Source: Candidatus Multivoradales bacterium (GTDB taxonomy: Bacteria; Acidobacteriota; Thermoanaerobaculia; Multivoradales; JAHEKO01). Taken from it: a stretch of DNA of 64,000 nt. The DNA lies in assembly GCA_965223855.1 (NCBI GenBank), contig CBDCXM010000009.1, positions 2,320,900 to 2,384,899 of the forward strand, read 5' to 3'. Positions 1 to 64,000 of this stretch are shown one piece after another. The notes below the pieces were generated by a model. That model ran no database searches and was not told the DNA's origin. It saw only the letters and a program-made list of their open reading frames with translations. The position numbers and the translations under genes were made by a program. Position 1 is the first letter of the stretch. Each line of letters begins with the position of its first letter.

Positions 1-343
1 GTGCCTCGACGTGCTCCCACCCCTCGGCGACCATGCGCCGCTCGAGAACCCGGCGGCCCCTTGCCAGCAGCTGCAGCGCTTCGGCGGCGTTCATCGCCGA
101 ATGGAAGAAGCACTCCCGGCACAGCGCCTTGCGTTCCTCGAGGGGCAGCTCGGGGAAGGCGATCTCGAGATGCTCGAGGCTGCGCCGCCGATAGCGGCCG
201 TTGGTGCGGTAGAGCAGCCACCCGAGCCCCCGACCGAAGCCGCGCAGCGCCCGGTAGGGAAGCCGCCCGACCGTGTGGACCAGGCACGGCAGCAGCAGGG
301 CGAGGGCGCCCGAGCGCAGCCGGCGGTAGAGCGGGCGGCTCAC
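1..343 (-). CDS. Lipid A lauroyl/myristoyl acyltransferase (LpxL/HtrB family), 3' end runs off window
   Basis: Own translation from GTG 343: SRPLYRRLRSGALALLLPCLVHTVGRLPYRALRGFGRGLGWLLYRTNGRYRRRSLEHLEIAFPELPLEER...EGWEHVEA, a typical LpxL N-terminus; directly downstream of kdsC. Confidence 0.8.
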   Translation of the reverse strand, partial: MSRPLYRRLRSGALALLLPCLVHTVGRLPYRALRGFGRGLGWLLYRTNGRYRRRSLEHLEIAFPELPLEERKALCRECFFHSAMNAAEALQLLARGRRVLERRMVAEGWEHVEA

Positions 344-352
344 TCGCCGCGC

Positions 353-922
353 CTATTCAGTGTCAGGGAGCTGGCGGTCGAAGGTGAACGGCCGGAAGAC
401 ATCGTCCCAGTCGCCGCGCGCCCGCAGGATCGCCTCGATCGCTTCTCGCACGCAGCCCCTCCCGCCGCCGGCGTCGAGCACCCGGTGCACCACCGTCCTG
501 ACCTCGGGGGCCGCGTCGGCCGGGGCGAACGCCAGCCCGCAGCGCGCCAGCACCACCAGGTCGTTGAGGTCGTCGCCGATGAAGGCGATCTGGCGCACCG
601 TCAGGTTGCTGTCTTCGAGGAAGGCGTCGAGCGCCGCCCCCTTGTCGCTGATGCCGTCGAGGATCGGATCGAGGTCGAGCTCACGCGCCCGGTGCTCGAG
701 GGCGGGGGAGGAGCGGCCGGTGATCACGCCGGTGCGCAGCCCCGCACGCTGGGCGAGCCGCAGCCCCATGCCGTCGCGCACGTCGAAGCGCAGGAGGCCG
801 TGCCCCCGGCGGTCATAGTAGAGCCCGCCGTCGGTCAGCACCCCGTCGACATCGCACAGCAGGCACTCGATGTCTGCCGCGCGGCGGGCAAAATCCTCGT
901 CGCTCGTCACGAGCGTGTTCAT
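353..922 (-). CDS. kdsC: KDO 8-phosphate phosphatase (HAD family)
   Basis: DVDGVLTDG and FIGDDLND motifs; kds cluster. Confidence 0.93.
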   Translation of the reverse strand: MNTLVTSDEDFARRAADIECLLCDVDGVLTDGGLYYDRRGHGLLRFDVRDGMGLRLAQRAGLRTGVITGRSSPALEHRARELDLDPILDGISDKGAALDAFLEDSNLTVRQIAFIGDDLNDLVVLARCGLAFAPADAAPEVRTVVHRVLDAGGGRGCVREAIEAILRARGDWDDVFRPFTFDRQLPDTE

Positions 923-949
923 CGCCAGCGCCCCATCAGAAGTGCCCCA

Positions 950-1920
950 TCAGAAAAGCTCCAGCCCCCAAAGGTCGTGCAGGTGAACGACCCCCTCGAG
1001 CACGCCGCCGGCGTCGCAGACGAAGAGCGAGGTGATGCGATCGTCCTCCATCGCCTTGAGGGCCGCCGAGGCGGGCTTGTCGCCGTCGATCGTGTGCGGG
1101 GTGTCGTGCATGCACTCGCCGGCGCGCCGCTCGAGGAGCGACGGGTCGGCGGAGATCCGCCTCCTCAAGTCGCCGTCGGTGATGCAGCCCACCAGCATCC
1201 CGTCCCCGTCGATCACCGCGGTGATGCCGAGCCGCTTGTTCGACATCTCGTAGATCGCGTCCGGCATCGGCGTCTCCGGATCGACCGCCGGCAGCCGCTC
1301 GCCGCCGTGCATGACGTCGCGCACCGACAGCAGCCGGCGCCCCAGCCGGCCACCGGGATGGAGGCGCTTGAAGTCGTCGCGCGAGAAGCCGCGCACCTCG
1401 GCGAGCGCCATCGCCAGCGCGTCGCCGAGCGCCAGCGTCGCCGTCGTCGAGGCGGTTGGCGCCAGCTCCAGCGGGCACGCCTCCTTGTCGATCGCCGTCG
1501 GCAGGTGGAGGTCGGCGAGCTTCGCGACGGCGCTTTCGGCGTTGCCGGTCATGGCGATCATCGGCACGCCGAGCCGCTCGAGAATCTCTCCCAGCCGCAC
1601 CAGCTCCTCGGTCGAGCCGGAGTAGGAGGCGGCGAGCACAATGTCTTCCGGGGTCAGCATGCCGAGGTCGCCGTGGATCGCCTCCGCGGGGTGGAGGAAG
1701 AACGCCGGCGTGCCGGTGGAGGCGAGAGTCGCCGCGACCTTGCGCAGGACGAGGCCGCTCTTGCCCATGCCGGTGCACACGACCCGCCCTTCGCACGCCG
1801 CCAGCCGCTCGACCGCCCGGTCGAAGCTCTCGCCGAGCTGCTCGATCAGGCCGGCGACCGCCGCCGCCTCGATCTCGAGCACCTGACGGGCGACCTCGCG
1901 CGGCGCCCTCGTTTCCCCGC

Positions 1921-1924
<4 letters not shown>
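950..1924 (-). CDS. kdsD: Arabinose-5-phosphate isomerase, KpsF/GutQ family (SIS + 2 CBS)
   Basis: GMGKSG, HPAEAIHGDLG, HPGGRLG and C-terminal CBS pair; likely TTG start at 1924 overlapping the kdsA stop. Confidence 0.92.
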
Positions 1925-4445
<2,521 letters not shown>

Positions 4446-4471
4446 CTAGCTGAGCCGATGCGCGCGCACGT

Positions 4472-5224
4472 TCAACCCGTGCCGCCCGCGAGCAGCTCCC
4501 GGACCGCCTCCAGGTCCGCCATTGTATCGACCCCCGGCCACGCCTTCTCGACCTCGAGGACGCGGATCGGGATGCCGTTCTCGAGCGCCCGCAGTTGCTC
4601 GAGAGACTCCGTTCGTTCCAGCGGTGTCGGCTCGAGAGCCGCCAGCTCGAGGAGCGTCTCGCGCTGGTAGCCGTAGATGCCGATGTGCTTCAAAGGGGCC
4701 GCCCCGTCCAGCCGCGCGAACGGGATCGGCGCACGGCTGAAGTAGAGCGCCGTACCGTCGCGCGCGGTCACCACCTTGACGACGTCGGGGCTCGCGAACT
4801 CCTCCTCGCGCGCCGGGGCGGCCAGCGTCACCATCGGCACCTCCGGGTGCTCCACCAGGTGCTGGGCGAGGCGCGCGATTGCCGCACCGTCGAGGAGCGG
4901 CTCGTCCCCCTGCACGTTGACCACCGCCGCCGCTTCCCACCGGCGCGCCGCCCAGGCGATGCGGTCGGTACCGCTCGCACAGTCCGCGGGCGTCATCTCC
5001 ACGTTGCCGCCGAAGCCGCGCACCGCCGCCTCCACCCGCTCGTCGTCGGTCAGCACCACGGCCGCCAGCCCCGCCTCTTCGGCCCGCCGGTAGACGTGTT
5101 CGATCATCGGCCGGCCGGCGATCTCCAGGAGCACCTTGCCGGGCAGCCGGGTCGAGCCGTAGCGCGCCGGGATGGCGGCGACGACGGCGGATTCTCGCTG
5201 GTGGGGGGGCGGCGCGGGGTGCAC
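4472..5224 (-). CDS. kdsB: CMP-KDO synthetase
   Basis: IPARYGSTRLPGKVL, NVQGDEP, KHIGIYGY, LEQLRALE. Confidence 0.96.
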   Translation of the reverse strand: MHPAPPPHQRESAVVAAIPARYGSTRLPGKVLLEIAGRPMIEHVYRRAEEAGLAAVVLTDDERVEAAVRGFGGNVEMTPADCASGTDRIAWAARRWEAAAVVNVQGDEPLLDGAAIARLAQHLVEHPEVPMVTLAAPAREEEFASPDVVKVVTARDGTALYFSRAPIPFARLDGAAPLKHIGIYGYQRETLLELAALEPTPLERTESLEQLRALENGIPIRVLEVEKAWPGVDTMADLEAVRELLAGGTG

Positions 5225-5229
5225 GATTC

Positions 5230-5258
5230 AATGTACTCACCCCACTGTGGCGAGTCAA
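5230..5258 (-). promoter_or_regulatory. Sigma70-type promoter for kdsB-pyrG-kds operon
   Basis: Minus strand TTGACT (5258-5253), 17 nt, TACATT (5235-5230). Confidence 0.6.
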
Positions 5259-5323
5259 CGGGCCGAGACCATGGGCGAGCCCCGTTCGGCCCCGGCGAGC
5301 AGCACGGTACGATCCGCTCTTCC

Positions 5324-6436
5324 ATGAAGTCGCGCCCCTATCTCACGACCCTGGTGCTGCTGGCGATCGCGCTGGTGACGGCGCACTGGATCCTGCGCTC
5401 GCTCGAGATCCGCCCCGGGGTGCACGAGGCGCGCTGGATCTGGGCCGAGCAGCGCGACGAACAGGGGACGCCGATGGCGTTCTTCGCCGTGCGCGACTTC
5501 GACCTCGACTTCGAGCCGACCGCCGCCACCCTGTGGGTCGCAGCCGACGAGGAGTACCAGGTCGGCCTCAACTCGGACGCCTTCGGCGTCGGCCGCCTCA
5601 CTCACTCGGAGGGTGGTGCGGTGGTGATCGACCACTACCGGGTGGAAGACGTGCTCGAGGTCGGATCGAACCAGCTCGCCATCGAGGCTCGGAGCAGCCG
5701 CGGCGCAGGCGGCCTGATGGCCCATCTCGACGTCGAGGGCGCGAACGGCGAGCGCTGGAGACTGTCGACCGACGAGGCGTGGCGCATCGTCCGGGGTGCG
5801 CCGGCGGAGGGACGATTCCCGCCCGGCGGCGAGGAGCCGGTGGTCTGGGGCCGCGCTCCCAGCGGCCGCTGGGCGAAGCTCGACTCGAGCGGCGACGAGA
5901 CCCTCACCCTCGGCGCGCTCCAGGGCGAGCGGCGAATCCGCCCGCAACTCGCCGAGCGCTGGCGCCGGCCGCGCGAGCCGTGGCAGAAGGCGGAGGGGTA
6001 CCTGGCACCCCGCATCGGCCCGTGGGTCACCTTCGACTTCGGCCGCGAGCGCACCGGCTTCGTCAACCTCAAGTACGACGACGGCCAGTCCTCTGCAGGC
6101 AGGCCGGGAGTGGGATTTCTCTACTACTCGCGGCACGAGCCCAAGGACGGCCTCGAGCACCCGGACGAGGTGATCCTGCGGGTCCGCGGCCGCACCAACT
6201 GGGCGCCGAGCCGGCCGGCGACCTTCCGCTTCGTAACGGCGATCGGTTCCCCGTCGATCGTCGCCGCGGAGATCCTGCCGGTCGACCCCCGAATCGCCGC
6301 CGAGCGACTGCTGCGACCGACGCCCGGAAGCCTCTTCGGCGTCGACCGCAAGAAGACCCTAATGTCGCCGGCTGAGCACGAACTCCGGCGCCAGCTCGAG
6401 GGCTTCCCGGGCCTGGCTGGGCGGAAAGAAGGCTAG
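5324..6436 (+). CDS. Membrane-anchored protein with alpha-L-rhamnosidase N-terminal-like beta-sandwich domains
   Basis: N-terminal TM; ARWIW, VAADEEYQVGLN, WVTFDFGRERTGFV resemble GH78 non-catalytic domains; ATG at 5324. Confidence 0.55.
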   Translation: MKSRPYLTTLVLLAIALVTAHWILRSLEIRPGVHEARWIWAEQRDEQGTPMAFFAVRDFDLDFEPTAATLWVAADEEYQVGLNSDAFGVGRLTHSEGGAVVIDHYRVEDVLEVGSNQLAIEARSSRGAGGLMAHLDVEGANGERWRLSTDEAWRIVRGAPAEGRFPPGGEEPVVWGRAPSGRWAKLDSSGDETLTLGALQGERRIRPQLAERWRRPREPWQKAEGYLAPRIGPWVTFDFGRERTGFVNLKYDDGQSSAGRPGVGFLYYSRHEPKDGLEHPDEVILRVRGRTNWAPSRPATFRFVTAIGSPSIVAAEILPVDPRIAAERLLRPTPGSLFGVDRKKTLMSPAEHELRRQLEGFPGLAGRKEG

Positions 6437-7381
6437 CTGCCGCTTCGCCTCCTCGGCATAGCCGAGGGCGAGCTCGCGGGTCTCCTCGAGCGTCCCTTCC
6501 GAGTGGACGATGTCGAGGATGTCCTCCGTCGAGGCGCGGGCGAAGGCGCCGTCCTCGAGCACGTGGGCGATCGCCGCGCGGCGCCGGTCATCGACCCGCG
6601 GCAGCGCCAGCAGGAGCGGCAGCGTCAGCTTGCCCTCCTTCAAGTCGGAGAGCACCGGCTTGCCGAGCTCGCGCTCGCGGGCGGTGAAGTCGAGCAGGTC
6701 GTCCACCAGCTGGAAGCAGATGCCGAGTGCCTTGCCGTACTCCGAGAGCACCTGCGCGGCGTCGGCGCGCTCCGGCGTCATCAGCGCCGGTGAAGACGCG
6801 GCGGCGGCGAAGAGATGCGCGGTCTTCCGCTCGATGATCGAGAAGTACTCCTCGCGGGTGAGATCGATCGCCCCCAGGCGGTCGAGCGCCAGCAGCTCGC
6901 CCTCGGTCATTCGCAACGTCGCGTCGCACAGCCGCTGCACGACCTTGAGATTCCCGTGCGACAGCGCCATCTGCATCGAGGTGGTGTAGAGCCAGTCCCC
7001 CAGCAGCACCGTCTTGCTGTTGCCCCATACCTCGTTCACCGTCGGCTTGGAGCGGCGCAACGGCGCGTGGTCGATGATGTCGTCGTGAATCAGCGTCGCC
7101 GAGTGGATCAGCTCGACCACCGCGGCGTAGGTCACCTCTTCCTCGCTGTCGCGCTCGAGCATCTCCGCCGCCAGCAGCACCAGCGCCGGCCGCATCCGCT
7201 TGCCGCCCCCCTCGAAGATGTAGGCGCCGGCCTCTTCGATGAACGGCACGTCGGAGGCGAGGCTGCGGCGGAACACGTCCTCGGTCTGCGCCAGCTTGTC
7301 GGCGATGAGGGCGAAGTAGCGCGCGCCGGTCGACAGCCGGATCGTCGACCTCAGGGCGGATTTGGAGGCTTCGAGGGTCAC
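6359..7381 (-). CDS. ispB: Polyprenyl diphosphate synthase (IspB-like)
   Basis: GGGKRMRP, LIHDDIID, FQLVDDLLD. Confidence 0.88.
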   Translation of the reverse strand: MTLEASKSALRSTIRLSTGARYFALIADKLAQTEDVFRRSLASDVPFIEEAGAYIFEGGGKRMRPALVLLAAEMLERDSEEEVTYAAVVELIHSATLIHDDIIDHAPLRRSKPTVNEVWGNSKTVLLGDWLYTTSMQMALSHGNLKVVQRLCDATLRMTEGELLALDRLGAIDLTREEYFSIIERKTAHLFAAAASSPALMTPERADAAQVLSEYGKALGICFQLVDDLLDFTARERELGKPVLSDLKEGKLTLPLLLALPRVDDRRRAAIAHVLEDGAFARASTEDILDIVHSEGTLEETRELALGYAEEAKRQLAFFPPSQAREALELAPEFVLSRRH

Positions 7382-7388
7382 GGGGGCC

Positions 7389-8159
7389 CTATGGGTCGAT
7401 CGGGTCGAACGTCAGCTCTTCGGTCAACTCGCCGTCGAGGAAGCGGTAGGCACGCCCGTCGGCGAAGTACCACCACGTGGTCTCGGTGCCGTAGGGGAGG
7501 GCGAGCGACTCGGTGCGGTCGGGGGAGCCGTGGCGCTCGCGGATCCGGTCCTTGTCGGCACCGCTCTCTCGCGGGGAGGCGCTCCCGGTGGCCGAACTCG
7601 GACGGCTGTTGGTCGAGGAACCCGAGGGCGCAGTCGAGTAGGTCGGAGGCGAGGAAGCCGGGGGAGAGGCGGACTCGCTCCTCCGACTCGGCGCCGCCGT
7701 CTCCGCCGGATCGTCCCCAAGGACGAAGCTCACGATCACCGGCGATCCGCGCAGGATGCGGCGCGACAAGTCGGCTCTGTCCTCCACGTAGTAGCCGTCC
7801 GCGCCGAAGTCGCCGACCGAGAGCTCGAAGCGGTTGTAGTAGTCGTGCCACGTCCAGGTGATGGCATAGCGCCCGATCTTGTCGGTGATCGCCGTGCGCT
7901 GCTGGAGGCCCTGCTTCGATCGACCCATCTGCCGCGGACTCAGGCTCTTGAGGCTGAAGCCGCGGCGGTAGACCTCGAGCACCACCGTGCGCCCCTTCAG
8001 CGGATTGCCGGCGGCGTCGGTCACCGCGCCGGTGATCTCGATCTCCTGCCCCTCGGCGAACGGTGCACGGGCGGCGGCCGGGCCGGCTATTGCCATGCAA
8101 GCCAGCGCCAGAGCGAGAAGCTTGAGGCAGGGCAGGTTGTGAAGCGGGCGCGGTCTCAT
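7389..8159 (-). CDS. Secreted hypothetical protein (carboxypeptidase-regulatory-like N-terminus, BamE/SmpA-like C-terminus)
   Basis: Signal peptide; ITGAVTDAAGNPL; C-terminal RERHGSPD...TWWY...YRFLDGEL. Confidence 0.5.
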   Translation of the reverse strand: MRPRPLHNLPCLKLLALALACMAIAGPAAARAPFAEGQEIEITGAVTDAAGNPLKGRTVVLEVYRRGFSLKSLSPRQMGRSKQGLQQRTAITDKIGRYAITWTWHDYYNRFELSVGDFGADGYYVEDRADLSRRILRGSPVIVSFVLGDDPAETAAPSRRSESASPPASSPPTYSTAPSGSSTNSRPSSATGSASPRESGADKDRIRERHGSPDRTESLALPYGTETTWWYFADGRAYRFLDGELTEELTFDPIDP

Positions 8160-8330
8160 GTCACTCGATCGCCGGCGGCGGCTGGGCACGCCCGCCCCGA
8201 CACGGCCGCATTATATGGAGTCCGGTCGCCCCGGTCCGGTCGCTGCAATTGTGGAAGCAGCGCTCGCCCGCGGCGGGCAGCCTTGCCGCTAAGTTCGCCC
8301 GCGATCCGCCGAGCGGATGCGGTGCCCCGC

Positions 8331-8987
8331 CTACTCCTCGAACCAGTCGAGCTCGGCAGGCGGCACGAACCGGCTCGAGTCCTCGACTGGCCGATGGCCG
8401 CTGAAGCGGAAGGTCGTCGCGTTGCCCTCGACGTCCGACCACTCGAGCCCGACCAGCCGGCCGCTCGCGACCCCGAAGAGAAGCGTCGCTCCCTCGATGA
8501 CGTCGCCTTCGGTCTGCGGCGTCATGGCGACACGGTGGACGGCCGTGCCGTCGTCGAGTGCCCCCGCCTCGAGCGCCGCGGCGTAGTGCTCGCGCAGCGC
8601 CTCGAGATCGAGCCGCAGAAGATCCAGGTGCCGCCGGTCGCGCTCCGCCACCTCACCGCGCCGCCCCGCCGACTCGCCCTCGTTCCACGAGTAGGCGGCG
8701 GTGCCGACGATCAGGAAGGTGCGCGGGTAGGGCTGCTGGTAGTCCCAGCGCAGCGACCCTGGAAGTGCGATCGCCACCGTCCCGGTCTCGCTGTCACCGC
8801 TCGAGAAGCCCGCCGGCACATAGGTCTGGGTGAAGTCCGCCGTCCACGCCCCCTGCTCGAAGGCGCTGCGGGCCTCCGACAGCACCCCCCAGGCGTCCTG
8901 CGCCACAGCCGGACTAGGAGCTGCCGGAAGGACAGGCAAGGCTGCGGCCAGCAAGAGCGCGCAGTAGACCAACCTCCTGCCCCTCAA
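8331..8987 (-). CDS. lolA: Outer-membrane lipoprotein carrier LolA family
   Basis: Signal peptide, WTADFTQ, GTVAIALPGSLRWDY. Confidence 0.75.
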   Translation of the reverse strand: MRGRRLVYCALLLAAALPVLPAAPSPAVAQDAWGVLSEARSAFEQGAWTADFTQTYVPAGFSSGDSETGTVAIALPGSLRWDYQQPYPRTFLIVGTAAYSWNEGESAGRRGEVAERDRRHLDLLRLDLEALREHYAAALEAGALDDGTAVHRVAMTPQTEGDVIEGATLLFGVASGRLVGLEWSDVEGNATTFRFSGHRPVEDSSRFVPPAELDWFEE

Positions 8988-10534
8988 TGCCGGAAGTGGC
9001 GCGTGCTCGTCATCAGCATCGCCATCCCATGCTCGTCGGCTGCCGCCACGACCTCGTCGTCGCGCTTGCTGCCGCCCGGTTGCACGATCGCCGTCACCCC
9101 GGCCTCCGCCAGCACGTCGACCCCGTCGCGAAACGGAAAGAAGGCGTCGGAGGCGGCGGCCGTACCCTCGGTCGGCAGTTCAGCCTTGGTGATCGCCAGC
9201 CGGCAGGCGTCGACCCGGCTCATCTGCCCGGCGCCGATACCGACCGTCTGGTCCTCGCCGGCGAGCAGGATGGCGTTGGACTTGACGTGGCGCACGGCGT
9301 TCCAGGCGAATTCGAGGGCGTGTTGCTCGGCGTCGGTCGGCTGGCGCTTCGTCGGGCAGCTCCAGGCGCCGACGTCCGCCGGCGTGCCGTCCACCGACTG
9401 GGCCAGAAACCCGCCGTCGATCGAGCGGTATTCCACCGTGCGGCTGGTCGGCGCCCAGGCGGGGGCGGTGACGACACGCAGGTTCTTCTTGGCGCCGAAG
9501 CGCTCCAGCGCCGCCTCGTCGAACTCCGGCGCGATCACCACTTCGACAAAGAGCTCAGCCATCGCCGCCGCCAGCTCCGCGTCGATCGCCTGATTGCAGG
9601 CGACGATCGAGCCGAACGCCGACACCGGGTCGCAGGCCAGAGCCCGCTGGTACGCCTCGGTGGGGGAAGCGCCGCGCCCGACCCCGCACGGGTTGTTGTG
9701 CTTGACGATCGCGATCGCGGGCGCGTCGAAGTGCGCCACCAACCGTCGCGCCGCATCGGCGTCGAGCAGGTTGTTGTAGGAGAGCTCCTTCCCCTGGTGC
9801 TGGACGAACCCACCGAAGACGCCGTCCTCACCCGCCGTGCGATAGAGCGCCGAGCGCTGGTGCGGGTTCTCGCCGTAGCGCGGCTCGAACTCACGCTCCA
9901 GATCCAGGACGGAATGGCGCAGGAACAGCTCGTCCGCATCCCCGCCGATCTTGCTCTCCAACCAGTGGGCGATCGCCGCGTCGTACGCCTGGGTGTGGCG
10001 AAACGCCTTGATCGCGAGGCTCCGTCGCAGCGCCTGCGGCACCACACCTTCGCCCTCTTCGAGCGCCGCCAGCACCTGCGGATAGTCGTCCGGCTCCACC
10101 ACCACGACCACCCCCTGGTGGTTCTTCGCCGCCCCGCGCACCATCGACGGCCCGCCGATGTCGATCATCTCCACCGTCTCCTCGAACGAAGCGCCGCGCG
10201 CCACCGTCTCGCGGAACGGGTAGAGATTCACCACCACCAGATCGATCGGCGTGATCGCGTGCTCGTTGAGCGAGGTCAGGTGAGCGGCCCGTTCCCGGTC
10301 CGCCAGGATCCCGCCGTGAATCGCCGGGTGGAGCGTCTTCACCCGCCCGTCGAGGATCTCCGGGAACCCGGTGACGTCCGCCACCGGCAGCACCGGCACC
10401 CGCGCCTCGGTCAGCGCCCTCTTCGTCCCCCCGGTCGAGAGGATCTCGATCCCCATCTCCGCGAGCCCCTTGGCGAACTCCACCAGGCCGCGTTTGTCGT
10501 ACACCGAGACCAGCGCTCGTCGGGCTTTCAGCAT
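8984..10534 (-). CDS. purH: Bifunctional AICAR transformylase/IMP cyclohydrolase
   Basis: ALVSVYDK, GRVKTLHP, RYGENPHQ, ASDAFFPF. Confidence 0.98.
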   Translation of the reverse strand: MLKARRALVSVYDKRGLVEFAKGLAEMGIEILSTGGTKRALTEARVPVLPVADVTGFPEILDGRVKTLHPAIHGGILADRERAAHLTSLNEHAITPIDLVVVNLYPFRETVARGASFEETVEMIDIGGPSMVRGAAKNHQGVVVVVEPDDYPQVLAALEEGEGVVPQALRRSLAIKAFRHTQAYDAAIAHWLESKIGGDADELFLRHSVLDLEREFEPRYGENPHQRSALYRTAGEDGVFGGFVQHQGKELSYNNLLDADAARRLVAHFDAPAIAIVKHNNPCGVGRGASPTEAYQRALACDPVSAFGSIVACNQAIDAELAAAMAELFVEVVIAPEFDEAALERFGAKKNLRVVTAPAWAPTSRTVEYRSIDGGFLAQSVDGTPADVGAWSCPTKRQPTDAEQHALEFAWNAVRHVKSNAILLAGEDQTVGIGAGQMSRVDACRLAITKAELPTEGTAAASDAFFPFRDGVDVLAEAGVTAIVQPGGSKRDDEVVAAADEHGMAMLMTSTRHFRH

Positions 10535-10579
10535 GGGATCGTCATCTCGTCGTCTTCAGAGTTCGAGGAGGCCGGGCCG

Positions 10580-11311
10580 TCACGGACTCGACGGTGCGGT
10601 CAGTTCCGGGAACTGCCGCAGGTCGCGCCCGCCTGCCCGCAGCCAGATATATCGAAACACCCCGATCGTGTCACTGATCGCATGGCTGTAGGCGAGCGCC
10701 GAGATGCCGAACGCGGTCGAGCGATCGTCGAAGAGCTTCCTCCCATCGCCGTAGTGGATGCGGTCGTACTCCGAAGCCAGCATCGGATAGCTCGACCGCC
10801 CCCGCGAGAAGGCGCGCGACACCAGCGCCGAAAGGTGCTCCGGCCGCTCCACCCGCCGCCCGTCGCCGTACCAGGTCGCGTTGAAGCGGTGCTGCGCGCT
10901 CTCCACGTACTGCGACCAGTTGCGGGCGTAGCGAGCCTCGTTCGGATCCCGATTGCTCACCACTAGCGGGTTGTTCGCCACCGCAACGTAGTGCGACACC
11001 TGCCCGAGCCGCTGCACGATCTCCGCGAACGGCTTGTGCGCCCGGATCGCCTGCACCGCGTTCTCGATCTCCTCGAGCAGCACCTCGTCGAGCGGCCGGC
11101 CGAGCTGCGGGTCCTCGATCGCCGACAGCACCCCTTCTCGGAGCGCCGCCGGGTGCTTCTCGATCTGCCGCGCCAGGTCGCGCGGCGCGTACTCCGCCGC
11201 CCGCTTCGCCATCGTCACCTCCGTGTGTGGCGTCCATGCCGCAAGGAGGCCGACGACGGCCAGCAACGGCCATCGGGGAAGCGAACCGGAGGGGGTGGAG
11301 AAGCGCGACAT
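10580..11311 (-). CDS. Secreted hypothetical protein, phospholipase C/P1-nuclease-like fold with degenerate Zn ligands
   Basis: Signal then WTPHTE; LGQVSHYVAVANNPL resembles LGxxxHYVxDxxQPLH; ATG at 11311. Confidence 0.5.
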   Translation of the reverse strand: MSRFSTPSGSLPRWPLLAVVGLLAAWTPHTEVTMAKRAAEYAPRDLARQIEKHPAALREGVLSAIEDPQLGRPLDEVLLEEIENAVQAIRAHKPFAEIVQRLGQVSHYVAVANNPLVVSNRDPNEARYARNWSQYVESAQHRFNATWYGDGRRVERPEHLSALVSRAFSRGRSSYPMLASEYDRIHYGDGRKLFDDRSTAFGISALAYSHAISDTIGVFRYIWLRAGGRDLRQFPELTAPSSP

Positions 11312-11333
11312 CGGCGGTATCTTAGGCGAAGCG

Positions 11334-11597
11334 ATGGCGACCACGATCCAGCCGGCGAAGAGCCTCGACGTCCGCGGCCTCCTGTGCCCGATCCCGGTCA
11401 CGAAGGCGCGCCAGGCCGTGCTCGAGATCCCGGTCGGTGAGCTGCTCGAAGTCGTCGGCGACGACCCCTTCATGACCCTCGACTTCCCGGCCTGGTGCGA
11501 CCTCTGCGAGCACGAGCTGGTGGAGTGTGAGCGGGAAGGCGACGAGGTGCGCTGCCTGGTGCGGCGAGGGGAGCCGGTGGGCCCCGATCCTGCTTGA
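11334..11597 (+). CDS. TusA/SirA-family sulfurtransferase
   Basis: LDVRGLLCPIP, DDP...DFPAWC. Confidence 0.85.
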   Translation: MATTIQPAKSLDVRGLLCPIPVTKARQAVLEIPVGELLEVVGDDPFMTLDFPAWCDLCEHELVECEREGDEVRCLVRRGEPVGPDPA

Positions 11598-11622
11598 CGG
11601 TCCCTGGCCGGACTGCTAGAAA
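11594..11622 (+). promoter_or_regulatory. Sigma70 promoter of tRNA-Phe
   Basis: TTGACG (11594-11599), 17 nt, extended TGn-TAGAAA (11617-11622). Confidence 0.6.
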
Positions 11623-11650
11623 CTGCGCTCCGGGCTTTCCACCCGGTCGT

Positions 11651-11726
11651 GCCCAGGTAGCTCAGTTGGTAGAGCACCTGACTGAAAATCAGGGTGTCGG
11701 TGGTTCGATTCCGCCCCTGGGCACCA
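11651..11726 (+). tRNA. tRNA-Phe (GAA), CCA encoded
   Basis: Acceptor GCCCAGG/CCTGGGC, anticodon arm CCTGA-CTGAAAA-TCAGG, T loop TTCGATT, ends ACCA; 76 nt. Confidence 0.98.
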
Positions 11727-11743
11727 TTAGAATTAACAAGTTA

Positions 11744-11770
11744 CGGCCCGCCGCTTGGCGGGCCGATTTC
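11744..11770 (+). terminator. Intrinsic terminator-like hairpin after tRNA-Phe
   Basis: CGGCCCGCC-GCTT-GGCGGGCCG followed by ATTTCTT. Confidence 0.65.
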
Positions 11771-11773
11771 TTC

Positions 11774-11793
11774 TAGCAATCACATAGCAATCA
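11774..11793 (+). repeat. Tandem 9-bp direct repeat TAGCAATCA, candidate integrase arm-type sites
   Basis: TAGCAATCA at 11774-11782 and 11785-11793, AT-rich, about 50 bp from the tRNA 3' end. Confidence 0.45.
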
Positions 11794-13780
11794 ACGCGAG
11801 GAGCTCCCATCGTCGCTTGTCGACTTCCGGCGGCGCTCTGCGAGCCAGGCGTCGAGGTCTTCTCGGGCGTAGACGACCCGACGGCCGAGTTTGGAGAACG
11901 CGGGGCCACCGCCTCGAGAGCGCATCGTCTCCAGGGACGCTGGGCTGATGCTGAGGTACTGAGCAGCCAACGGTGTCGTGAACGCGCCGGGTTCCGAGAG
12001 CGGGCTGACGCCGGCTGGCGGAGCCGCTGCTCGCGGGCGTCTGGGCCGTCGACGTCTTGGTTCTTTGTCTTGGTTCGGCGGTCGTAAGGGAGGTGGGTGG
12101 GGAAGGAGGGGCGGAGCGAGAAGCTCCTCGAATTCTTGAAGATGTCCTAGACGGACCTTCGGCCGAACAGCATCTTCTGACTGTGAGGCCAGCGCTTCTT
12201 CGAAGCGCTGAGCGGAAACGGAATCGTCCAGAAGAGTGACGACGACGTCGAAACCAGCTTCGAGGTCTTTGCGGATGTTCTCGAGGACGTGGCCCTCGGT
12301 CATCTCGACCTCGATCGCGAGGTTCTTCCTCCCCACGGACACTAGAAGGTCTACGCGGGCGCCTTCCGACTCATCCTCAATGGAAGTGGAGAAGCCTTGT
12401 TCCTCGAGCCAATCGGCGATCGTCTTGACCCACCACTGGTGGGCGATGCCGCCGCGGCCGTATCCACTCGGTGCAGCGATGCCGAAGTCGGAGAGGAGCT
12501 GCCGGCCGGCCCGGGTGAACTCAAGAAGGATGAAACGCTCGCCACGGCCGCCGGGATTGACCGGCACCTCGCGGGCGAGATCTGCGTCGAGGACCGCCTT
12601 CTTGATCTCGCCTCCCTTCCACGCGCTCAAGCCGAGGTGCTCGTTCCGCTGACGGATCGAGAGGAACGGCTCCGTCGCCACGGATTCCAGGTAGTCGAGC
12701 TGCTCCTTGTCCAGCTGCGGCTCTGGGGGTTGCTCCCGGACTTTTTGCTCCCGGCCGCTTCCACTGGGTGAGGCGGCCTCGGCCTCCTCTTCCGTGGCCT
12801 GCCGCTGAGTCGGCGGATCAGCGGCGGAGCTCTCACTGGCCTCCCGGTGGTCCTCAGCAGGAGCACCGGCCCAGCGTCTCCTCGAGAGATCCTGAATCGT
12901 CGCTCGTCGTCGATTGGCCTCCGTGGGATCGAGTCTCGGGAGCCGCTCCGTCTTCAGGTTGAAGTCCGCATCCCGAGAACCGGCGCGGCAGATCGCTTCC
13001 CCAATACTCAGCCCCATCAGGTCGTCGGGGTCGAAGAAGGCGAAGCCCTTCTCGAGCTGCCTCGCATCCGCCTCACCCACTCGGAAGCAGACCCGGGTGT
13101 AGGCGTTGGCCAGCAACGAGCGTTCCACCTCGGGGACCGAAGCGTGAAGCTGATGGAGGTCCTGGTGGGCGACGGTGAGTCCCAGACCGTATTTCCTAAC
13201 GCCCGAGAAAAGAGACGCCATCGACGGGGTCGCCACGTGATGAAACTCGTCGATGTAGAGAAAGAATGGCCGCCTCGTGCTCGCTTCCTGGCGCGACCGA
13301 GCCATGGTTACCTGGTGGATCTTCGAAACCAGAAGTGACCCCAGGAGTGCGGCGTTCTCCTCTCCTATGGCTCCAGATGCGAGCTTGCCTAGGAAGATGA
13401 GGCCACCATCAGTCACTTCTCGGAAGTCCAGTCTCGGTCTGCGTGCCGTCACGACGTTGCGTACGAGTCGTGACCGAAGAAAGGTGTCGAGCCGGGTCAA
13501 GATCGGCGCCTGCGGCCGCTTGCCGATCAACATTGGAAACTCGGTCTCCCAGAACGAGGTGACGTGAGGGTCAGCGACCGTCGCGAGGATCTCCTTGCGG
13601 AAGTCCTCTTCGATCAGGAACCGTCGTAGATCGACCAGCGTTCCTCCACGCCTGCTCTCAAGGAAGACCATGATGGCGTTCGCGAGAACGGCGGTCATCT
13701 GGTCGCCCCAGGACGTCGAGAGTCGCCGGAAGACGCCTACGAGATCAGAAGCCAGGAGGTCCTTTTCGGTCTCAGTCTCC
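11791..13780 (-). pseudogene. 5'-truncated VirD4/TraD-like coupling ATPase fused to wHTH, PD-(D/E)XK-like domain and C-terminal HTH_17/AlpA-like excisionase domain
   Basis: Walker B FLYIDEFH, GVRKYGLGLTVAHQ, no Walker A; VDLLV...LAIEVE; C-terminal TTPLAAQYLSISPASLETMRSRGGGPAFSKLGRRVVYAREDLDAW; homologous frame extends to about 13780 without a start. Confidence 0.75.
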
Positions 13781-13781
13781 G

Positions 13782-14414
13782 GCGCTCGGCTACGGCAAAG
13801 GGCTGCATGACGCCCTGTCCGAGATCCACAAGCGGGCCCTCGACGGCGACATCGTCACGAAGACGTCGGCTGCGGCACTCGTCGACCGGCACCTGCACAC
13901 ACCATTCGCGTATCCCGCGTTGCGAGGCCAGCTCCGAGACGCAGGCGTCCAGGCAATCGAGCGGTATTTCGACACTCACGGCCAGGAGATCGCCAACACG
14001 GAGTTCTCCGAGAAGCAGATCCAGGTCCACATCGCACCCGGCATCACAGTCGACGGTCGTATCGACCTCATTCGTCGTCTCGACACTGATGAAGTAGCGG
14101 TCGTCGACTTCAAGTCCAGCGAGCGAGCCCAGGCCGAGGACGTGACACGAGACCAGCTTCACGTCTACGCCGTCGGGTATCAGGCACTCGCAGGAGAATC
14201 AGCGGACTTGATCGAGGTACTGAACCTCGACGAGAAGGGCAAGACGACCCGAGAGCAAGTGAACGAACCGCTCTTGAACTCCGTCAGGCACCGCATCCGT
14301 GACGCCGGCGAAGCGCTACGTACAGGCGAACTCCCGCGGCTTGCCGAATGGGACAACCATACGTGTGGGTCATGTGACCTCGTCGGCCTTTGCCGGACCC
14401 GTCTCGAGTCCTGA
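13782..14414 (+). pseudogene. 5'-truncated PD-(D/E)XK nuclease (AddB/RecB-like C-terminus of a UvrD-type helicase-nuclease)
   Basis: ALGYGKGLHDALSEIH...GRIDLI...VVDFKS...QLHVYA...CGSCDLVGLC; no start codon for the N-terminal part. Confidence 0.75.
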
Positions 14415-14437
14415 GGCACTCTACGTTCTCGAGTGCC
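14415..14437 (+). terminator. Hairpin after nuclease fragment
   Basis: GGCACTC-TACGTTCTC-GAGTGCC. Confidence 0.35.
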
Positions 14438-14494
14438 GTATCCCACCGCTGATCTCTAACCACGGGCTCGGCCCCCGAAGTGTCTAGTTGCATT

Positions 14495-14594
14495 TCAAGA
14501 GCGGCGCTCCACAAACTGGTCTCGTCCCCTGAGGGAACTGGCAGAAGAACTCGACCTGTCAGGCGTTGGGCTGGCAAAGGCGTGTAGGCGGCTC
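14495..14594 (+). pseudogene. Frameshifted relic of small HTH-like mobile-element protein (LVWSxPxxELAxxxxxSxVGLAKxCR type)
   Basis: SRAALHKLV then, in another frame, RPLRELAEELDLSGVGLAKACRRL. Confidence 0.5.
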
Positions 14595-14671
14595 GCGCAG
14601 TCGCTGACGTAGCTAGCTGGGCCAGTGTACTCGGCGCTGGTTGATTCGCGCGACCTGATAGTCTGAAGCAG

Positions 14672-15418
14672 ATGAGACAATGGGTTGGCGTTGTCGCCCT
14701 TCTTGGCCACTTGGCGTGTTCGAGCGAGCGTGAGTTCGAGGCCGCACAGCAAGCTCTTGAGAGCAGGAACTTCGCCGAGGCGATTGAGAGGTTCGAGGCC
14801 CTAGCAAACAAGGGTCATCCTCAAGCGCAGGGCTGGCTTGGGGACATGTATTGCCAGTACCAGTACGAACAGCTTGGGCGCGAAAAGCCAGTCGAGAAGA
14901 ACGAGGAGCTTGGCCGGAAGTGGCTCTTGGAGGCTGCGAAGAACGGTTCCCTTACGGCGCAGAATTCGCTCGCGATCTTCTACTCCCATGGGGCGTGTGG
15001 CTTCGAAGCAAGTACCACGGAAGCGATGCACTGGTGGAAAGAGGCTGCGGAAAGCGGCCATCCCTTCGCGCTTTCGCAACTGGCCAACGAGTATTTCTAC
15101 GGGCACACCACACCGAAGAACTACAAGGAGGCGTCGCGGCTCTATCTCGAAGCTGCTGCCTACGCCCCCGGGTTGTCGCTAATCAACCTCGGCGAGATGT
15201 ACCGAGATGGTTTGGGCGTGCCTCAAGATTACGCGGAAGCGTACTACTGGTTCAGTCTCGCGGTGCCAGATGCCCTCACCAAGTGGAACGCCCGGGAGTC
15301 GGGGAGGATCGCTGCACTCCGGGACGCCGTTGCGCAGGAGCTCTCCGCGGGGGAGTTGGCGGAGGTGCAGGAGAGGGCTTCTCGGTGGGAGCCAAAGAAG
15401 ATGCCGGAGCTACGATAG
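14672..15418 (+). CDS. Secreted Sel1-like repeat protein
   Basis: Repeated AQxxLGxMY / AxxWxxxAA units; signal or possible lipoprotein N-terminus. Confidence 0.85.
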   Translation: MRQWVGVVALLGHLACSSEREFEAAQQALESRNFAEAIERFEALANKGHPQAQGWLGDMYCQYQYEQLGREKPVEKNEELGRKWLLEAAKNGSLTAQNSLAIFYSHGACGFEASTTEAMHWWKEAAESGHPFALSQLANEYFYGHTTPKNYKEASRLYLEAAAYAPGLSLINLGEMYRDGLGVPQDYAEAYYWFSLAVPDALTKWNARESGRIAALRDAVAQELSAGELAEVQERASRWEPKKMPELR

Positions 15419-15457
15419 CCCAGAGGCGCCGGCACGCAGGGCAGGCTCTCAGGGTGC

Positions 15458-16687
15458 CTAGCCTGCCGTTTTGTCTTCCATAGCGTCTCGCATTGCCTTC
15501 GCACGCTCGTCAGCCGCTCGCTTGAGCGCGTCCGGCGCGAAGTGAGCGTAGGTCTCGGTCGAAGCGCGGGAGCGATGTCCGACGTTCTTGCCGGCGATCT
15601 CAAGCCCCACTCCTCTGGACACGTCCCAGCTGACGACGTTGTGCCTCAGGTCGTGTAGGCGAAGCGGTCCCAACCCCTCGAGATTGGCCAGGCCAGCACG
15701 CCCTCGGATCTTCACCCAAGGCTTCCGCACGGTCGTCAGGTGAGTGGAGAGGGCATGCCCAGGGAAGACAAAACGGCAGCCGGCAACTCTCTGCTGGCCG
15801 GAGAGGACTGCTAGAGCCTCTTCCGGTACTTGTCGATACTCTTCGTCGGCGGTTTTCGTGCGGACCAGCTTGGCCACTCCGCGCTCGAGGTCGAGGTTTG
15901 CCCACTCGAGGCCAAGCGCCTCGCCGATACGCCAGCCCGTCCAGAAGGCGACCCGTATCGCGGCGCAGGCGCTCGGACTTGCACCTGCAGCCTCCTCCTC
16001 ATCAATCGCCTTGAGGAGGGCAGCCATCTGCTCGGGGGTGAGCATGACTTCCTTCTTCGCACCCCGTCGCTCCTCCGGGTAGCGCTCCACGTGACGCGCC
16101 GGATTGCTGTGGTCAGATCGCCAGCCCCACGCCTCGGCCTGGTCGAGCGCCTGCTGCAGGACGGCGAGCACGCGATTGGCGGCGTATGGTCTGTTGCGCA
16201 GCGAGAGGTGAAGCTCTTCGACATCCGCGACTGTGAGCTCTTCGACGCGCTTGTCTCCGAAACGCGGCACGACATGGCAGCGGAGCAGGCTCTCGTAGCT
16301 ACTGACCGACGACGGCCTTGGGGGGCGCTTCTTGTTGGGTAGGTACTCGTTCAGGAAGCGGTCGGCGAGCATCGCGACGGTGGGGTCCGTGTCCGAGTCG
16401 CGGGAGATGCGGGGGTCCTCACCGGTCTGTACCTGGCGCGACGCCCGGACTGCCTTCTTGCGGGCGTCGTCCGCGGTCATGTCGCCGTGCTTGCCGAGTG
16501 TGATTCGCTTTGGCGCCTTGCGAGTGTTCTGCCCCTCCGTTCTGTACTGGTAGATGTAGACCTTGCGCCCGGCTGGGGTGACTTTGCAACCGAATCCGGT
16601 GAGGTTGGTGTCCCAGAGAAAGACATCCCGCGGTCCGGGTTTGAGGGCCTTGCGAATTGACTGCAGCAGGTGCGTGCTAGCATTCGA
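15458..16687 (-). CDS. Tyrosine integrase with Arm-DNA-binding domain (5' end unresolved)
   Basis: TGWRIGE (R), RLHDLRH (HxxR), VGH, TETYAH (Y); frame open to 16687 encoding FLWDTNLTGFGCKVTPAGRKVYIYQY; first in-frame ATG is at 16480. Confidence 0.88.
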   Translation of the reverse strand, partial: SNASTHLLQSIRKALKPGPRDVFLWDTNLTGFGCKVTPAGRKVYIYQYRTEGQNTRKAPKRITLGKHGDMTADDARKKAVRASRQVQTGEDPRISRDSDTDPTVAMLADRFLNEYLPNKKRPPRPSSVSSYESLLRCHVVPRFGDKRVEELTVADVEELHLSLRNRPYAANRVLAVLQQALDQAEAWGWRSDHSNPARHVERYPEERRGAKKEVMLTPEQMAALLKAIDEEEAAGASPSACAAIRVAFWTGWRIGEALGLEWANLDLERGVAKLVRTKTADEEYRQVPEEALAVLSGQQRVAGCRFVFPGHALSTHLTTVRKPWVKIRGRAGLANLEGLGPLRLHDLRHNVVSWDVSRGVGLEIAGKNVGHRSRASTETYAHFAPDALKRAADERAKAMRDAMEDKTAG

Positions 16688-16747
16688 CTATGTCCCTTAG
16701 TGTGATCTCGAGACGATCTTCCAAGGGCGCTTGGGACGCCTCAAGGA

Positions 16748-19700
16748 TTGCGATTGTCGTCTCGCCGTGACTATCAGCACCGCTACCGCGAGCGAGCGCC
16801 ACTAGATGAGCTCCGTCAGAGCTCTTCTTGGAAGAGCCTTCGAAGGCTCTGGAGTCACCAGCGAGAGGCCCTAGGTTTTGTCGAGCGCTATCTCGCAGAC
16901 GCTCCTGAGAACAAGAGCTGGGCGTCGCTACTCCGGCTGCCTACTGGCACCGGGAAGACGGGCATCATGGCCGTTGCTGCGAACTTTCTCGCTCCTGCGG
17001 GCCACGTCCTCATCGTCGCCCCAAGTACTTACCTGACTTTCCAGCTTCACGGAGCTCTAGTGTGCTCCTTCTGGGACGTCATCAAGGCACAACCCTCGAG
17101 GGGACCGAAGCCAACCATCGTCTTCACCCCGACTGTGCTTCGAGATCTTGAAGAGTTCCCCAGGGAGCCTTGCGTCTGGGTCTGCACCACGACAACCCTG
17201 CAGCTGCTGCATGCGGCCTATCTAGGCGAGTCCGGAGCGGCGAACGCGGCCCGATGGGCAGAGTGCTTTGGGCAACTACTGGAGTTGATCGAAGTTGTTC
17301 TTGTCGACGAGGGGCATCGAGAGCCAGCGAAAGAGTGGGCAAGGGCCGTTCGGCGCTTCGGGAGTCCTACGATTCTGTTTTCGGCAACGCCGTATAGGAA
17401 CGATCTTCGCTTCTTTAGGGTCGGCCGCGACAGCGATCGCTATCAGCAGCAGTATCGATTCCACACAGCCGTCTCGCGGCGGACGATTCGAGACGTCCGG
17501 TTTGTGCCGGCCCTGGAGGCCTACTCGCACCCGCCGGAGGATGATCTTCGTCGTCCTCGCCGCCTTCTGAACTCAGCCCGACACTTCTCCAAACAGCTAC
17601 TCGACTTCTACGAGTCCGAACTCCTCCCAAACCTGCCAGCCGATGTCGTCACGCCGCGTGTGATCGTCCGCTGCGAGACAGGGGCCGCCGTAGAGGCAGT
17701 AAAGGACTCGATTGAGCGGGAGTTAGTCGCGCGCAACGCTGGAGTTCTGGCGAGCTCCCAGGTCTTGGCGGTTCACGATCGATTCAAAGCCTCGAAGGCT
17801 CCTAACGAGTACCCAAGCGTCCCGCGCCGCGAGAGCCTAGGGGAGGAGTACCCCGACGATGCGGTCTACTGGGTGCACCAATACAAACTCACAGAGGGGC
17901 TCGACGACAGAGACTTCTGTGCGGTCGCTTTCTTCCAGCGGTTCAAGAATTCCCGAGGCCTTGTTCAGCAAGTGGGCCGGATCTTGCGGAATCCAGGTCG
18001 AGGCGACCGACCAGCACTTGTCTTCCACGATCCGAGGGACGACCTTGGAGAGGAGTTCGAGGGCTACCGGTCTTTTGAGCGTGCACCGAGGTCGATCGTT
18101 GGCCCGGAGGAAATCGTCTTCGAGTTCGCTAAGGCCCTCCCAGATTGGTTCTACTTCGGAGGCCGCTATCGAGAAGCGATTGACTACGGGCGGGGCGACC
18201 GAGAGTACATTGAGGATGTGATCAAGGGGCTCCGGGTTAGGAAGACTGCGTTGGTCTTTCGAAGTCGACGTGGGCCAACCGAGAGCGAACTCAAGAGCAT
18301 TCTCTTAGAGTACTCGGAGGCCCTTGAAGAGAAGGACTCGGTTGAAATCGGACTATGGTCCAAGACAGAGCCGTCGCACCAGGTAGGGGTGGTCTTGCAT
18401 TGCCGCATCGAACAGACGCCCTACCTGTGCGATCGAGCCTTTTTCGACATCTCCCTGTCGCCAAGTGTCTTCTACTGGAGGCAGGGCTTCTTCTTTCTTC
18501 AAGGCAGCAGCTCTGCCGTTCCAACGAGGTTGGTTGGAGAAGTAAAGCCGGTGGAGCCTCACGCTCTGGAGGCCCTCCTCCCGCCAGACGTGACTCGCTT
18601 CACGCAGGTCTCCTTGACCAACTGTGACCTCGGCCGATCCAGCCTACGGCGGCGAGCAATTGCCGCGTATGCTCTGGAGGACATCGCGCCAGGTCTGGGG
18701 GATCACTTCCAGTTCGCCTCGGCTGCGGTCGGTTCGGTCCACGAGAGTGGGGTTGACTCTCGTCGGTACCTTGGTTTCACGCGGTCCCGTGTAACGCAGC
18801 CTGAGGCGGAGAATGGCGACATTGCTGCGTTCATGAAGTGGGCCGACAGCCTGGTTGGTGGCCTCCGGAAGCCGCCGGACCGATCACATCCGGTTCTTCA
18901 ACGCTTCGCCCAGTATGTGTCAGCGGGCGAAGATGAGCAGGCCCGCCACATCTTGCTGGAGTTCGATGAATTCTTCAACGTCTACCAGTCGGGTCTTTTC
19001 GGTGAGACCTTCAGTTCTCTAGCTGCCGACGTCGATCCAGACGACGGAACATTCAGTTGTCAGGTCGGAGACCGCGAGATTCTGGGCAAAGTCAAGTACA
19101 GGAGAGGGCGGTTCTATCTGGAATCTAGACAACTCGATGAGGACTTCGAGCCTCGTGATGAGAACGTACGACTTCACCCCACAACATTTCTGACTCAGAG
19201 GGCTCACTTTCGAGTTGTCACTTCAGAAGGCAAGCTCTACGCCGACGGTCGTTTCTATCTTCCACGAACTCCGCTCTGGGAGAACGGACGCCTGGAGGAC
19301 CTAGGGATCTTTCACTCAGTACCCTCGCTTGGGGAAGTCACCAAGAAGGAGAAAGGGGGAAAGGGTAAGTTCTCCCGGCTCCCAGATGAGAAGCTGACCT
19401 GGGAGGAGGGGAGTGTCTTTCATGTGATCGATGCAGATCCGGCGCTATTCGAAGCGGCTGACTTCAACCCAGATCTCCTGGTTTGCGACGATCTCGGCAC
19501 AGAGCTGGCGGACTTCTTCGCTCTGGATCTGGCGAAAGGAAAGATCTGCCAGATTCACGCAAAAGCCTACGGAGGAGATGAGGCTTTCTCCGCAGGAGCA
19601 AGTCCGTTTCATGATGTGCATGCCCAGGTCGTAAAGAACTTGGAGTACCTTAACCCTGTCCATACCGTTGCTCCGGACCGGTCAAGACGATGGAACGGGG

Positions 19701-20011
19701 TCTGGAAGTGGAACAAGAAGAGTAAGCAAGGAGTGCGGCGTATTCGTAGGGCCCCAGCGGGATTCACGGGAGCGAGAATTGCCGACGAAGTGAATGGCCT
19801 GGTGCGATCGGTCGAGACCCAGAAGGAGGTCTGGGTCGTTCTGGGGAAGGGGTTTGCAGTCAAGGAGCTCCTGGCAGCAGTTGGAGGCGGGAAAGTGCCT
19901 GACTATCACTCAGTGCAACTGCTCTATCTACTACAGAGCTGCAATGACCAAGTCTCGGCAGTTGGGGCCAAACTTCGGGTCTTCACGGTGGATACAAGGC
20001 CAGGAGGCTGA
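16748..20011 (+). CDS. SF2 (ResIII-like) helicase fused to C-terminal PD-(D/E)XK-like nuclease; candidate anti-phage protein
   Basis: PTGTGKT, DEGH, SAT, LTEGLD, QQVGRILR; C-terminal CDDLGTELADF...QIHAK. Confidence 0.8.
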   Translation: MRLSSRRDYQHRYRERAPLDELRQSSSWKSLRRLWSHQREALGFVERYLADAPENKSWASLLRLPTGTGKTGIMAVAANFLAPAGHVLIVAPSTYLTFQLHGALVCSFWDVIKAQPSRGPKPTIVFTPTVLRDLEEFPREPCVWVCTTTTLQLLHAAYLGESGAANAARWAECFGQLLELIEVVLVDEGHREPAKEWARAVRRFGSPTILFSATPYRNDLRFFRVGRDSDRYQQQYRFHTAVSRRTIRDVRFVPALEAYSHPPEDDLRRPRRLLNSARHFSKQLLDFYESELLPNLPADVVTPRVIVRCETGAAVEAVKDSIERELVARNAGVLASSQVLAVHDRFKASKAPNEYPSVPRRESLGEEYPDDAVYWVHQYKLTEGLDDRDFCAVAFFQRFKNSRGLVQQVGRILRNPGRGDRPALVFHDPRDDLGEEFEGYRSFERAPRSIVGPEEIVFEFAKALPDWFYFGGRYREAIDYGRGDREYIEDVIKGLRVRKTALVFRSRRGPTESELKSILLEYSEALEEKDSVEIGLWSKTEPSHQVGVVLHCRIEQTPYLCDRAFFDISLSPSVFYWRQGFFFLQGSSSAVPTRLVGEVKPVEPHALEALLPPDVTRFTQVSLTNCDLGRSSLRRRAIAAYALEDIAPGLGDHFQFASAAVGSVHESGVDSRRYLGFTRSRVTQPEAENGDIAAFMKWADSLVGGLRKPPDRSHPVLQRFAQYVSAGEDEQARHILLEFDEFFNVYQSGLFGETFSSLAADVDPDDGTFSCQVGDREILGKVKYRRGRFYLESRQLDEDFEPRDENVRLHPTTFLTQRAHFRVVTSEGKLYADGRFYLPRTPLWENGRLEDLGIFHSVPSLGEVTKKEKGGKGKFSRLPDEKLTWEEGSVFHVIDADPALFEAADFNPDLLVCDDLGTELADFFALDLAKGKICQIHAKAYGGDEAFSAGASPFHDVHAQVVKNLEYLNPVHTVAPDRSRRWNGVWKWNKKSKQGVRRIRRAPAGFTGARIADEVNGLVRSVETQKEVWVVLGKGFAVKELLAAVGGGKVPDYHSVQLLYLLQSCNDQVSAVGAKLRVFTVDTRPGG

Positions 20012-20098
20012 GGCTTGAGGAGACCCAAGCGACCGTTCTGGACGGCTGGGTGTCGGAGCTGACTACGGGACGGAAGCCCTATTGAAAGGAAACTGACG

Positions 20099-20689
20099 AT
20101 GGAGATCACCCTGGATCCTGAGAATGAAACCCGCGCGACCAGGAGGCTCCAAGCTCTGCTGGGCCTAGGAGCTGCAGAGGCGGAGGCGCTGCTGAGCGCA
20201 GCCGTTGAGGGGGCCGTGGACCGGACACTCGAGCGCGTTGGAGGCTCGGCTCCTGTTCCGACGAGCGTTGTTGCAACTCGCGCCGAGGAGTTGCGATATT
20301 GCTGCCTGCGCGCTAACCGAATCCTGGAGCGCCGCGAGGTAGAGGTGCTGTTTAGGATCGCGGCGAGTGGTGCAAGAGCGATCTTGACGACGACGCGGGC
20401 GACCTATGAAGAATCTCTTCAAGAGCAGTTCGCCTCGCGAATGCGCGAAGACGCTAGGGTTGAAGAGACTGGGAACGTTGAAGATGGGCAGACTTATACC
20501 ATTGGCTTCTCAGAAGTCGCGAATTTTGAAACCGCGAAGGCCCTGCTGCGTCGCAGGAACTTGCACGTCTATTGTGAGTCGAACCAGCATGGAAAGACGC
20601 TGGCGCTCCCGCGTGAGATCACGATCGAGGGGGTGGCGATCAATCCGCTCGAGGAGCTAGGATTTGATCAACCCGGGCAAGATGCCTGA
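20099..20689 (+). CDS. Hypothetical soluble protein (possible HTH segment)
   Basis: RBS AAGGAA upstream of ATG; coherent 196-aa ORF; EVEVLFRIAASGARAIL. Confidence 0.65.
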   Translation: MEITLDPENETRATRRLQALLGLGAAEAEALLSAAVEGAVDRTLERVGGSAPVPTSVVATRAEELRYCCLRANRILERREVEVLFRIAASGARAILTTTRATYEESLQEQFASRMREDARVEETGNVEDGQTYTIGFSEVANFETAKALLRRRNLHVYCESNQHGKTLALPREITIEGVAINPLEELGFDQPGQDA

Positions 20690-20698
20690 GTTTCGAGC

Positions 20699-21076
20699 AT
20701 GACGGTCACCATGTCCGAATACTCATCTGCGGTCCACCAGATAGGCCAGATCGCGAACTTACTTGGCCTCTTTCTCGCCCTCCTAGCTCTGTTTACCTCG
20801 GAGCAGGCGCGGCGCCTAGGAGAGGAGAAGCGCCGAACGGGGAATCCCGACCAGGCCAATTGCCGGACCATCGTTGGCTTAAGCGCAGCGTTGGGCACGG
20901 TAACGCTCGCCGGAGTGGTGTCGATGGCTCCACTAATGTGGCGGTGCGTCGCAACCTTCGAGATGGGGAGGCGGGTCGATCCTGTGCTGACAGTCTTCGT
21001 TCTTGTGTGGTCCCTGCTGATCGCTCTAGTAGTGTGGCAGTTCAGGCTTGCGAAGGGCGCTTGGCCTCACTCTTGA
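20699..21076 (+). CDS. Small 3-TM membrane protein
   Basis: Three hydrophobic segments; 9 bp after previous stop. Confidence 0.65.
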   Translation: MTVTMSEYSSAVHQIGQIANLLGLFLALLALFTSEQARRLGEEKRRTGNPDQANCRTIVGLSAALGTVTLAGVVSMAPLMWRCVATFEMGRRVDPVLTVFVLVWSLLIALVVWQFRLAKGAWPHS

Positions 21077-21179
21077 TCCTGGCTGCCAGGCCTTTTGGGA
21101 CTAGCTCGCAAGGAGGGGGTCACGTCACGATGACTCGGCCGCTCAACCAACGCTTCCTGCCGAGAGGACTCGTGCAGCG

Positions 21180-21722
21180 ATGACGTCTCACTGGAAGACT
21201 GCACCCGTCCGATGGCGGCGGAAACGCAGGACACGTCAGCACGTGCTTGCCGACCTCGCCGTGAACCATGCTGAGCGGCAGATCATACTCCGCGGTTTCT
21301 CGGTCGACCGGGTCGAACACGACTACGGATTCGATCTGGTCATGACCACATACGATGCGGACGGCATGATCGAGAATGGACAGGTCATGATCCAAGTCAA
21401 GGGGCAGGACAAGTCGCCGGTCATGTCCGCGAAAGAGAGCTTGCCGTTTCGCCTCGATCGCCGAGATCTGGACCTCTGGCTCCGGGAGCCGGAACCCGTA
21501 ATTCTAGCCGTCTACGACGGCTCGACCTCCGAGGCCTACTGGTTGTACGTCCAGGCCCATTTCGAGGCCCAAGGCATCACCAACCCCTATGAGATGCCTC
21601 GCACTGTCACAGTCCACGTGCCGTTGACTAACAAGCTCGATCCCGACGCGATCTCCGAGTTGGCCCGCTTGCGCGACAACATGATGGCGCAGATCATGGG
21701 AAGGATTAGGCACTGTGAATGA
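21180..21722 (+). CDS. DUF4365-family PD-(D/E)XK protein
   Basis: RRTRQHVLADLAVNH, DYGFDL, IQVKG, PVILAVYD, AYWLYVQ. Confidence 0.8.
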   Translation: MTSHWKTAPVRWRRKRRTRQHVLADLAVNHAERQIILRGFSVDRVEHDYGFDLVMTTYDADGMIENGQVMIQVKGQDKSPVMSAKESLPFRLDRRDLDLWLREPEPVILAVYDGSTSEAYWLYVQAHFEAQGITNPYEMPRTVTVHVPLTNKLDPDAISELARLRDNMMAQIMGRIRHCE

Positions 21723-21816
21723 TCCACTGACGTACCGCGGCTTGCACGAGTTCCTACTCTCCCTCGGTTTCCAGAGGCACACGGTCCCCGGCTTAGAGGT
21801 TCCACACGATTCCTGA
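21715..21816 (+). pseudogene. Truncated HicA-like small gene coupled to DUF4365
   Basis: GTG overlapping DUF4365 stop; NDPLTYRGLHEFLLSLGFQRHTVPG then stop after 33 codons. Confidence 0.4.
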
Positions 21817-22024
21817 GGAGTCGCCGCGGTCCCCTCTGGCGATCGGGTCATTGGCCCCCTGCGACTCTCAGCAGTCCCACGAAATCTGCTTTCGCCTGCC
21901 TCTCGGGTCGGTTTCGCCGGCGATAGCGTCGGATTTGAGCTCGAGAATGCCTACGGGGTGTAGTCCGGGCGCAGCGGTGCTCCCCAGCTGGCGCTGGGCT
22001 GTCCGTTCTCGAGACTCGGCTGAC

Positions 22025-22927
22025 CTAAGCTTTCAGCGGGACGAAGCCTGCCCCGGGTCGGAAGCACCCGGCTGGGAACTCCGCAGCTCTTCCTCTTCTC
22101 AGGTCTTCGCTGGCCTGACGGTAGGCGAGGACGACGAGGGCGTAGGCTCCCTCGAGAGCTCTACGCATGCGGCCTTCGATCGCGTGGAAGCGCGGTGCCG
22201 GCGTGCGCTTGTCGGGCGAATTCGGCCGATCGTGAGGGTGCTGTCGGAGGATGGCGTCTCGACCGAGGACCTTGTCGGGAGCCTCCTCCTCGATCTGCTT
22301 GACCATCCGGCGCACTTCCGCTCGCCAGTGGCTCTCTGGCTCGTGCTCCCAACAGGGCAGGGGCGAGAGCTCGAGGCGCTCTCTCGAGGCGAAGAGGGCG
22401 TCGGGGTTGGGTTCGCCTCTCTCGTGAGCCCGGTATTGCTCGGTTCGGTCGATCCAGACACCCTCGAGCGGATCGTCCTGGAGCAGGGCTTTCGTCGAGC
22501 TCGCTCCCGGCCAGTGCCTCGGTGAGGCGACCAGTCCTTCCTTGCAGCCCTGGGCCAGGAGGTAGCGGAGTCTCCCGATCTGCGCTGCGGGTTCGTCGGA
22601 CACATGGATGTCGACGTAGCGCCGGCCGAAGATCTTCTCTTTCCAGTGGTGGAGCCTTCCGACTTCGCGGGCGATCTTGGAGTTGACGTAGCGCATGAAG
22701 TCGGCGAGCTGCCTGGCGTCTTCCGGGTAGAGCAGCATGTGGCAGTGGTTCGACAGGAAGACGAACGCGCACACTCGCATCCTGTAGCGCTCCTGGCCGC
22801 GGGCGAGGGCGCCGAGGATGATCTCGTTGAGCGCCGGCGAGGGGCGCAGCAGGAAGCGGCGCTGGAGGGTGCGGCAGGTGACTTCTACCAGGGCTTGTGA
22901 GGGCAGATAGCGAATCTTGCGTGCCAT
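22025..22927 (-). CDS. REP-associated tyrosine transposase (RAYT)-like HUH/Y1 transposase
   Basis: VEVTCRT, FVFLSNHCHML (HuH), IFGRRY, RYLLAQGCKEGLV, WPGASS; ATG at 22927; no tnpB nearby. Confidence 0.85.
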   Translation of the reverse strand: MARKIRYLPSQALVEVTCRTLQRRFLLRPSPALNEIILGALARGQERYRMRVCAFVFLSNHCHMLLYPEDARQLADFMRYVNSKIAREVGRLHHWKEKIFGRRYVDIHVSDEPAAQIGRLRYLLAQGCKEGLVASPRHWPGASSTKALLQDDPLEGVWIDRTEQYRAHERGEPNPDALFASRERLELSPLPCWEHEPESHWRAEVRRMVKQIEEEAPDKVLGRDAILRQHPHDRPNSPDKRTPAPRFHAIEGRMRRALEGAYALVVLAYRQASEDLRRGRAAEFPAGCFRPGAGFVPLKA

Positions 22928-22997
22928 GCCCTTGCAGACGGAGGGCCTACGGGAGATCTCACGCATTTGTGTGGCACCCATCGAGGGGGCCCGCTCC

Positions 22998-23903
22998 TCA
23001 GTCGCCCAGCTCCAGTCGCTGCGCCTCGTCCCACAGGCGCGATCGGCGAAGCAGTTCCGGCCGAACGGCCGGCGGAAGCTGATCGTACTCGGGGATGCTC
23101 GCTCCGATCTCCTCTCGAGGGAAGAGGAGCACCCCATCGGCGAGCTCTCCTGCAAGGAATCTGTCCAGGCGCTTTCGACTCCAGACTTCGCCGAGCATTC
23201 GGTGGCCGGCCGTGCCTCCTGGAGTCACCAACATCCAGGACCCCAGCGCGTCGAAGGCCGGATGGTCCCGAAGGTGAGCCGCGACCGAGAGCACCGCCGC
23301 ACCTTCCGTACCTCGCTCGCGCCAGGACCTGGCGATGCGCTCGCAGTGGAGGTTGCCGAAGAGCCAGAGCTGCGGAAGAGGTGCTGCGGCGGCAAGTCTC
23401 TCCGCCTCCACGAGTTTCTCGCGCTGGAGCCAGGGGACGAGGTCCTCGGCGAGGTGTATCTGATCCCAGGGGATGGGGAGTGAGGCGCCTACGATCCGCA
23501 CCCTCGGCCTGGCACTCTCGCGATTGATCGACTGGGCCGCCCGCAGGAACTCCTCGTAGCCGGGGTGCTCCCAGGCGATTCCCAGGCCGGCGTCCCTCCA
23601 GATCGGCCGGAGCTCGTCGCGCGACATCGGGGCTTGCTCGATCACAAAGCGATCGAGCAGGGCCTGGTGGGCCGGGGCTGCAAACTCCGCTAGGACCGTC
23701 AGCGACGGGAAGCGACTCGCAGCCGCGGATAGCACCTCGATGCGCAGTTGGCTCTCCTCCTCACCGCCGTGTTCCTCTCCAAGGCAGAGCCGGGGCGCGA
23801 GCTCCAGTACCAGGACTTCTGCAACGCTGATCCGCTGGTCGCAGCCGCTCAGTAGAAAGAGGGCCGTGGTGAGGGCGCTGATCAACGAGAGGTCCTTGTG
23901 CAT
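22998..23903 (-). CDS. Lipoprotein, ChaN/EreA/TraB-like fold
   Basis: Lipobox LSGC; LCLGEEHG, VLAEF, LFGNLH. Confidence 0.5.
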   Translation of the reverse strand: MHKDLSLISALTTALFLLSGCDQRISVAEVLVLELAPRLCLGEEHGGEEESQLRIEVLSAAASRFPSLTVLAEFAAPAHQALLDRFVIEQAPMSRDELRPIWRDAGLGIAWEHPGYEEFLRAAQSINRESARPRVRIVGASLPIPWDQIHLAEDLVPWLQREKLVEAERLAAAAPLPQLWLFGNLHCERIARSWRERGTEGAAVLSVAAHLRDHPAFDALGSWMLVTPGGTAGHRMLGEVWSRKRLDRFLAGELADGVLLFPREEIGASIPEYDQLPPAVRPELLRRSRLWDEAQRLELGD

Positions 23904-23990
23904 GGCGGTCGTCCCCCAGCATAGAGGCTAGCGATGCGGCCAAGGGGAGCACTTGAGCTGGGGTCGCCCGTCTCTCGAGTTGGCGAAATG

Positions 23991-24060
23991 CGGTGACAGG
24001 ATACTCATCACCGCCACATCACCGATCCTGCAGCGCCGGCGAATGAGTCACCTGTCACCG
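23991..24060. repeat. Inverted pair of REP-like repeats
   Basis: CGGTGACAGGATACTC (23991-24006) and GAGTCACCTGTCACCG (24045-24060). Confidence 0.8.
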
Positions 24061-24166
24061 CTACTCCCCGAGGACTGAGGCGCCCTGCGAATCGCGAGCA
24101 TCGCGACCAGCTGTAACGTCTCACGCCCGTCGGCCGCCTTCTCAGAAAAGAGGAAAGGAGCCCACG

Positions 24167-25897
24167 ATGCGCTTGTTCTGTGGATGGCTCGTGCTGTCAT
24201 CACTGCTGTCGACGCCCGTCATGGGGGGCGTGGCAGCGCCGCCTTCGGTGTGTGACGAGGTCCTGCACATACTCGTCGACGAGGAGGGTGCCGCCCGGAT
24301 GCCGGATTACGTCGCCGCCGACCGAGGGGTTGTGAAGCAGGAGCCAGTGGCGGGCTACCTGCTGAAGGAGCCGTCGACGGCTCGCTTCGAGCTCGAGGAC
24401 GGCACCTCCTGCGAGGTCGCGCTGGTTGCGGTGGATCGGTCGCGGCCGCGGGTTCGGATCGAGGTGGACCCGGGCCCCTACGAGGTCGGGTGGGTGCCGG
24501 AGGTCGCGATGGAGGTCTCCGACAACTCGGGGGAAGAGGGTCTTCAGACGGTGCTGCGTCTCGATGGAGAGGTGGTTGCGAGCTTCGACGATCCGGAGCT
24601 CTACATGGCAGGAACCCGGTGCCTGGAGGTCGAGGCGACGGACGCGGCCGGCAACGTGGGGTTCGCGGGCCGCTGCTTCGAGGTGCGTGACGACGAGATC
24701 GCCCGTCTCGGTGCGGATCTCGTCGGATTCGAGTGCGCCAGGGGGAGCGACGGGGTGGCGTTCGGGGTGCAGATGGCGATCGGCGCACCCGGCTTCGATG
24801 CGCTCGCCATCGAGCCCACCTCGTTGACGCTTCATGGGTACGCCAACGGTCAGTCGGTGACCAACGATCTCATTCAGATCCACGGGCTTTGGGACGATGG
24901 GTCCGAGTCCTACGGCACTACCTGCGGGGGGTACGTCGACTTCCGGGGGAGCGGTGGTCAGCTCGAGCGGTGCCCCGACGCCGTCGCGGTGCGCGGATTC
25001 CTGGTCGGCGGGGGGCAGTTCGTGGCCGTCTCGAATACTGGGCCGCAGGACCTGCGGCCCGGTGGGGGTGAGGCTGTCGGCAGAGAGCAGTGCGGTCCGC
25101 CGCGTGGGCTGGAGCCGCCGCCACGGGAGCGCGTCGACCCCTGTGATTGCACCTGGCAGAGCAACGTCGAGCGCGGCTACGACAGCGACAACGAGAGGAT
25201 TCCGACTCGAGTGTGCCCCTCGGGATCGCAGTTCGCTTCGGCAAACGCCTGGTCTCTCTTCGGAACTGCCAACGGCTTTGCCAACGCCGGAGATGCCTGT
25301 CACGGTGTGGCCAGGAGCAGCGTCGCGGTGATTGCGCAGAGCAGCGCCGAGCACTGGGTGACCTGCACGAAGGGGCGCTGCAGTGCCTCCGAGTGCTGCA
25401 AGCCCACTACACAGTGCGAGGCGAGGCCGTACTTCAAGGTCGACGGCGAGTTCATTCCGAACGCTCGGTGTGTCGCCGGCGCCAACATGAGGATCTCCGG
25501 CTGTGTCGAGGCCCAGGCCGTCGGCGCAGGCTATGCGTCCGGTGAGGACGTGAAGACCTACAGCATCGGAGGGCAGGCGGGCTCGCAGTCCGGCGTCAGT
25601 GCCTCGGTCGAGATCACTCCGGCGAACCTCTCCTCGACCGGTAACGCGCTCGTCTTCAACGACGACAAGTCGGCTTCGAACGGGGCCTGCTTCCAGCGGC
25701 TGAGCTCGAGCACGGCGATCAATCTGTCGTCGTACGCCGACAATCGGATCCTCTCGGTCTTTGGAGTCGTCGATGATGCCTACTGCCGCATCAAGCTCGA
25801 GGACTCGAAGGTCGGCGCGCGGGCAAGGTCGTGGTGCACCGACGGGTCGACCGCGCACACGTCGCCGATTTCGGCTTACGTCACGACCATCCCCTGA
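24167..25897 (+). CDS. Secreted hypothetical protein: Ig/HYR-like N-terminus, Cys-rich C-terminal domain
   Basis: Signal peptide, RBS AAAGGAG; VDRSRP...ATDAAGNVG; 14 Cys in the C-terminal ~245 aa. Confidence 0.7.
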   Translation: MRLFCGWLVLSSLLSTPVMGGVAAPPSVCDEVLHILVDEEGAARMPDYVAADRGVVKQEPVAGYLLKEPSTARFELEDGTSCEVALVAVDRSRPRVRIEVDPGPYEVGWVPEVAMEVSDNSGEEGLQTVLRLDGEVVASFDDPELYMAGTRCLEVEATDAAGNVGFAGRCFEVRDDEIARLGADLVGFECARGSDGVAFGVQMAIGAPGFDALAIEPTSLTLHGYANGQSVTNDLIQIHGLWDDGSESYGTTCGGYVDFRGSGGQLERCPDAVAVRGFLVGGGQFVAVSNTGPQDLRPGGGEAVGREQCGPPRGLEPPPRERVDPCDCTWQSNVERGYDSDNERIPTRVCPSGSQFASANAWSLFGTANGFANAGDACHGVARSSVAVIAQSSAEHWVTCTKGRCSASECCKPTTQCEARPYFKVDGEFIPNARCVAGANMRISGCVEAQAVGAGYASGEDVKTYSIGGQAGSQSGVSASVEITPANLSSTGNALVFNDDKSASNGACFQRLSSSTAINLSSYADNRILSVFGVVDDAYCRIKLEDSKVGARARSWCTDGSTAHTSPISAYVTTIP

Positions 25898-25939
25898 TCG
25901 GTGAGGAGTTAGGGGGCACCGCCTCTCCGAGTGGCGATT

Positions 25940-25956
25940 TGAGTATCCTGTCACCG
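25940..25956 (-). repeat. REP-like repeat copy
   Basis: TGAGTATCCTGTCACCG, perfect reverse complement of 23991-24007. Confidence 0.8.
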
Positions 25957-25969
25957 GGAAGCTGAGGAG

Positions 25970-27001
25970 ATGTCGGGAGGGATCTACATCCCAGCGTGGC
26001 TGGTCGCCGTGATCGTGCTCGCCGGGCTGGCGATCGTGGCTCTCGGCATCGTCGTCGCGCTGCTGGTGTGGTTCTTCGCCGCGCGTGAGGAGCGGATCCA
26101 CCGGTTCGAGCTCGATGCCGCTGACGGGCTGGTCGACCTTGGACCGATCCCGGTGACACTCGGGCCTCGAGACCCGGTCGGTGATGCCACCCGATACTTC
26201 CTCGCGAAGCGCGGGATGCCGGTGTTCGTGGTCCCCTTCGCCGACTACCTGAGGATCGGCTTCAAGGGTAGCGAGGCCGCTCGCGGGCGAATCGACGAGA
26301 AGCAGTTCGTCACGATCTCGCCGGTGTCCTGGTCGCTGGATCTGGCGCGCCGCCTCCAGTTCGAGAAGGTCAGTCCGGAGTCCGGCGTCGTGCCTTCCGG
26401 CACGTTGACCGACTATGCGTCGATTCCCTCGCCGTTGCGCTGGTTGGTCGGGCAGCCGACCGGCCTGGTGGCTCGCGCGGCGATCGTGCACGACTTCGGC
26501 TATCGCAGCGACGCCGCTGCCGAGCGTTCGACCGCGCGTCGCCGCGACTGGGACCGCACGATGCTCAAGCTGATGCGCCAGGACGGGGTCAGCCCCGCCC
26601 GCCGGATCCTCATCTATTGGGGGGTGCGGCTCGGGGGCGGCAGAGCCTATCGGGCCGGGTCGGATCGGCTTGGCGACACGGAGTATCAGGAGCTGCTCGA
26701 GTCCGTGGCGTCGCGGACAGAGGACTTTCTTCGCGAGCTGCCCGGGCTGTTCGATCTCGAAGGCCTGGCCGCGCTCGAGAAGGGCGATCTGAAGCCACGG
26801 CCGCAGAGGGTTGTCGTTGGATACAGGCCCCGACCGGGCTTCGAAAGGGTGATCGAGATGCAGGACGAACTGACCTATGGGACCCGTCATCCGACTGACG
26901 AGGACAGGCAAGCCAAGGCGGAGGAGCTCCGCGGCGGCCCGATGAAGCGGCTCTGGACCGCTACCGGGGCGCGGGTCGTGCGGGCGCTGCGCGGGTACTG
27001 A
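25970..27001 (+). CDS. Membrane-anchored DUF1353-domain protein
   Basis: TDYASIP, AAIVHDFGY, RRDWD...IYWGVRLGG. Confidence 0.75.
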   Translation: MSGGIYIPAWLVAVIVLAGLAIVALGIVVALLVWFFAAREERIHRFELDAADGLVDLGPIPVTLGPRDPVGDATRYFLAKRGMPVFVVPFADYLRIGFKGSEAARGRIDEKQFVTISPVSWSLDLARRLQFEKVSPESGVVPSGTLTDYASIPSPLRWLVGQPTGLVARAAIVHDFGYRSDAAAERSTARRRDWDRTMLKLMRQDGVSPARRILIYWGVRLGGGRAYRAGSDRLGDTEYQELLESVASRTEDFLRELPGLFDLEGLAALEKGDLKPRPQRVVVGYRPRPGFERVIEMQDELTYGTRHPTDEDRQAKAEELRGGPMKRLWTATGARVVRALRGY

Positions 27002-27028
27002 AGTCCTTCTCTGCGCCACGATTCGGAA

Positions 27029-27081
27029 GAGTGGTGACAGGCCACTCATCGGCCGCCGAGTCCGTAACCGGCCTGTCACGG
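27029..27081. repeat. Degenerate inverted pair of REP-like repeats
   Basis: GAGTGGTGACAGGCCACTC (27029-27047) and GCCTGTCACGG (27071-27081). Confidence 0.6.
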
Positions 27082-27133
27082 CCTCCTTCCTACCCTCCAC
27101 TCACAACGCCGAAGTGGAGTGGAGGAGCACGCC

Positions 27134-28642
27134 ATGAACCCGACGCCCAGGATCGCACTTGTCGCAGTCAGCCTAGCCTTCGTTCTCGAGGCCGCTGCCG
27201 CGGCGCAACCCCAGATCACGAACCTCAACGCAACTTCGCTCCCGCGAAGCGGACGTCTCGCCATCACCGGCAGCGGCTTCGGGACGGACGGTCAGGTGCT
27301 GGTGGGCGGGCTTCCGGCCTGGGTTTCGACCTGGCTGCCCGGGCGGATCGTCGCCTACGTGCCCGAAGCGCTCGACGTCGGCGACGCGCTCGTCGTCGTC
27401 GAAGTGGACAGCCAGCAGAGCAACTCGATGACGCTCGACGTCACGACCCGGGAGAGCGACGGGCGCCTGCGCTGGACCTTCGAGATCGACTCGGAGTCGC
27501 TCTACTACCGGCCCGCCGAGGCGCCGGACGGGACGCTCTACGTTCACGGCCGGAGCCTCGAAGGGGGCGGCACCGGTCGGGTCTATGCGATCGCGCCGGA
27601 CGGCGCTCTCAAGTGGATCGTTGATGTCGATTCCCACGCCGGAGCGCCACCCGCGGCCGGCCCCGACAACGAGGTCTACGTCGGCACGTTCAGCAAGCTC
27701 TACCGGATCTCCTCCGCCGGGGACATCGACTGGGTGTTCCAGGGAGATGTCATCCGATCGGGAGCCGCCGTCTCTCCGGAGGGGGTGGTGTACGCCGGGT
27801 TCGAGCATCCGCCCGAGGCCGTCGCCCTCGACGCCGTCACCGGCGATGTGATCTGGACGCTCTCACCCGGTCTCAGCGCCTTCGGCACCGGCGGGAACGA
27901 GACCCGACTCGGCCGGACCGCGCCGGGCGGCCCCATCGACCGGATCTACTTCTGGTGGGACGCGCTGGCCGCCTTCAGCACTGACGGCGACCATCTGTTC
28001 ACGACTGCCGCCGGCAATATCTACGACCACGAAGTGGGCATCGGCTCGGACGGCACGCTCTACTCGCCGGCGAACTTCGAGAGCGACCTGGTGGCGCTGA
28101 GCCCTTGGAACGGCAGCGTCATGTGGCTCGCGGACAGTCCGTGGCTGGCCGGTACCTCGGACGTCGAGGTCGGGCCGGACGACACGCTCTACTTCGTCAG
28201 CGACGGGCGCTGGATCGACGCGTTCGATCCGGATACCCAGAGCACCATCTGGCGCCACGACATGTTTCACTGGCTGCGCCGGCCGTCGCTGAGCCCGGAC
28301 GGGAGCCTCCTGCTGGCCGCCGGTGGAGGCGGTTGCTCCGCCCAGCAGGGCTGCGTCGCCGCCTTCGTCAAGGCGTTCGAGACCGAGGGTGGCTCAGAGC
28401 TCTGGCAGCTGGACTTCGACGAGTGGGATCCGACCTGCTTCAGCATCCCGTGGGACCACGCCCGAGTGTCGGCCGACAGTCAGACCGCACACCTCATCGC
28501 CATGGTCGGGGGCACCTGCGATCAGAACGACCAGCGGAGCCTCGTCTGGTCGGTCGACCTGGCCGACCCGCTCGGGCCGGACGTGTTCAGCGACGGGTTC
28601 GAGAGTGGGGACACCTCGGCCTGGTCGCAGACCGTGCAGTAG
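27134..28642 (+). CDS. Secreted IPT/TIG + PQQ-like beta-propeller protein with C-terminal DGFESGD motif
   Basis: Signal peptide; LAITGSGFG; repeated DGTLY / W-x-F blades; ends DVFSDGFESGDTSAWSQTVQ. Confidence 0.75.
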   Translation: MNPTPRIALVAVSLAFVLEAAAAAQPQITNLNATSLPRSGRLAITGSGFGTDGQVLVGGLPAWVSTWLPGRIVAYVPEALDVGDALVVVEVDSQQSNSMTLDVTTRESDGRLRWTFEIDSESLYYRPAEAPDGTLYVHGRSLEGGGTGRVYAIAPDGALKWIVDVDSHAGAPPAAGPDNEVYVGTFSKLYRISSAGDIDWVFQGDVIRSGAAVSPEGVVYAGFEHPPEAVALDAVTGDVIWTLSPGLSAFGTGGNETRLGRTAPGGPIDRIYFWWDALAAFSTDGDHLFTTAAGNIYDHEVGIGSDGTLYSPANFESDLVALSPWNGSVMWLADSPWLAGTSDVEVGPDDTLYFVSDGRWIDAFDPDTQSTIWRHDMFHWLRRPSLSPDGSLLLAAGGGGCSAQQGCVAAFVKAFETEGGSELWQLDFDEWDPTCFSIPWDHARVSADSQTAHLIAMVGGTCDQNDQRSLVWSVDLADPLGPDVFSDGFESGDTSAWSQTVQ

Positions 28643-28652
28643 GTCTCGGAAT

Positions 28653-28680
28653 CGGGGTGCTCCTCTAGAGATGCACCCCG
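28653..28680. terminator. Hairpin between convergent genes
   Basis: CGGGGTGC...GCACCCCG. Confidence 0.45.
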
Positions 28681-28713
28681 GAGGTGCGACGCGAAACCTG
28701 AGAAGGCCGGCTC

Positions 28714-30009
28714 TCAGCCCAGCCCGCTTTGCAGTACCCCGTGCATCGCCTCGACAAACCGATCGACCTCATCCAACGTCGAGTACACGCTAGGCGACAC
28801 CCGAATCCCCTCGAACTCGTCATGCTCGATGCCGACGGTGAAGATGCGGTGACGCTCCCATAGGAAGTCGGCGAGAGCCTTCGTGTCAACGCCTTCGACC
28901 TGCACGGTGGCGATCCCGCAGGCGAACCCCGGTTCGAGACTGGTATGCAGCCGGACGCGGTCGTGCGTGAGGAGTTCCCTGGCCCACCGATCCCGCAGGT
29001 AGATCATCCGCTGCTCCTTGGCTTTGGCGCCGAGGCCGCGATGGAAGGCGAGCGCCTCGGCAATCGCCAGATAGTTGGCGGCGGGGTGGGTGCCAATTTC
29101 CTCGAACTTGCGGATGTCGGCTTCCATCTTCTCGGGCGCCGCGGTCAGCGGCCAGAGGTCGGCGATGCGGTCCTTGCGCACGTAGAGCATGCCGGTGCCG
29201 TGCGGGGCGAAGAGCCACTTGTGAAGGCTCGTCGCGTAGTAGTCGCAGTCGAGGTCGGCGTGGTCGAAGTCGAAGTGGGCGAACGCGTGCGCGCCGTCGA
29301 CGATCACCGGGATGTCGCGCTCCCTGGCCATGGCGACGACCTCTTTCACCGGCAGGATCTGGCCGGTGAGGTTGATCATGTGGCACATCAGGATGAGCCG
29401 GGTGCGCTCGGTGATGTGCGCCTCGAAGAGCCTCACGATCTCGGCCGGGTCCTCGGCCGGGATGGGAATCTTGAACTGGCGCAGGACGATCCCCTCGCGT
29501 CGTTCGCGCTGCTTGAAGGTGGTCACCATGCGGCCGTAGTCCTGGGTGGTGGTCAGCACTTCGTCGCCCGCCTCGAGGTCGAAGCCGAGCTGGCAGATCT
29601 GGAGGCCCTCGGAGGCGTTGCGGGTGAGCGCGATCTCTTCGGCGTCGCAGCCGAAGGCGCGCGCCAGGCTCGCGCGCACCGGCTCTCGCTGCGGCTCGAG
29701 GATGCGCCACATCGTGTAGGGCGGCGCGGTGTTGGAGTAGTCGAGGTGGCGCTTCATCGCCTCTTGCACCACCGCCGGAGACGGGCTGACGCCGCCGTTG
29801 TTGAAGTTGATGATCGAGCGGTCGACGGTGAACGCCTGCTGTGCCTCGAACCAGAAGGACTCGTCGCGGGCGAGGTCGGCAGGGTGCTCGCTCGCGCCGG
29901 CGAGATCGTTGAGCACGGCATGGGCGCGCTCGGGGTCGAGGGTGGCTGCGGCGGCTGCCGCACCGACGGGCGCTGCGATACGAGTCAGGAAGCTTCGGCG
30001 ATCGAGCAT
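28714..30009 (-). CDS. Tat-exported class V aminotransferase (isopenicillin N epimerase/cysteine desulfurase-like)
   Basis: DRRSFL twin-arginine signal; LTRNASEG, VDGAH, TSLHKWL. Confidence 0.85.
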   Translation of the reverse strand: MLDRRSFLTRIAAPVGAAAAAATLDPERAHAVLNDLAGASEHPADLARDESFWFEAQQAFTVDRSIINFNNGGVSPSPAVVQEAMKRHLDYSNTAPPYTMWRILEPQREPVRASLARAFGCDAEEIALTRNASEGLQICQLGFDLEAGDEVLTTTQDYGRMVTTFKQRERREGIVLRQFKIPIPAEDPAEIVRLFEAHITERTRLILMCHMINLTGQILPVKEVVAMARERDIPVIVDGAHAFAHFDFDHADLDCDYYATSLHKWLFAPHGTGMLYVRKDRIADLWPLTAAPEKMEADIRKFEEIGTHPAANYLAIAEALAFHRGLGAKAKEQRMIYLRDRWARELLTHDRVRLHTSLEPGFACGIATVQVEGVDTKALADFLWERHRIFTVGIEHDEFEGIRVSPSVYSTLDEVDRFVEAMHGVLQSGLG

Positions 30010-30097
30010 GGGCTCCTCCTCGGGGGTGACGGGGTGAGGAGGATTGTACGGCAGGCCTCTGGGGCCAGGTGCTGCAGAGTAGTGGCGCGCGAATGAT

Positions 30098-30637
30098 CTA
30101 GGTGCAAGGTCCGAGAAATGCGATCAACGAACCAGCGACACCTTCCCGTCGCAGGCATTGGGGATAAGCGGACTCGCCGAACTCGTCGAACGCTTCAGGG
30201 CAGGGCACAACAAAGAGCGGGGGGAGATCCGGTTGCTGCGACTCCGAGAGGCGGCCGTCTGGCGACACCCAGATGGCCTCGTCGGCCATGGAGCTCGGAG
30301 AGAGGATCAACTGCTCGCCGCTGATACCGAGAGGGTGAGTGTCAATGGGCACGGGCCAGCTGCGAACGACTCGCCCAGCCTCGTCGATCTGATAAGCCCA
30401 TTCGTGCTCCAGCCAGTCGAGACCGAGGGGAACGGCCGGAACCGACAGGGTGATCGTGGCTCCACAAGGATGGTCGGGGTGGGCCTCGACCTCCGGAGGA
30501 GGCTGGGACTCGCCCGCCCAGAAGGTCACTGTCACCACTTCCGGCTCCACCACCTCCGGCTCCGGCGACGTGCAACCGAGAAGGGCGAGGGCCAGCAGAC
30601 AAGGACCCGGCGAGCTCCGGAACGCCTCCAGTTTCAA
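30098..30637 (-). CDS. Hypothetical lipoprotein
   Basis: LALLGC lipobox; TTG start overlaps upstream stop. Confidence 0.55.
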   Translation of the reverse strand: MKLEAFRSSPGPCLLALALLGCTSPEPEVVEPEVVTVTFWAGESQPPPEVEAHPDHPCGATITLSVPAVPLGLDWLEHEWAYQIDEAGRVVRSWPVPIDTHPLGISGEQLILSPSSMADEAIWVSPDGRLSESQQPDLPPLFVVPCPEAFDEFGESAYPQCLRREGVAGSLIAFLGPCT

Positions 30638-31164
30638 GCCGTCCTGGCCGGCAGGAACCTGCTATTCCGCAGCAGCGCCGCCGAGATCAGCGAGACCACC
30701 AGCCCGAACGGGATAATCTCGAGAGAGGTCATGAAGACTCGCATCAGTGGGTTGGCGGTGCGCTCCTTCATCGTCTCCATCTGCGTCACGATCGCCTCGA
30801 GCTCCGCACCAGTGACCCCCGCGGCCTCCTGGCTCTCGATGTAGCTCGCCACGAAGTCGTCGATGAAGGTGTAGCCGGTCGAGGCGAGGAAGATCTCCCA
30901 GACGACGACGTAGGCGACGCCTGCCATCAGGCTCATCCACAGCCCCACCACGAACGCCTGGCCGAAGCGGATCACTCCGCCCAGCTCACTGTCGCGGTAG
31001 CGCTTGATCCCGAAGAAGAGGATGCTGAGGACGACCAGCATGATGAGGAAGCCCCAAGCGCCGCTGACGTGCCCTTCGCGGATCGCGAGCAGCGACCCGA
31101 GGATGAAGACGGCGGCGCACAGCGCTCCTGTGATGGCGCCGAAGACGAGGATGATTCTCTGCAT
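30634..31164 (-). CDS. DUF4199-family membrane protein
   Basis: FFGIKRYRDSELGGVIRFGQAFVVGL; 4 TM. Confidence 0.8.
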   Translation of the reverse strand: MQRIILVFGAITGALCAAVFILGSLLAIREGHVSGAWGFLIMLVVLSILFFGIKRYRDSELGGVIRFGQAFVVGLWMSLMAGVAYVVVWEIFLASTGYTFIDDFVASYIESQEAAGVTGAELEAIVTQMETMKERTANPLMRVFMTSLEIIPFGLVVSLISAALLRNSRFLPARTA

Positions 31165-31265
31165 GTCCTACCTCCTTTTCTGGAGCGGATTGTAGGGACG
31201 GAGGCGACCCTGTACATCGCCCGAACGGGTGATTTCGGGAAACTCGCCCGTTTGGACCAAGGCTC

Positions 31266-31685
31266 TCAGGGCAGGATCTGCAGCAAACGCGCCTTCTGCA
31301 CGGCCTGAGTCCGCCTGGAGACGTCGAGCTTGCCGTAGAGATGCCCGACGTGAGTCTTGACCGTGTGCGGCGAGACGTGGAGCAGTTCGGCGATCTCCTT
31401 GTTCGAGTGCCCGCCCGCCAGGAGCTCGAGCACCTCGAGTTGTCGATCGCTGATGCCGAGCGACTGGATCGCCTCCTGGTTGAGCTCGAAGTTGCCGGCC
31501 GATCGGCGAGGCGTGAGCCGGAAGCCGATCCAGACGCCGAGGGCGGTGAAGCCGACGGCGAGGATCGTGATGTAGGCCTCGGTCGACAGCGCGCGGATGA
31601 GGTGGCGGTACTCGAGCCAGCGTAGGGCCAGAGCCGCCAGGACCAGTGTCGCGGCGTAGGCGATGAGGATGCGGGCCTTGCTCAC
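31266..31685 (-). CDS. Membrane-anchored LuxR-type HTH regulator
   Basis: 2 TM then ISDRQLEVLELLAGGHSNKEIAELLHVSPHTVKTHV. Confidence 0.88.
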   Translation of the reverse strand: MSKARILIAYAATLVLAALALRWLEYRHLIRALSTEAYITILAVGFTALGVWIGFRLTPRRSAGNFELNQEAIQSLGISDRQLEVLELLAGGHSNKEIAELLHVSPHTVKTHVGHLYGKLDVSRRTQAVQKARLLQILP

Positions 31686-31736
31686 AACGTGCCGTCGATT
31701 CTATCGATGGCCCCGGTCCAGGCTCCGGTGCGGGGC

Positions 31737-32747
31737 CTACTGAGCCGGCTCGACCGGGGGCTCGATGCCCAACGATGGATGGTAGAGCGAGAGCACCTCG
31801 CGCATCCGCCGCCGCTGGCGGCGCGTGAACTCTTCGAGACAGGCGTCGTCGCTGTAGTCCATGAAGTTGGTCACCGGGTCGGGCTCATCGTCTTCCAGGC
31901 AGGTGTCGCGGCCGATCGGGCAGCCGTAGGCGGGCTCGGCCTCCGGGGGAGTGTCGAAAACCTCGTCTCCCGGTGCTTCACAGCCGCCTTCGAACGTGTG
32001 GAAGAGGCCCAAGGCGTGGCCGATCTCGTGGACGGCGGTGTGCCCGAGGTCGAAGGGAGCCGCCCGACCGCCGGGGAGGGTCCGGTAGTCGAGGACGATG
32101 CCGTAGAGCGGGCTGTCCTCCGGGTACCACCACGGGTACATGGCGTAGCCGAGCGTACCGCCGTCGGGGTTGCAGGTGTAGACGTTGAGAGTGGTCGTGG
32201 GATCGACGGCCAGGCGCTCGGTCATGCGGACGAACTTCGGTTTCAGCGCTCCGTTGCGCTTGAACGCGTAGCAGCGGTGAAACCAGTGGGGGCGATCGGT
32301 TCGATCAATGCCGGCCAGGGTGAACTGGATGCGCGAGTTGCGGAACGACCGGTTGAGGATGGCGACCTGCTCCTCGATCGCGGCGTCCGAGACGAAGCCG
32401 CGCCCTGCTGCATGGACGACGTGAAACGCCAGGGGAACGATGCGCCGCTGGTGCCGGGGGCCTGGCGCCAGCGCTCGGGCGAGCTCGAGGCTCTCGTCGA
32501 CGAGCCGGCGGAGCTCCGGCGTGCCCTGAGGTGTGGCGCATCGACGTGCCGGCCTGACGAGGCCGGGGCTCACCTCGACCGAGACGTCGGGCGGACCGAA
32601 GACGGTGCTGCTCTCGAGCCAGTCGCGATGCCAGCCGTCTGACGGCGGATTGGCCCCCTCGTCGGCGACGGTGGGAGCGGCTGCCAGACAGAGCGACAGC
32701 GCTACCAGAAACCGGAGGGATCCGGCGGGGCGGGAACGGGGTTGCAT
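31737..32747 (-). CDS. Secreted M43 (pappalysin/ulilysin-like) zinc metalloprotease
   Basis: HEIGHALGLFHTF, Met-turn NFMDY. Confidence 0.88.
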   Translation of the reverse strand: MQPRSRPAGSLRFLVALSLCLAAAPTVADEGANPPSDGWHRDWLESSTVFGPPDVSVEVSPGLVRPARRCATPQGTPELRRLVDESLELARALAPGPRHQRRIVPLAFHVVHAAGRGFVSDAAIEEQVAILNRSFRNSRIQFTLAGIDRTDRPHWFHRCYAFKRNGALKPKFVRMTERLAVDPTTTLNVYTCNPDGGTLGYAMYPWWYPEDSPLYGIVLDYRTLPGGRAAPFDLGHTAVHEIGHALGLFHTFEGGCEAPGDEVFDTPPEAEPAYGCPIGRDTCLEDDEPDPVTNFMDYSDDACLEEFTRRQRRRMREVLSLYHPSLGIEPPVEPAQ

Positions 32748-32790
32748 CGGGTGCGCCCGAGGGCGCTCGGTCGGGTCAGTCCACGCCGGA

Positions 32791-33432
32791 TCAGTCGACG
32801 CCGAACTCGGTCAGCTCCACCGGGATCTCGCAGGTCAGGCCGAGGTCGAAGGGGCCCACCGCGCCGTTGAATCCCTGGACCAGAACCAGGTACTCCTGAC
32901 CGTCGGCGCTGACCCAGGTCACGGTCGATCCGCGGTTGAGGGTCGAGCCGGTCGACGAGATGACGCAGTCCGGATGGGGATTGGTGCCGTCCGGGCTGCC
33001 GTCGTCGTTGCCACCGATGCAGTCGTCGTCCAGGGCGCCGCAGTCGGAGGTGAAGACGTTGAGCTTGGTGTCGTAGTCGGTGTTGCCGCCGGTGTCGACC
33101 GAGAAGCAGGTGGTGACCTGCATCTCGCCGCCGTTCCCCTGGATGGAGTACCAGACTCCGGGGGCGGTGATCGAGGTTCCGCAGGTGGGGGGCGCCGGCA
33201 CCTCGTCGGTCGCCGCCGAAGTGCTTCCGGTGAGGATGTCGCCACAGCCGAGCGTGATCGGCGCCGAGCAGTCGTCGTTGGCGGGCGGACCGAGTTGCAG
33301 GATCTCGCGGACGGGGCGGGTCCTTTCGGTGACGCCTCCGAGTTTGATTTCGTCCTGCGCAGTCGCGGCTGCTGCGAACGCGGCGATCAGAAGAGTCGCC
33401 AACGCCAGATGCCGAAGATGGATGGTCTTCAT
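32791..33432 (-). CDS. Secreted hypothetical protein (PPC-like domain) with C-terminal PVEL motif
   Basis: Signal peptide from ATG 33432; PANDDC, GVWY, YDTKLNVF, NDDG; ends IPVELTEFGVD. Confidence 0.7.
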   Translation of the reverse strand: MKTIHLRHLALATLLIAAFAAAATAQDEIKLGGVTERTRPVREILQLGPPANDDCSAPITLGCGDILTGSTSAATDEVPAPPTCGTSITAPGVWYSIQGNGGEMQVTTCFSVDTGGNTDYDTKLNVFTSDCGALDDDCIGGNDDGSPDGTNPHPDCVISSTGSTLNRGSTVTWVSADGQEYLVLVQGFNGAVGPFDLGLTCEIPVELTEFGVD

Positions 33433-33734
33433 GCTGTCTCCCCTCGAAGCGAGTCGTTGGGTCTGATGGGCGGGATGTGAAGGGAATTTATCATGCGCTC
33501 GAGTGCGCGCTCCCGGCTCGGCACTCCCCTGCGACGTGTGAAGCACGACAAGCGACCCGCGTCGTTGTTTTGCCTCGACATTGGTAGGAATCATGAGACT
33601 GATTTGACGTTGCTGCCTGGACGAGGTCGGGACGTGCGGTTGGCGGTGTGGCTCAGGCCCGGGCCCCGGAACCGACAGCGGTCCTGGTTGCGGTCCACAA
33701 ACCTCCTGGGAGATCAGAGGCCGATACCCGAGGC

Positions 33735-35543
33735 TCAGTCGCCGTGGTCGCCGCCAGGCCGCGGCATCGGGAGCAAGCCGTCGGGAGCGCCGAGAGTGTC
33801 CTCGGGCACTTCCGGTGCCGCACCCACCCTGCGGAACTCACCCCGCACCAGGCCCTGACTCGGGTTACGGATGGTGAGCGTGTCGTCCTGGCAGGTGTAG
33901 TCGAACGTCATGTTGCGTTCCTGCCCTTCCGCCACGAGGTCTTTGTCGGTGTCGAGCGGGCCCGACCCGCCTCGTCCGGCGGAGGAGGTTCGGGTCATCT
34001 TTCCGCGGGAGACGTCGCGCTCCTCGCAGACGTAGAGCTTGCCGTCACCGGTGCCCCAGAAGCCGAGTCCGGCGTTGACGGAGTAGCTCGTCACGGTTCG
34101 TACCCACTGGTCGCCTTCGCGCTCGATCATGTCCATGTGGAACGGCTGGTCCGAGCGGAATCCGCGGTTGTCGAAGAAGGTCCAGACCGGCGGCGGCTGA
34201 TCGACGGCGAGGAGCTCGACGCTGGCGGCCATCGCGTGGTCGGGTGCCACGAAGTTGACGTCCTGCCAGCGGCCGAGCAGGCACGGATCCAGACCGTCGG
34301 GCAGGTGGTCGCAACTCCGGATGCAGGAGTCACCGGCCTTCTCGAACCGCACTTTGAGTGGCACTTCGTCGGGGTCGATCCCGTAACCGACGAGGACGAA
34401 CGGCTCCGTCTCGCCGCACACCGTCTCGAGCGTCAGCGGCCCGTCGAGCGGGATCCACAGGCCGTCCGGGTCGCCGTTCTCGAGCACCCCGGAGACGAAG
34501 CCGTCGCCCCCCTCGGGAAGCGTCAGCCGCCACTGGCCGGGCCCCAGCACGAAGCCGGAGCGGGCGAGGCGGCCGAACTTGCGGACGAAGGACTCTTCTT
34601 TGTCCTCGCGGATGTGGGTTGTCGGCCGCGAGTCGCGCCGGCTGGGAAGCACACGCCGGCCGTCGGGCAGGCGGATGTGGAAGGCCGAGTAGCGGGTCGC
34701 GAAGTCGAGCCAGTCCTGATCCTCGAGCGTGTCGAGGATGGAGGCGACCGAGTCCCCGTGGCCGTCGAGGCGGCGCAGGTAATCCATCGTGGCCCGGGCT
34801 CCGTAGGCCTCGGCATGCCAGGCGAAGACCGGCCATGCCCCGTAATCCATCTTGCGGATGTCGAGGTGCCGGTGGCGGAACTCGAACCACAACAGCCAGT
34901 TGTGCGCAGCGTTCCCTTCGTCCAACGGCACGTTCGGAATGGCCGAGAAGGCGAACCAGTTGGCACCGCCTTCCAGATACCAGGAGAGCGGGTCGTCGTC
35001 CTCTCCGGTGGCGTCCTCCCAGTAGGCGGTGCCGAAGGTCTGGTCCTGAATGCAGTGGAAGAGCTCGTGGGCCACGATGCGCGACAGTTCGATCGACCCG
35101 CGCCCGTGCCCGTGAGGCGAGATCGCGATGTAGCACCGGTTGTTCCTGACGTCCGATTCGCCATTGGTGGTGGAACTGGCGCCCGACTGGTCGGTCAGCA
35201 CCACCCGCACGTGGCGGCCGACACTCACGTCGGAGCCCAGCTCGGCGGCGAACGTCACCGCTCGATGCAGGGCGTCGTGCACTGCCTGCGCCTGCTCGTC
35301 GCTGACCTCCACCCCCTGTTCGTAGAGGTCGTAGGCGAGCGCCTGCAACGTTCCCCCGGAGCCCGTGACCGGGTTCGGCAGCGGGGCGTTGTCGATCACC
35401 GAGTAGCAGTCGCCACCGAACGTCCGCCCCCACAGCGACGGATCGTCGTCGGGCAGGAACAGCTCAGGCGCGCAGGTGCCCCGAGCCGACGCGCTGCCGG
35501 CCACCAGGGCCAGGGTCATGAGGAGGGTTGCTGTCTTCGTCAT
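33735..35543 (-). CDS. Secreted gluzincin-like metallopeptidase
   Basis: Signal from ATG 35543; VAHELFHCIQ...WYLEGGANW. Confidence 0.7.
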   Translation of the reverse strand: MTKTATLLMTLALVAGSASARGTCAPELFLPDDDPSLWGRTFGGDCYSVIDNAPLPNPVTGSGGTLQALAYDLYEQGVEVSDEQAQAVHDALHRAVTFAAELGSDVSVGRHVRVVLTDQSGASSTTNGESDVRNNRCYIAISPHGHGRGSIELSRIVAHELFHCIQDQTFGTAYWEDATGEDDDPLSWYLEGGANWFAFSAIPNVPLDEGNAAHNWLLWFEFRHRHLDIRKMDYGAWPVFAWHAEAYGARATMDYLRRLDGHGDSVASILDTLEDQDWLDFATRYSAFHIRLPDGRRVLPSRRDSRPTTHIREDKEESFVRKFGRLARSGFVLGPGQWRLTLPEGGDGFVSGVLENGDPDGLWIPLDGPLTLETVCGETEPFVLVGYGIDPDEVPLKVRFEKAGDSCIRSCDHLPDGLDPCLLGRWQDVNFVAPDHAMAASVELLAVDQPPPVWTFFDNRGFRSDQPFHMDMIEREGDQWVRTVTSYSVNAGLGFWGTGDGKLYVCEERDVSRGKMTRTSSAGRGGSGPLDTDKDLVAEGQERNMTFDYTCQDDTLTIRNPSQGLVRGEFRRVGAAPEVPEDTLGAPDGLLPMPRPGGDHGD

Positions 35544-35572
35544 TGGGGGGAGGCTTGCCTCAGCCGTGAGCC

Positions 35573-36265
35573 TCACGGAATCCGCTCCGGCGCGGCTCGC
35601 AGCAGCGAGATCCCGAAGATGGAGAACCAGAGCATGTGGAGAGGTCCGGCTCCCATCGAGGTGATCCCCAGGATCGGGACCAGACCCTGGAACATCTGCG
35701 TGACCGCGAAGACGCCGCACAGCATCCCCAGCCAGCAGACCCATCGCGGGACGATGCCGTGGCGCAGTGCGACCCAGGCCATCATGGCGCTGCCACAGGC
35801 GACCACCAGAGCCGGCCCGACGAAGGCGGAGAGCGCCAGGTACTGGACCTGGAAGATGTCGACCACGGCCAGCACGCTCGGCTGTAGGGGATCCTGCTTC
35901 AGCGAAAGCCACCACATCAGGCCGACTTGCGTCGCGAAGCCCGCCACGGCGACCGGAATACCCACCGAATAGCCGAGCAGGGAGAGGGCACGGCGCCAGT
36001 CGTCTTCGAACCGTCGGTGGAAGAGGCAGCGGGCGCAGCCGAGCATACAGACGAAGCCGGCCACGAGGCTGCTCATCGCCAGCCTCCACCCGACCGGATG
36101 CACGCGGACCGCCTCGATCCAGGCGGACGAGTCGCCGCCCCGAAGTGTGTCGACGGCGAACGCATGGCCCTGAGCCGAGCCGACGAACGCGTAGGTGAGC
36201 ACGAGCGGGCCGACGAGCGATCCGAAGACGCCGGCCCAACGGACGGACGCGATCTCCTTGTTCAT
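35573..36265 (-). CDS. Multi-TM membrane protein (DUF4386-like)
   Basis: About 6 hydrophobic segments. Confidence 0.55.
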   Translation of the reverse strand: MNKEIASVRWAGVFGSLVGPLVLTYAFVGSAQGHAFAVDTLRGGDSSAWIEAVRVHPVGWRLAMSSLVAGFVCMLGCARCLFHRRFEDDWRRALSLLGYSVGIPVAVAGFATQVGLMWWLSLKQDPLQPSVLAVVDIFQVQYLALSAFVGPALVVACGSAMMAWVALRHGIVPRWVCWLGMLCGVFAVTQMFQGLVPILGITSMGAGPLHMLWFSIFGISLLRAAPERIP

Positions 36266-36360
36266 GGCAACCTCCGTCGGGAGCCTACAGGACGGGACTG
36301 GTCGTGTTCGCGCGGCAGGCCCCGCCGCTTTGGGCTACGGAAGGGGGATGCGTTGAGGAC

Positions 36361-36810
36361 ATGACGAGTCTTGGGCCAAGGCCGGTGGCACGGAGGTATG
36401 GCGCTGCGGTGTTCATCGGCTCTCCGGGAGCGATCGCGAGCCTAGCGCTGCCGTCTCGTCTGCGGGTTCCGGAAGCTCTCTACTTCGACTTGCTGCTCGT
36501 CCTTGCGGTCGTCGTGCTGGCCGTCAACGGACTCCATGGCTGGCTACTCGCGTGCATTCGAGACAGGGCTCCGGATACCTGGAATGTGCTCGGCCGGCCA
36601 AGTCCGTGGCCGTTCCCGAGGAGTGGGTTGGGCGGTTGGGCTCCGTCGGTGCTTCGAGCTGTCAAGCGCCCCGAGCTGGTGAAGTCGCTGGAGAAAAAGG
36701 ACGCCGGCTTCCGATGGATCTTCACCACGCTTCGCTGTCTGAGCGGGCTGGGCAAGGTTCTCTTTGCGTTGCTCCTGCTCGCCTTTGTCTTCATCGAAAG
36801 GGCACCCTGA
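36361..36810 (+). CDS. Small membrane hypothetical protein
   Basis: 2-3 hydrophobic segments; GAGGA upstream of ATG 36361. Confidence 0.45.
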   Translation: MTSLGPRPVARRYGAAVFIGSPGAIASLALPSRLRVPEALYFDLLLVLAVVVLAVNGLHGWLLACIRDRAPDTWNVLGRPSPWPFPRSGLGGWAPSVLRAVKRPELVKSLEKKDAGFRWIFTTLRCLSGLGKVLFALLLLAFVFIERAP

Positions 36811-36912
36811 CGTCCGATCCTCGTCCGAGACGCGAACCGGGGGCTCCAACCAGACATGCCGCGCGGAAGGTGAGCCGGGACTCTCTCCCTGAGCCGGCCT
36901 TCCGACTGGAAC

Positions 36913-37560
36913 TCAGTCGGCCAGGAGCCGTGCGCGGAGCTCCGAGAGCCTTTCGGCGGCGGAGAAGTTCTCTGCCAGCAGGTACTCGGAGACGAGCCAG
37001 TCGAGCCGGTGGGCGAGGGCGGCATCCAGAGGAAGCATCCCCTGCTCGAGCAGCAGGTAGGGGTGCTCGCCGAGCTTTCGGGCCTGGTCGGCTCTGCCCT
37101 GGCTCTCGTACAGGTGCTGCAGCCGAGCGACGTAGATCGCGACGGAAGACGGCTTGCCGGAAATCCCCGGGGTGGCAGCTGAGCCCGGGCCTCGTGAGAG
37201 GAGCATCTCTACGACGGCCAGCGACTGCATCGACTCCGCGCGCTCGTGGTCGCCGTCGAGGTAGGCGACCAGGCCGAGTTCGTCCAGCGTTTCGGCGAAC
37301 CGCCAGTCTCTGGCTCCGAAGGCTCTTGCAAGGAGCGCACCGGCGCAGAACTCGAGATGGGCAGCGTCGAGGTCGCCCGTTCGGATCGCTTCGATTCCCG
37401 CGAGGTAGTGGCGGTTCCAGGCGGCATCGGTCGACCCTTCCTGGCCCTCCGACGACTCGAGGACGAACTGTCCGTCTCGCCGGCAGGTCTCCGGGACCCA
37501 TCGTTCGAGGGGAGCTCGGTCGCTTTCGTTCTTCCCGCTCTCGGCGGGCATTGCGGCCAT
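36913..37560 (-). CDS. TPR-like hypothetical protein
   Basis: AETLDELGLVAYLDGDHERAE and LQHLYESQGRADQA TPR-type helices. Confidence 0.55.
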   Translation of the reverse strand: MAAMPAESGKNESDRAPLERWVPETCRRDGQFVLESSEGQEGSTDAAWNRHYLAGIEAIRTGDLDAAHLEFCAGALLARAFGARDWRFAETLDELGLVAYLDGDHERAESMQSLAVVEMLLSRGPGSAATPGISGKPSSVAIYVARLQHLYESQGRADQARKLGEHPYLLLEQGMLPLDAALAHRLDWLVSEYLLAENFSAAERLSELRARLLAD

Positions 37561-37576
37561 CGGGGAGGGAGCGAAA

Positions 37577-37775
37577 GGAGTTTCGGTGACAGGATACTTT
37601 TCTTTGCGACGAGGAGTTTCGGTGACAGGATACTTTTCTTTGCGACGGGGAGTTTCGGTGACAGGATACTCTTCTTTGCGACGGCTCTTCTCTTCGCCCC
37701 GTTGCCTCGTCGCGTCTCAGGGCGACGGACCGAGTGGAGTGGAAGGGGAGTTAAGTAACCTGTCACCGAAACTCC
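37577..37775. repeat. Three tandem 36-bp REP-containing units plus one inverted copy (REPIN/BIME-like)
   Basis: GGAGTTTCGGTGACAGGATACT(T/C)TTCTTTGCGACG(A/G) at 37577, 37613, 37649; inverted AAGTAACCTGTCACCGAAACTCC at 37753-37775. Confidence 0.9.
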
Positions 37776-37826
37776 GATGTTGATCCACCACTGCCGACGC
37801 GCAGCTCTCTTGCGAGACTCATCGCG

Positions 37827-39155
37827 ATGCGGCGTGCACTCGACATCGCTGTGCTGGGGTGGTTGGTACTGGCTGCATCCACCGCAGCCCAGCCTCCTTG
37901 CGATCCTCTCCCGCCCCCCGCAGGTCCGGTCGTCGACGTCTTCCCTGCGGACGCCGGCCAGCTTCGCTCGATCGTGGCAGGCGCCGCTGCCGGCACGACG
38001 CTTCTCCTCCACGACGGCTTCTACGACCTGAGCCACGGTGACAGCAACGACCGGCTGAGCTTCCACACCCCCGGCGTGACGCTTCGCTCGGTGAGCGGCA
38101 ACCGCTCGGCCGTAGTCCTCGACGGCGACTACACCACCAACGAGCTGATCAGCATCCACGCCTCGAACGTGACGATCGCCGACCTCACGGTTCAGCGTGC
38201 CTTCCATCACCCGATCCACGTCTCCGGGCAGGCGGGGGCGCCGATCGACGGGGTGGTGCTCCACAACCTGCACGTCGTCGATCCGGGGGAGCAGGCGATC
38301 AAGATCAACGCCGTGGGCGACGGCTACGCGGACAACGGCGTGGTCGAGTGCAGCCTGATCGAGCTGACCGACGTGGGGCGGCTCGAGATCAGGAACAACT
38401 GCTACACCGGCGGCATCGACGCCCACAAGGCGTGGGGATGGGTCGTTCGACGCAACCGCATCACCGGCTTCTGGTGCGACCAGGGACTCTCGGAGCATGC
38501 GATCCATTTCTGGAGCGCCTCACGGGACACGCTCGTCGAGGAGAACGCGATCGCCGACTGCGCACGGGGAATCGGCTTCGGCCTCGGGTCGAGCGGGGCG
38601 GATCGGACGTACGCCGACAACCCGTATCCGGGCGTTGGCTACCTGGGGCATATCGACGGCACGATCCGCAACAACTTCGTCGCCGCCAACGACCCCGCGC
38701 TTTTCGCCTCGGTGTCCGGGTTCGATACCGGAGTCGGGCTGGAGCAGGCCCGCGGCACTGTGGTGTTCCACAACAGCGTGGCCTCGACCGAGGCGCCTGC
38801 ATCTTCATCCATCGAGTGGCGCTTTCCCAACACGCTGGCCGAGATCGCCAACAACCTGGCGAGCGATCGATTGCTCGAACGAAACGGGGGAGTGGCGAGC
38901 CTCGCGACAAACCTCGAGCATGTGGCGTTGTCGTGGTTCACGGATGTGGCGGCGGGGGACCTGCATCTGACTCCGGCAGCGACCGGCGCCGTAGACGGAG
39001 GGACGGCTCTGCCGCCCGGGTTTGCCGACCTCGATATCGACCTCGAACCGCGCGACAGCTCACCGGACGTCGGGGCCGACGAGGTCGGCGACACGATCTT
39101 CGCCGACGGGTTCGAGTCGGGGGATACGTCGGGCTGGTCGGCGACGGTGCCGTGA
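37827..39155 (+). CDS. Secreted right-handed beta-helix protein with C-terminal DGFESGD motif
   Basis: Signal peptide; repeated IRNN / VEEN beta-helix turns; ends DTIFADGFESGDTSGWSATVP. Confidence 0.8.
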   Translation: MRRALDIAVLGWLVLAASTAAQPPCDPLPPPAGPVVDVFPADAGQLRSIVAGAAAGTTLLLHDGFYDLSHGDSNDRLSFHTPGVTLRSVSGNRSAVVLDGDYTTNELISIHASNVTIADLTVQRAFHHPIHVSGQAGAPIDGVVLHNLHVVDPGEQAIKINAVGDGYADNGVVECSLIELTDVGRLEIRNNCYTGGIDAHKAWGWVVRRNRITGFWCDQGLSEHAIHFWSASRDTLVEENAIADCARGIGFGLGSSGADRTYADNPYPGVGYLGHIDGTIRNNFVAANDPALFASVSGFDTGVGLEQARGTVVFHNSVASTEAPASSSIEWRFPNTLAEIANNLASDRLLERNGGVASLATNLEHVALSWFTDVAAGDLHLTPAATGAVDGGTALPPGFADLDIDLEPRDSSPDVGADEVGDTIFADGFESGDTSGWSATVP

Positions 39156-39231
39156 GGGACTGCCCGCAGGGCCTCGGACCCGAGGCGCAGCTGCTCAGGG
39201 CCGAGCGGTGTCGAGGTTCGGCAAGCCAGCG

Positions 39232-41271
39232 CTACGGCGTCTCGGACCCTGTCGTGAACAGGATCGTTCCGTAGAGGCCCGAGGCCAGGACGCCGCCCGT
39301 CGAGGGGGCCAGGACATCGCGGCCGAAGCCTACTGAGTAGTCGCCACTCTGCCAGTCCGTCGTTCCGTTCCGGTAGCGGTACAGGCGCCGGTCGCTGCCG
39401 TACCAGATCGTGTCGCCGCGGACAGCAAAGCCGTGAATCGGGTTCTGGGTGATCTGCTGTTCGTCGACCACCACGTAAGTACCCTGCTCGAAGCGCATCG
39501 TGGTCAGCACTCCGTCGTTACCCGCCAGTCTGATGAGGGGCGAGCCGTAGCTCGGTGCCACGGAAAGATCCGTGAAAGCGCCTTCGAGCGAGAACTCGGT
39601 CTCGCCGGTGCGCGCGTCGAGAACGAGCAGCTCTCCGAAGGAGCCGTGGCTCTTGAGCGCCAGGAGCTCCGGCGCCGGGTCACGATCTGTGTTTCCTACC
39701 CGTAGAGCCGTGGCAGGCGGGCTCCCGTCGGTCGTTCTCCAGAGCTCTCGACCGTCTCGCGCGTCGAACGCCGCGATGTAGGCGCCGGCCGGGTCACTCA
39801 CGCCGGCGATGAAAGCCCTCAATCTTTCGTTGCCGAGGCCCTCGACAGAGGTGAAGGAGGTCGTGGCGGAGTCGAAGGTCTTGCGCCCGATCGACTTGAA
39901 CCCGTCTCCTCGGAACTTCCAGGCGTCCAGGGAGGAGCCATGGGTGTGGCTTCCCGCGAAGAGGATCTCGGCACACCCGTCGCGATCCACGTCTCGCACC
40001 CTGAGGTCGACCGCTCTCGTCGCGTCCCTGTCGCCGGCTCGAAGCACGGTTCTGATGGCGAGAGTCACGGGGTCGAGGACAAGAACCGCTGCCGGATCGG
40101 CACCGGACAGTTGGCTGCCCGCGGCGACGACCAGCTCGGGCTCCCCGTCACAGTCGACATCGGCCTCCTCCGGTCCGAGGAAGGGGCCCCGCAACGACAG
40201 ACTGCGCCACTCCGGCTTGCCCGTCGCCCCGTTCGTGGCGTGAAGATAGTCGGGGCCGGAGCTGTGACCGCCGGCGCTCCAGAAGACCTCCTTGATTCCG
40301 TCTCCGTCGAGGTCCTGAACCGCGAAGCCCTTGGTCGTGTCTCCCTGGCTGACCCACTCGCGCAGCAGAGTCGAGGTGTCGTAGGCATTGACTCCACCGG
40401 GGCCGTCGAAGACCACCTCAATCGCGCGGTCGTCATCCAGGTTGCCGAGGCCGATCTTGCCTCGCGATTGGACGCCGAGCGTCCAGAGCTCCGACCGGGT
40501 CTCCACGTCCCACGCATAGACCGACGAGAGATAGGTGCCGACGAGCTCCAGGTTGCCGTCGTGGTCGAGGTCCGCCGCGCTCAGGCCCAGCGTCCTGTAT
40601 TCGGCGAACCGCCAGACAGGCTCGAGGGTCGGCAGATCGAAGACCCAGCCGCCGTCCACCGCCACCTCCAGATCGGCATCACCGTCCATCTGTCCCAACA
40701 CCAGGCTGGTGCTGTAGAAGTCGTCGACGGCCGCGAGGCGCTGGCCCGAAGAGGAGAACAGCGCCAACTGGCAGTCGATACCGACGAACTCGGGAGCCGG
40801 ACCGCCGAACAGGTCGACGGCTTCCACCGCCTGGAGCGAACATCCGGACCGTACCTGCAGCTGTACCGCCCCCAGCTCCCGCTTGTCGGTGGCGGAGAAG
40901 AAGCGAACTCTGCCGGTGACGCCTGCCGCGTAGATCCGGCGTTCACTGATGCCGGGAGCCTCGCGAACGACCCCGACCTGAGCGAGGATTCCCAGGCTGT
41001 CGCTCACGAAGGCGGTTCGGTATCCGTCCGACTCGGTCGGCTTGACGGTGTACCAGTAGGCGCCGGGATGCGGCGCGGTCGCCAGCATCTCCCGATCGAT
41101 GCCGGGCGAGAGCGGCATCAGACCCGCCTCTCCGATCCGGGTGCCGAAGCTCGCGAGCCCCCGAATCGGCCGCGGCTCCGAGTCCACGTCGGTCTGTCCC
41201 GAGGCGACACCTGTCGAGAACAACGCGACAAGCGATGCAGCCAGCAGCCCGGGTGAACGGCGGAGGTTCAC
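39232..41271 (-). CDS. Secreted FG-GAP/VCBS-repeat protein
   Basis: Repeated DxDxDGxxE motifs (DLDHDGNLE, DLDGDGIKE, DVDCDGEPE, DVDRDGCAE). Confidence 0.75.
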   Translation of the reverse strand: MNLRRSPGLLAASLVALFSTGVASGQTDVDSEPRPIRGLASFGTRIGEAGLMPLSPGIDREMLATAPHPGAYWYTVKPTESDGYRTAFVSDSLGILAQVGVVREAPGISERRIYAAGVTGRVRFFSATDKRELGAVQLQVRSGCSLQAVEAVDLFGGPAPEFVGIDCQLALFSSSGQRLAAVDDFYSTSLVLGQMDGDADLEVAVDGGWVFDLPTLEPVWRFAEYRTLGLSAADLDHDGNLELVGTYLSSVYAWDVETRSELWTLGVQSRGKIGLGNLDDDRAIEVVFDGPGGVNAYDTSTLLREWVSQGDTTKGFAVQDLDGDGIKEVFWSAGGHSSGPDYLHATNGATGKPEWRSLSLRGPFLGPEEADVDCDGEPELVVAAGSQLSGADPAAVLVLDPVTLAIRTVLRAGDRDATRAVDLRVRDVDRDGCAEILFAGSHTHGSSLDAWKFRGDGFKSIGRKTFDSATTSFTSVEGLGNERLRAFIAGVSDPAGAYIAAFDARDGRELWRTTDGSPPATALRVGNTDRDPAPELLALKSHGSFGELLVLDARTGETEFSLEGAFTDLSVAPSYGSPLIRLAGNDGVLTTMRFEQGTYVVVDEQQITQNPIHGFAVRGDTIWYGSDRRLYRYRNGTTDWQSGDYSVGFGRDVLAPSTGGVLASGLYGTILFTTGSETP

Positions 41272-41566
41272 GACGGGCAGAGTCTAGCAAGGAAGGGCCG
41301 ATGCTCCCGGAGCTGCCGCGCCGGAAGCCTGAGAGCTCGCCAGAGCGTCACGGAGACGAGGATGCCCGAGCTCGCTCGCCCGGTACGGAGCTGGAGCCGG
41401 GAAAGTCGGGGAGTCGCGGCCCCGTTGGTATGCCTCGCGGTACTGCTGTAGATAGTTGTGTAGCGGGATGGCTCGATTGCAAAGCCGTGCCCCAGAGCAC
41501 AGAATCAGCGCCTGTTTGCAGGGTGAACAGCTGCCATCTCATCCCGGGGGGGCCGGAATCGGATGC

Positions 41567-42238
41567 ATGCGAAACACCCGAATCAGGAAGGCCTTGTGCT
41601 CGCGCCGCTCCCGCGGCTACACGCTGGTGGGGATGATGGTGGCGGTCACCATCATCGCCGCCTCGCTGGCGTTCGTCCTGCCGGCGTTCCAGAACTGGAT
41701 TCAACGGGCTCGCGTGGAGGGGTTCGGCAGAGAGCTGTCCGTGCTGCTCCGCCAGGCTCGGAGCGTGGCGGTTCGCGACGGCGTGCCCGTGGTCGTCGCC
41801 CTCGACGAGGACAGCGGCGCGGTGTTCGCGTTCCTGGATCGCTCCGAGGCGAGGCCGGTCGGCCCCGACGACGGGGTCTTCAACCCGGATGATGGCCTGC
41901 CTTCGGACCTCACGGATCTCCAGATCGGACGGCGCTTCCTTCCCGGTGGTGTCGGCTTCCTGACGCCTGGGGGAGACGACCTGATCGACGGCTTCACGAG
42001 GGTCGGCGCCGAGCGGGTCGCCGTGTTCGAGCCGGACGGCTGCGTTCGCAACAGCGGGGCGTTTCGTTTCGGAGATCAGTGGGGCAACTATCTCGAGGCG
42101 CGAGTCGGACCGGCGGCCTCCGCCCGCGTTCAACTCAGAAAGCACACCTCCGCCGGAGGCGGCGCCAACTGGCAAACGCGCGAGGAGGCCCCCTGGGAGT
42201 GGTACTGGGGCAAAGGCCGGCAGGCGACCGAATCGTGA
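41567..42238 (+). CDS. FimT/GspH-like minor pilin
   Basis: Basic leader, G|YTLVGMMVAVTII hydrophobic helix, ARSVAVRDGVPVVV; E5 replaced by G. Confidence 0.7.
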   Translation: MRNTRIRKALCSRRSRGYTLVGMMVAVTIIAASLAFVLPAFQNWIQRARVEGFGRELSVLLRQARSVAVRDGVPVVVALDEDSGAVFAFLDRSEARPVGPDDGVFNPDDGLPSDLTDLQIGRRFLPGGVGFLTPGGDDLIDGFTRVGAERVAVFEPDGCVRNSGAFRFGDQWGNYLEARVGPAASARVQLRKHTSAGGGANWQTREEAPWEWYWGKGRQATES

Positions 42239-42639
42239 CCGGCTCCGGGGCTCTAGGGCGACGAAGCGCACAGAGGGGGATCCTCGTCCTCCTGTCCGCC
42301 CTGTTTTGCGGGAGCCTCGCCTGCTCGTCACCGCCCGCCGAGGTTCCGGCCGAGATCCTGGGTACCTGGACGACTGGCGCCGCGGGCTTCGAAGGTCGGG
42401 CGATCGAGATCCGCTCCGAGGCGATCGAGTTCGCCAACGGGGGCGATGCGACGGTCTCGCACTGGGTCACCGCGGTCGAGGTCGGCGAGGCCGCTGACGG
42501 GCAGCGCCCGATGGTGATCGTGTACGAGGGCGAGGGCGGCAACGAGTATCGCCTCGGAGTGATCCACGATCGGGCCGAGGGCACGCTGAGGCTGCGTCAT
42601 CGGGGAGCGGTCGAGTGGCGTCGGGGGAGCGGAAGGTGA
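42235..42639 (+). CDS. Small putative lipoprotein
   Basis: GTG overlapping upstream stop; ILVLLSALFCGSLAC then ILGTW. Confidence 0.6.
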   Translation: MTGSGALGRRSAQRGILVLLSALFCGSLACSSPPAEVPAEILGTWTTGAAGFEGRAIEIRSEAIEFANGGDATVSHWVTAVEVGEAADGQRPMVIVYEGEGGNEYRLGVIHDRAEGTLRLRHRGAVEWRRGSGR

Positions 42640-43136
42640 CCGGGCCCGGGCTCGAGCGTCGCCCTGCCCCGCAACCCGACCCGCGTCTCGGCCGGGCCGT
42701 CGGCTTCACGGTGCTGGAGACCCTCATCGCCGTGACGCTCGTCGGCGTGCTGGCAGCGATCGTCGTGCCCTATGTCCTGGGCGAGCTCAAGAAGAGCCGG
42801 GAGCTGCGCGTCCTCGGCGATCTGCGGGCGATCGAAGCAGCGATCGAGACCTATCAGGCCGACCTCGCCGATCTGCCCGACGACCTCGACCAGGTCGGCA
42901 TGGACGTCCCGCTCGATCCCTGGGGGCACGAGTACCGCTACTTCCCGTTCAAGGGCAACAACTGGAGGGGTAGCGCCCGCAAGGACCGCTTCCTCGTACC
43001 GATCAACTCGACCTACGACCTCTACAGCGTCGGCCCCGACGGAGAGTCGCGGCCGCCGCTGACTGCCCCCCAGAGCTGGGACGACCTGATCCGGGCCAAC
43101 AACGGCGAGTACATGGGCCCCGCGTCGGAGTACTAG
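42636..43136 (+). CDS. GspG-like prepilin/pseudopilin
   Basis: G|FTVLETLIAVTLVGVLAAIVVP, DPWGHEYRY, YDLYSVGPDG, DDLIRANNG. Confidence 0.85.
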   Translation: MTGPGLERRPAPQPDPRLGRAVGFTVLETLIAVTLVGVLAAIVVPYVLGELKKSRELRVLGDLRAIEAAIETYQADLADLPDDLDQVGMDVPLDPWGHEYRYFPFKGNNWRGSARKDRFLVPINSTYDLYSVGPDGESRPPLTAPQSWDDLIRANNGEYMGPASEY

Positions 43137-43146
43137 GGACTGGAGG

Positions 43147-44763
43147 ATGCTGAGTTCCCTGTCGAGTCGCGTCGGTCGTCGTCTGGTCTTCCTGTTCGGC
43201 GTCTCGGCGATCGTGCCGCTGCTCGGCCTCGCCACGCTGTCGTACTTCGCGGTGAGCGACTACCTCCTCGAGTCGAGCCGCAACGAGCTGCGGGTCGGCA
43301 GCAAGTCCTACGGCATGAGCCTGCTGGAGCGCCTGCAGGCGCTCGAAGCGGCGCTCGACGAGGCGGCGCCCCTCGCGGAGGGGGGAGAGCTGCCGGAGGC
43401 GAGGCGGGAACTGCTGGCTCGATACTTCGAGTGGCTCGGTGTCCTCGAACCCGGTTCGACGGCGCGGACTCTGGTCGGCGACGCGGCCGCGGCGCCCGCC
43501 GACGAGCATCTGCTTTCGCTCGGCTCTCTCTCCAGCGACGCGACCTCGGTGACCCACCGCCCTGTCCTGCTCGCCATCCGACGGCCGACGGCCGACGGCG
43601 GGTTCCGCATCCTCGCCGGGCGCCCCACCGAGAGCTACCTGTGGTGGGGCTCGGTGGGCGAAAGCACGCTCCCCGCCAGCACAGGTGTCGTTGTCCGTGC
43701 CGACGGCGAGATCGTTCACGTGACCCTGGCGGAGCGAGGCACCGAGGCGCATGGTCGAAGAGCGCTGACGCCGGCGCCCCCGGTCGAGCAGTCGGTGGGT
43801 GGGCACTGGACCCTGCCGTTGAGCCTGAGTTTCGAAGGCGAGGACTGGGAGATCGCCTGGATCCGTTCGAGAGACGATGTGCTCCGACCGGTCCGCCGCT
43901 TCACCGGCACCTTCGCATTGGTCCTGACGGCGACGCTGCTCGGCGTCGCCCTGCTGGCGCTGACCCAGATTCGCCGCTTCCTCGAGCCGCTGGGTGAGCT
44001 GGGCGTCGGCGTGAGGCGGGTGGCGCGGCAGGACTTCTCGACTCCGGTGAAGGTCTCGAGCGGCGACGAGTTCGAGGACCTGGCGAAGTCGTTCAACGGC
44101 ATGACGCAGCAGGTGGAGACCCTCATCGGGGAGCTGCGACGCCACCAGCTCGGGACGCTGCGCTCACTGGCGCGAACGATGGACGAGCGCTCGCCGTGGA
44201 CGCTCGGCCACTCGGGACGGGTGGCCGATCTGTGCCGGCGGATCGCCCAGGTGATGGCGCTTCCGGACCGGGAAGTGCGGACGCTCTACCGGGCCGGTCT
44301 GCTCCACGACATCGGCAAGCTGCGACTGCCGACCGAGCTGCTCGAGAAGCCCGCCGTGCTCACGCCGTCGGAATTCGAGCAGATTCAGGAACACGTCGAG
44401 GCCGGAGTCCGGATTCTCGCGCCGATCCCCGGGTATGGGGCGGTCACCAAGGTCGTGGAGGAGCATCACGAGCGACTCGACGGCACGGGCTACCCGCGCG
44501 GGCTGTCCGGCGACGACATCTGCCTGGGAGCGCGGGTTCTTGCGGTGGCCGATTCGTTCGACGCTCTCTCGAGCGACCGTCCCTACAGGCCTCGATTCAC
44601 CCGAGCCGAGGCGCTCCAGGAACTCCACAACGGCTCCGGCACGCTCTACGACCCGGAGGTACTGGCAGCGTTGGAGGTAGCCCTGGCGCTCGACCCGGCT
44701 CGTCACGCGGATCGGAGCGCCGTCGTCGAAGAGCCCTCGGACAGGGCCGAGTCCGCGAACTAG
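43147..44763 (+). CDS. Membrane sensor: TM-periplasmic domain-TM-HAMP-HD-GYP cyclic dinucleotide phosphodiesterase
   Basis: HAMP (PLGEL...GDEFEDLAKSFNGM), GHSGRV, LHDIGK, HHERLDGTGYP, VADSFDAL, RPY. Confidence 0.9.
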   Translation: MLSSLSSRVGRRLVFLFGVSAIVPLLGLATLSYFAVSDYLLESSRNELRVGSKSYGMSLLERLQALEAALDEAAPLAEGGELPEARRELLARYFEWLGVLEPGSTARTLVGDAAAAPADEHLLSLGSLSSDATSVTHRPVLLAIRRPTADGGFRILAGRPTESYLWWGSVGESTLPASTGVVVRADGEIVHVTLAERGTEAHGRRALTPAPPVEQSVGGHWTLPLSLSFEGEDWEIAWIRSRDDVLRPVRRFTGTFALVLTATLLGVALLALTQIRRFLEPLGELGVGVRRVARQDFSTPVKVSSGDEFEDLAKSFNGMTQQVETLIGELRRHQLGTLRSLARTMDERSPWTLGHSGRVADLCRRIAQVMALPDREVRTLYRAGLLHDIGKLRLPTELLEKPAVLTPSEFEQIQEHVEAGVRILAPIPGYGAVTKVVEEHHERLDGTGYPRGLSGDDICLGARVLAVADSFDALSSDRPYRPRFTRAEALQELHNGSGTLYDPEVLAALEVALALDPARHADRSAVVEEPSDRAESAN

Positions 44764-45230
44764 TCCTCGAGTACGCCGGGCCAGTTTTCGTCGGCCTTCT
44801 CGATATTGGCGTCGCGATCCTCCTGCCACTGCGACATGACGCTCAGGCTGTAGTTGAGGAAGAGTCGGTCGCCGACGACGGTCCATGCCTCAGGATCGGT
44901 GGAGGCGGTGTAGCCGCGGCTGACCGCCCAGGCGCAGTAGCCGCCGTATTGCGGCGCCCATCGCTCGGGGTCCTCGGCGAAGCGGTCACGGTTCTCGGCG
45001 CTGGCGAAGCGCCACTCCGCGCCGTTCCACTCGTAGGTGTGGTCGCTCGATCCTTCGACCGGTTCGGCTTCGGTGAAGTAGACGACCGGGTCGTAGCCGC
45101 GGATGGCGACGTTGCTGAGGGTGGTGGTGAACACCGGGTCCTCGGCGGCCGCGGCGGGGGTGGGAATCGTCAGCAGCGCGAGAAGGGCGGCTGCTACCGG
45201 GAGTCGCAGGAACAGGAATCGACAGGTCAT
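44760..45230 (-). CDS. Secreted YHS-domain protein
   Basis: AIRGYDPVVYF, WRFASAENRDRF, PQYGGYCAW; ATG 45230. Confidence 0.85.
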   Translation of the reverse strand: MTCRFLFLRLPVAAALLALLTIPTPAAAAEDPVFTTTLSNVAIRGYDPVVYFTEAEPVEGSSDHTYEWNGAEWRFASAENRDRFAEDPERWAPQYGGYCAWAVSRGYTASTDPEAWTVVGDRLFLNYSLSVMSQWQEDRDANIEKADENWPGVLED

Positions 45231-45352
45231 CGGCTCTCCGATCTGGTGGCGTTGGCCTGCCACTCTATCGGCGGTTTCGCGCATACGCCTGGATCGGTCA
45301 CAGGCCGCTCGTGCCTTGACGGCGCCGGAACCGCCCTCGAAGCGGTCCCGCT

Positions 45353-46927
45353 TCAGCGAGAGGCGTTGGACGCCGCCGCCGCCGCTGCGTCTTCCGGCAC
45401 CTCGAAAGCAAACGGCAGCGGCTCGAGCTCGGTCGCGCAACCGATGTCGACTCCGTCGAGCGACGAAGCCTCCGCCAGTTGACCGATCGCGCCCAGCCAG
45501 CACGCCGCCGCCGCTTCGTCGAGGGCCCCGTGTCCGCGGTGGGCCAGGACCATGTGGAGGCTGCGGGAGAGGGTGCGAGCGACGAGGTCGCCGTTGGCGA
45601 CCGGGGTCACCGGGTCGAGTTCGCCGCTGATCAGCAGTACCGGCACCGAGGAAACCAGCGGCTCGCGCATGTGCGGGTCGGCCTCGCCCCGGGGCCAGAC
45701 TTGGCAGATGTCGAGCTGCTGCTGCATCCGGTACATCCCCAGCACCGTGCCGTTCGAGGACGCGATCTCGCGTTCGAGATCGACGAAGGGGAGATCCTCG
45801 GCGCAGGTCATCGAGAAATAGAGGCCCTTGTAGAAGTTCACGCTGATGTCGTAGTAGGCGAGAGCGATGAGGCTCAGGAGTGGCTCGTAGTCACCTCCAT
45901 GGGCGGCGGCGATGAGCTGCGGGAAGCGGGCGAGTACCGGTGCCCGATAGGCGAGGAACCTCAGCCCCATGACGAACTCACCGTAGGCGAGGGTGACGTC
46001 CTGCGGCTGGTCGAAGGCCGGGTGGGTGACCGTGGCTCGCGCCGGCTCGTCCCCGACCCGCGCGAGGACTTCGGCCAGCTGCTGGGCGAACTGCGGGTAG
46101 GCGCCGTGGCACACCGCGTCGTTTGCGCAGAGCTCGACGAGCTGGTCGAGGGCGTCCTGCTGAGAGCGTGCGAACCCCGAGGGGGCGGTCATCGAGGGCG
46201 GCGCCACCCCGAGGAGCACCGCGAACTCGATGCGCTCCGGGTGGCGGCGCACGGTCTCCTGTGCGAGCCGGGTGCCGTAGGAGCCGCCGAAGAGCGCCAT
46301 CCGGGGGTAGCCGAGAGCCGCTCGCACGTCGTCGAGGTCGTCGGCGGCGTAGGAGGTCGTGTACTGGGTGAGGTCTGCGTCCGGCGACAGCGCGTCGCGG
46401 CACCGACGCACGTCCTCGAGGCGCAGCAGGTAGGTCATGTGGGGCTGCAACCGGTCGGCAGGTCCGGCCGGCAGGCACTGCAGCGGCGCTGAGCGTCCGG
46501 TGCCTCGTATGTCGACGAAGACGAGATCGCGGGCGCCGAGGAAAGGAGTGATGTAAGGGCCGAGGCCCCCTGCGGAGGCGGTCGCCGCGTCACCCGGGCC
46601 GCCGGCGAGGAAGAACAGTGGAGGCTTCGCGCCGTCGGGGTCGGGATCGGCTGCCGGCAGGACCACTGTGAAGAGCGCCAGCGTCCGCCCGGTCTCCGCG
46701 AGGCGATTCTCGTAGACCTCCACGGTGCCGCATCTCGCCTCCGAAGGCAGTCCGAGTTCCGCTGCGCATGGCTGTGGTGTCCATGATCGAGGTGTTGCCT
46801 CTTCCGCGGCCGAAGCGCCGGCCGCCGTCAGGAGGAGGCCCGTCAGCAGAGCCGCCAGGGAAGCGTGAGGGACGGAAGGCCGCGGAGCGACAGGTGGCAG
46901 GGGCGGAGCGCATCGCAGTGGCTTCAT
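45353..46927 (-). CDS. Secreted alpha/beta-hydrolase, S33/TAP-like peptidase
   Basis: LAGGPG, DIRGTGRS, GGSYG, GELDPVTP, GHG. Confidence 0.85.
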   Translation of the reverse strand: MKPLRCAPPLPPVAPRPSVPHASLAALLTGLLLTAAGASAAEEATPRSWTPQPCAAELGLPSEARCGTVEVYENRLAETGRTLALFTVVLPAADPDPDGAKPPLFFLAGGPGDAATASAGGLGPYITPFLGARDLVFVDIRGTGRSAPLQCLPAGPADRLQPHMTYLLRLEDVRRCRDALSPDADLTQYTTSYAADDLDDVRAALGYPRMALFGGSYGTRLAQETVRRHPERIEFAVLLGVAPPSMTAPSGFARSQQDALDQLVELCANDAVCHGAYPQFAQQLAEVLARVGDEPARATVTHPAFDQPQDVTLAYGEFVMGLRFLAYRAPVLARFPQLIAAAHGGDYEPLLSLIALAYYDISVNFYKGLYFSMTCAEDLPFVDLEREIASSNGTVLGMYRMQQQLDICQVWPRGEADPHMREPLVSSVPVLLISGELDPVTPVANGDLVARTLSRSLHMVLAHRGHGALDEAAAACWLGAIGQLAEASSLDGVDIGCATELEPLPFAFEVPEDAAAAAASNASR

Positions 46928-47025
46928 GCCCAGGGACTACGAAGCCTCCACCGCGCCAGTTTCAGGATTGACCGTTCGGCTGCGGGTTGCTCCTTCCAGG
47001 CCAGCGCGTTCCTGAGGACTCGCTC

Positions 47026-47529
47026 CTACGATCCCGAGATCCAGGCCCAGACGGGTCTGGCGCCCACCCACCCGGCAGCGAGGCCGAGGCCCGTGACGAG
47101 TGCGAGGGTGAAGATCGGGTAGAGGCACTCGAGGGTGAAGCCCCGCTCCAGCACCGACGACTCCGCGTCTTCGGGCGAGTAGAAGACGTCCACCCCTTCA
47201 CCGACCGGATAGGGAGCGATGCGCCGCTCGGCCCGGGACCGGCTGGCGTAGGGCAGCACACACCCGTTGAGGCACGTGCCCTCGTACTCGCGGCCGGCCA
47301 CACGATAGGCATAGGCGACCAGGTAGCGGTGACCCGGAAGGCCGTTGGCCGACCGGTTCGGGCGCACCTCGGAACGGACGATGCGACCCGGCACGGACGG
47401 CCATCGTCGGCTCCTGGCGCACAGCGCCAGCGAGCCGAACGCCCATGCCGAGTAGATCGCGGCGAAGAGCAGGAGGAGCAGCCCGAGGAGGATGCCCAGG
47501 AGGCTCGCGAGCAGGTAGAGGCTGGTCAA
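47026..47529 (-). CDS. DUF3592-family membrane protein
   Basis: WPSVPGRIVRS, YAYRVAGREY, YPVGEGVDVFYSP. Confidence 0.8.
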   Translation of the reverse strand: MTSLYLLASLLGILLGLLLLLFAAIYSAWAFGSLALCARSRRWPSVPGRIVRSEVRPNRSANGLPGHRYLVAYAYRVAGREYEGTCLNGCVLPYASRSRAERRIAPYPVGEGVDVFYSPEDAESSVLERGFTLECLYPIFTLALVTGLGLAAGWVGARPVWAWISGS

Positions 47530-47678
47530 CGGATGCGTCGCATTCTACGAACGGTGCACAACGGCACTCTCACATGCCCCCCTGCCGGCCGCGGCACCTC
47601 GATCGCCCGGCGCTCCGTTCCGACGCACGATTGTTGGGGGCCGCCAAGTTCCGGCCAGTCGGCGGCAGGGCGGCGAAG

Positions 47679-48767
47679 CTACTTCGAGTCGGCCCAGTGA
47701 GCGTCGTAGGCGGCCATGATCTGGCCGTACTGCTCGCGCGAGTCTGCCAACAGGAGAACGCGAAGCGCCTCCTGCTTGTCGTCCGCGGCGTCGTAGTAGG
47801 CCTCGCACATCCGCATCCCCACGTAGTAGCCGATCTGCCAGGGCGCGTCGGGAAAGGCGGGATTGCGTCCGTGGAACCAGCCGGGGTGGTCGGCGCTCGG
47901 TGCGTCGGCGTGCTTGCGGAACTCGCGCCACAGCGCCTCTTCGTGGGCGTCCCCGTACGCGAGCTGATCGGCCGTGGAGGCGCCGGACGCCAGACGGGCC
48001 AGGAGATCGGCGCCGCCTTCCCGGACGGCTCTCGCGAGGAGAGTGTCGGCACCCTCTTCCACGTACAGTCTGATGTAGTCGATCTCCCCCTGCAGGAGGG
48101 TCTGGTACCAGTGCACCATCTCGTGAGCCGCGACGAAGGACAGCGTGTCGAGGGGCTGCATCAGCTGCTTGCCCGCGGGGAAGAAGCCCTTCTCGGCGAA
48201 CTCGCCGAGAGGGGCGTCGGCGTTGCGTCCGAAGTAGTCGACGGCGACCAGGCTGCCCGTCGCTTCGGCGCTTCCACCGCCGCCCATCGGGGAGACGAAA
48301 TAGTAGGTGGGGAGGATGGAGAGAGTTTCGTGCTCCATGGCGTCACCCACGAGATCGCGCAATCGCACGAGGTCGGCGGAGATCCCGGCTTCGAGAGCGC
48401 GGAGGGCGGGCTCGAGTCCGCCGAGGTAGGCGAGGAATCGAGGGTAGTTCTCGTACGCGGTCGCGTACTTCTGCGCCGAGATGTCGTAGCGAGTCGACCA
48501 GGTCGCGAGGCCGGCGCCTGCGCCGTCCAGGTACTTCTGGAAGGCGGCTTCGGGGTCGGCGCCGCTCTCGATGCTCGCAATCGCAACCGCGAAGCGCCTG
48601 ATGTCTCCGTAGTCGAAGGAAGGGAATCTCAAGTCGGTAGCGCCGGCAGGGGGGCTCAGCGAGAATGACGTCAGCACCGTTGCCGTCAGCGCCAGGATCA
48701 GGACGAGGCGGGCCGGTAGTTTGGACAGACCACGGCAACCTCTGCTCGCGGCAGGCGGCCGGTTCAC
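47679..48767 (-). CDS. Secreted DUF2268-like predicted Zn protease
   Basis: AHEMVHWYQ...REGGAD, IGYYVG. Confidence 0.7.
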   Translation of the reverse strand: MNRPPAASRGCRGLSKLPARLVLILALTATVLTSFSLSPPAGATDLRFPSFDYGDIRRFAVAIASIESGADPEAAFQKYLDGAGAGLATWSTRYDISAQKYATAYENYPRFLAYLGGLEPALRALEAGISADLVRLRDLVGDAMEHETLSILPTYYFVSPMGGGGSAEATGSLVAVDYFGRNADAPLGEFAEKGFFPAGKQLMQPLDTLSFVAAHEMVHWYQTLLQGEIDYIRLYVEEGADTLLARAVREGGADLLARLASGASTADQLAYGDAHEEALWREFRKHADAPSADHPGWFHGRNPAFPDAPWQIGYYVGMRMCEAYYDAADDKQEALRVLLLADSREQYGQIMAAYDAHWADSK

Positions 48768-49150
48768 GACAGCCCCCGAGCGGGTTCACGCCGGCGTCTC
48801 TCTCTCGATCGCACCAGTCCCACGAGCACGCACAGGGCCAGGCACCCTGCTGCGAACCACGGTGACCCGATACCGGAGCGAAGGTGGGTGGCGATCGCTC
48901 CCACCATCACGGCTGCCAGCACGGCCGAACCGTAGGGTGCCGTTCGAGGTACGAGTAGCAGGCAGGCTCCCATCGCTTCCGCAGCGCCGACCGTGGGGAT
49001 CGTCCATTGCGGGAGCCCCCATGCCGCGAACCGCGCGACCATCGAGGACCCCGGCGCGAGTTTCGGTATGGCGGAGGCAGCGAAGAGCAGGGAGAGGAGG
49101 ATCGTCACTGCCCAGAGGGCGAGTGGGGCGAATCTTGCGAGCCTCGGCAT
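48764..49150 (-). CDS. DoxX-family membrane protein
   Basis: FAASAIPKL, FAAWGLP, GAAEAMG, MVGAIATH; GGAGG RBS before ATG 49150. Confidence 0.85.
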   Translation of the reverse strand: MPRLARFAPLALWAVTILLSLLFAASAIPKLAPGSSMVARFAAWGLPQWTIPTVGAAEAMGACLLLVPRTAPYGSAVLAAVMVGAIATHLRSGIGSPWFAAGCLALCVLVGLVRSRERRRREPARGLS

Positions 49151-49200
49151 TGAGGGTACCTCCGCGAGAGTGCGACGTTGATGGCTGGAGAGCACTAAAA

Positions 49201-49239
49201 TACGTTTCGTAATATACGGTTCGAGAGAGACTCCGTCAA
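49201..49239 (-). promoter_or_regulatory. Sigma70 promoter of doxX with adjacent palindromic operator candidate
   Basis: Minus strand TTGACG (49239-49234), 17 nt, TATATT (49216-49211); palindrome TACG-TTT-CGTA at 49201-49211. Confidence 0.6.
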
Positions 49240-49241
49240 CC

Positions 49242-49778
49242 ATGCCCAAGGTCACCGACCTCAACTACCTCCTGCTCGGACTCCTCGCCCGCCAGAGCCA
49301 GACCGCCTACAGCCTCACACAGTCGCTCGCCTCCACGCCGATGCGCGCCTACAGCAGCAGTCCAGGAAGCGTGTACCCTGCGGTGCGCAAACTCGTCGAT
49401 CTGGGGTGGGTGGAAGAGGGTCCAGCGCCGCCTTCCGCTCCCGGTCGCCGACCCCGAACCCTGGCGATCACTCAGGCGGGCCGTGAGGAGCTCGAACAGT
49501 GGCTCCTGCAGCCGATCACTGCCGACGAGCTTACTCGTCGGCCGGGAACCGTCGTTCTCCGCCTTTCTCTCGTGAGCGGCGTGCTCGGGGAAGGCCACTT
49601 GCCCCGCAGACTCGACGAGCTCGAGCGCGAGGCGAGGGCAGCCTCTCAGCGGATGGCCTCATTCGTCTCCGAACACCCCGAGCTACCGCTCGGCTCCCGG
49701 CTGCCCCTGGATCTCGCCGTCACCCTGCTCGAGACCTATGCGGATTGGGCCGAGGGCGCCGTCCGCGACCTCGATTGA
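49242..49778 (+). CDS. PadR-family transcriptional regulator
   Basis: LLGLLA...SPGSVYPAVRKL...ITQAGREELEQWL. Confidence 0.88.
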   Translation: MPKVTDLNYLLLGLLARQSQTAYSLTQSLASTPMRAYSSSPGSVYPAVRKLVDLGWVEEGPAPPSAPGRRPRTLAITQAGREELEQWLLQPITADELTRRPGTVVLRLSLVSGVLGEGHLPRRLDELEREARAASQRMASFVSEHPELPLGSRLPLDLAVTLLETYADWAEGAVRDLD

Positions 49779-49779
49779 G

Positions 49780-49805
49780 AGTGCAACTCCTCGAGGTTGC
49801 ACTTT
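49780..49805. terminator. Hairpin terminator between convergent padR and serine hydrolase
   Basis: AGTGCAAC-TCCTCGAG-GTTGCACT followed by TT. Confidence 0.6.
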
Positions 49806-49834
49806 CTGCGCGGACCGAGTCGGGGGAGGACTCT

Positions 49835-51277
49835 CTACTCCTCTAGGGGCGCAGGGGCCGCGAGGAGTTCTCCTCTGGCGTCGATCTCACGGCCTGCAAA
49901 GTCTCCGGAGATCGAGATGGCCTTGCCGACGAGCCTCACCCGAAGGGCAGCGAGTCCCCACGGGTAGGCGACGGCGAAGACCTGCTCGCCGGGGCTCGCG
50001 ACCACTCGAACAGCGGGGAAGGTTCCATTGGAAAACTTCCTCGCCAGAGCGCCGGCGGAGGTGATCGTCGCGGTGCACAGGAGGCCGTCCGCGGTCAGCT
50101 GGAGCGTCCCCGTCTCGGGCTCGCCATCGAAGCTCCCTTCGACTGCGTAGACGCCATTGGGACACTCGAACGGGCCCTCGCGGGCGGGGCCGAAGAACGG
50201 AGCGGCGAGTAGTTCCGCCGTCGTCTCCACTCGCGACGTCCACGTGGCGTTCGACAACAATGAGACGGCCACCCTCTCGTTCGGGTAGACGACGAGCACG
50301 CTTCTGGCTCCCGGCGTGCTACCCGCGTGATGAGCGACGGAACGAGCGTTCCAGTCCCGCCCGGTCCGCCACCCGAATCCGACTTGAAAGCGGGCGTTGC
50401 CGGTCGGCGCGCCATCGGTCAGCAAGACCGGCGTCAACGCCTCCTCCACGCTGGACCTCGAGACGATCGAGCCCGCGGCGAATTCATGGCCGAAGCGTGC
50501 GACATCCCTGGCAGACGCGCGCATGCCGGTGGCACCCCAGACGTAGCTCTGATCGTTGGGCGACAAGGCGACTGTGTCGGGGCCTTCCGTGGAATAGAGC
50601 TGCACTGCGGCTTCCGAAAGCGCAGTGACGTCCTCGACTCCTGTCTCCCGAAGGCCATGGGGCCTGAGGATCTCGTCGCTCAGGAGCTGCGGGAACGGCT
50701 TGCCCCCGACCGAGGCTGCGGCTGCGGCGAGCAAGGCGTACCCGTAAGAGCTGTATGCATAAGCCCGGCCGGGCGGGTGCAGGAGAGGTGCGTCGCGGAA
50801 GAAGCCGAGCGACTCGCTCGGGTTGGCTACCCGGACTTGCGCACCGGGGCGGCTCGTGCCGGGACTGCCGTAGTGGGGGACTCCGGAAGTATGGGCAGCG
50901 AGCCGTCGAGGCGTGATCTCGCCTTCGCTGCGGGGCGGCCAGTCGGTGACGTAGCTGCTGACGTCGCTGTCGAGGTCGATTCGGCCCTCCTCCGCCAGCT
51001 TCAGGAGGAGCGCGGCCGTGTACAGCTTGGAGACACTTGCGAGTCGGAATCGAGAGTCCGCGCTCACCGGAGCCCCGGTGTCGAGGTTCGCCAGGCCGGT
51101 GACGCCGCTCCAGACGACCTCGCCGTCTACGACGACCGAGGCTGCGTGTCCGGGGACACGGCTGAAGGCACGGAGACTGTCGAGGAGTCGGTCGGCCGCC
51201 GCCGTAGCCTGGTCCATGGAGGACGCGGCGGACGTCTGCAGCAGGGCCAGTCCGAGCACAAGGGCCGCCTTGCTCAT
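49835..51277 (-). CDS. Secreted serine hydrolase (beta-lactamase class C / PBP-like)
   Basis: ASVSK (SxxK), YSSYGY, HAG. Confidence 0.88.
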   Translation of the reverse strand: MSKAALVLGLALLQTSAASSMDQATAAADRLLDSLRAFSRVPGHAASVVVDGEVVWSGVTGLANLDTGAPVSADSRFRLASVSKLYTAALLLKLAEEGRIDLDSDVSSYVTDWPPRSEGEITPRRLAAHTSGVPHYGSPGTSRPGAQVRVANPSESLGFFRDAPLLHPPGRAYAYSSYGYALLAAAAASVGGKPFPQLLSDEILRPHGLRETGVEDVTALSEAAVQLYSTEGPDTVALSPNDQSYVWGATGMRASARDVARFGHEFAAGSIVSRSSVEEALTPVLLTDGAPTGNARFQVGFGWRTGRDWNARSVAHHAGSTPGARSVLVVYPNERVAVSLLSNATWTSRVETTAELLAAPFFGPAREGPFECPNGVYAVEGSFDGEPETGTLQLTADGLLCTATITSAGALARKFSNGTFPAVRVVASPGEQVFAVAYPWGLAALRVRLVGKAISISGDFAGREIDARGELLAAPAPLEE

Positions 51278-52278
51278 GGCTGGGAGGGAATGCAGGCTTG
51301 CCGGCTGATCATTCGTCGAATGGTACCGACGACCAACTCCGGCGCGTCGAGGTGAACGTCGTGTCCACTCTCCGGCGCGAGAATCTTCTCGCTGCAGTAG
51401 GACAGGTTGAGCAGATCGTTCTGCAGTGCGTGGCTGTGGTCGACAAGGGATGCTGTATCCCAGTTGGAGTCGCCCTTCGGCGCCGGCTTGCCTCCTGCCG
51501 AGATCACGATCAACGGGAGGTACCCGAGATGGAAGGCCTTCCTGTTGGCATGGATCCTCTCGAAGATCTCGGCCTCGAAGGTGTCACTCTGTCCCTCGAC
51601 ATAGCTGAACATGCGTTCGTTGTAGAGCCACTCGAACAACTGCTGCTCCTGTGGCGAGAATGCGTGCAGGCGCGCGGAGAGATCCCGACGTCGGGGAGGA
51701 AGCTCCGTGACCCGTCTTGCAGCTGCCACCGCGCCCTCCTGGACAGGGGGGATCGGCCCGTCGGCAGTGAGACGCAGTCGCTTCCACTCGAACTCGCGGG
51801 TTTCCTGGTTGAGGACGCGGAGCACTACGTCCGGATGCGTCGCCTCCACCAGAACCGCCCCCGACACTTCGTCCCTGTACTCGGCTGCAAACATGTGCGC
51901 GAGCAGTCCCCCCAACGAGTGTCCGACGACGATGTAGGGCGGCGCGAACCCGGCCCGCTCCAGGACGGCGCGGCTGTCTCTCACCTGCTGGTTCAAGGCC
52001 GCCCCATGCCCGTGTTCACTCCACCCCTCGCCGTTCTGGTCGATGGCGACTGCTTGCGCGAAAGCTCCGACCGCCGGCAGCACCAGATTCCAGTGAAGGG
52101 CCACATCGCCGGCCCCGTGGAAGAACACCACGGTTGGGCCGGCCTGCCCCTCGCCTGCTGTCAGCAGGTGCATTCGATATCCGCCCATCTCGATCATCCT
52201 GCCGGGAGGGGGCGAGCCCGGTGCGGCCTGAGCCTGGACAAGGCACAGCAGAGCAACGGCCAGGCTCGCTCTCCTCAT
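51274..52278 (-). CDS. Secreted alpha/beta hydrolase
   Basis: FFHGAG, VGHSLGG, SGHDVH; ATG 52278. Confidence 0.85.
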   Translation of the reverse strand: MRRASLAVALLCLVQAQAAPGSPPPGRMIEMGGYRMHLLTAGEGQAGPTVVFFHGAGDVALHWNLVLPAVGAFAQAVAIDQNGEGWSEHGHGAALNQQVRDSRAVLERAGFAPPYIVVGHSLGGLLAHMFAAEYRDEVSGAVLVEATHPDVVLRVLNQETREFEWKRLRLTADGPIPPVQEGAVAAARRVTELPPRRRDLSARLHAFSPQEQQLFEWLYNERMFSYVEGQSDTFEAEIFERIHANRKAFHLGYLPLIVISAGGKPAPKGDSNWDTASLVDHSHALQNDLLNLSYCSEKILAPESGHDVHLDAPELVVGTIRRMISRQACIPSQP

Positions 52279-52385
52279 TGCCGTGGCGGGGTGCCCCGAC
52301 CGTGCACCGGCCGGCCTCATTCCCTGCCTCTGGCAGGAGCTCTCAGCTCGCCGTCGACGGGTCTGCTCTTCATCAGGGCGCAAGG

Positions 52386-53264
52386 CTAGTCCGGCATGGC
52401 TGTCACAGCCATTTGCGCGCCATGAGCGGAGACAGAGTTCCGAATGTCCGGGTTGGATCCCGCGCAGGTACCGGACTCCAGCTCTCCCAGGACATCGGTA
52501 GGGTCGAGCTCGCTTTGCATCAGCTCGTCGAAGCGTAGTTGCCTGGTGGTCGTCAGGTACTCGACGAGGAGGGATCCGAGGAGATACTGCTCGCGGATGG
52601 GACCGACCTCGCTGTTGCGAACTTGCCGGAATCTCCGTAGGCGCGAACAGAGGTCCGTGCTTCGGTCCGTCGACGAGAGGGCGGTAGCTGCCGCGTATTC
52701 GGCGTACCCTTCTCTCTTCCAGAGAGGCAGGCGGCTTGCCGCGCGGTGTCCCAGGCGATGGGCGATCAACGAGTGCACGATCTCGTGGGTCGCGATGTGG
52801 GCGAGGTTGCCCTCCAGCAGCGAGTAGCGGTAGCCGTGGCCGTAACGTGCCGCGAAGGAGTCGATGTTGTTCCGAGACAGAAAGATGGAGTGGACGAGCG
52901 GAGCGTTGACGCCTTGCGAGGTCGTAGGGACGCCGAGGAGCCTGGCGAAGAACGAGTAGATCCGCTGGTCCTGGACGAGGAACAGGCGATGGCGGAGTTT
53001 CGGATCATCGATCTCGACGGCGGACAAGCGATGACGGACTTCGGCCAGGGCGTCGCGACTGCCGTCGTCGATGGGGCGATCCGAGCGGAGGATCAGGTTG
53101 GCGCTCCTCAACGAGTGAGGGAAGACGGGTTCGGGACAACCGACAACCACCAGCGGAACCACGATCACGAACCCGGAGAGAAGAGAGATCAGGAGCAGGA
53201 ACCGTCGCACGCGTGACCTCCGTAGCGGTTTGGCGATGTGTGGTGTCGGGGTGGCGTCGGGCAT
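52386..53264 (-). CDS. Membrane-anchored HExxH (peptidase MA-like) protein
   Basis: THEIVH...WKREGYAEY. Confidence 0.6.
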   Translation of the reverse strand: MPDATPTPHIAKPLRRSRVRRFLLLISLLSGFVIVVPLVVVGCPEPVFPHSLRSANLILRSDRPIDDGSRDALAEVRHRLSAVEIDDPKLRHRLFLVQDQRIYSFFARLLGVPTTSQGVNAPLVHSIFLSRNNIDSFAARYGHGYRYSLLEGNLAHIATHEIVHSLIAHRLGHRAASRLPLWKREGYAEYAAATALSSTDRSTDLCSRLRRFRQVRNSEVGPIREQYLLGSLLVEYLTTTRQLRFDELMQSELDPTDVLGELESGTCAGSNPDIRNSVSAHGAQMAVTAMPD

Positions 53265-53391
53265 GGGGCTTCAGCCTCGGCCGACTCCGGCCCTGTGGTC
53301 CATTTGCAGCGCGTGAGTTCCGACCGGAGGCGTCACCGTCCTGGCCTCTCGGGAGATCGACGACGACCGGTGGCTCCAGTGCCAGGCGGGA

Positions 53392-55293
53392 TCAGCGCGA
53401 TGGGAGCCGGAGCTCCGCGACGATCCGACGGAAGCGGGGTTCGCCTCGGAGCGAGTCGAGGCGGGGGTCGACCGCTACGAACGGAAGCTGAGCGTCGGCT
53501 GCCGACGCCAGAGCCTGTTCGAGAGCACCGAGAGCGCTCTCCGAGTCCCCCAGCAGGGCATGGTACGTCGCGCGGGTCGCGTGGCTGGCGTTGGACTCGG
53601 CCGGGATGTCCGCAAGGTGCTCGACCAACTCCAGATGCCATCGGTCGACGTCGGCGAACCGTGCCTTGAAGCGTTCGTTCATTCTCGCAAGGGCGGCCTC
53701 CTCCTTGTTCTGGAGGAGAAGCAGGTGAGCGCCGAGGATGGGCGCCGCCGAGTTGAACGGGCCGGCCTCAGCCGCTTTGTCGGCCGCTTCGAGTGCCCGG
53801 GAGTAGTTGCGCGCGAACAGGTGGCCTTCAGCCAGGCCTCCCAACGCCCTCGAGGAGGTCGGATCGAGTTCCACCGCCCTTCCGAGTGCATCCAGCGCCG
53901 CTTCGTGCTCTCCTACAGCGGACAGAAACGCCCCGTACAGGCGATAACTTCTGGAGAGTCCCGGTTCCAGGCTGAGTGCGCGCTCGAAGTTGGAGCGTGC
54001 GGCGCTCCAGTCACGCTCGCTGTACATGGCGAGGGCGCCGAGTACCAGATGTGCCTCCGCGAGGGAGCTGTCGGCGGCCAGAGCCCTCTCTCCGTGGTGC
54101 CTGGCGGCGGCGAGGTCTTCCGGCGCTGCAGAGAGCCCGATCCGCATGAGGTGGGCATGCGCCAGAGCGGAATGAGCTCGGCCGAAGTCAGGATCACGGA
54201 CCAGGACCTGCCTGAGCAGGCTCATACCCTCAGCCACCGTGGAGTCCTCGTTGGACTGGGCGCCCGACATCGTGAGGTAGCGTCCTTTGAGATAGAGGGC
54301 GTAGGTAGCTTCGGAAACCGGCGGACGCGGAGCCTGGCGTCGCGGACTACCGCCGATTCGAAGGGCCTGGCGAGCGTCTCGGGCCGCGAGCTGAAGAGCA
54401 CCTGTTCTCGAAGCGCCCGTCACCGCGGAGCGGTGCGTCCAAACGCTCACACGATCCGACACTCTCAGCGCTCGGAGGGCGAGATAGACGGTCCCGTCCG
54501 ACGACGTCAACCGGCCGCGCACGGTGAGGTCAGCTCCCAGAGCGGCCGCCGCCTCGACGAGAGAGGCGTCGGACTCGTCGAGACGCGCCGCTGGATCCAT
54601 CGCGATGAGACTCGCATCGGCCCCGAAGGTGGCTCCCAACTCGGCGAGCCACTCCTCGGTGAGGACGGCACTGAGACCGTCCGCTGCGGTTTCCTGTTCG
54701 AGCAGCGACCACCCCATGAGCTCGGCGGTCGATGCCGGTGGGAGATTGGAGACGTGAAAGGGCAGCACCGCCACCGTGGGCGCAGTGGCCATCGACGGCT
54801 TCCGAAGCGACCCGACCGCGAGCGCGCCCAGGAGTGCGGGGAGTGCGAACCAGGCCACGAGCCTCGCCGCCGTCGACCTGCGGGTGCTCCCAGTCCACCG
54901 GGAGGTCTGTCGCGGTTCGCGCACCACGGGAGCGATGAAGCGGTAGCCGAGCTTCGGCAGGGTCTCGATGAACTGCGGTTTCGCAGGATCGTCGCCGATC
55001 GCCTGGCGGATCTTTCGAATCGCGAAGTTGATCCCCTGGTCGTACTCCAGGAACGAGTTGCCCCAGAGGTGCTCGCGAAGCTCCTCGCGAGTCACGACGG
55101 AGCCCGCGCGCTCGAGCAGGAGTGAGAGGGCCTTGGCCGGCTGAGGCTGGAGCGGCACCGTCTGGCGCCCTCTCAGGAGGCGCTCGGGGTGAGTGCGAAG
55201 CAGGAAGTCTCCGAACCGGAACGCCTCTCCGGGCTCCTCCTGCGGGGCCACGCCCGCAGGGACCTCCGGCGCTTCGTCAGCTGCATGCTGCAT
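53392..55293 (-). CDS. CadC/ToxR-type winged-helix regulator with TM, TolB-like segment and TPRs
   Basis: LQPQPAKALSLLLERAGSVVTREEL, IETLPKLGYRF, VAVLPF, TPRs, VDPRLDSLRGEPRF. Confidence 0.85.
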   Translation of the reverse strand: MQHAADEAPEVPAGVAPQEEPGEAFRFGDFLLRTHPERLLRGRQTVPLQPQPAKALSLLLERAGSVVTREELREHLWGNSFLEYDQGINFAIRKIRQAIGDDPAKPQFIETLPKLGYRFIAPVVREPRQTSRWTGSTRRSTAARLVAWFALPALLGALAVGSLRKPSMATAPTVAVLPFHVSNLPPASTAELMGWSLLEQETAADGLSAVLTEEWLAELGATFGADASLIAMDPAARLDESDASLVEAAAALGADLTVRGRLTSSDGTVYLALRALRVSDRVSVWTHRSAVTGASRTGALQLAARDARQALRIGGSPRRQAPRPPVSEATYALYLKGRYLTMSGAQSNEDSTVAEGMSLLRQVLVRDPDFGRAHSALAHAHLMRIGLSAAPEDLAAARHHGERALAADSSLAEAHLVLGALAMYSERDWSAARSNFERALSLEPGLSRSYRLYGAFLSAVGEHEAALDALGRAVELDPTSSRALGGLAEGHLFARNYSRALEAADKAAEAGPFNSAAPILGAHLLLLQNKEEAALARMNERFKARFADVDRWHLELVEHLADIPAESNASHATRATYHALLGDSESALGALEQALASAADAQLPFVAVDPRLDSLRGEPRFRRIVAELRLPSR

Positions 55294-55604
55294 GGTTCGT
55301 TCTCCGAGTTTCGGCCGGTGACCGCGAGACGCCTGCTTCGCACTCGGGTGCCGGCTGGCGTTTCGCCTGGAAACGGCCCATCCGGGTGCCTACTCCGATC
55401 GGAGCTTACCGGAGCTCTCGGCGACTGGGCCGCAGCTTTCCTGCTCGATGCCGCCCTTCGATCCGCGCTCACCTGGAGCCCGGTGGCCGCTCTCACGGCG
55501 CTCAGATCGCGCAAATTCCAACTTCGGGATCGCGTCGCCTACGTTGAGGAGGCAAAGCAGGAGCCCGAGCCAAGGCAAGGAACGCAGGACGGAGGACGAA
55601 CAGG

Positions 55605-57071
55605 ATGAACTGGTTTACGCATCGGCAATCGCCGATTTCACGAAGAGACCGTAGCGGTTCGCCCGGCGAAGTGGAGCTGCCGGGGGTGTGGGTCCAATCT
55701 CGGTGCACACGTGCGTCGACCGCGTTGATCATCGCATTGGCGATGTCAGCGGTGTGCGGAGCCGACGTCGAAGCAAAAGGTGTCGAGAAGCGAAGGTCCG
55801 GCGTCTTCGATGCGACGACGGTCGAAACGGCTGTGCGAGGCGACTCTTACCGCCGTAGCAGCGAGCGGGTTGGTTCCGCGATCTCGGAGTTCGTTCGGGC
55901 TCCTTTGATCGACGACATTGCGCACTACAGCTTCCTGATGCGCGTCGGGTCCGGGCCGTACGACACGATACGGGTTCACCGCGTGGTCCGAGAGCTGGCT
56001 CCGTACGTGCCGGTTCGGTCGTCGACTGCGGTGATGATGGTCCACGGCGCGCGTGTCGGTTTCGAGGGGACGTTCCTCACGACCCTCGACGTGCCGTCCG
56101 TTCCCGACCTGCAGGCAGCTCCGGTCTTCCTCGCGGGTCGCGGTGTCGACGTCTGGGGACTCGACGCCCGCTGGGAAGTACTGCCCGGAGACGTCTCCGA
56201 CCTTGCCCCGATTGCGGAATGGACCTTCGGTACCGACGTGGCCGACCTCGGGCAAGCTCTTGCAGTAGCTCGGTTTTCGCGCCTTCTTGGCGGCAGTGGG
56301 CTGGACCGGCTTCATCTGCTGGGCTTCTCGAGAGGGGGAGGGGTGGCCTATGCCTATGCCGGCGAGGAGTCGCAGCGGCCCGTCCCGCTGAGACACGTCA
56401 AGGGGATGGTCGTCGCCGACTTCTTCGTCAAGAGTGATGATGCCGGCCTGATCGAGCAAGCCTGTGAGGACTACTCGGCAGTCCAGGCTCAGCTCGACGC
56501 CGGAGTCGTGGCGCAGCCCGGAGACTTCCTCAACATGCTCGGTGAGTTGGCGGCGACGGCGCCGGACGATCCGTCACCCATCATCCCGGTGCTCACCAAC
56601 GGCGATGTGGCCATCCTCATCGGCTCGGACGCCCCGGAAGCGCCGAACGTGGTGCCCTTCTTCCACATGGTCGCAGGGAGCTTCGATCCGGGGCCGCCTC
56701 CCTCTTTCGACCTGACATACACCCAACCTGAGATCTGGTTTAGCCACTTCCGGAGGGGGGCTGCGTTCCTGCCGTTGGCCGTGAATCAGGACCTCAACGC
56801 GGCTCTTTGCGGAGCTCCCGACACCCCCTTCGATGACCACCTGGAGGACATCGAGCTGCCGTTGCTCTACCTCGGTGCCGGTGGAGGAATCGGTGACTTC
56901 GGCCTCTTCAACACCACCCTGGTCTCGAGCACGGACGTCTCGGTTCACTCGGTGACCTTCGAGCCGCCGGCGCTGCGAGCTCTCGACTACGGCCACTCCG
57001 ATCTGTTTCTGGCCGACAATGCCGAGGAAGAGGCTTGGCAGGTGATCCTGAACTGGCTTCGGGCTCGCTAG
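55605..57071 (+). CDS. Secreted alpha/beta hydrolase (start uncertain)
   Basis: MVHGA, GVDVWGLD, GFSRGG, YGHSDL. Confidence 0.75.
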   Translation: MNWFTHRQSPISRRDRSGSPGEVELPGVWVQSRCTRASTALIIALAMSAVCGADVEAKGVEKRRSGVFDATTVETAVRGDSYRRSSERVGSAISEFVRAPLIDDIAHYSFLMRVGSGPYDTIRVHRVVRELAPYVPVRSSTAVMMVHGARVGFEGTFLTTLDVPSVPDLQAAPVFLAGRGVDVWGLDARWEVLPGDVSDLAPIAEWTFGTDVADLGQALAVARFSRLLGGSGLDRLHLLGFSRGGGVAYAYAGEESQRPVPLRHVKGMVVADFFVKSDDAGLIEQACEDYSAVQAQLDAGVVAQPGDFLNMLGELAATAPDDPSPIIPVLTNGDVAILIGSDAPEAPNVVPFFHMVAGSFDPGPPPSFDLTYTQPEIWFSHFRRGAAFLPLAVNQDLNAALCGAPDTPFDDHLEDIELPLLYLGAGGGIGDFGLFNTTLVSSTDVSVHSVTFEPPALRALDYGHSDLFLADNAEEEAWQVILNWLRAR

Positions 57072-57252
57072 CCTGAACTTCTCACGCCAGTGCACTCTGG
57101 AAGACCGTATGTCACTGAATCTACGGCGTTTTCCGGCCACTGCGCTCCTCGACATAGCTACGGCTGTGTCTCCGGTGCTCGCGACCGGAAGCCTTGTATC
57201 TTCAGCAACCTACGGCCTTCCACAGCACACCGGCGTGAGAAATTCAGGCTAG
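57068..57252. mobile_element. 185-bp CTAG-bounded fold-back element (MITE/REPIN-like)
   Basis: Ends CTAGCCTGAACTTCTCACGCC / GGCGTGAGAAATTCAGGCTAG; 43 of the outer 52 positions are exact inverted matches; nested inner stems. Confidence 0.8.
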
Positions 57253-57357
57253 ATCGCGTGCGGGCGCTCGAGGATGCTGCTGGAGGTTGGGTCGGATCGC
57301 TGCGTGCGGGCGAGGCCTGCCAGGTCGACAATGGAGCGCCTCCTGAGAGGACTACCC

Positions 57358-58362
57358 ATGGATAGCTCGGCCAGAGTCACGATTTGTGCGTTGGCAGTCT
57401 GCCTCTCGAGCCTCGCAGTGAGCGCCGACATCGTGGAACGGCACCGGATGGACGGGCGAGAGTTCGACCTTCTGCTTCGTAGAAACGGCTCACCCTCGGT
57501 CCTGCTCGTGTCGGGCCTGGGCGAGACGAGCGTGGAGGCCTGGCGCGATGTCCATCGGCGCGTGGGCGAGTTCGCGACGGTCCTTGCCTACGCGCCGAAG
57601 GATCGAGATTCTGACGCGTCGAATCCAGCACCCCGCGACTCTGTCGAGGTGGCGCGAGAGCTGCGCGGCCTGGCGAGGAGTTTGGAGCTACCGCCTCCCT
57701 ACGTGCTTGTGGGGCACTCCTCGGGCGGCTTTCATGCAAGGGTCTTTTCTGCTCTCTTTCCGGAGGCGGTGAGCGCCATCGTGTTGGTGGATCCCAGCCA
57801 TGAGGACTTCTTCCGGAGTCTCGACGAGCTCGAGCCAGGTGCGTTCGAGGCAGCAATCTCGAGGATGGACGGGCGTCGCCGATACAGATCGCCGCTCGCC
57901 CAGCGCGAGTTCGCGGCTTTCCGTGCCGTCATCGTCGCCGGTGACCTGCCGTCTGGAGATCCCCTGCCCGATGTCCCGGTGATTGTCATCACGTCCGCTC
58001 AGCAAGTCGCTGAGCCCCGGGGACTGGTGGAGTCGCCGGAGGCCACGAATCTTTGGGTCAGGCTGCATCGCCAATGGGCGGCAGGAGTCCCCGGAGCCAC
58101 CCACATCGTGACGGAGAACAGCGGTCACTACATTCACGCCGAAGAGCCGCAGCTCGTTGCCCGGTGTGTCGGCTGCGTGGCTCTCGGGTGTTTCGACCTC
58201 GGGCCGGCCTGCGAGCGGCGAGGCGGCCGGGCGGCCGGAGAACTCGAGGCCCGCTCCTGCAGGGAGACGGACGCCGGCCGACTACCGGAGTCTCAAGGGA
58301 CGATCGTCTTGGATCCTTCGGACCTTGGGACGTCGTGCCTCGACTGCTGTCGAGCCCCGTAG
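57358..58362 (+). CDS. Secreted alpha/beta hydrolase
   Basis: VSGLGE, VGHSSGG, LVDPS, SGHYIH; ATG 57358. Confidence 0.8.
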   Translation: MDSSARVTICALAVCLSSLAVSADIVERHRMDGREFDLLLRRNGSPSVLLVSGLGETSVEAWRDVHRRVGEFATVLAYAPKDRDSDASNPAPRDSVEVARELRGLARSLELPPPYVLVGHSSGGFHARVFSALFPEAVSAIVLVDPSHEDFFRSLDELEPGAFEAAISRMDGRRRYRSPLAQREFAAFRAVIVAGDLPSGDPLPDVPVIVITSAQQVAEPRGLVESPEATNLWVRLHRQWAAGVPGATHIVTENSGHYIHAEEPQLVARCVGCVALGCFDLGPACERRGGRAAGELEARSCRETDAGRLPESQGTIVLDPSDLGTSCLDCCRAP

Positions 58363-58456
58363 ACGTCGGTGGAGTGATCGGCGGTTGGCGCCGGCGGCCT
58401 GCTTCCCGACCCGCAGGTCTGATCGCTCCAGTGGAGACCGTGGCAAGCTCCGGAAT

Positions 58457-58927
58457 GTGAAGCTCCTCCTCAAGAATCTCGCCTTCACGGTGCTCGTGCC
58501 GGGGACTGTGGCGGTGTATCTGCCCCGGCTCCTCATCGCCGAGGGGGCCCAACTGGCGGCACCGCTGCTTGCGGTGCCGGTGTTTGCGATCGGGTTGGCG
58601 ATCTACGTCTGGTGTGTTTGGGACTTCGCGGCCCACGGTCGCGGCACTCCGGCACCGATCGATGCCCCGAAACGGTTGGTCGTCCGGGGGCTCTACGGCT
58701 ACAGCCGTAATCCGATGTACGTGGGAGTGGTCACTGTCATCGTCGGTTGGGCGCTGCTGTATCGATCGCCGGCTGTGGTGGTCTATGCCGCCATCGTCGG
58801 CACTCTCTTCCATCTGAGGGTCGTGCTCTACGAGGAGCCTCGCCTGCGGGAGCTGTTCGGAGCGGACTACGAGGCCTACTGTCGACGGGTGGGGCGGTGG
58901 TTGCCTCGTTGGCGGCGCGCGAAGTAG
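58457..58927 (+). CDS. Isoprenylcysteine carboxylmethyltransferase/PEMT family membrane protein
   Basis: GRGTPAP, LVVRGLYGYSRNPMYVG, EEPRLRELFGADYEAYC. Confidence 0.88.
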   Translation: MKLLLKNLAFTVLVPGTVAVYLPRLLIAEGAQLAAPLLAVPVFAIGLAIYVWCVWDFAAHGRGTPAPIDAPKRLVVRGLYGYSRNPMYVGVVTVIVGWALLYRSPAVVVYAAIVGTLFHLRVVLYEEPRLRELFGADYEAYCRRVGRWLPRWRRAK

Positions 58928-58982
58928 GGGTCGGCCGAGCGGGACGTGCGGCTCGCCTCGTGGTCCGGACAGGGCCGAGCGA

Positions 58983-59624
58983 TCAGCTTCGCGAGTTCAG
59001 GAGCGCTGCAGCGACGTCTCGAAGACGCTCGAAGTCCCTGACCGAGAACCCGATCACCAGCGCCACCGCCACGTAGGCGAGCCGGCCGTGGAGCAGGGCC
59101 CATCCCTGGGTCGTGCCGCCGACGGAAAGGACGGCGACGAAGAACTGCAGGACGAAGAAGATGAGCACTCCCAGTACCGCGCTGCTCAGGGGGCGCAGGT
59201 AGAGGGGGATCTCGAGTCGTTCCGGCAGGCCGTCCGGCCGCCTGCCGAGACGCAGGAACTCGATCAGGTTCGACAGCGCGCCTCCGGCGGCACCGGCGAC
59301 GAGCATGGTGAGCAGGGTGTTCACGAGCGCGTAGCGCCGCAGCGATTCGTCGAGCTCGGTCAGTGAGCCCTCCGGCGGCAGGTACCAGGCGTAGGAGACG
59401 AGCAGGGCGAGGCCGACCGAGCTCGCCAGGGCCACGGCGGCACTGTAGAGGACGAGCTTGCGACGCCGCGGGTTGGTGAGGATCGGCTCCGGTTCCGGCC
59501 CCGGCGCGGCGACCACCTGGGTCTCGTGCTGCGCCTCGACGGGCTCGTCGTCGACCGCTTCCAAGCGACGTGAGACGACGACCTGAGTCTCCGCGGGATC
59601 TTCCGACCTGGATCTCGAGCTCAT
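58983..59624 (-). CDS. Hypothetical 4-TM membrane protein
   Basis: ATG 59624; AGAAGGALS, LRPLSSAVLG, LVIGFS. Confidence 0.6.
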   Translation of the reverse strand: MSSRSRSEDPAETQVVVSRRLEAVDDEPVEAQHETQVVAAPGPEPEPILTNPRRRKLVLYSAAVALASSVGLALLVSYAWYLPPEGSLTELDESLRRYALVNTLLTMLVAGAAGGALSNLIEFLRLGRRPDGLPERLEIPLYLRPLSSAVLGVLIFFVLQFFVAVLSVGGTTQGWALLHGRLAYVAVALVIGFSVRDFERLRDVAAALLNSRS

Positions 59625-59776
59625 GACAGACCTCTGATTGTGGGATGGGAGAGGCAATGTACCGCCGGAGCGACGGAGAGGTTGTGGCGCAGGGCACAAC
59701 TGAGGTCGGGCCGATGGCCGGCGGTTCGGTTGGCACCGGTAAGATCGCCCGGCACCCCGACCAGAGAGGAGGCCCC

Positions 59777-61540
59777 GTGTCCCGACGCACCGTAGCTTTG
59801 GCCTGCATCGCCCTCGCCGCATTTGCGCTCCCCGTTCATTCCTCGGCCGATGCCGAGTGGGAGGCGCTGGTGGCGCGCTATCTCGACGAGATGCCGTCGT
59901 TCTCGCCGGTCGGCGCGACCGGCCTCGGCGACCACCGGTTCGACGGCGAGCTCGACGAAGTGACTGCGGAAGCGCGCGCCGCATGGGCGGCGTTCGCGAG
60001 GGAGCTGCAGGCCGCGATGGAGACGATCGACCCAGGTGAGCTCTCCCGCGCTCATCAGGTGGACTACTCGCTGCTGGCTCACGATCTGGCGTCGGGTCTG
60101 TGGAGTCAGGAGACGGTCCGTGCCTGGGAGTGGAATCCGGTTCGCTACACGCAGCTGGCCGGTGGTGCCGTCTACTCGCTGATGGCACGCGAGTTCGCTC
60201 CGCTGCCGGAGCGGCTCGCGCGGGTCGCCGACCGGCTGGAGAAGCTGCCTCGCCTCTACGAGCAGGTGCGGGCGACTCTGGTACCCGACCGGGTACCGCC
60301 GGTGCATGCCGAGACCGCGGTGCGGCAGAACCGGGGCGTACTGTCGATTCTCGGCAACATGGTGCGGCCGCAGCTCGATCAGCTCGCCGACGACGAGCGA
60401 TCGAGGTTGGAGGCTGCGATGGAAACGGCCACCGCCGCGGTCGAGGGGCACCAGAGCTGGCTCGAGGAGACGTTGCTGCCGGCGGCCGGGGGTGACTTCA
60501 GGGTCGGGCGGGAGATCTACGATCGGCGGCTCGCGTTCTCCCTCAACACCGAGCTCGGCCGGGAGGAGCTCAAGGAGCGGGCCGAGGCGGAGTTTCGTCG
60601 CATCCGTGCCGAGATGTACGAGGTGGCGAAGGAGATCTACGTGGAGCGCTACCCGCTGGCGAAGCTGCCGGCGGAGCCGGACGAGGCGTTGCAGCAGGTG
60701 GTGATCCGGGCGGCACTAGAAGTCGCCTACGAGGATCTTCCGGCCCGGGACGCGATCGTCGAGACCGCTACGGCGCAGATCGAGCAGGCGACCAGGTTCG
60801 TTCGGGAGAACGACCTGGTGACGGTGCCGGACGACCCGGTCGAGGTGATCCTCATGCCGGAGTTCGCGCGCGGCGTCTCGATCGCCTACTGCGATGCGCC
60901 GGGTCCCCTCGATACCGGTCAGAAGACGTTCTACGCCATCTCGCCGATCCCCGAGGACTGGACCGAGGAGCAGGTGCGCTCGTTCCTCCGCGAGTACAAC
61001 GTCTACTCGATGCAGGACCTCACCATCCACGAAGCGATGCCCGGTCACTATCTCCAGCTCGCCCATTCAGGACGGTATCCGTCGACGCTGCGCGCGGTCC
61101 TGCAGTCGGGTACCTTCATCGAGGGTTGGGGGGTCTACGCCGAGCAGTTCATGGTGGAGGAGGGGTACAACGGCGGCGATCCGCGGCAGAAGCTCATCAC
61201 CCTCAAGTGGCTGCTCAGGTCGGTGACGAACGCCCTCATGGACCAGGCGATCCACGTCGACGGGATGACCCGCGAAGAGGCGATGGACCTGATGGTCGAG
61301 GGCGGCTTCCAGGAGGAGCGGGAGGCCGCGCTCAAATGGGTGAGGGCTCAGCTGAGCTTCGCGCAGCTTTCGACCTACCTGGTGGGATACCTCGAGCACA
61401 TCGATCTGCGGGCGGAAGTCGAGGAGGCCTGGGGTGAGGAGTTCACCCTGGGCAGGTACCACGACCAGGTGCTCTCCTACGGGTCGCCGCCGGTTCGCTA
61501 CGTGCGGGCGCTCGTGCTGGAGCAGCCGATTCCCGATTGA
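59777..61540 (+). CDS. Secreted DUF885-family protein
   Basis: HEAMPGHYLQ, FIEGWGVYAE, STYLVG; GGAGG RBS before GTG 59777. Confidence 0.88.
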   Translation: MSRRTVALACIALAAFALPVHSSADAEWEALVARYLDEMPSFSPVGATGLGDHRFDGELDEVTAEARAAWAAFARELQAAMETIDPGELSRAHQVDYSLLAHDLASGLWSQETVRAWEWNPVRYTQLAGGAVYSLMAREFAPLPERLARVADRLEKLPRLYEQVRATLVPDRVPPVHAETAVRQNRGVLSILGNMVRPQLDQLADDERSRLEAAMETATAAVEGHQSWLEETLLPAAGGDFRVGREIYDRRLAFSLNTELGREELKERAEAEFRRIRAEMYEVAKEIYVERYPLAKLPAEPDEALQQVVIRAALEVAYEDLPARDAIVETATAQIEQATRFVRENDLVTVPDDPVEVILMPEFARGVSIAYCDAPGPLDTGQKTFYAISPIPEDWTEEQVRSFLREYNVYSMQDLTIHEAMPGHYLQLAHSGRYPSTLRAVLQSGTFIEGWGVYAEQFMVEEGYNGGDPRQKLITLKWLLRSVTNALMDQAIHVDGMTREEAMDLMVEGGFQEEREAALKWVRAQLSFAQLSTYLVGYLEHIDLRAEVEEAWGEEFTLGRYHDQVLSYGSPPVRYVRALVLEQPIPD

Positions 61541-61559
61541 GCGAAGGCGTTCCGGAGAA

Positions 61560-62300
61560 TCAGAGCGAACCCGGCTTGCGAAACACCAGCAGGTGCTGTT
61601 GCGGCAGTTCGGTGCGGTTCTCCACGAACTCCAGCCCGACGGCCTCCATCTCGAGGCGGGCCTGGCGTTCGGTCATCTTGTGGAGCTGCAGGATCGCGAC
61701 GTCCGGGTCCTCGGAACGGTACTCGACGAGATAGATCCTCCCGCCCGGTCGTAGCGCCTCGAAGAGCCCCTCCATCATCTCGCGCGGGTGCGAGAACTCG
61801 TGGTACGCATCGACCATTAACGCCGCATCGAGGCTCGCCGGCGGCAGGCCCGGATCCTCGACGGCGCCGAGGACGGTGTCGACGTTGGTCACCCCGAGCC
61901 GGGCGCTCTTGTCCTCGAGGATCGTCAGCATTTCGGGCTGGATATCGACCGCCAGCACCCGCCCTTCGGGTACGAGCGGGCTGAGGCGGAAGGTGAAGTA
62001 GCCGCTGCCGGCACCGATGTCGGCGATCACGTCGTCCGCCTCGACTTCGAGAGCCTCGATCAGGAGGTCGGTCCGTTCCTCCCGCTCCCGCTCCGGGCGC
62101 TCCAGCCAGGCGGCTCCACGGTGACCCATGACGAACGAGATCTCCCGCCCCATGTAGACCTTGCCGATGCCGTCGCGGCTCGGCCGTCTGCTGCCGTAGT
62201 GCGGGGCGGACCCAGCGGCGACGGTAGTTCGGGGTTCCTGTGCCGTGGCGACCGTGGCGAGGCAGATGGCGGCGAGGACGGGGATGGAGTGGCTCCTCAT
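61560..62300 (-). CDS. Secreted class I SAM-dependent methyltransferase
   Basis: IADIGAGSGYF, VLAVDIQPEM, MVDAYHEF. Confidence 0.88.
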   Translation of the reverse strand: MRSHSIPVLAAICLATVATAQEPRTTVAAGSAPHYGSRRPSRDGIGKVYMGREISFVMGHRGAAWLERPEREREERTDLLIEALEVEADDVIADIGAGSGYFTFRLSPLVPEGRVLAVDIQPEMLTILEDKSARLGVTNVDTVLGAVEDPGLPPASLDAALMVDAYHEFSHPREMMEGLFEALRPGGRIYLVEYRSEDPDVAILQLHKMTERQARLEMEAVGLEFVENRTELPQQHLLVFRKPGSL

Positions 62301-62413
62301 GTCCACCCTTTCGCACGAGGCGGGGTTCCGGTTGTGTCCGTGCGCAGAACGTCCGGTCGAGCGGGAAGGAAGGGGTCGTCAGCGGTCCCGGGACGATCCC
62401 GTAGACTCGAGCC

Positions 62414-62992
62414 ATGAGCAGGAAGGGCGGTTGGCTCGCCGGCCCGCAGGTGCTCGGCGTCGCTGCGATCGTGCTGAGCGTCTGTGGTCTGTTCGTGTCG
62501 ATCTACCAGGCCACCCTCGCCCGCCAGGCGCAACGCGCCTCCGTCTGGCCGCACGTCGTCATCGCCCCGTCGCTGAAGGGAGAGAGCCTGCGGCTGTGGG
62601 TGCAGAACACCGGTGTCGGGCCGGCACGGATCGAGACCGCTGTCGCCCGCGTCGACGGCGAGACGGCCTCCGGCTGGAACGAGGTCGTGAGTCGGCTGGA
62701 ACTCCCGCCCGAGGGCGGCCAGGAGAGCTACCGGTCGCTGGTCGGGGGGCGCGTCCTGCCGGCCGGTTCCGACGTGGAAGGGGTGCTCGAGATCAGCGGC
62801 GCCGCATGGGCCAGCGGCTTCTGGACGGCGATTATGGAAGGGCGAGTGGACATCGAACTTTGCTACTGCTCGGTGTTCGAAGAGTGCTGGCTCACCAGGC
62901 TGCAGACGGTCGCCGGCCGGATGCGTGGCGCGCCGGGCGAGTCGGCCCGTGCGGTGAAGCGTTGCGAGGCCGTCGGGAGCAGCGGTATCTAG
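62414..62992 (+). CDS. Membrane-anchored hypothetical protein
   Basis: N-terminal TM, ASVWPHV, NTGVGPARI, CYCSVFEECW. Confidence 0.7.
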   Translation: MSRKGGWLAGPQVLGVAAIVLSVCGLFVSIYQATLARQAQRASVWPHVVIAPSLKGESLRLWVQNTGVGPARIETAVARVDGETASGWNEVVSRLELPPEGGQESYRSLVGGRVLPAGSDVEGVLEISGAAWASGFWTAIMEGRVDIELCYCSVFEECWLTRLQTVAGRMRGAPGESARAVKRCEAVGSSGI

Positions 62993-63029
62993 CAGTCGCC
63001 GATTGCGATCTTCGGGAGATCCTCGGAAC

Positions 63030-63494
63030 TCAGCTCCCGTATTCGTGGGAGCGATCTTCACCCAGCAGATACGAGGCGGCGGAGTCGACGAGGAAGCGGT
63101 CGCGCAGAGCGGTACGGCCGAGCAGCATTCGGAACTCCATCGACTCGCGGTTGGTGAGGCTCAGCTCGATCGGCCACTCGAGTTCCCCCAGGCGGACGTT
63201 GGTTCGCACGAAGGGCCGCGTCTCGGGATGCCCACCCGAGTCGCGCACTTCCCGGAAGTCGGTGACCTCCGCTTCGCAGCGGACGAGGATCTCGTCGGAG
63301 GAGCGCAGCGGCCGCAGGTCGAAGCGCACCCAGTCGCTCGAGTTCCGTCCGAAGACTTCGTAGTCGTGGGTGTGGAGCGCGGAGCTTCGAGCTCCCGTGT
63401 CCACCTTGGCCTTGATCGCGGGGACTCCGAACTCGGGGAGAGCAAGCCACTCGCGCCAACCCACGATCCACTTCTTCGGGGCAGGCTCCGGCAT
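63030..63494 (-). CDS. RimK-associated retropepsin-like putative protease
   Basis: VGWREW, AKVDTGARSSALH, LSLTNRESM, MLLGRTAL. Confidence 0.85.
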   Translation of the reverse strand: MPEPAPKKWIVGWREWLALPEFGVPAIKAKVDTGARSSALHTHDYEVFGRNSSDWVRFDLRPLRSSDEILVRCEAEVTDFREVRDSGGHPETRPFVRTNVRLGELEWPIELSLTNRESMEFRMLLGRTALRDRFLVDSAASYLLGEDRSHEYGS

Positions 63495-63501
63495 GGGAGG
63501 C

Positions 63502-64000
63502 CTAGAAGCTCCAGAATCGGGGGATGAAGATCACCGACATGATCCAGAAGAGGATGCTGAGCGGGATCCCGGTGCGCAGGAAATCGGTGTACTTGTAGCC
63601 GCCGGCGTTGTAGATCATCGTGTTGGTCTGGTAGCCGACCGGGGTGGAAAAGCCGGTCGAGGCGGCGAAGGTGATCGCCATCAGGAACGGTCTCGGATCG
63701 ACGCCGATCTGCTCGGCGGTCGAGATCGCGATCGGTGCCAGCAGGACGGCCGCCGCGTTGTTGCTCATCGTGTCGGTCATGACCGAGGTCATCAGGTAGA
63801 CGACGGCGAGCACCGCGACCGGCCCGAACTCGCCGACCGAGGCGACCGCCTTGCCGGCGATCAGGCCGGCGGCGCCGCTCTTCTGCATGGCGATGCCGAG
63901 CGGCAGGATGCCGCCCAGCAGAAAGATCACCTGCCAGTTGATGGCATGGTAGGCCTCCTCGAGCCGCAGGCAGCGGGTGAGCACGAGTGCCAGGCAGCCG
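63502..64000 (-). CDS. SLC13/DASS-family permease, C-terminal part (5' end outside window)
   Basis: [35 protein letters not shown]. Confidence 0.9.

Follow-up and report, generated by a model that had tools for sequence, protein, structure and literature searches.

A GspG-like pilin encoded beside a membrane sensor phosphodiesterase: a candidate input subunit of a signaling module found in several phyla

Sequence analyses and structural models of a 64,000-nucleotide stretch of DNA from a Candidatus Multivoradales bacterium (Acidobacteriota), here called the window, indicate that a four-gene operon probably encodes a heteromeric inner-membrane receptor; a GspG-like pilin (g3) and a small beta-protein (g2) would be dedicated input-side partners of a membrane sensor (g4), with cyclic-dinucleotide hydrolysis as the output. 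This reading is supported by the finding that, across many unrelated bacteria, the pilin and the beta-protein occur beside their own sensor, an arrangement that points to a role of the pilin fold within a signal receptor. The operon (41567-44763; C9:2,362,466-2,365,662 in the genome) consists of four intact open reading frames in the window's ORF listing, and all features given here lie on the plus strand. As the initial annotation had described, GTGA start/stop overlaps join g1 to g2 (42235-42238) and g2 to g3 (42636-42639), and the 10-bp gap between g3 and g4 (43137-43146) ends in a GGAGG ribosome-binding site (43142-43146). Comparison of loci identifies the conserved core as a triad of a g2-type membrane-tethered beta-protein, the pilin, and the sensor.

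The pairing of pilin and sensor carries most of the argument. Homologues of the pilin (42636-43136) had been expected to adjoin related sensors if the association was meaningful, and a pilin with the family's C-terminal signature indeed lay directly upstream of a homologous sensor (TM, periplasmic double-Cache-like domain, TM, HAMP) in 42 of the 46 loci outside the window, while four pilin loci had no neighboring sensor; the pair was seen in at least five named phyla, including Gemmatimonadota, Acidobacteriota, Planctomycetota, and Methylomirabilota. Where loci were retrieved with pilin patterns alone, the sensor playing no part in the search, it followed the signature pilin directly in 23 of 24, typically within about 60 bp. 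Adjacency was also found for 3/3 metagenome proteins, whose genes had been called independently, and for 16 of the 19 pilin matches from other genomes of the window's phylum. The reverse test, run on 300 other genomes of that phylum, placed a pilin beside 16/17 sensor copies, the exception being at a contig end, and the phylogenetic profile counted the pilin in 17, the sensor in 17, and both in 16 of 301 genomes. The module is single copy, patchy within the phylum (17/301), and independent of pilus loci.

What varies among these loci is the output. The sensor half and HAMP domain are constant, and they are followed by HD-GYP with or without GAF in most cases, by GGDEF-EAL in L022, and by HisKA-HATPase-REC in L029; since the output domain is exchanged while the sensor half stays, the pilin appears to belong to the input side. 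Pairwise distances were correlated between pilin and sensor (r=0.66, reached in 0/2000 permutations) and between sensor and g2 (r=0.87), values that partly reflect shared descent. In these sequence comparisons g2, pilin, and sensor are seen to co-evolve, inherited and diverging together across phyla. In several lineages the pilin is physically joined to signaling parts: six representative clusters, along with L032, L042, and L052, carry a two-TM HAMP-like module in frame ahead of the class III signal (the module stands alone in L046, L049, and L050), and one in-frame fusion carries a receiver (REC) domain at the pilin N terminus. The earlier proposal of the pilin as an input dedicated to the sensor thus gains from cross-phylum adjacency and varying output; its further suggestion of a role in pilus or surface-contact sensing found no support.

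The pilin itself (g3; 42636-43136; 166 aa), identified from its ORF and family scans as a GspG-like prepilin, has an Arg/Pro-rich leader of about 23 residues, a cleavage motif G23|F24-T-V-L-E28, a hydrophobic alpha1 helix, and a GspG-type globular domain. Its class III signal (...GRAVG|FTVLETLIAVTLVGVLAAIVVP) contains Gly-1, a hydrophobic +1 residue, Glu+5, and a hydrophobic helix of about 20 residues; Glu+5 is kept throughout the relatives, and so is G-1 save for three loci with Ala at that position. Among solved structures, the nearest is that of the PulG-type pseudopilin GspG 5wda (E=3.4e-9). The GspG model TIGR01710 gave 53.1 bits, under the equivalog cutoff of 88.85, and T2SSG (PF08334) gave 27 bits for the whole protein (cutoff 21), with all single stretches falling short. 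Residues 114-166 (42975-43133) form the C-terminal region (RKDRFLVPINSTYDLYSVGPDG...DDLIRANNGEYMGPASEY) that the initial annotation had called unusual; it is distinctive, but it is a strongly conserved signature of the family rather than an oddity. Sensor-linked pilins share the pattern RKDRFLVPINSTYDLYS.G.DG…DD[IV]VRANDG, which was not found in the non-linked GspG-like protein of L033, and alignments indicate that this signature defines the sensor-linked family. Within the globular region, 22 of 110 columns are invariant among 22 sequences from several phyla. The pilin family comprises 1,208 representative clusters (50% identity) at E<=1e-10.

The partner g2 (42235-42639; 134 aa) is, from its ORF and AF2 model (pLDDT 87, pTM 0.71), a predicted small membrane-tethered periplasmic protein, in which an N-terminal helix (residues 9-28 in the model) with a lipobox-like GSLAC (...LFCGSLAC|SS) precedes an eight-stranded all-beta domain. 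Searches with the predicted structure found no significant PDB match; family scans gave no match for the window's protein, and Pfam families matched 0/20 g2 members. The g2 family occurs in 30 of 40 loci, its gene either preceding the pilin or following the sensor, with W45 and W128 invariant. The label "lipoprotein" fits the window's copy, and the g2 proteins of L034 and L032 also have a lipobox-type Cys; in most relatives, however, the N-terminal membrane helix is plain and has no such Cys, so that the conserved property would be membrane tethering and not lipidation.

The sensor g4 (43147-44763; 538 aa; AF2 model pLDDT 87.6) was assigned the architecture TM1, periplasmic double-Cache-like domain, TM2, HAMP, and HD-GYP by family scans, AF2, and Foldseek. 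TM1 (residues about 12-35; 43180-43251), preceded by an RVGRR motif, has A21 and P24 invariant and R11 near-invariant among sensor homologues; conservation scores were 0.60 for TM1, 0.42 for the periplasmic domain, 0.65 for HAMP, and 0.64 for HD-GYP, which puts TM1 on a par with the catalytic domains. We infer that TM1 is a candidate contact for the pilin N-terminal helix. The periplasmic domain (residues 36-250; 43252-43896), defined by AF2 secondary structure and Foldseek, is modeled as a long stalk helix and two alpha/beta modules whose topology fits double-Cache; its Foldseek matches (Mlp24, Mlp37, rpHK1S-Z16, LuxQ, CqsR, and PctC) had moderate E values of 4e-3 to 1e-1 and TMt of 0.41-0.58. 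Pfam dCache families had no match in g4, and dCache_1 had a subthreshold match in the L029 homologue. TM2 (residues about 251-272; 43897-43962) is a hydrophobic helix that in the AF2 model runs directly into HAMP (residues 275-324; 43969-44118; PF00672, 45 bits against a cutoff of 25).

The HD-GYP domain (residues 342-505; 44170-44661; PF13487 [HD_5], 154 bits) was said from the outset to have a full set of catalytic motifs, and all metal-binding and GYP residues could be located (H355, H387-D388, H416, H440-H441-E442, G446/G448-Y449-P450, and D469). By structure it resembles DvhD (9rbz; E=1e-13, TMt 0.84) and PA4781 (TMt 0.81-0.86 for DvhD and PA4781 together), with PmGH also matched; by sequence its best match is the cGAMP-specific V-cGAP3 (5z7c; E=1.2e-43, against about 1e-24 for c-di-GMP enzymes). 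In sequence the domain thus stands nearest to a 3'3'-cGAMP phosphodiesterase, and its substrate may be c-di-GMP or 3'3'-cGAMP. The window's genome has about 11 GGDEF genes.

The first gene, g1 (41567-42238; 223 aa), is a FimT/GspH-like minor-pilin-type protein according to its ORF and family scans. Its description as a FimT-like pilin holds in that N_methyl passes (24.4 bits, cutoff 21.2), and is weakened by a GspH score (PF12019, 20.0 bits) just below the cutoff of 21 and by a class III signal (...SRRSRG|YTLVG) lacking Glu+5, with Gly at +5, compared with Gln in L034. The globular part is 47% identical to the same-position gene in L034, the closest relative, and none of the remaining module loci had a counterpart; one Gemmatimonadota subclade has a nonhomologous GspH-like pilin. 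On this distribution we regard g1 as a lineage-specific accessory of the module outside the core, and the operon is not well described as containing two orphan pilins.

Secretion and pilus machinery is encoded far away. The window's genome has ten T2SSE-type ATPase matches, two platform genes (1.41 and 1.73 Mb), two strong secretin matches (1.42 and 1.82 Mb), and a single prepilin peptidase gene (1.39 Mb). The nearest T2SSE-type ATPase match is about 132 kb from the operon; all machinery is more than 130 kb away and the platform, secretin, and peptidase genes more than 500 kb, in agreement with the remark that no such gene lies nearby. T2SS/T4P genes were looked for in about 40 module loci and none was found, so that the opposing expectation, that pilin homologues would sit in ordinary secretion or pilus clusters, was not borne out there. 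A prepilin peptidase was present in 16/16 module genomes checked. The divergent paralogue L051 adjoins a GspE-type ATPase (T2SSE) with a c-di-GMP-binding MshEN domain. Most loci have a single pilin gene with the sensor; L019-L023 have extra pilin genes, one subclade having two more.

In the mechanism we propose, g3 would insert in the inner membrane, probably be cleaved by the genome's single prepilin peptidase, and remain there, its N-terminal hydrophobic helix packing on the conserved TM1 of the sensor; Glu+5 might lie near R11 of the RVGRR motif at the cytoplasmic face. The conserved globular C-terminal face of g3, together with g2, would dock onto the periplasmic double-Cache-like domain of g4. 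The state of the complex, set by partner occupancy or by a ligand on g2 or the Cache domain, would pass through TM2 and HAMP and switch the HD-GYP domain, changing the levels of c-di-GMP or possibly of 3'3'-cGAMP. In this operon g1 may be a lineage-specific extra subunit in a slot held elsewhere by the two-TM HAMP-like adaptor.

Several features of the pilin also suit a polymer. The g3 family keeps its class III signal intact, G-1 and Glu+5 included, as well as the calcium-site motif of GspG, and a polymerizing pseudopilin would need these just as much; the GspH-like pilin of the window, with the two additional pilin genes of one subclade, resembles a fiber-priming set. These points count against the receptor reading, as do the prepilin peptidases of the module genomes, the ATPase beside L051, the moderate Foldseek scores behind the double-Cache assignment, and the four loci with no sensor next to the pilin. 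The pilin features would fit a fiber subunit that reports on itself, in which g3, primed by g1, is polymerized by a distant T2SS/T4P system and the sensor monitors its unassembled membrane pool or the fiber, so that cyclic-dinucleotide turnover would follow assembly state or surface contact, much as in PilA-PleC or PilA-PilS. The relationship to the pseudopilus subunit 5wda, the ATPases, platforms, secretins, and prepilin peptidase of the host genome, the extra pilin genes of L019-L023, and the MshEN-T2SSE neighbor of L051 are in keeping with this. We nevertheless judge it unlikely: the module lies outside machinery clusters in about 40 loci, moves as a self-contained unit with a patchy distribution in the phylum, and in most loci brings one pilin gene only, and the in-frame fusions to two-TM HAMP-like or receiver modules impose 1:1 stoichiometry with signaling parts, which would be odd for a polymer subunit. 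The fusions and the patchy, self-contained distribution point instead to a membrane-resident receptor subunit, and away from the initial annotation's suggestion that the pilin reports pilus assembly or surface contact.

Cyclic-di-GMP controls pili and secretion, and membership in one operon is by itself compatible with the pilin and g2 being outputs, that is, cargo or effectors merely coregulated with the phosphodiesterase (for instance an adhesion or secretion accessory switched as c-di-GMP falls) with no physical coupling; the MshEN ATPase beside L051 would agree. This seems improbable to us, as the pilin keeps the TM/periplasmic/HAMP half as its constant partner across exchanges of the output domain, TM1 is conserved, sensor and g2 distances are strongly correlated, pilins are fused to HAMP-like and REC modules, and, apart from the contig-end case, the sensor family was not seen without the pilin in 301 genomes. 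That an orphan pseudopilin remnant has come to lie beside an unrelated sensor by chance or decay is barely conceivable; the lack of machinery genes nearby is all that favors it, against four intact ORFs with coupled junctions, adjacency across phyla, and the invariant columns of the globular domain.

The receptor reading can be taken further, and here we are more tentative. Pilin fold and class III signal biology may have been co-opted for signaling, such that the signature pilin never builds fibers and serves as the obligate membrane-spanning subunit of a receptor class that is widespread but undescribed (pilin, small beta-protein, and double-Cache/HAMP transducer, with or without the two-TM HAMP-like adaptor) and whose outputs, across many phyla, are c-di-GMP enzymes or histidine kinases; where the pilin is fused, cutting by prepilin peptidase could itself be a point of control, freeing a cytoplasmic HAMP or receiver module from it.

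Pilins are known as fiber subunits, and there are two model organisms in which a sensor monitors the structural pilin pooled in the membrane. If our interpretation is right, such pool sensing has here been genetically fixed in a dedicated pilin-fold protein whose gene travels with those of its sensor and a third partner, and lateral transfer has carried these genes into Gemmatimonadota, Acidobacteriota, Planctomycetota, Methylomirabilota, and further phyla. A compact system of three or four genes could be transferred to a laboratory host, making crosstalk between pilin helix and sensor TM addressable, and it bears on the stimuli of double-Cache sensors that lack an obvious small-molecule pocket and on a possible role of prepilin peptidase in signaling. 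Where a lone gene of the signature-pilin type is annotated as "type II secretion protein G", it probably does not encode a part of the secretion apparatus.

Our literature search found no paper on a module of pilin-like partner, beta-protein, and sensor; its parts resemble several known systems. DvhD, PA4781, PmGH, and V-cGAP3 share the full HD-GYP motifs with g4, but none has a TM/double-Cache-like/HAMP input or a pilin partner. Like GspG/PulG/EpsG, g3 has a class III signal with Glu+5, the DPWG.PY.Y and D..S.G.DG (calcium-site) motifs, and, by sequence, the fold; unlike them, it is below the TIGR01710 cutoff, has its own C-terminal signature, and is encoded outside a gsp operon and paired with a sensor. 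Sensors controlled by dedicated partners encoded alongside, through a periplasmic double-PAS/Cache-type domain or a TM region, are represented by LuxP-LuxQ and YycH/YycI-WalK, and the Foldseek matches of g4 include LuxQ (3c30) and a WalK-YycH model (9a5d); in those systems, however, the partner is a periplasmic binding protein or has a single TM segment and another fold, and it is never a prepilin. In Pseudomonas aeruginosa, minor pilins and PilY1 act on FimS-AlgR (PMC5979040), and PilA is sensed within the membrane by PilS (Kilmury and Burrows 2016, as cited in PMC6058289). In the proposed module, too, a sensor protein would detect a pilin within the membrane, but PilS spans the membrane six times, lacks a periplasmic domain, and acts through a kinase on pilA transcription, and the pilins concerned are true pilus subunits from pil operons. 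In Caulobacter crescentus, TM1 of PleC is bound by the PilA N-terminal helix, and the model of the PleC periplasmic domain was based on the dCache receptor Mlp37 (Del Medico et al. 2020, PMC7196804). The likeness to PilA-PleC/PleD would extend to an inner-membrane pilin as input of a two-TM sensor, moderate Mlp24/Mlp37 fold matches of the g4 periplasmic domain, the unusually conserved TM1 of g4, and possibly c-di-GMP output. PilA of Caulobacter is a structural subunit of the Cpa pilus, encoded in a pilus locus unlinked to pleC, and its output runs via a kinase to a cyclase; PilA-PleC and PilA-PilS both sense their own pilus structural subunit, whereas the window's module, with no machinery of its own, has a translationally coupled GspG-like pilin, the additional g2, a TM1 contact that we infer, and a sensor that is itself the phosphodiesterase.

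Searches of species-representative genomes with peptide patterns derived from the GspG-like pilin (g3) recovered 25 loci, most of them from Gemmatimonadota, with others from a Terriglobales MAG, a Deltaproteobacteria-labelled MAG, Methylomirabilota, two Planctomycetota, and one Actinomycetota-labelled MAG; 24 of the 25 carried the g3-type C-terminal signature. In 23 of the 24 signature loci, a TM-periplasmic-TM-HAMP homolog of the g4 sensor lay directly after the pilin stop codon, typically within about 60 bp, and locus L030 was the only one with no adjacent sensor. Locus L033 serves as a negative control, since its GspG-like protein lacks the signature and is not accompanied by a sensor. Three further metagenome pilins, taken from independent gene calls, showed the same pilin-sensor order, each amid different, unrelated flanks. 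The neighborhood test proposed in the initial annotation, which looked for a recurrent sensor beside pilin homologs across phyla, was positive and supports its main inference, that the pilin is an input partner of the sensor.

Each partner was also sought alone, with one profile confined to the pilin globular domain (A3) and another confined to the sensor TM1-periplasmic-TM2 region (A4), run against the window's genome and 300 others of the same phylum. Among these 301 genomes, the pilin was present in 17, the sensor in 17, and both in 16; the sensor adjoined 16 of the 19 pilin matches outside the window, and the pilin adjoined 16 of the 17 sensor matches, the 17th being cut off by a contig end. 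When the sensor half was used in a word-indexed search, the periplasmic domain proved too divergent and only 9 relatives were reached; that search was replaced by the locus-derived alignments A1 and A4. The module was not found in the sampled genomes of the window's own family, order, and class, and its distribution is thus patchy. The window's pilin shares 40 to 51% identity with same-phylum copies versus 58 to 60% with Planctomycetota or Terriglobales copies; as the same-phylum copies are no closer, lateral spread of the module is suggested. In a set of 1.84 billion representative proteins, 1,208 clusters matched the pilin profile at E ≤ 1e-10. No description of the module turned up in full-text literature searches, and this pilin-sensor signaling module is widespread and apparently undescribed.

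Most partner sensors have a HAMP-GAF-HD-GYP output architecture, with GAF missing from the sensors of the window and L034; the output is GAF-GGDEF-EAL in L022 and GAF-HisKA-HATPase-REC in L029. Since the output domain varies, the pilin goes with the input half of the sensor. The family of g2, a membrane-tethered beta-protein, was found in at least 30 of 40 loci, its gene either preceding the pilin or following the sensor gene; since many loci are short, this count is a minimum. The jackhmmer g2 matches in L010 and L012 were discarded for poor alignment. Globular-domain BLAST identified a true homolog of g1, the FimT/GspH-like pilin, in L034 only, at the same position and with 47% identity in the globular part. 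A jackhmmer search with g1 had drifted onto the generic pilin N terminus and was rejected. Loci L019 to L023, from a Gemmatimonadota subclade, instead have two opposite-strand pilin-type genes upstream of the pilin, transcribed divergently from the module: one GspH-like (~150 aa) and one of ~270 to 300 aa, both with G|FTLVE. With g2 widespread and a g1 homolog only in L034, the core is the triad of g2, pilin, and sensor, and g1 is an accessory.

Several relatives join the pilin to signaling parts within a single open reading frame. Six representative clusters (P0143, P0164, P0184, P0242, P0270, and P0182) and loci L032, L042, and L052 encode adaptor-pilin fusions, in the order two-TM HAMP-like module (HRxAGPLxRF), coiled coil, G|F[TS]L[VIL]E class III signal, and signature pilin. 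Other lineages repeatedly add the adaptor, which PF00672 barely detects, to the module as a fourth member; in L046, L049, and L050 it has its own gene, lying between g2 and the pilin. No copy of the adaptor was found in the window's genome, where g1 fills its operon slot. In cluster P0264, a receiver domain (PF00072, 5.6e-19) is fused in frame, N-terminal to a signature pilin and directly before ARG|FTLVE; as read from the sequence, it is a cytoplasmic signaling domain in place of the prepilin leader. The topology of the fusions is consistent, because the prepilin N terminus is cytoplasmic. A prepilin peptidase was found in all 16 module genomes examined, which would allow pilin processing and is not discriminating, since most bacteria have one.

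In family scans, g1 showed an N-methylation motif and a borderline GspH domain, g2 matched no family, g3 was GspG-like but under the TIGR01710 cutoff, and g4 matched HAMP and HD-GYP (PF13487, 154 bits). The nearest solved relative of g3 is the pseudopilus subunit GspG (5wda). For g2, a membrane helix and an eight-stranded beta domain are confidently predicted (pLDDT 87); a fold search of the PDB returned nothing significant, with only weak lipocalin-like matches (E ≥ 0.2), and a Pfam scan of 20 g2 homologs found no family. The AF2 model of g4 (pLDDT 87.6, from a 28-sequence alignment) comprises a stalk helix (residues 8 to 77), two alpha/beta modules, a TM2 continuing into HAMP, and the HD-GYP domain. 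With Foldseek, the catalytic half matched DvhD, PA4781, and PmGH (TMt 0.81 to 0.86 for DvhD and PA4781), and the periplasmic half matched, more weakly, the double-Cache ligand-binding domains of Mlp24, Mlp37, rpHK1S-Z16, LuxQ, CqsR, and PctC. By sequence, the best match of the HD-GYP domain (window 44170-44661) among solved structures was V-cGAP3 (5z7c, E = 1.2e-43), a 3'3'-cGAMP-specific phosphodiesterase; c-di-GMP-specific HD-GYP enzymes matched g4 at about 1e-24, some 20 orders of magnitude worse. With V-cGAP3 closest, the substrate of g4 could be either c-di-GMP or 3'3'-cGAMP. The window's genome has about 11 GGDEF genes.

Pairwise distances are correlated between pilin and sensor (r = 0.66, reached by 0 of 2,000 permutations), sensor and g2 (r = 0.87), and pilin and g2 (r = 0.61). 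In conservation, the globular domain of the pilin stands far above the rest, at a mean identity of 55% versus 28% and 27%. Within the sensor, conservation scores are 0.60 for TM1, 0.65 for HAMP, 0.64 for HD-GYP, and 0.42 for the periplasmic domain, so that TM1 matches the two cytoplasmic domains in conservation and exceeds the periplasmic one; A21 and P24 of TM1 are invariant, and R11 of the RVxRR motif is nearly so. The pilin alpha1 helix might be a candidate contact for TM1, at the A21/P24 face and with Glu+5 near R11, and the RKDRFLVPINSTYDLYS / DDxxRANDG face of g3, or else g2, could contact the periplasmic domain.

In the window, g1 (41567-42238), g2 (42235-42639), g3 (42636-43136), and g4 (43147-44763) are plus-strand open reading frames; as reported, start and stop codons overlap in GTGA at positions 42235 and 42636, and GGAGG closes the 10-bp g3-g4 spacer. 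Both flanking genes are on the minus strand, so that the operon is self-contained: upstream and divergent is a gene for a large, secreted FG-GAP/PQQ-repeat protein with a PQQ-like beta-propeller (39232-41271), a neighbor not kept beside the module elsewhere, and downstream and convergent is a YHS-domain gene (44760-45503). The stop codons of g4 and the YHS gene overlap within the palindrome CTAG (44760-44763), leaving no space for an intergenic terminator. Between 41200 and 45000, a consensus scan found no promoters and two terminator-like sites, both inside g1 and no more than chance would give. Farther upstream, three tandem copies of a 36-bp unit, GGAGTTTCGGTGACAGGATACTTTTCTTTGCGACGG (97% identity, 37577-37684), lower in G+C than their surroundings, lie between a minus-strand gene ending at ~37560 and a beta-helix gene starting at 37827. 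In this genome (4.5 Mb, 9 contigs; operon at C9:2.3625-2.3657 Mb), the T2SSE-type ATPase closest to the operon is ~132 kb away, and platform genes, secretins, and the single prepilin peptidase are at 1.39 to 1.82 Mb; with all machinery distant, the description of the pilins as orphans is correct.

Alternatively, the pilin could be a fiber subunit whose membrane pool is monitored, which we consider unlikely. The retained G-1, Glu+5, and calcium-site motif are equally expected of a polymerizing pseudopilin, and g1 and the extra pilins of L019 to L023 resemble a priming set. Against the fiber reading, the HAMP-like and receiver fusions tie the pilin one to one to signaling parts. Three exceptional loci keep some weight on the fiber reading: L052, with g2 and an adaptor-pilin fusion and no sensor beside them; L053, a 3-kb contig only; and L051, in which an ATPase follows a divergent, paralogous g2-pilin pair. 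The L051 cluster (G039:C2:1158500-1168500, about 1868-6767) encodes a 311-aa pilin-like protein, a 382-aa protein, g2, a signature pilin, and a GspE/PilB-type ATPase with MshEN, a c-di-GMP-binding domain, as its N-domain. It was rejected as a full secretion cluster, because the ATPase is the only machinery gene there and neither platform nor secretin nor peptidase was found out to 12 kb; it may represent an ancestral or alternative setting for the family. A Mutator-family transposase lies upstream of it.

For the pilin as input partner of the sensor, known systems offer a model, and no evidence was found for the surface sensing that had also been proposed. In Caulobacter, mature PilA binds TM1 of PleC through its first 17 residues; the periplasmic domain of PleC was modeled on Mlp37, and PilA binding raises c-di-GMP via PleD (PMC7196804); in Pseudomonas, PilS is described as sensing PilA within the membrane (as cited in PMC6058289). 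By analogy, the module most plausibly works as in PilA-PleC and PilA-PilS. Unlike in those systems, its pilin is GspG-like, lacks accompanying machinery, is a dedicated partner of the sensor, to which it is translationally coupled, and comes with g2 and, elsewhere, with the HAMP-like adaptor.
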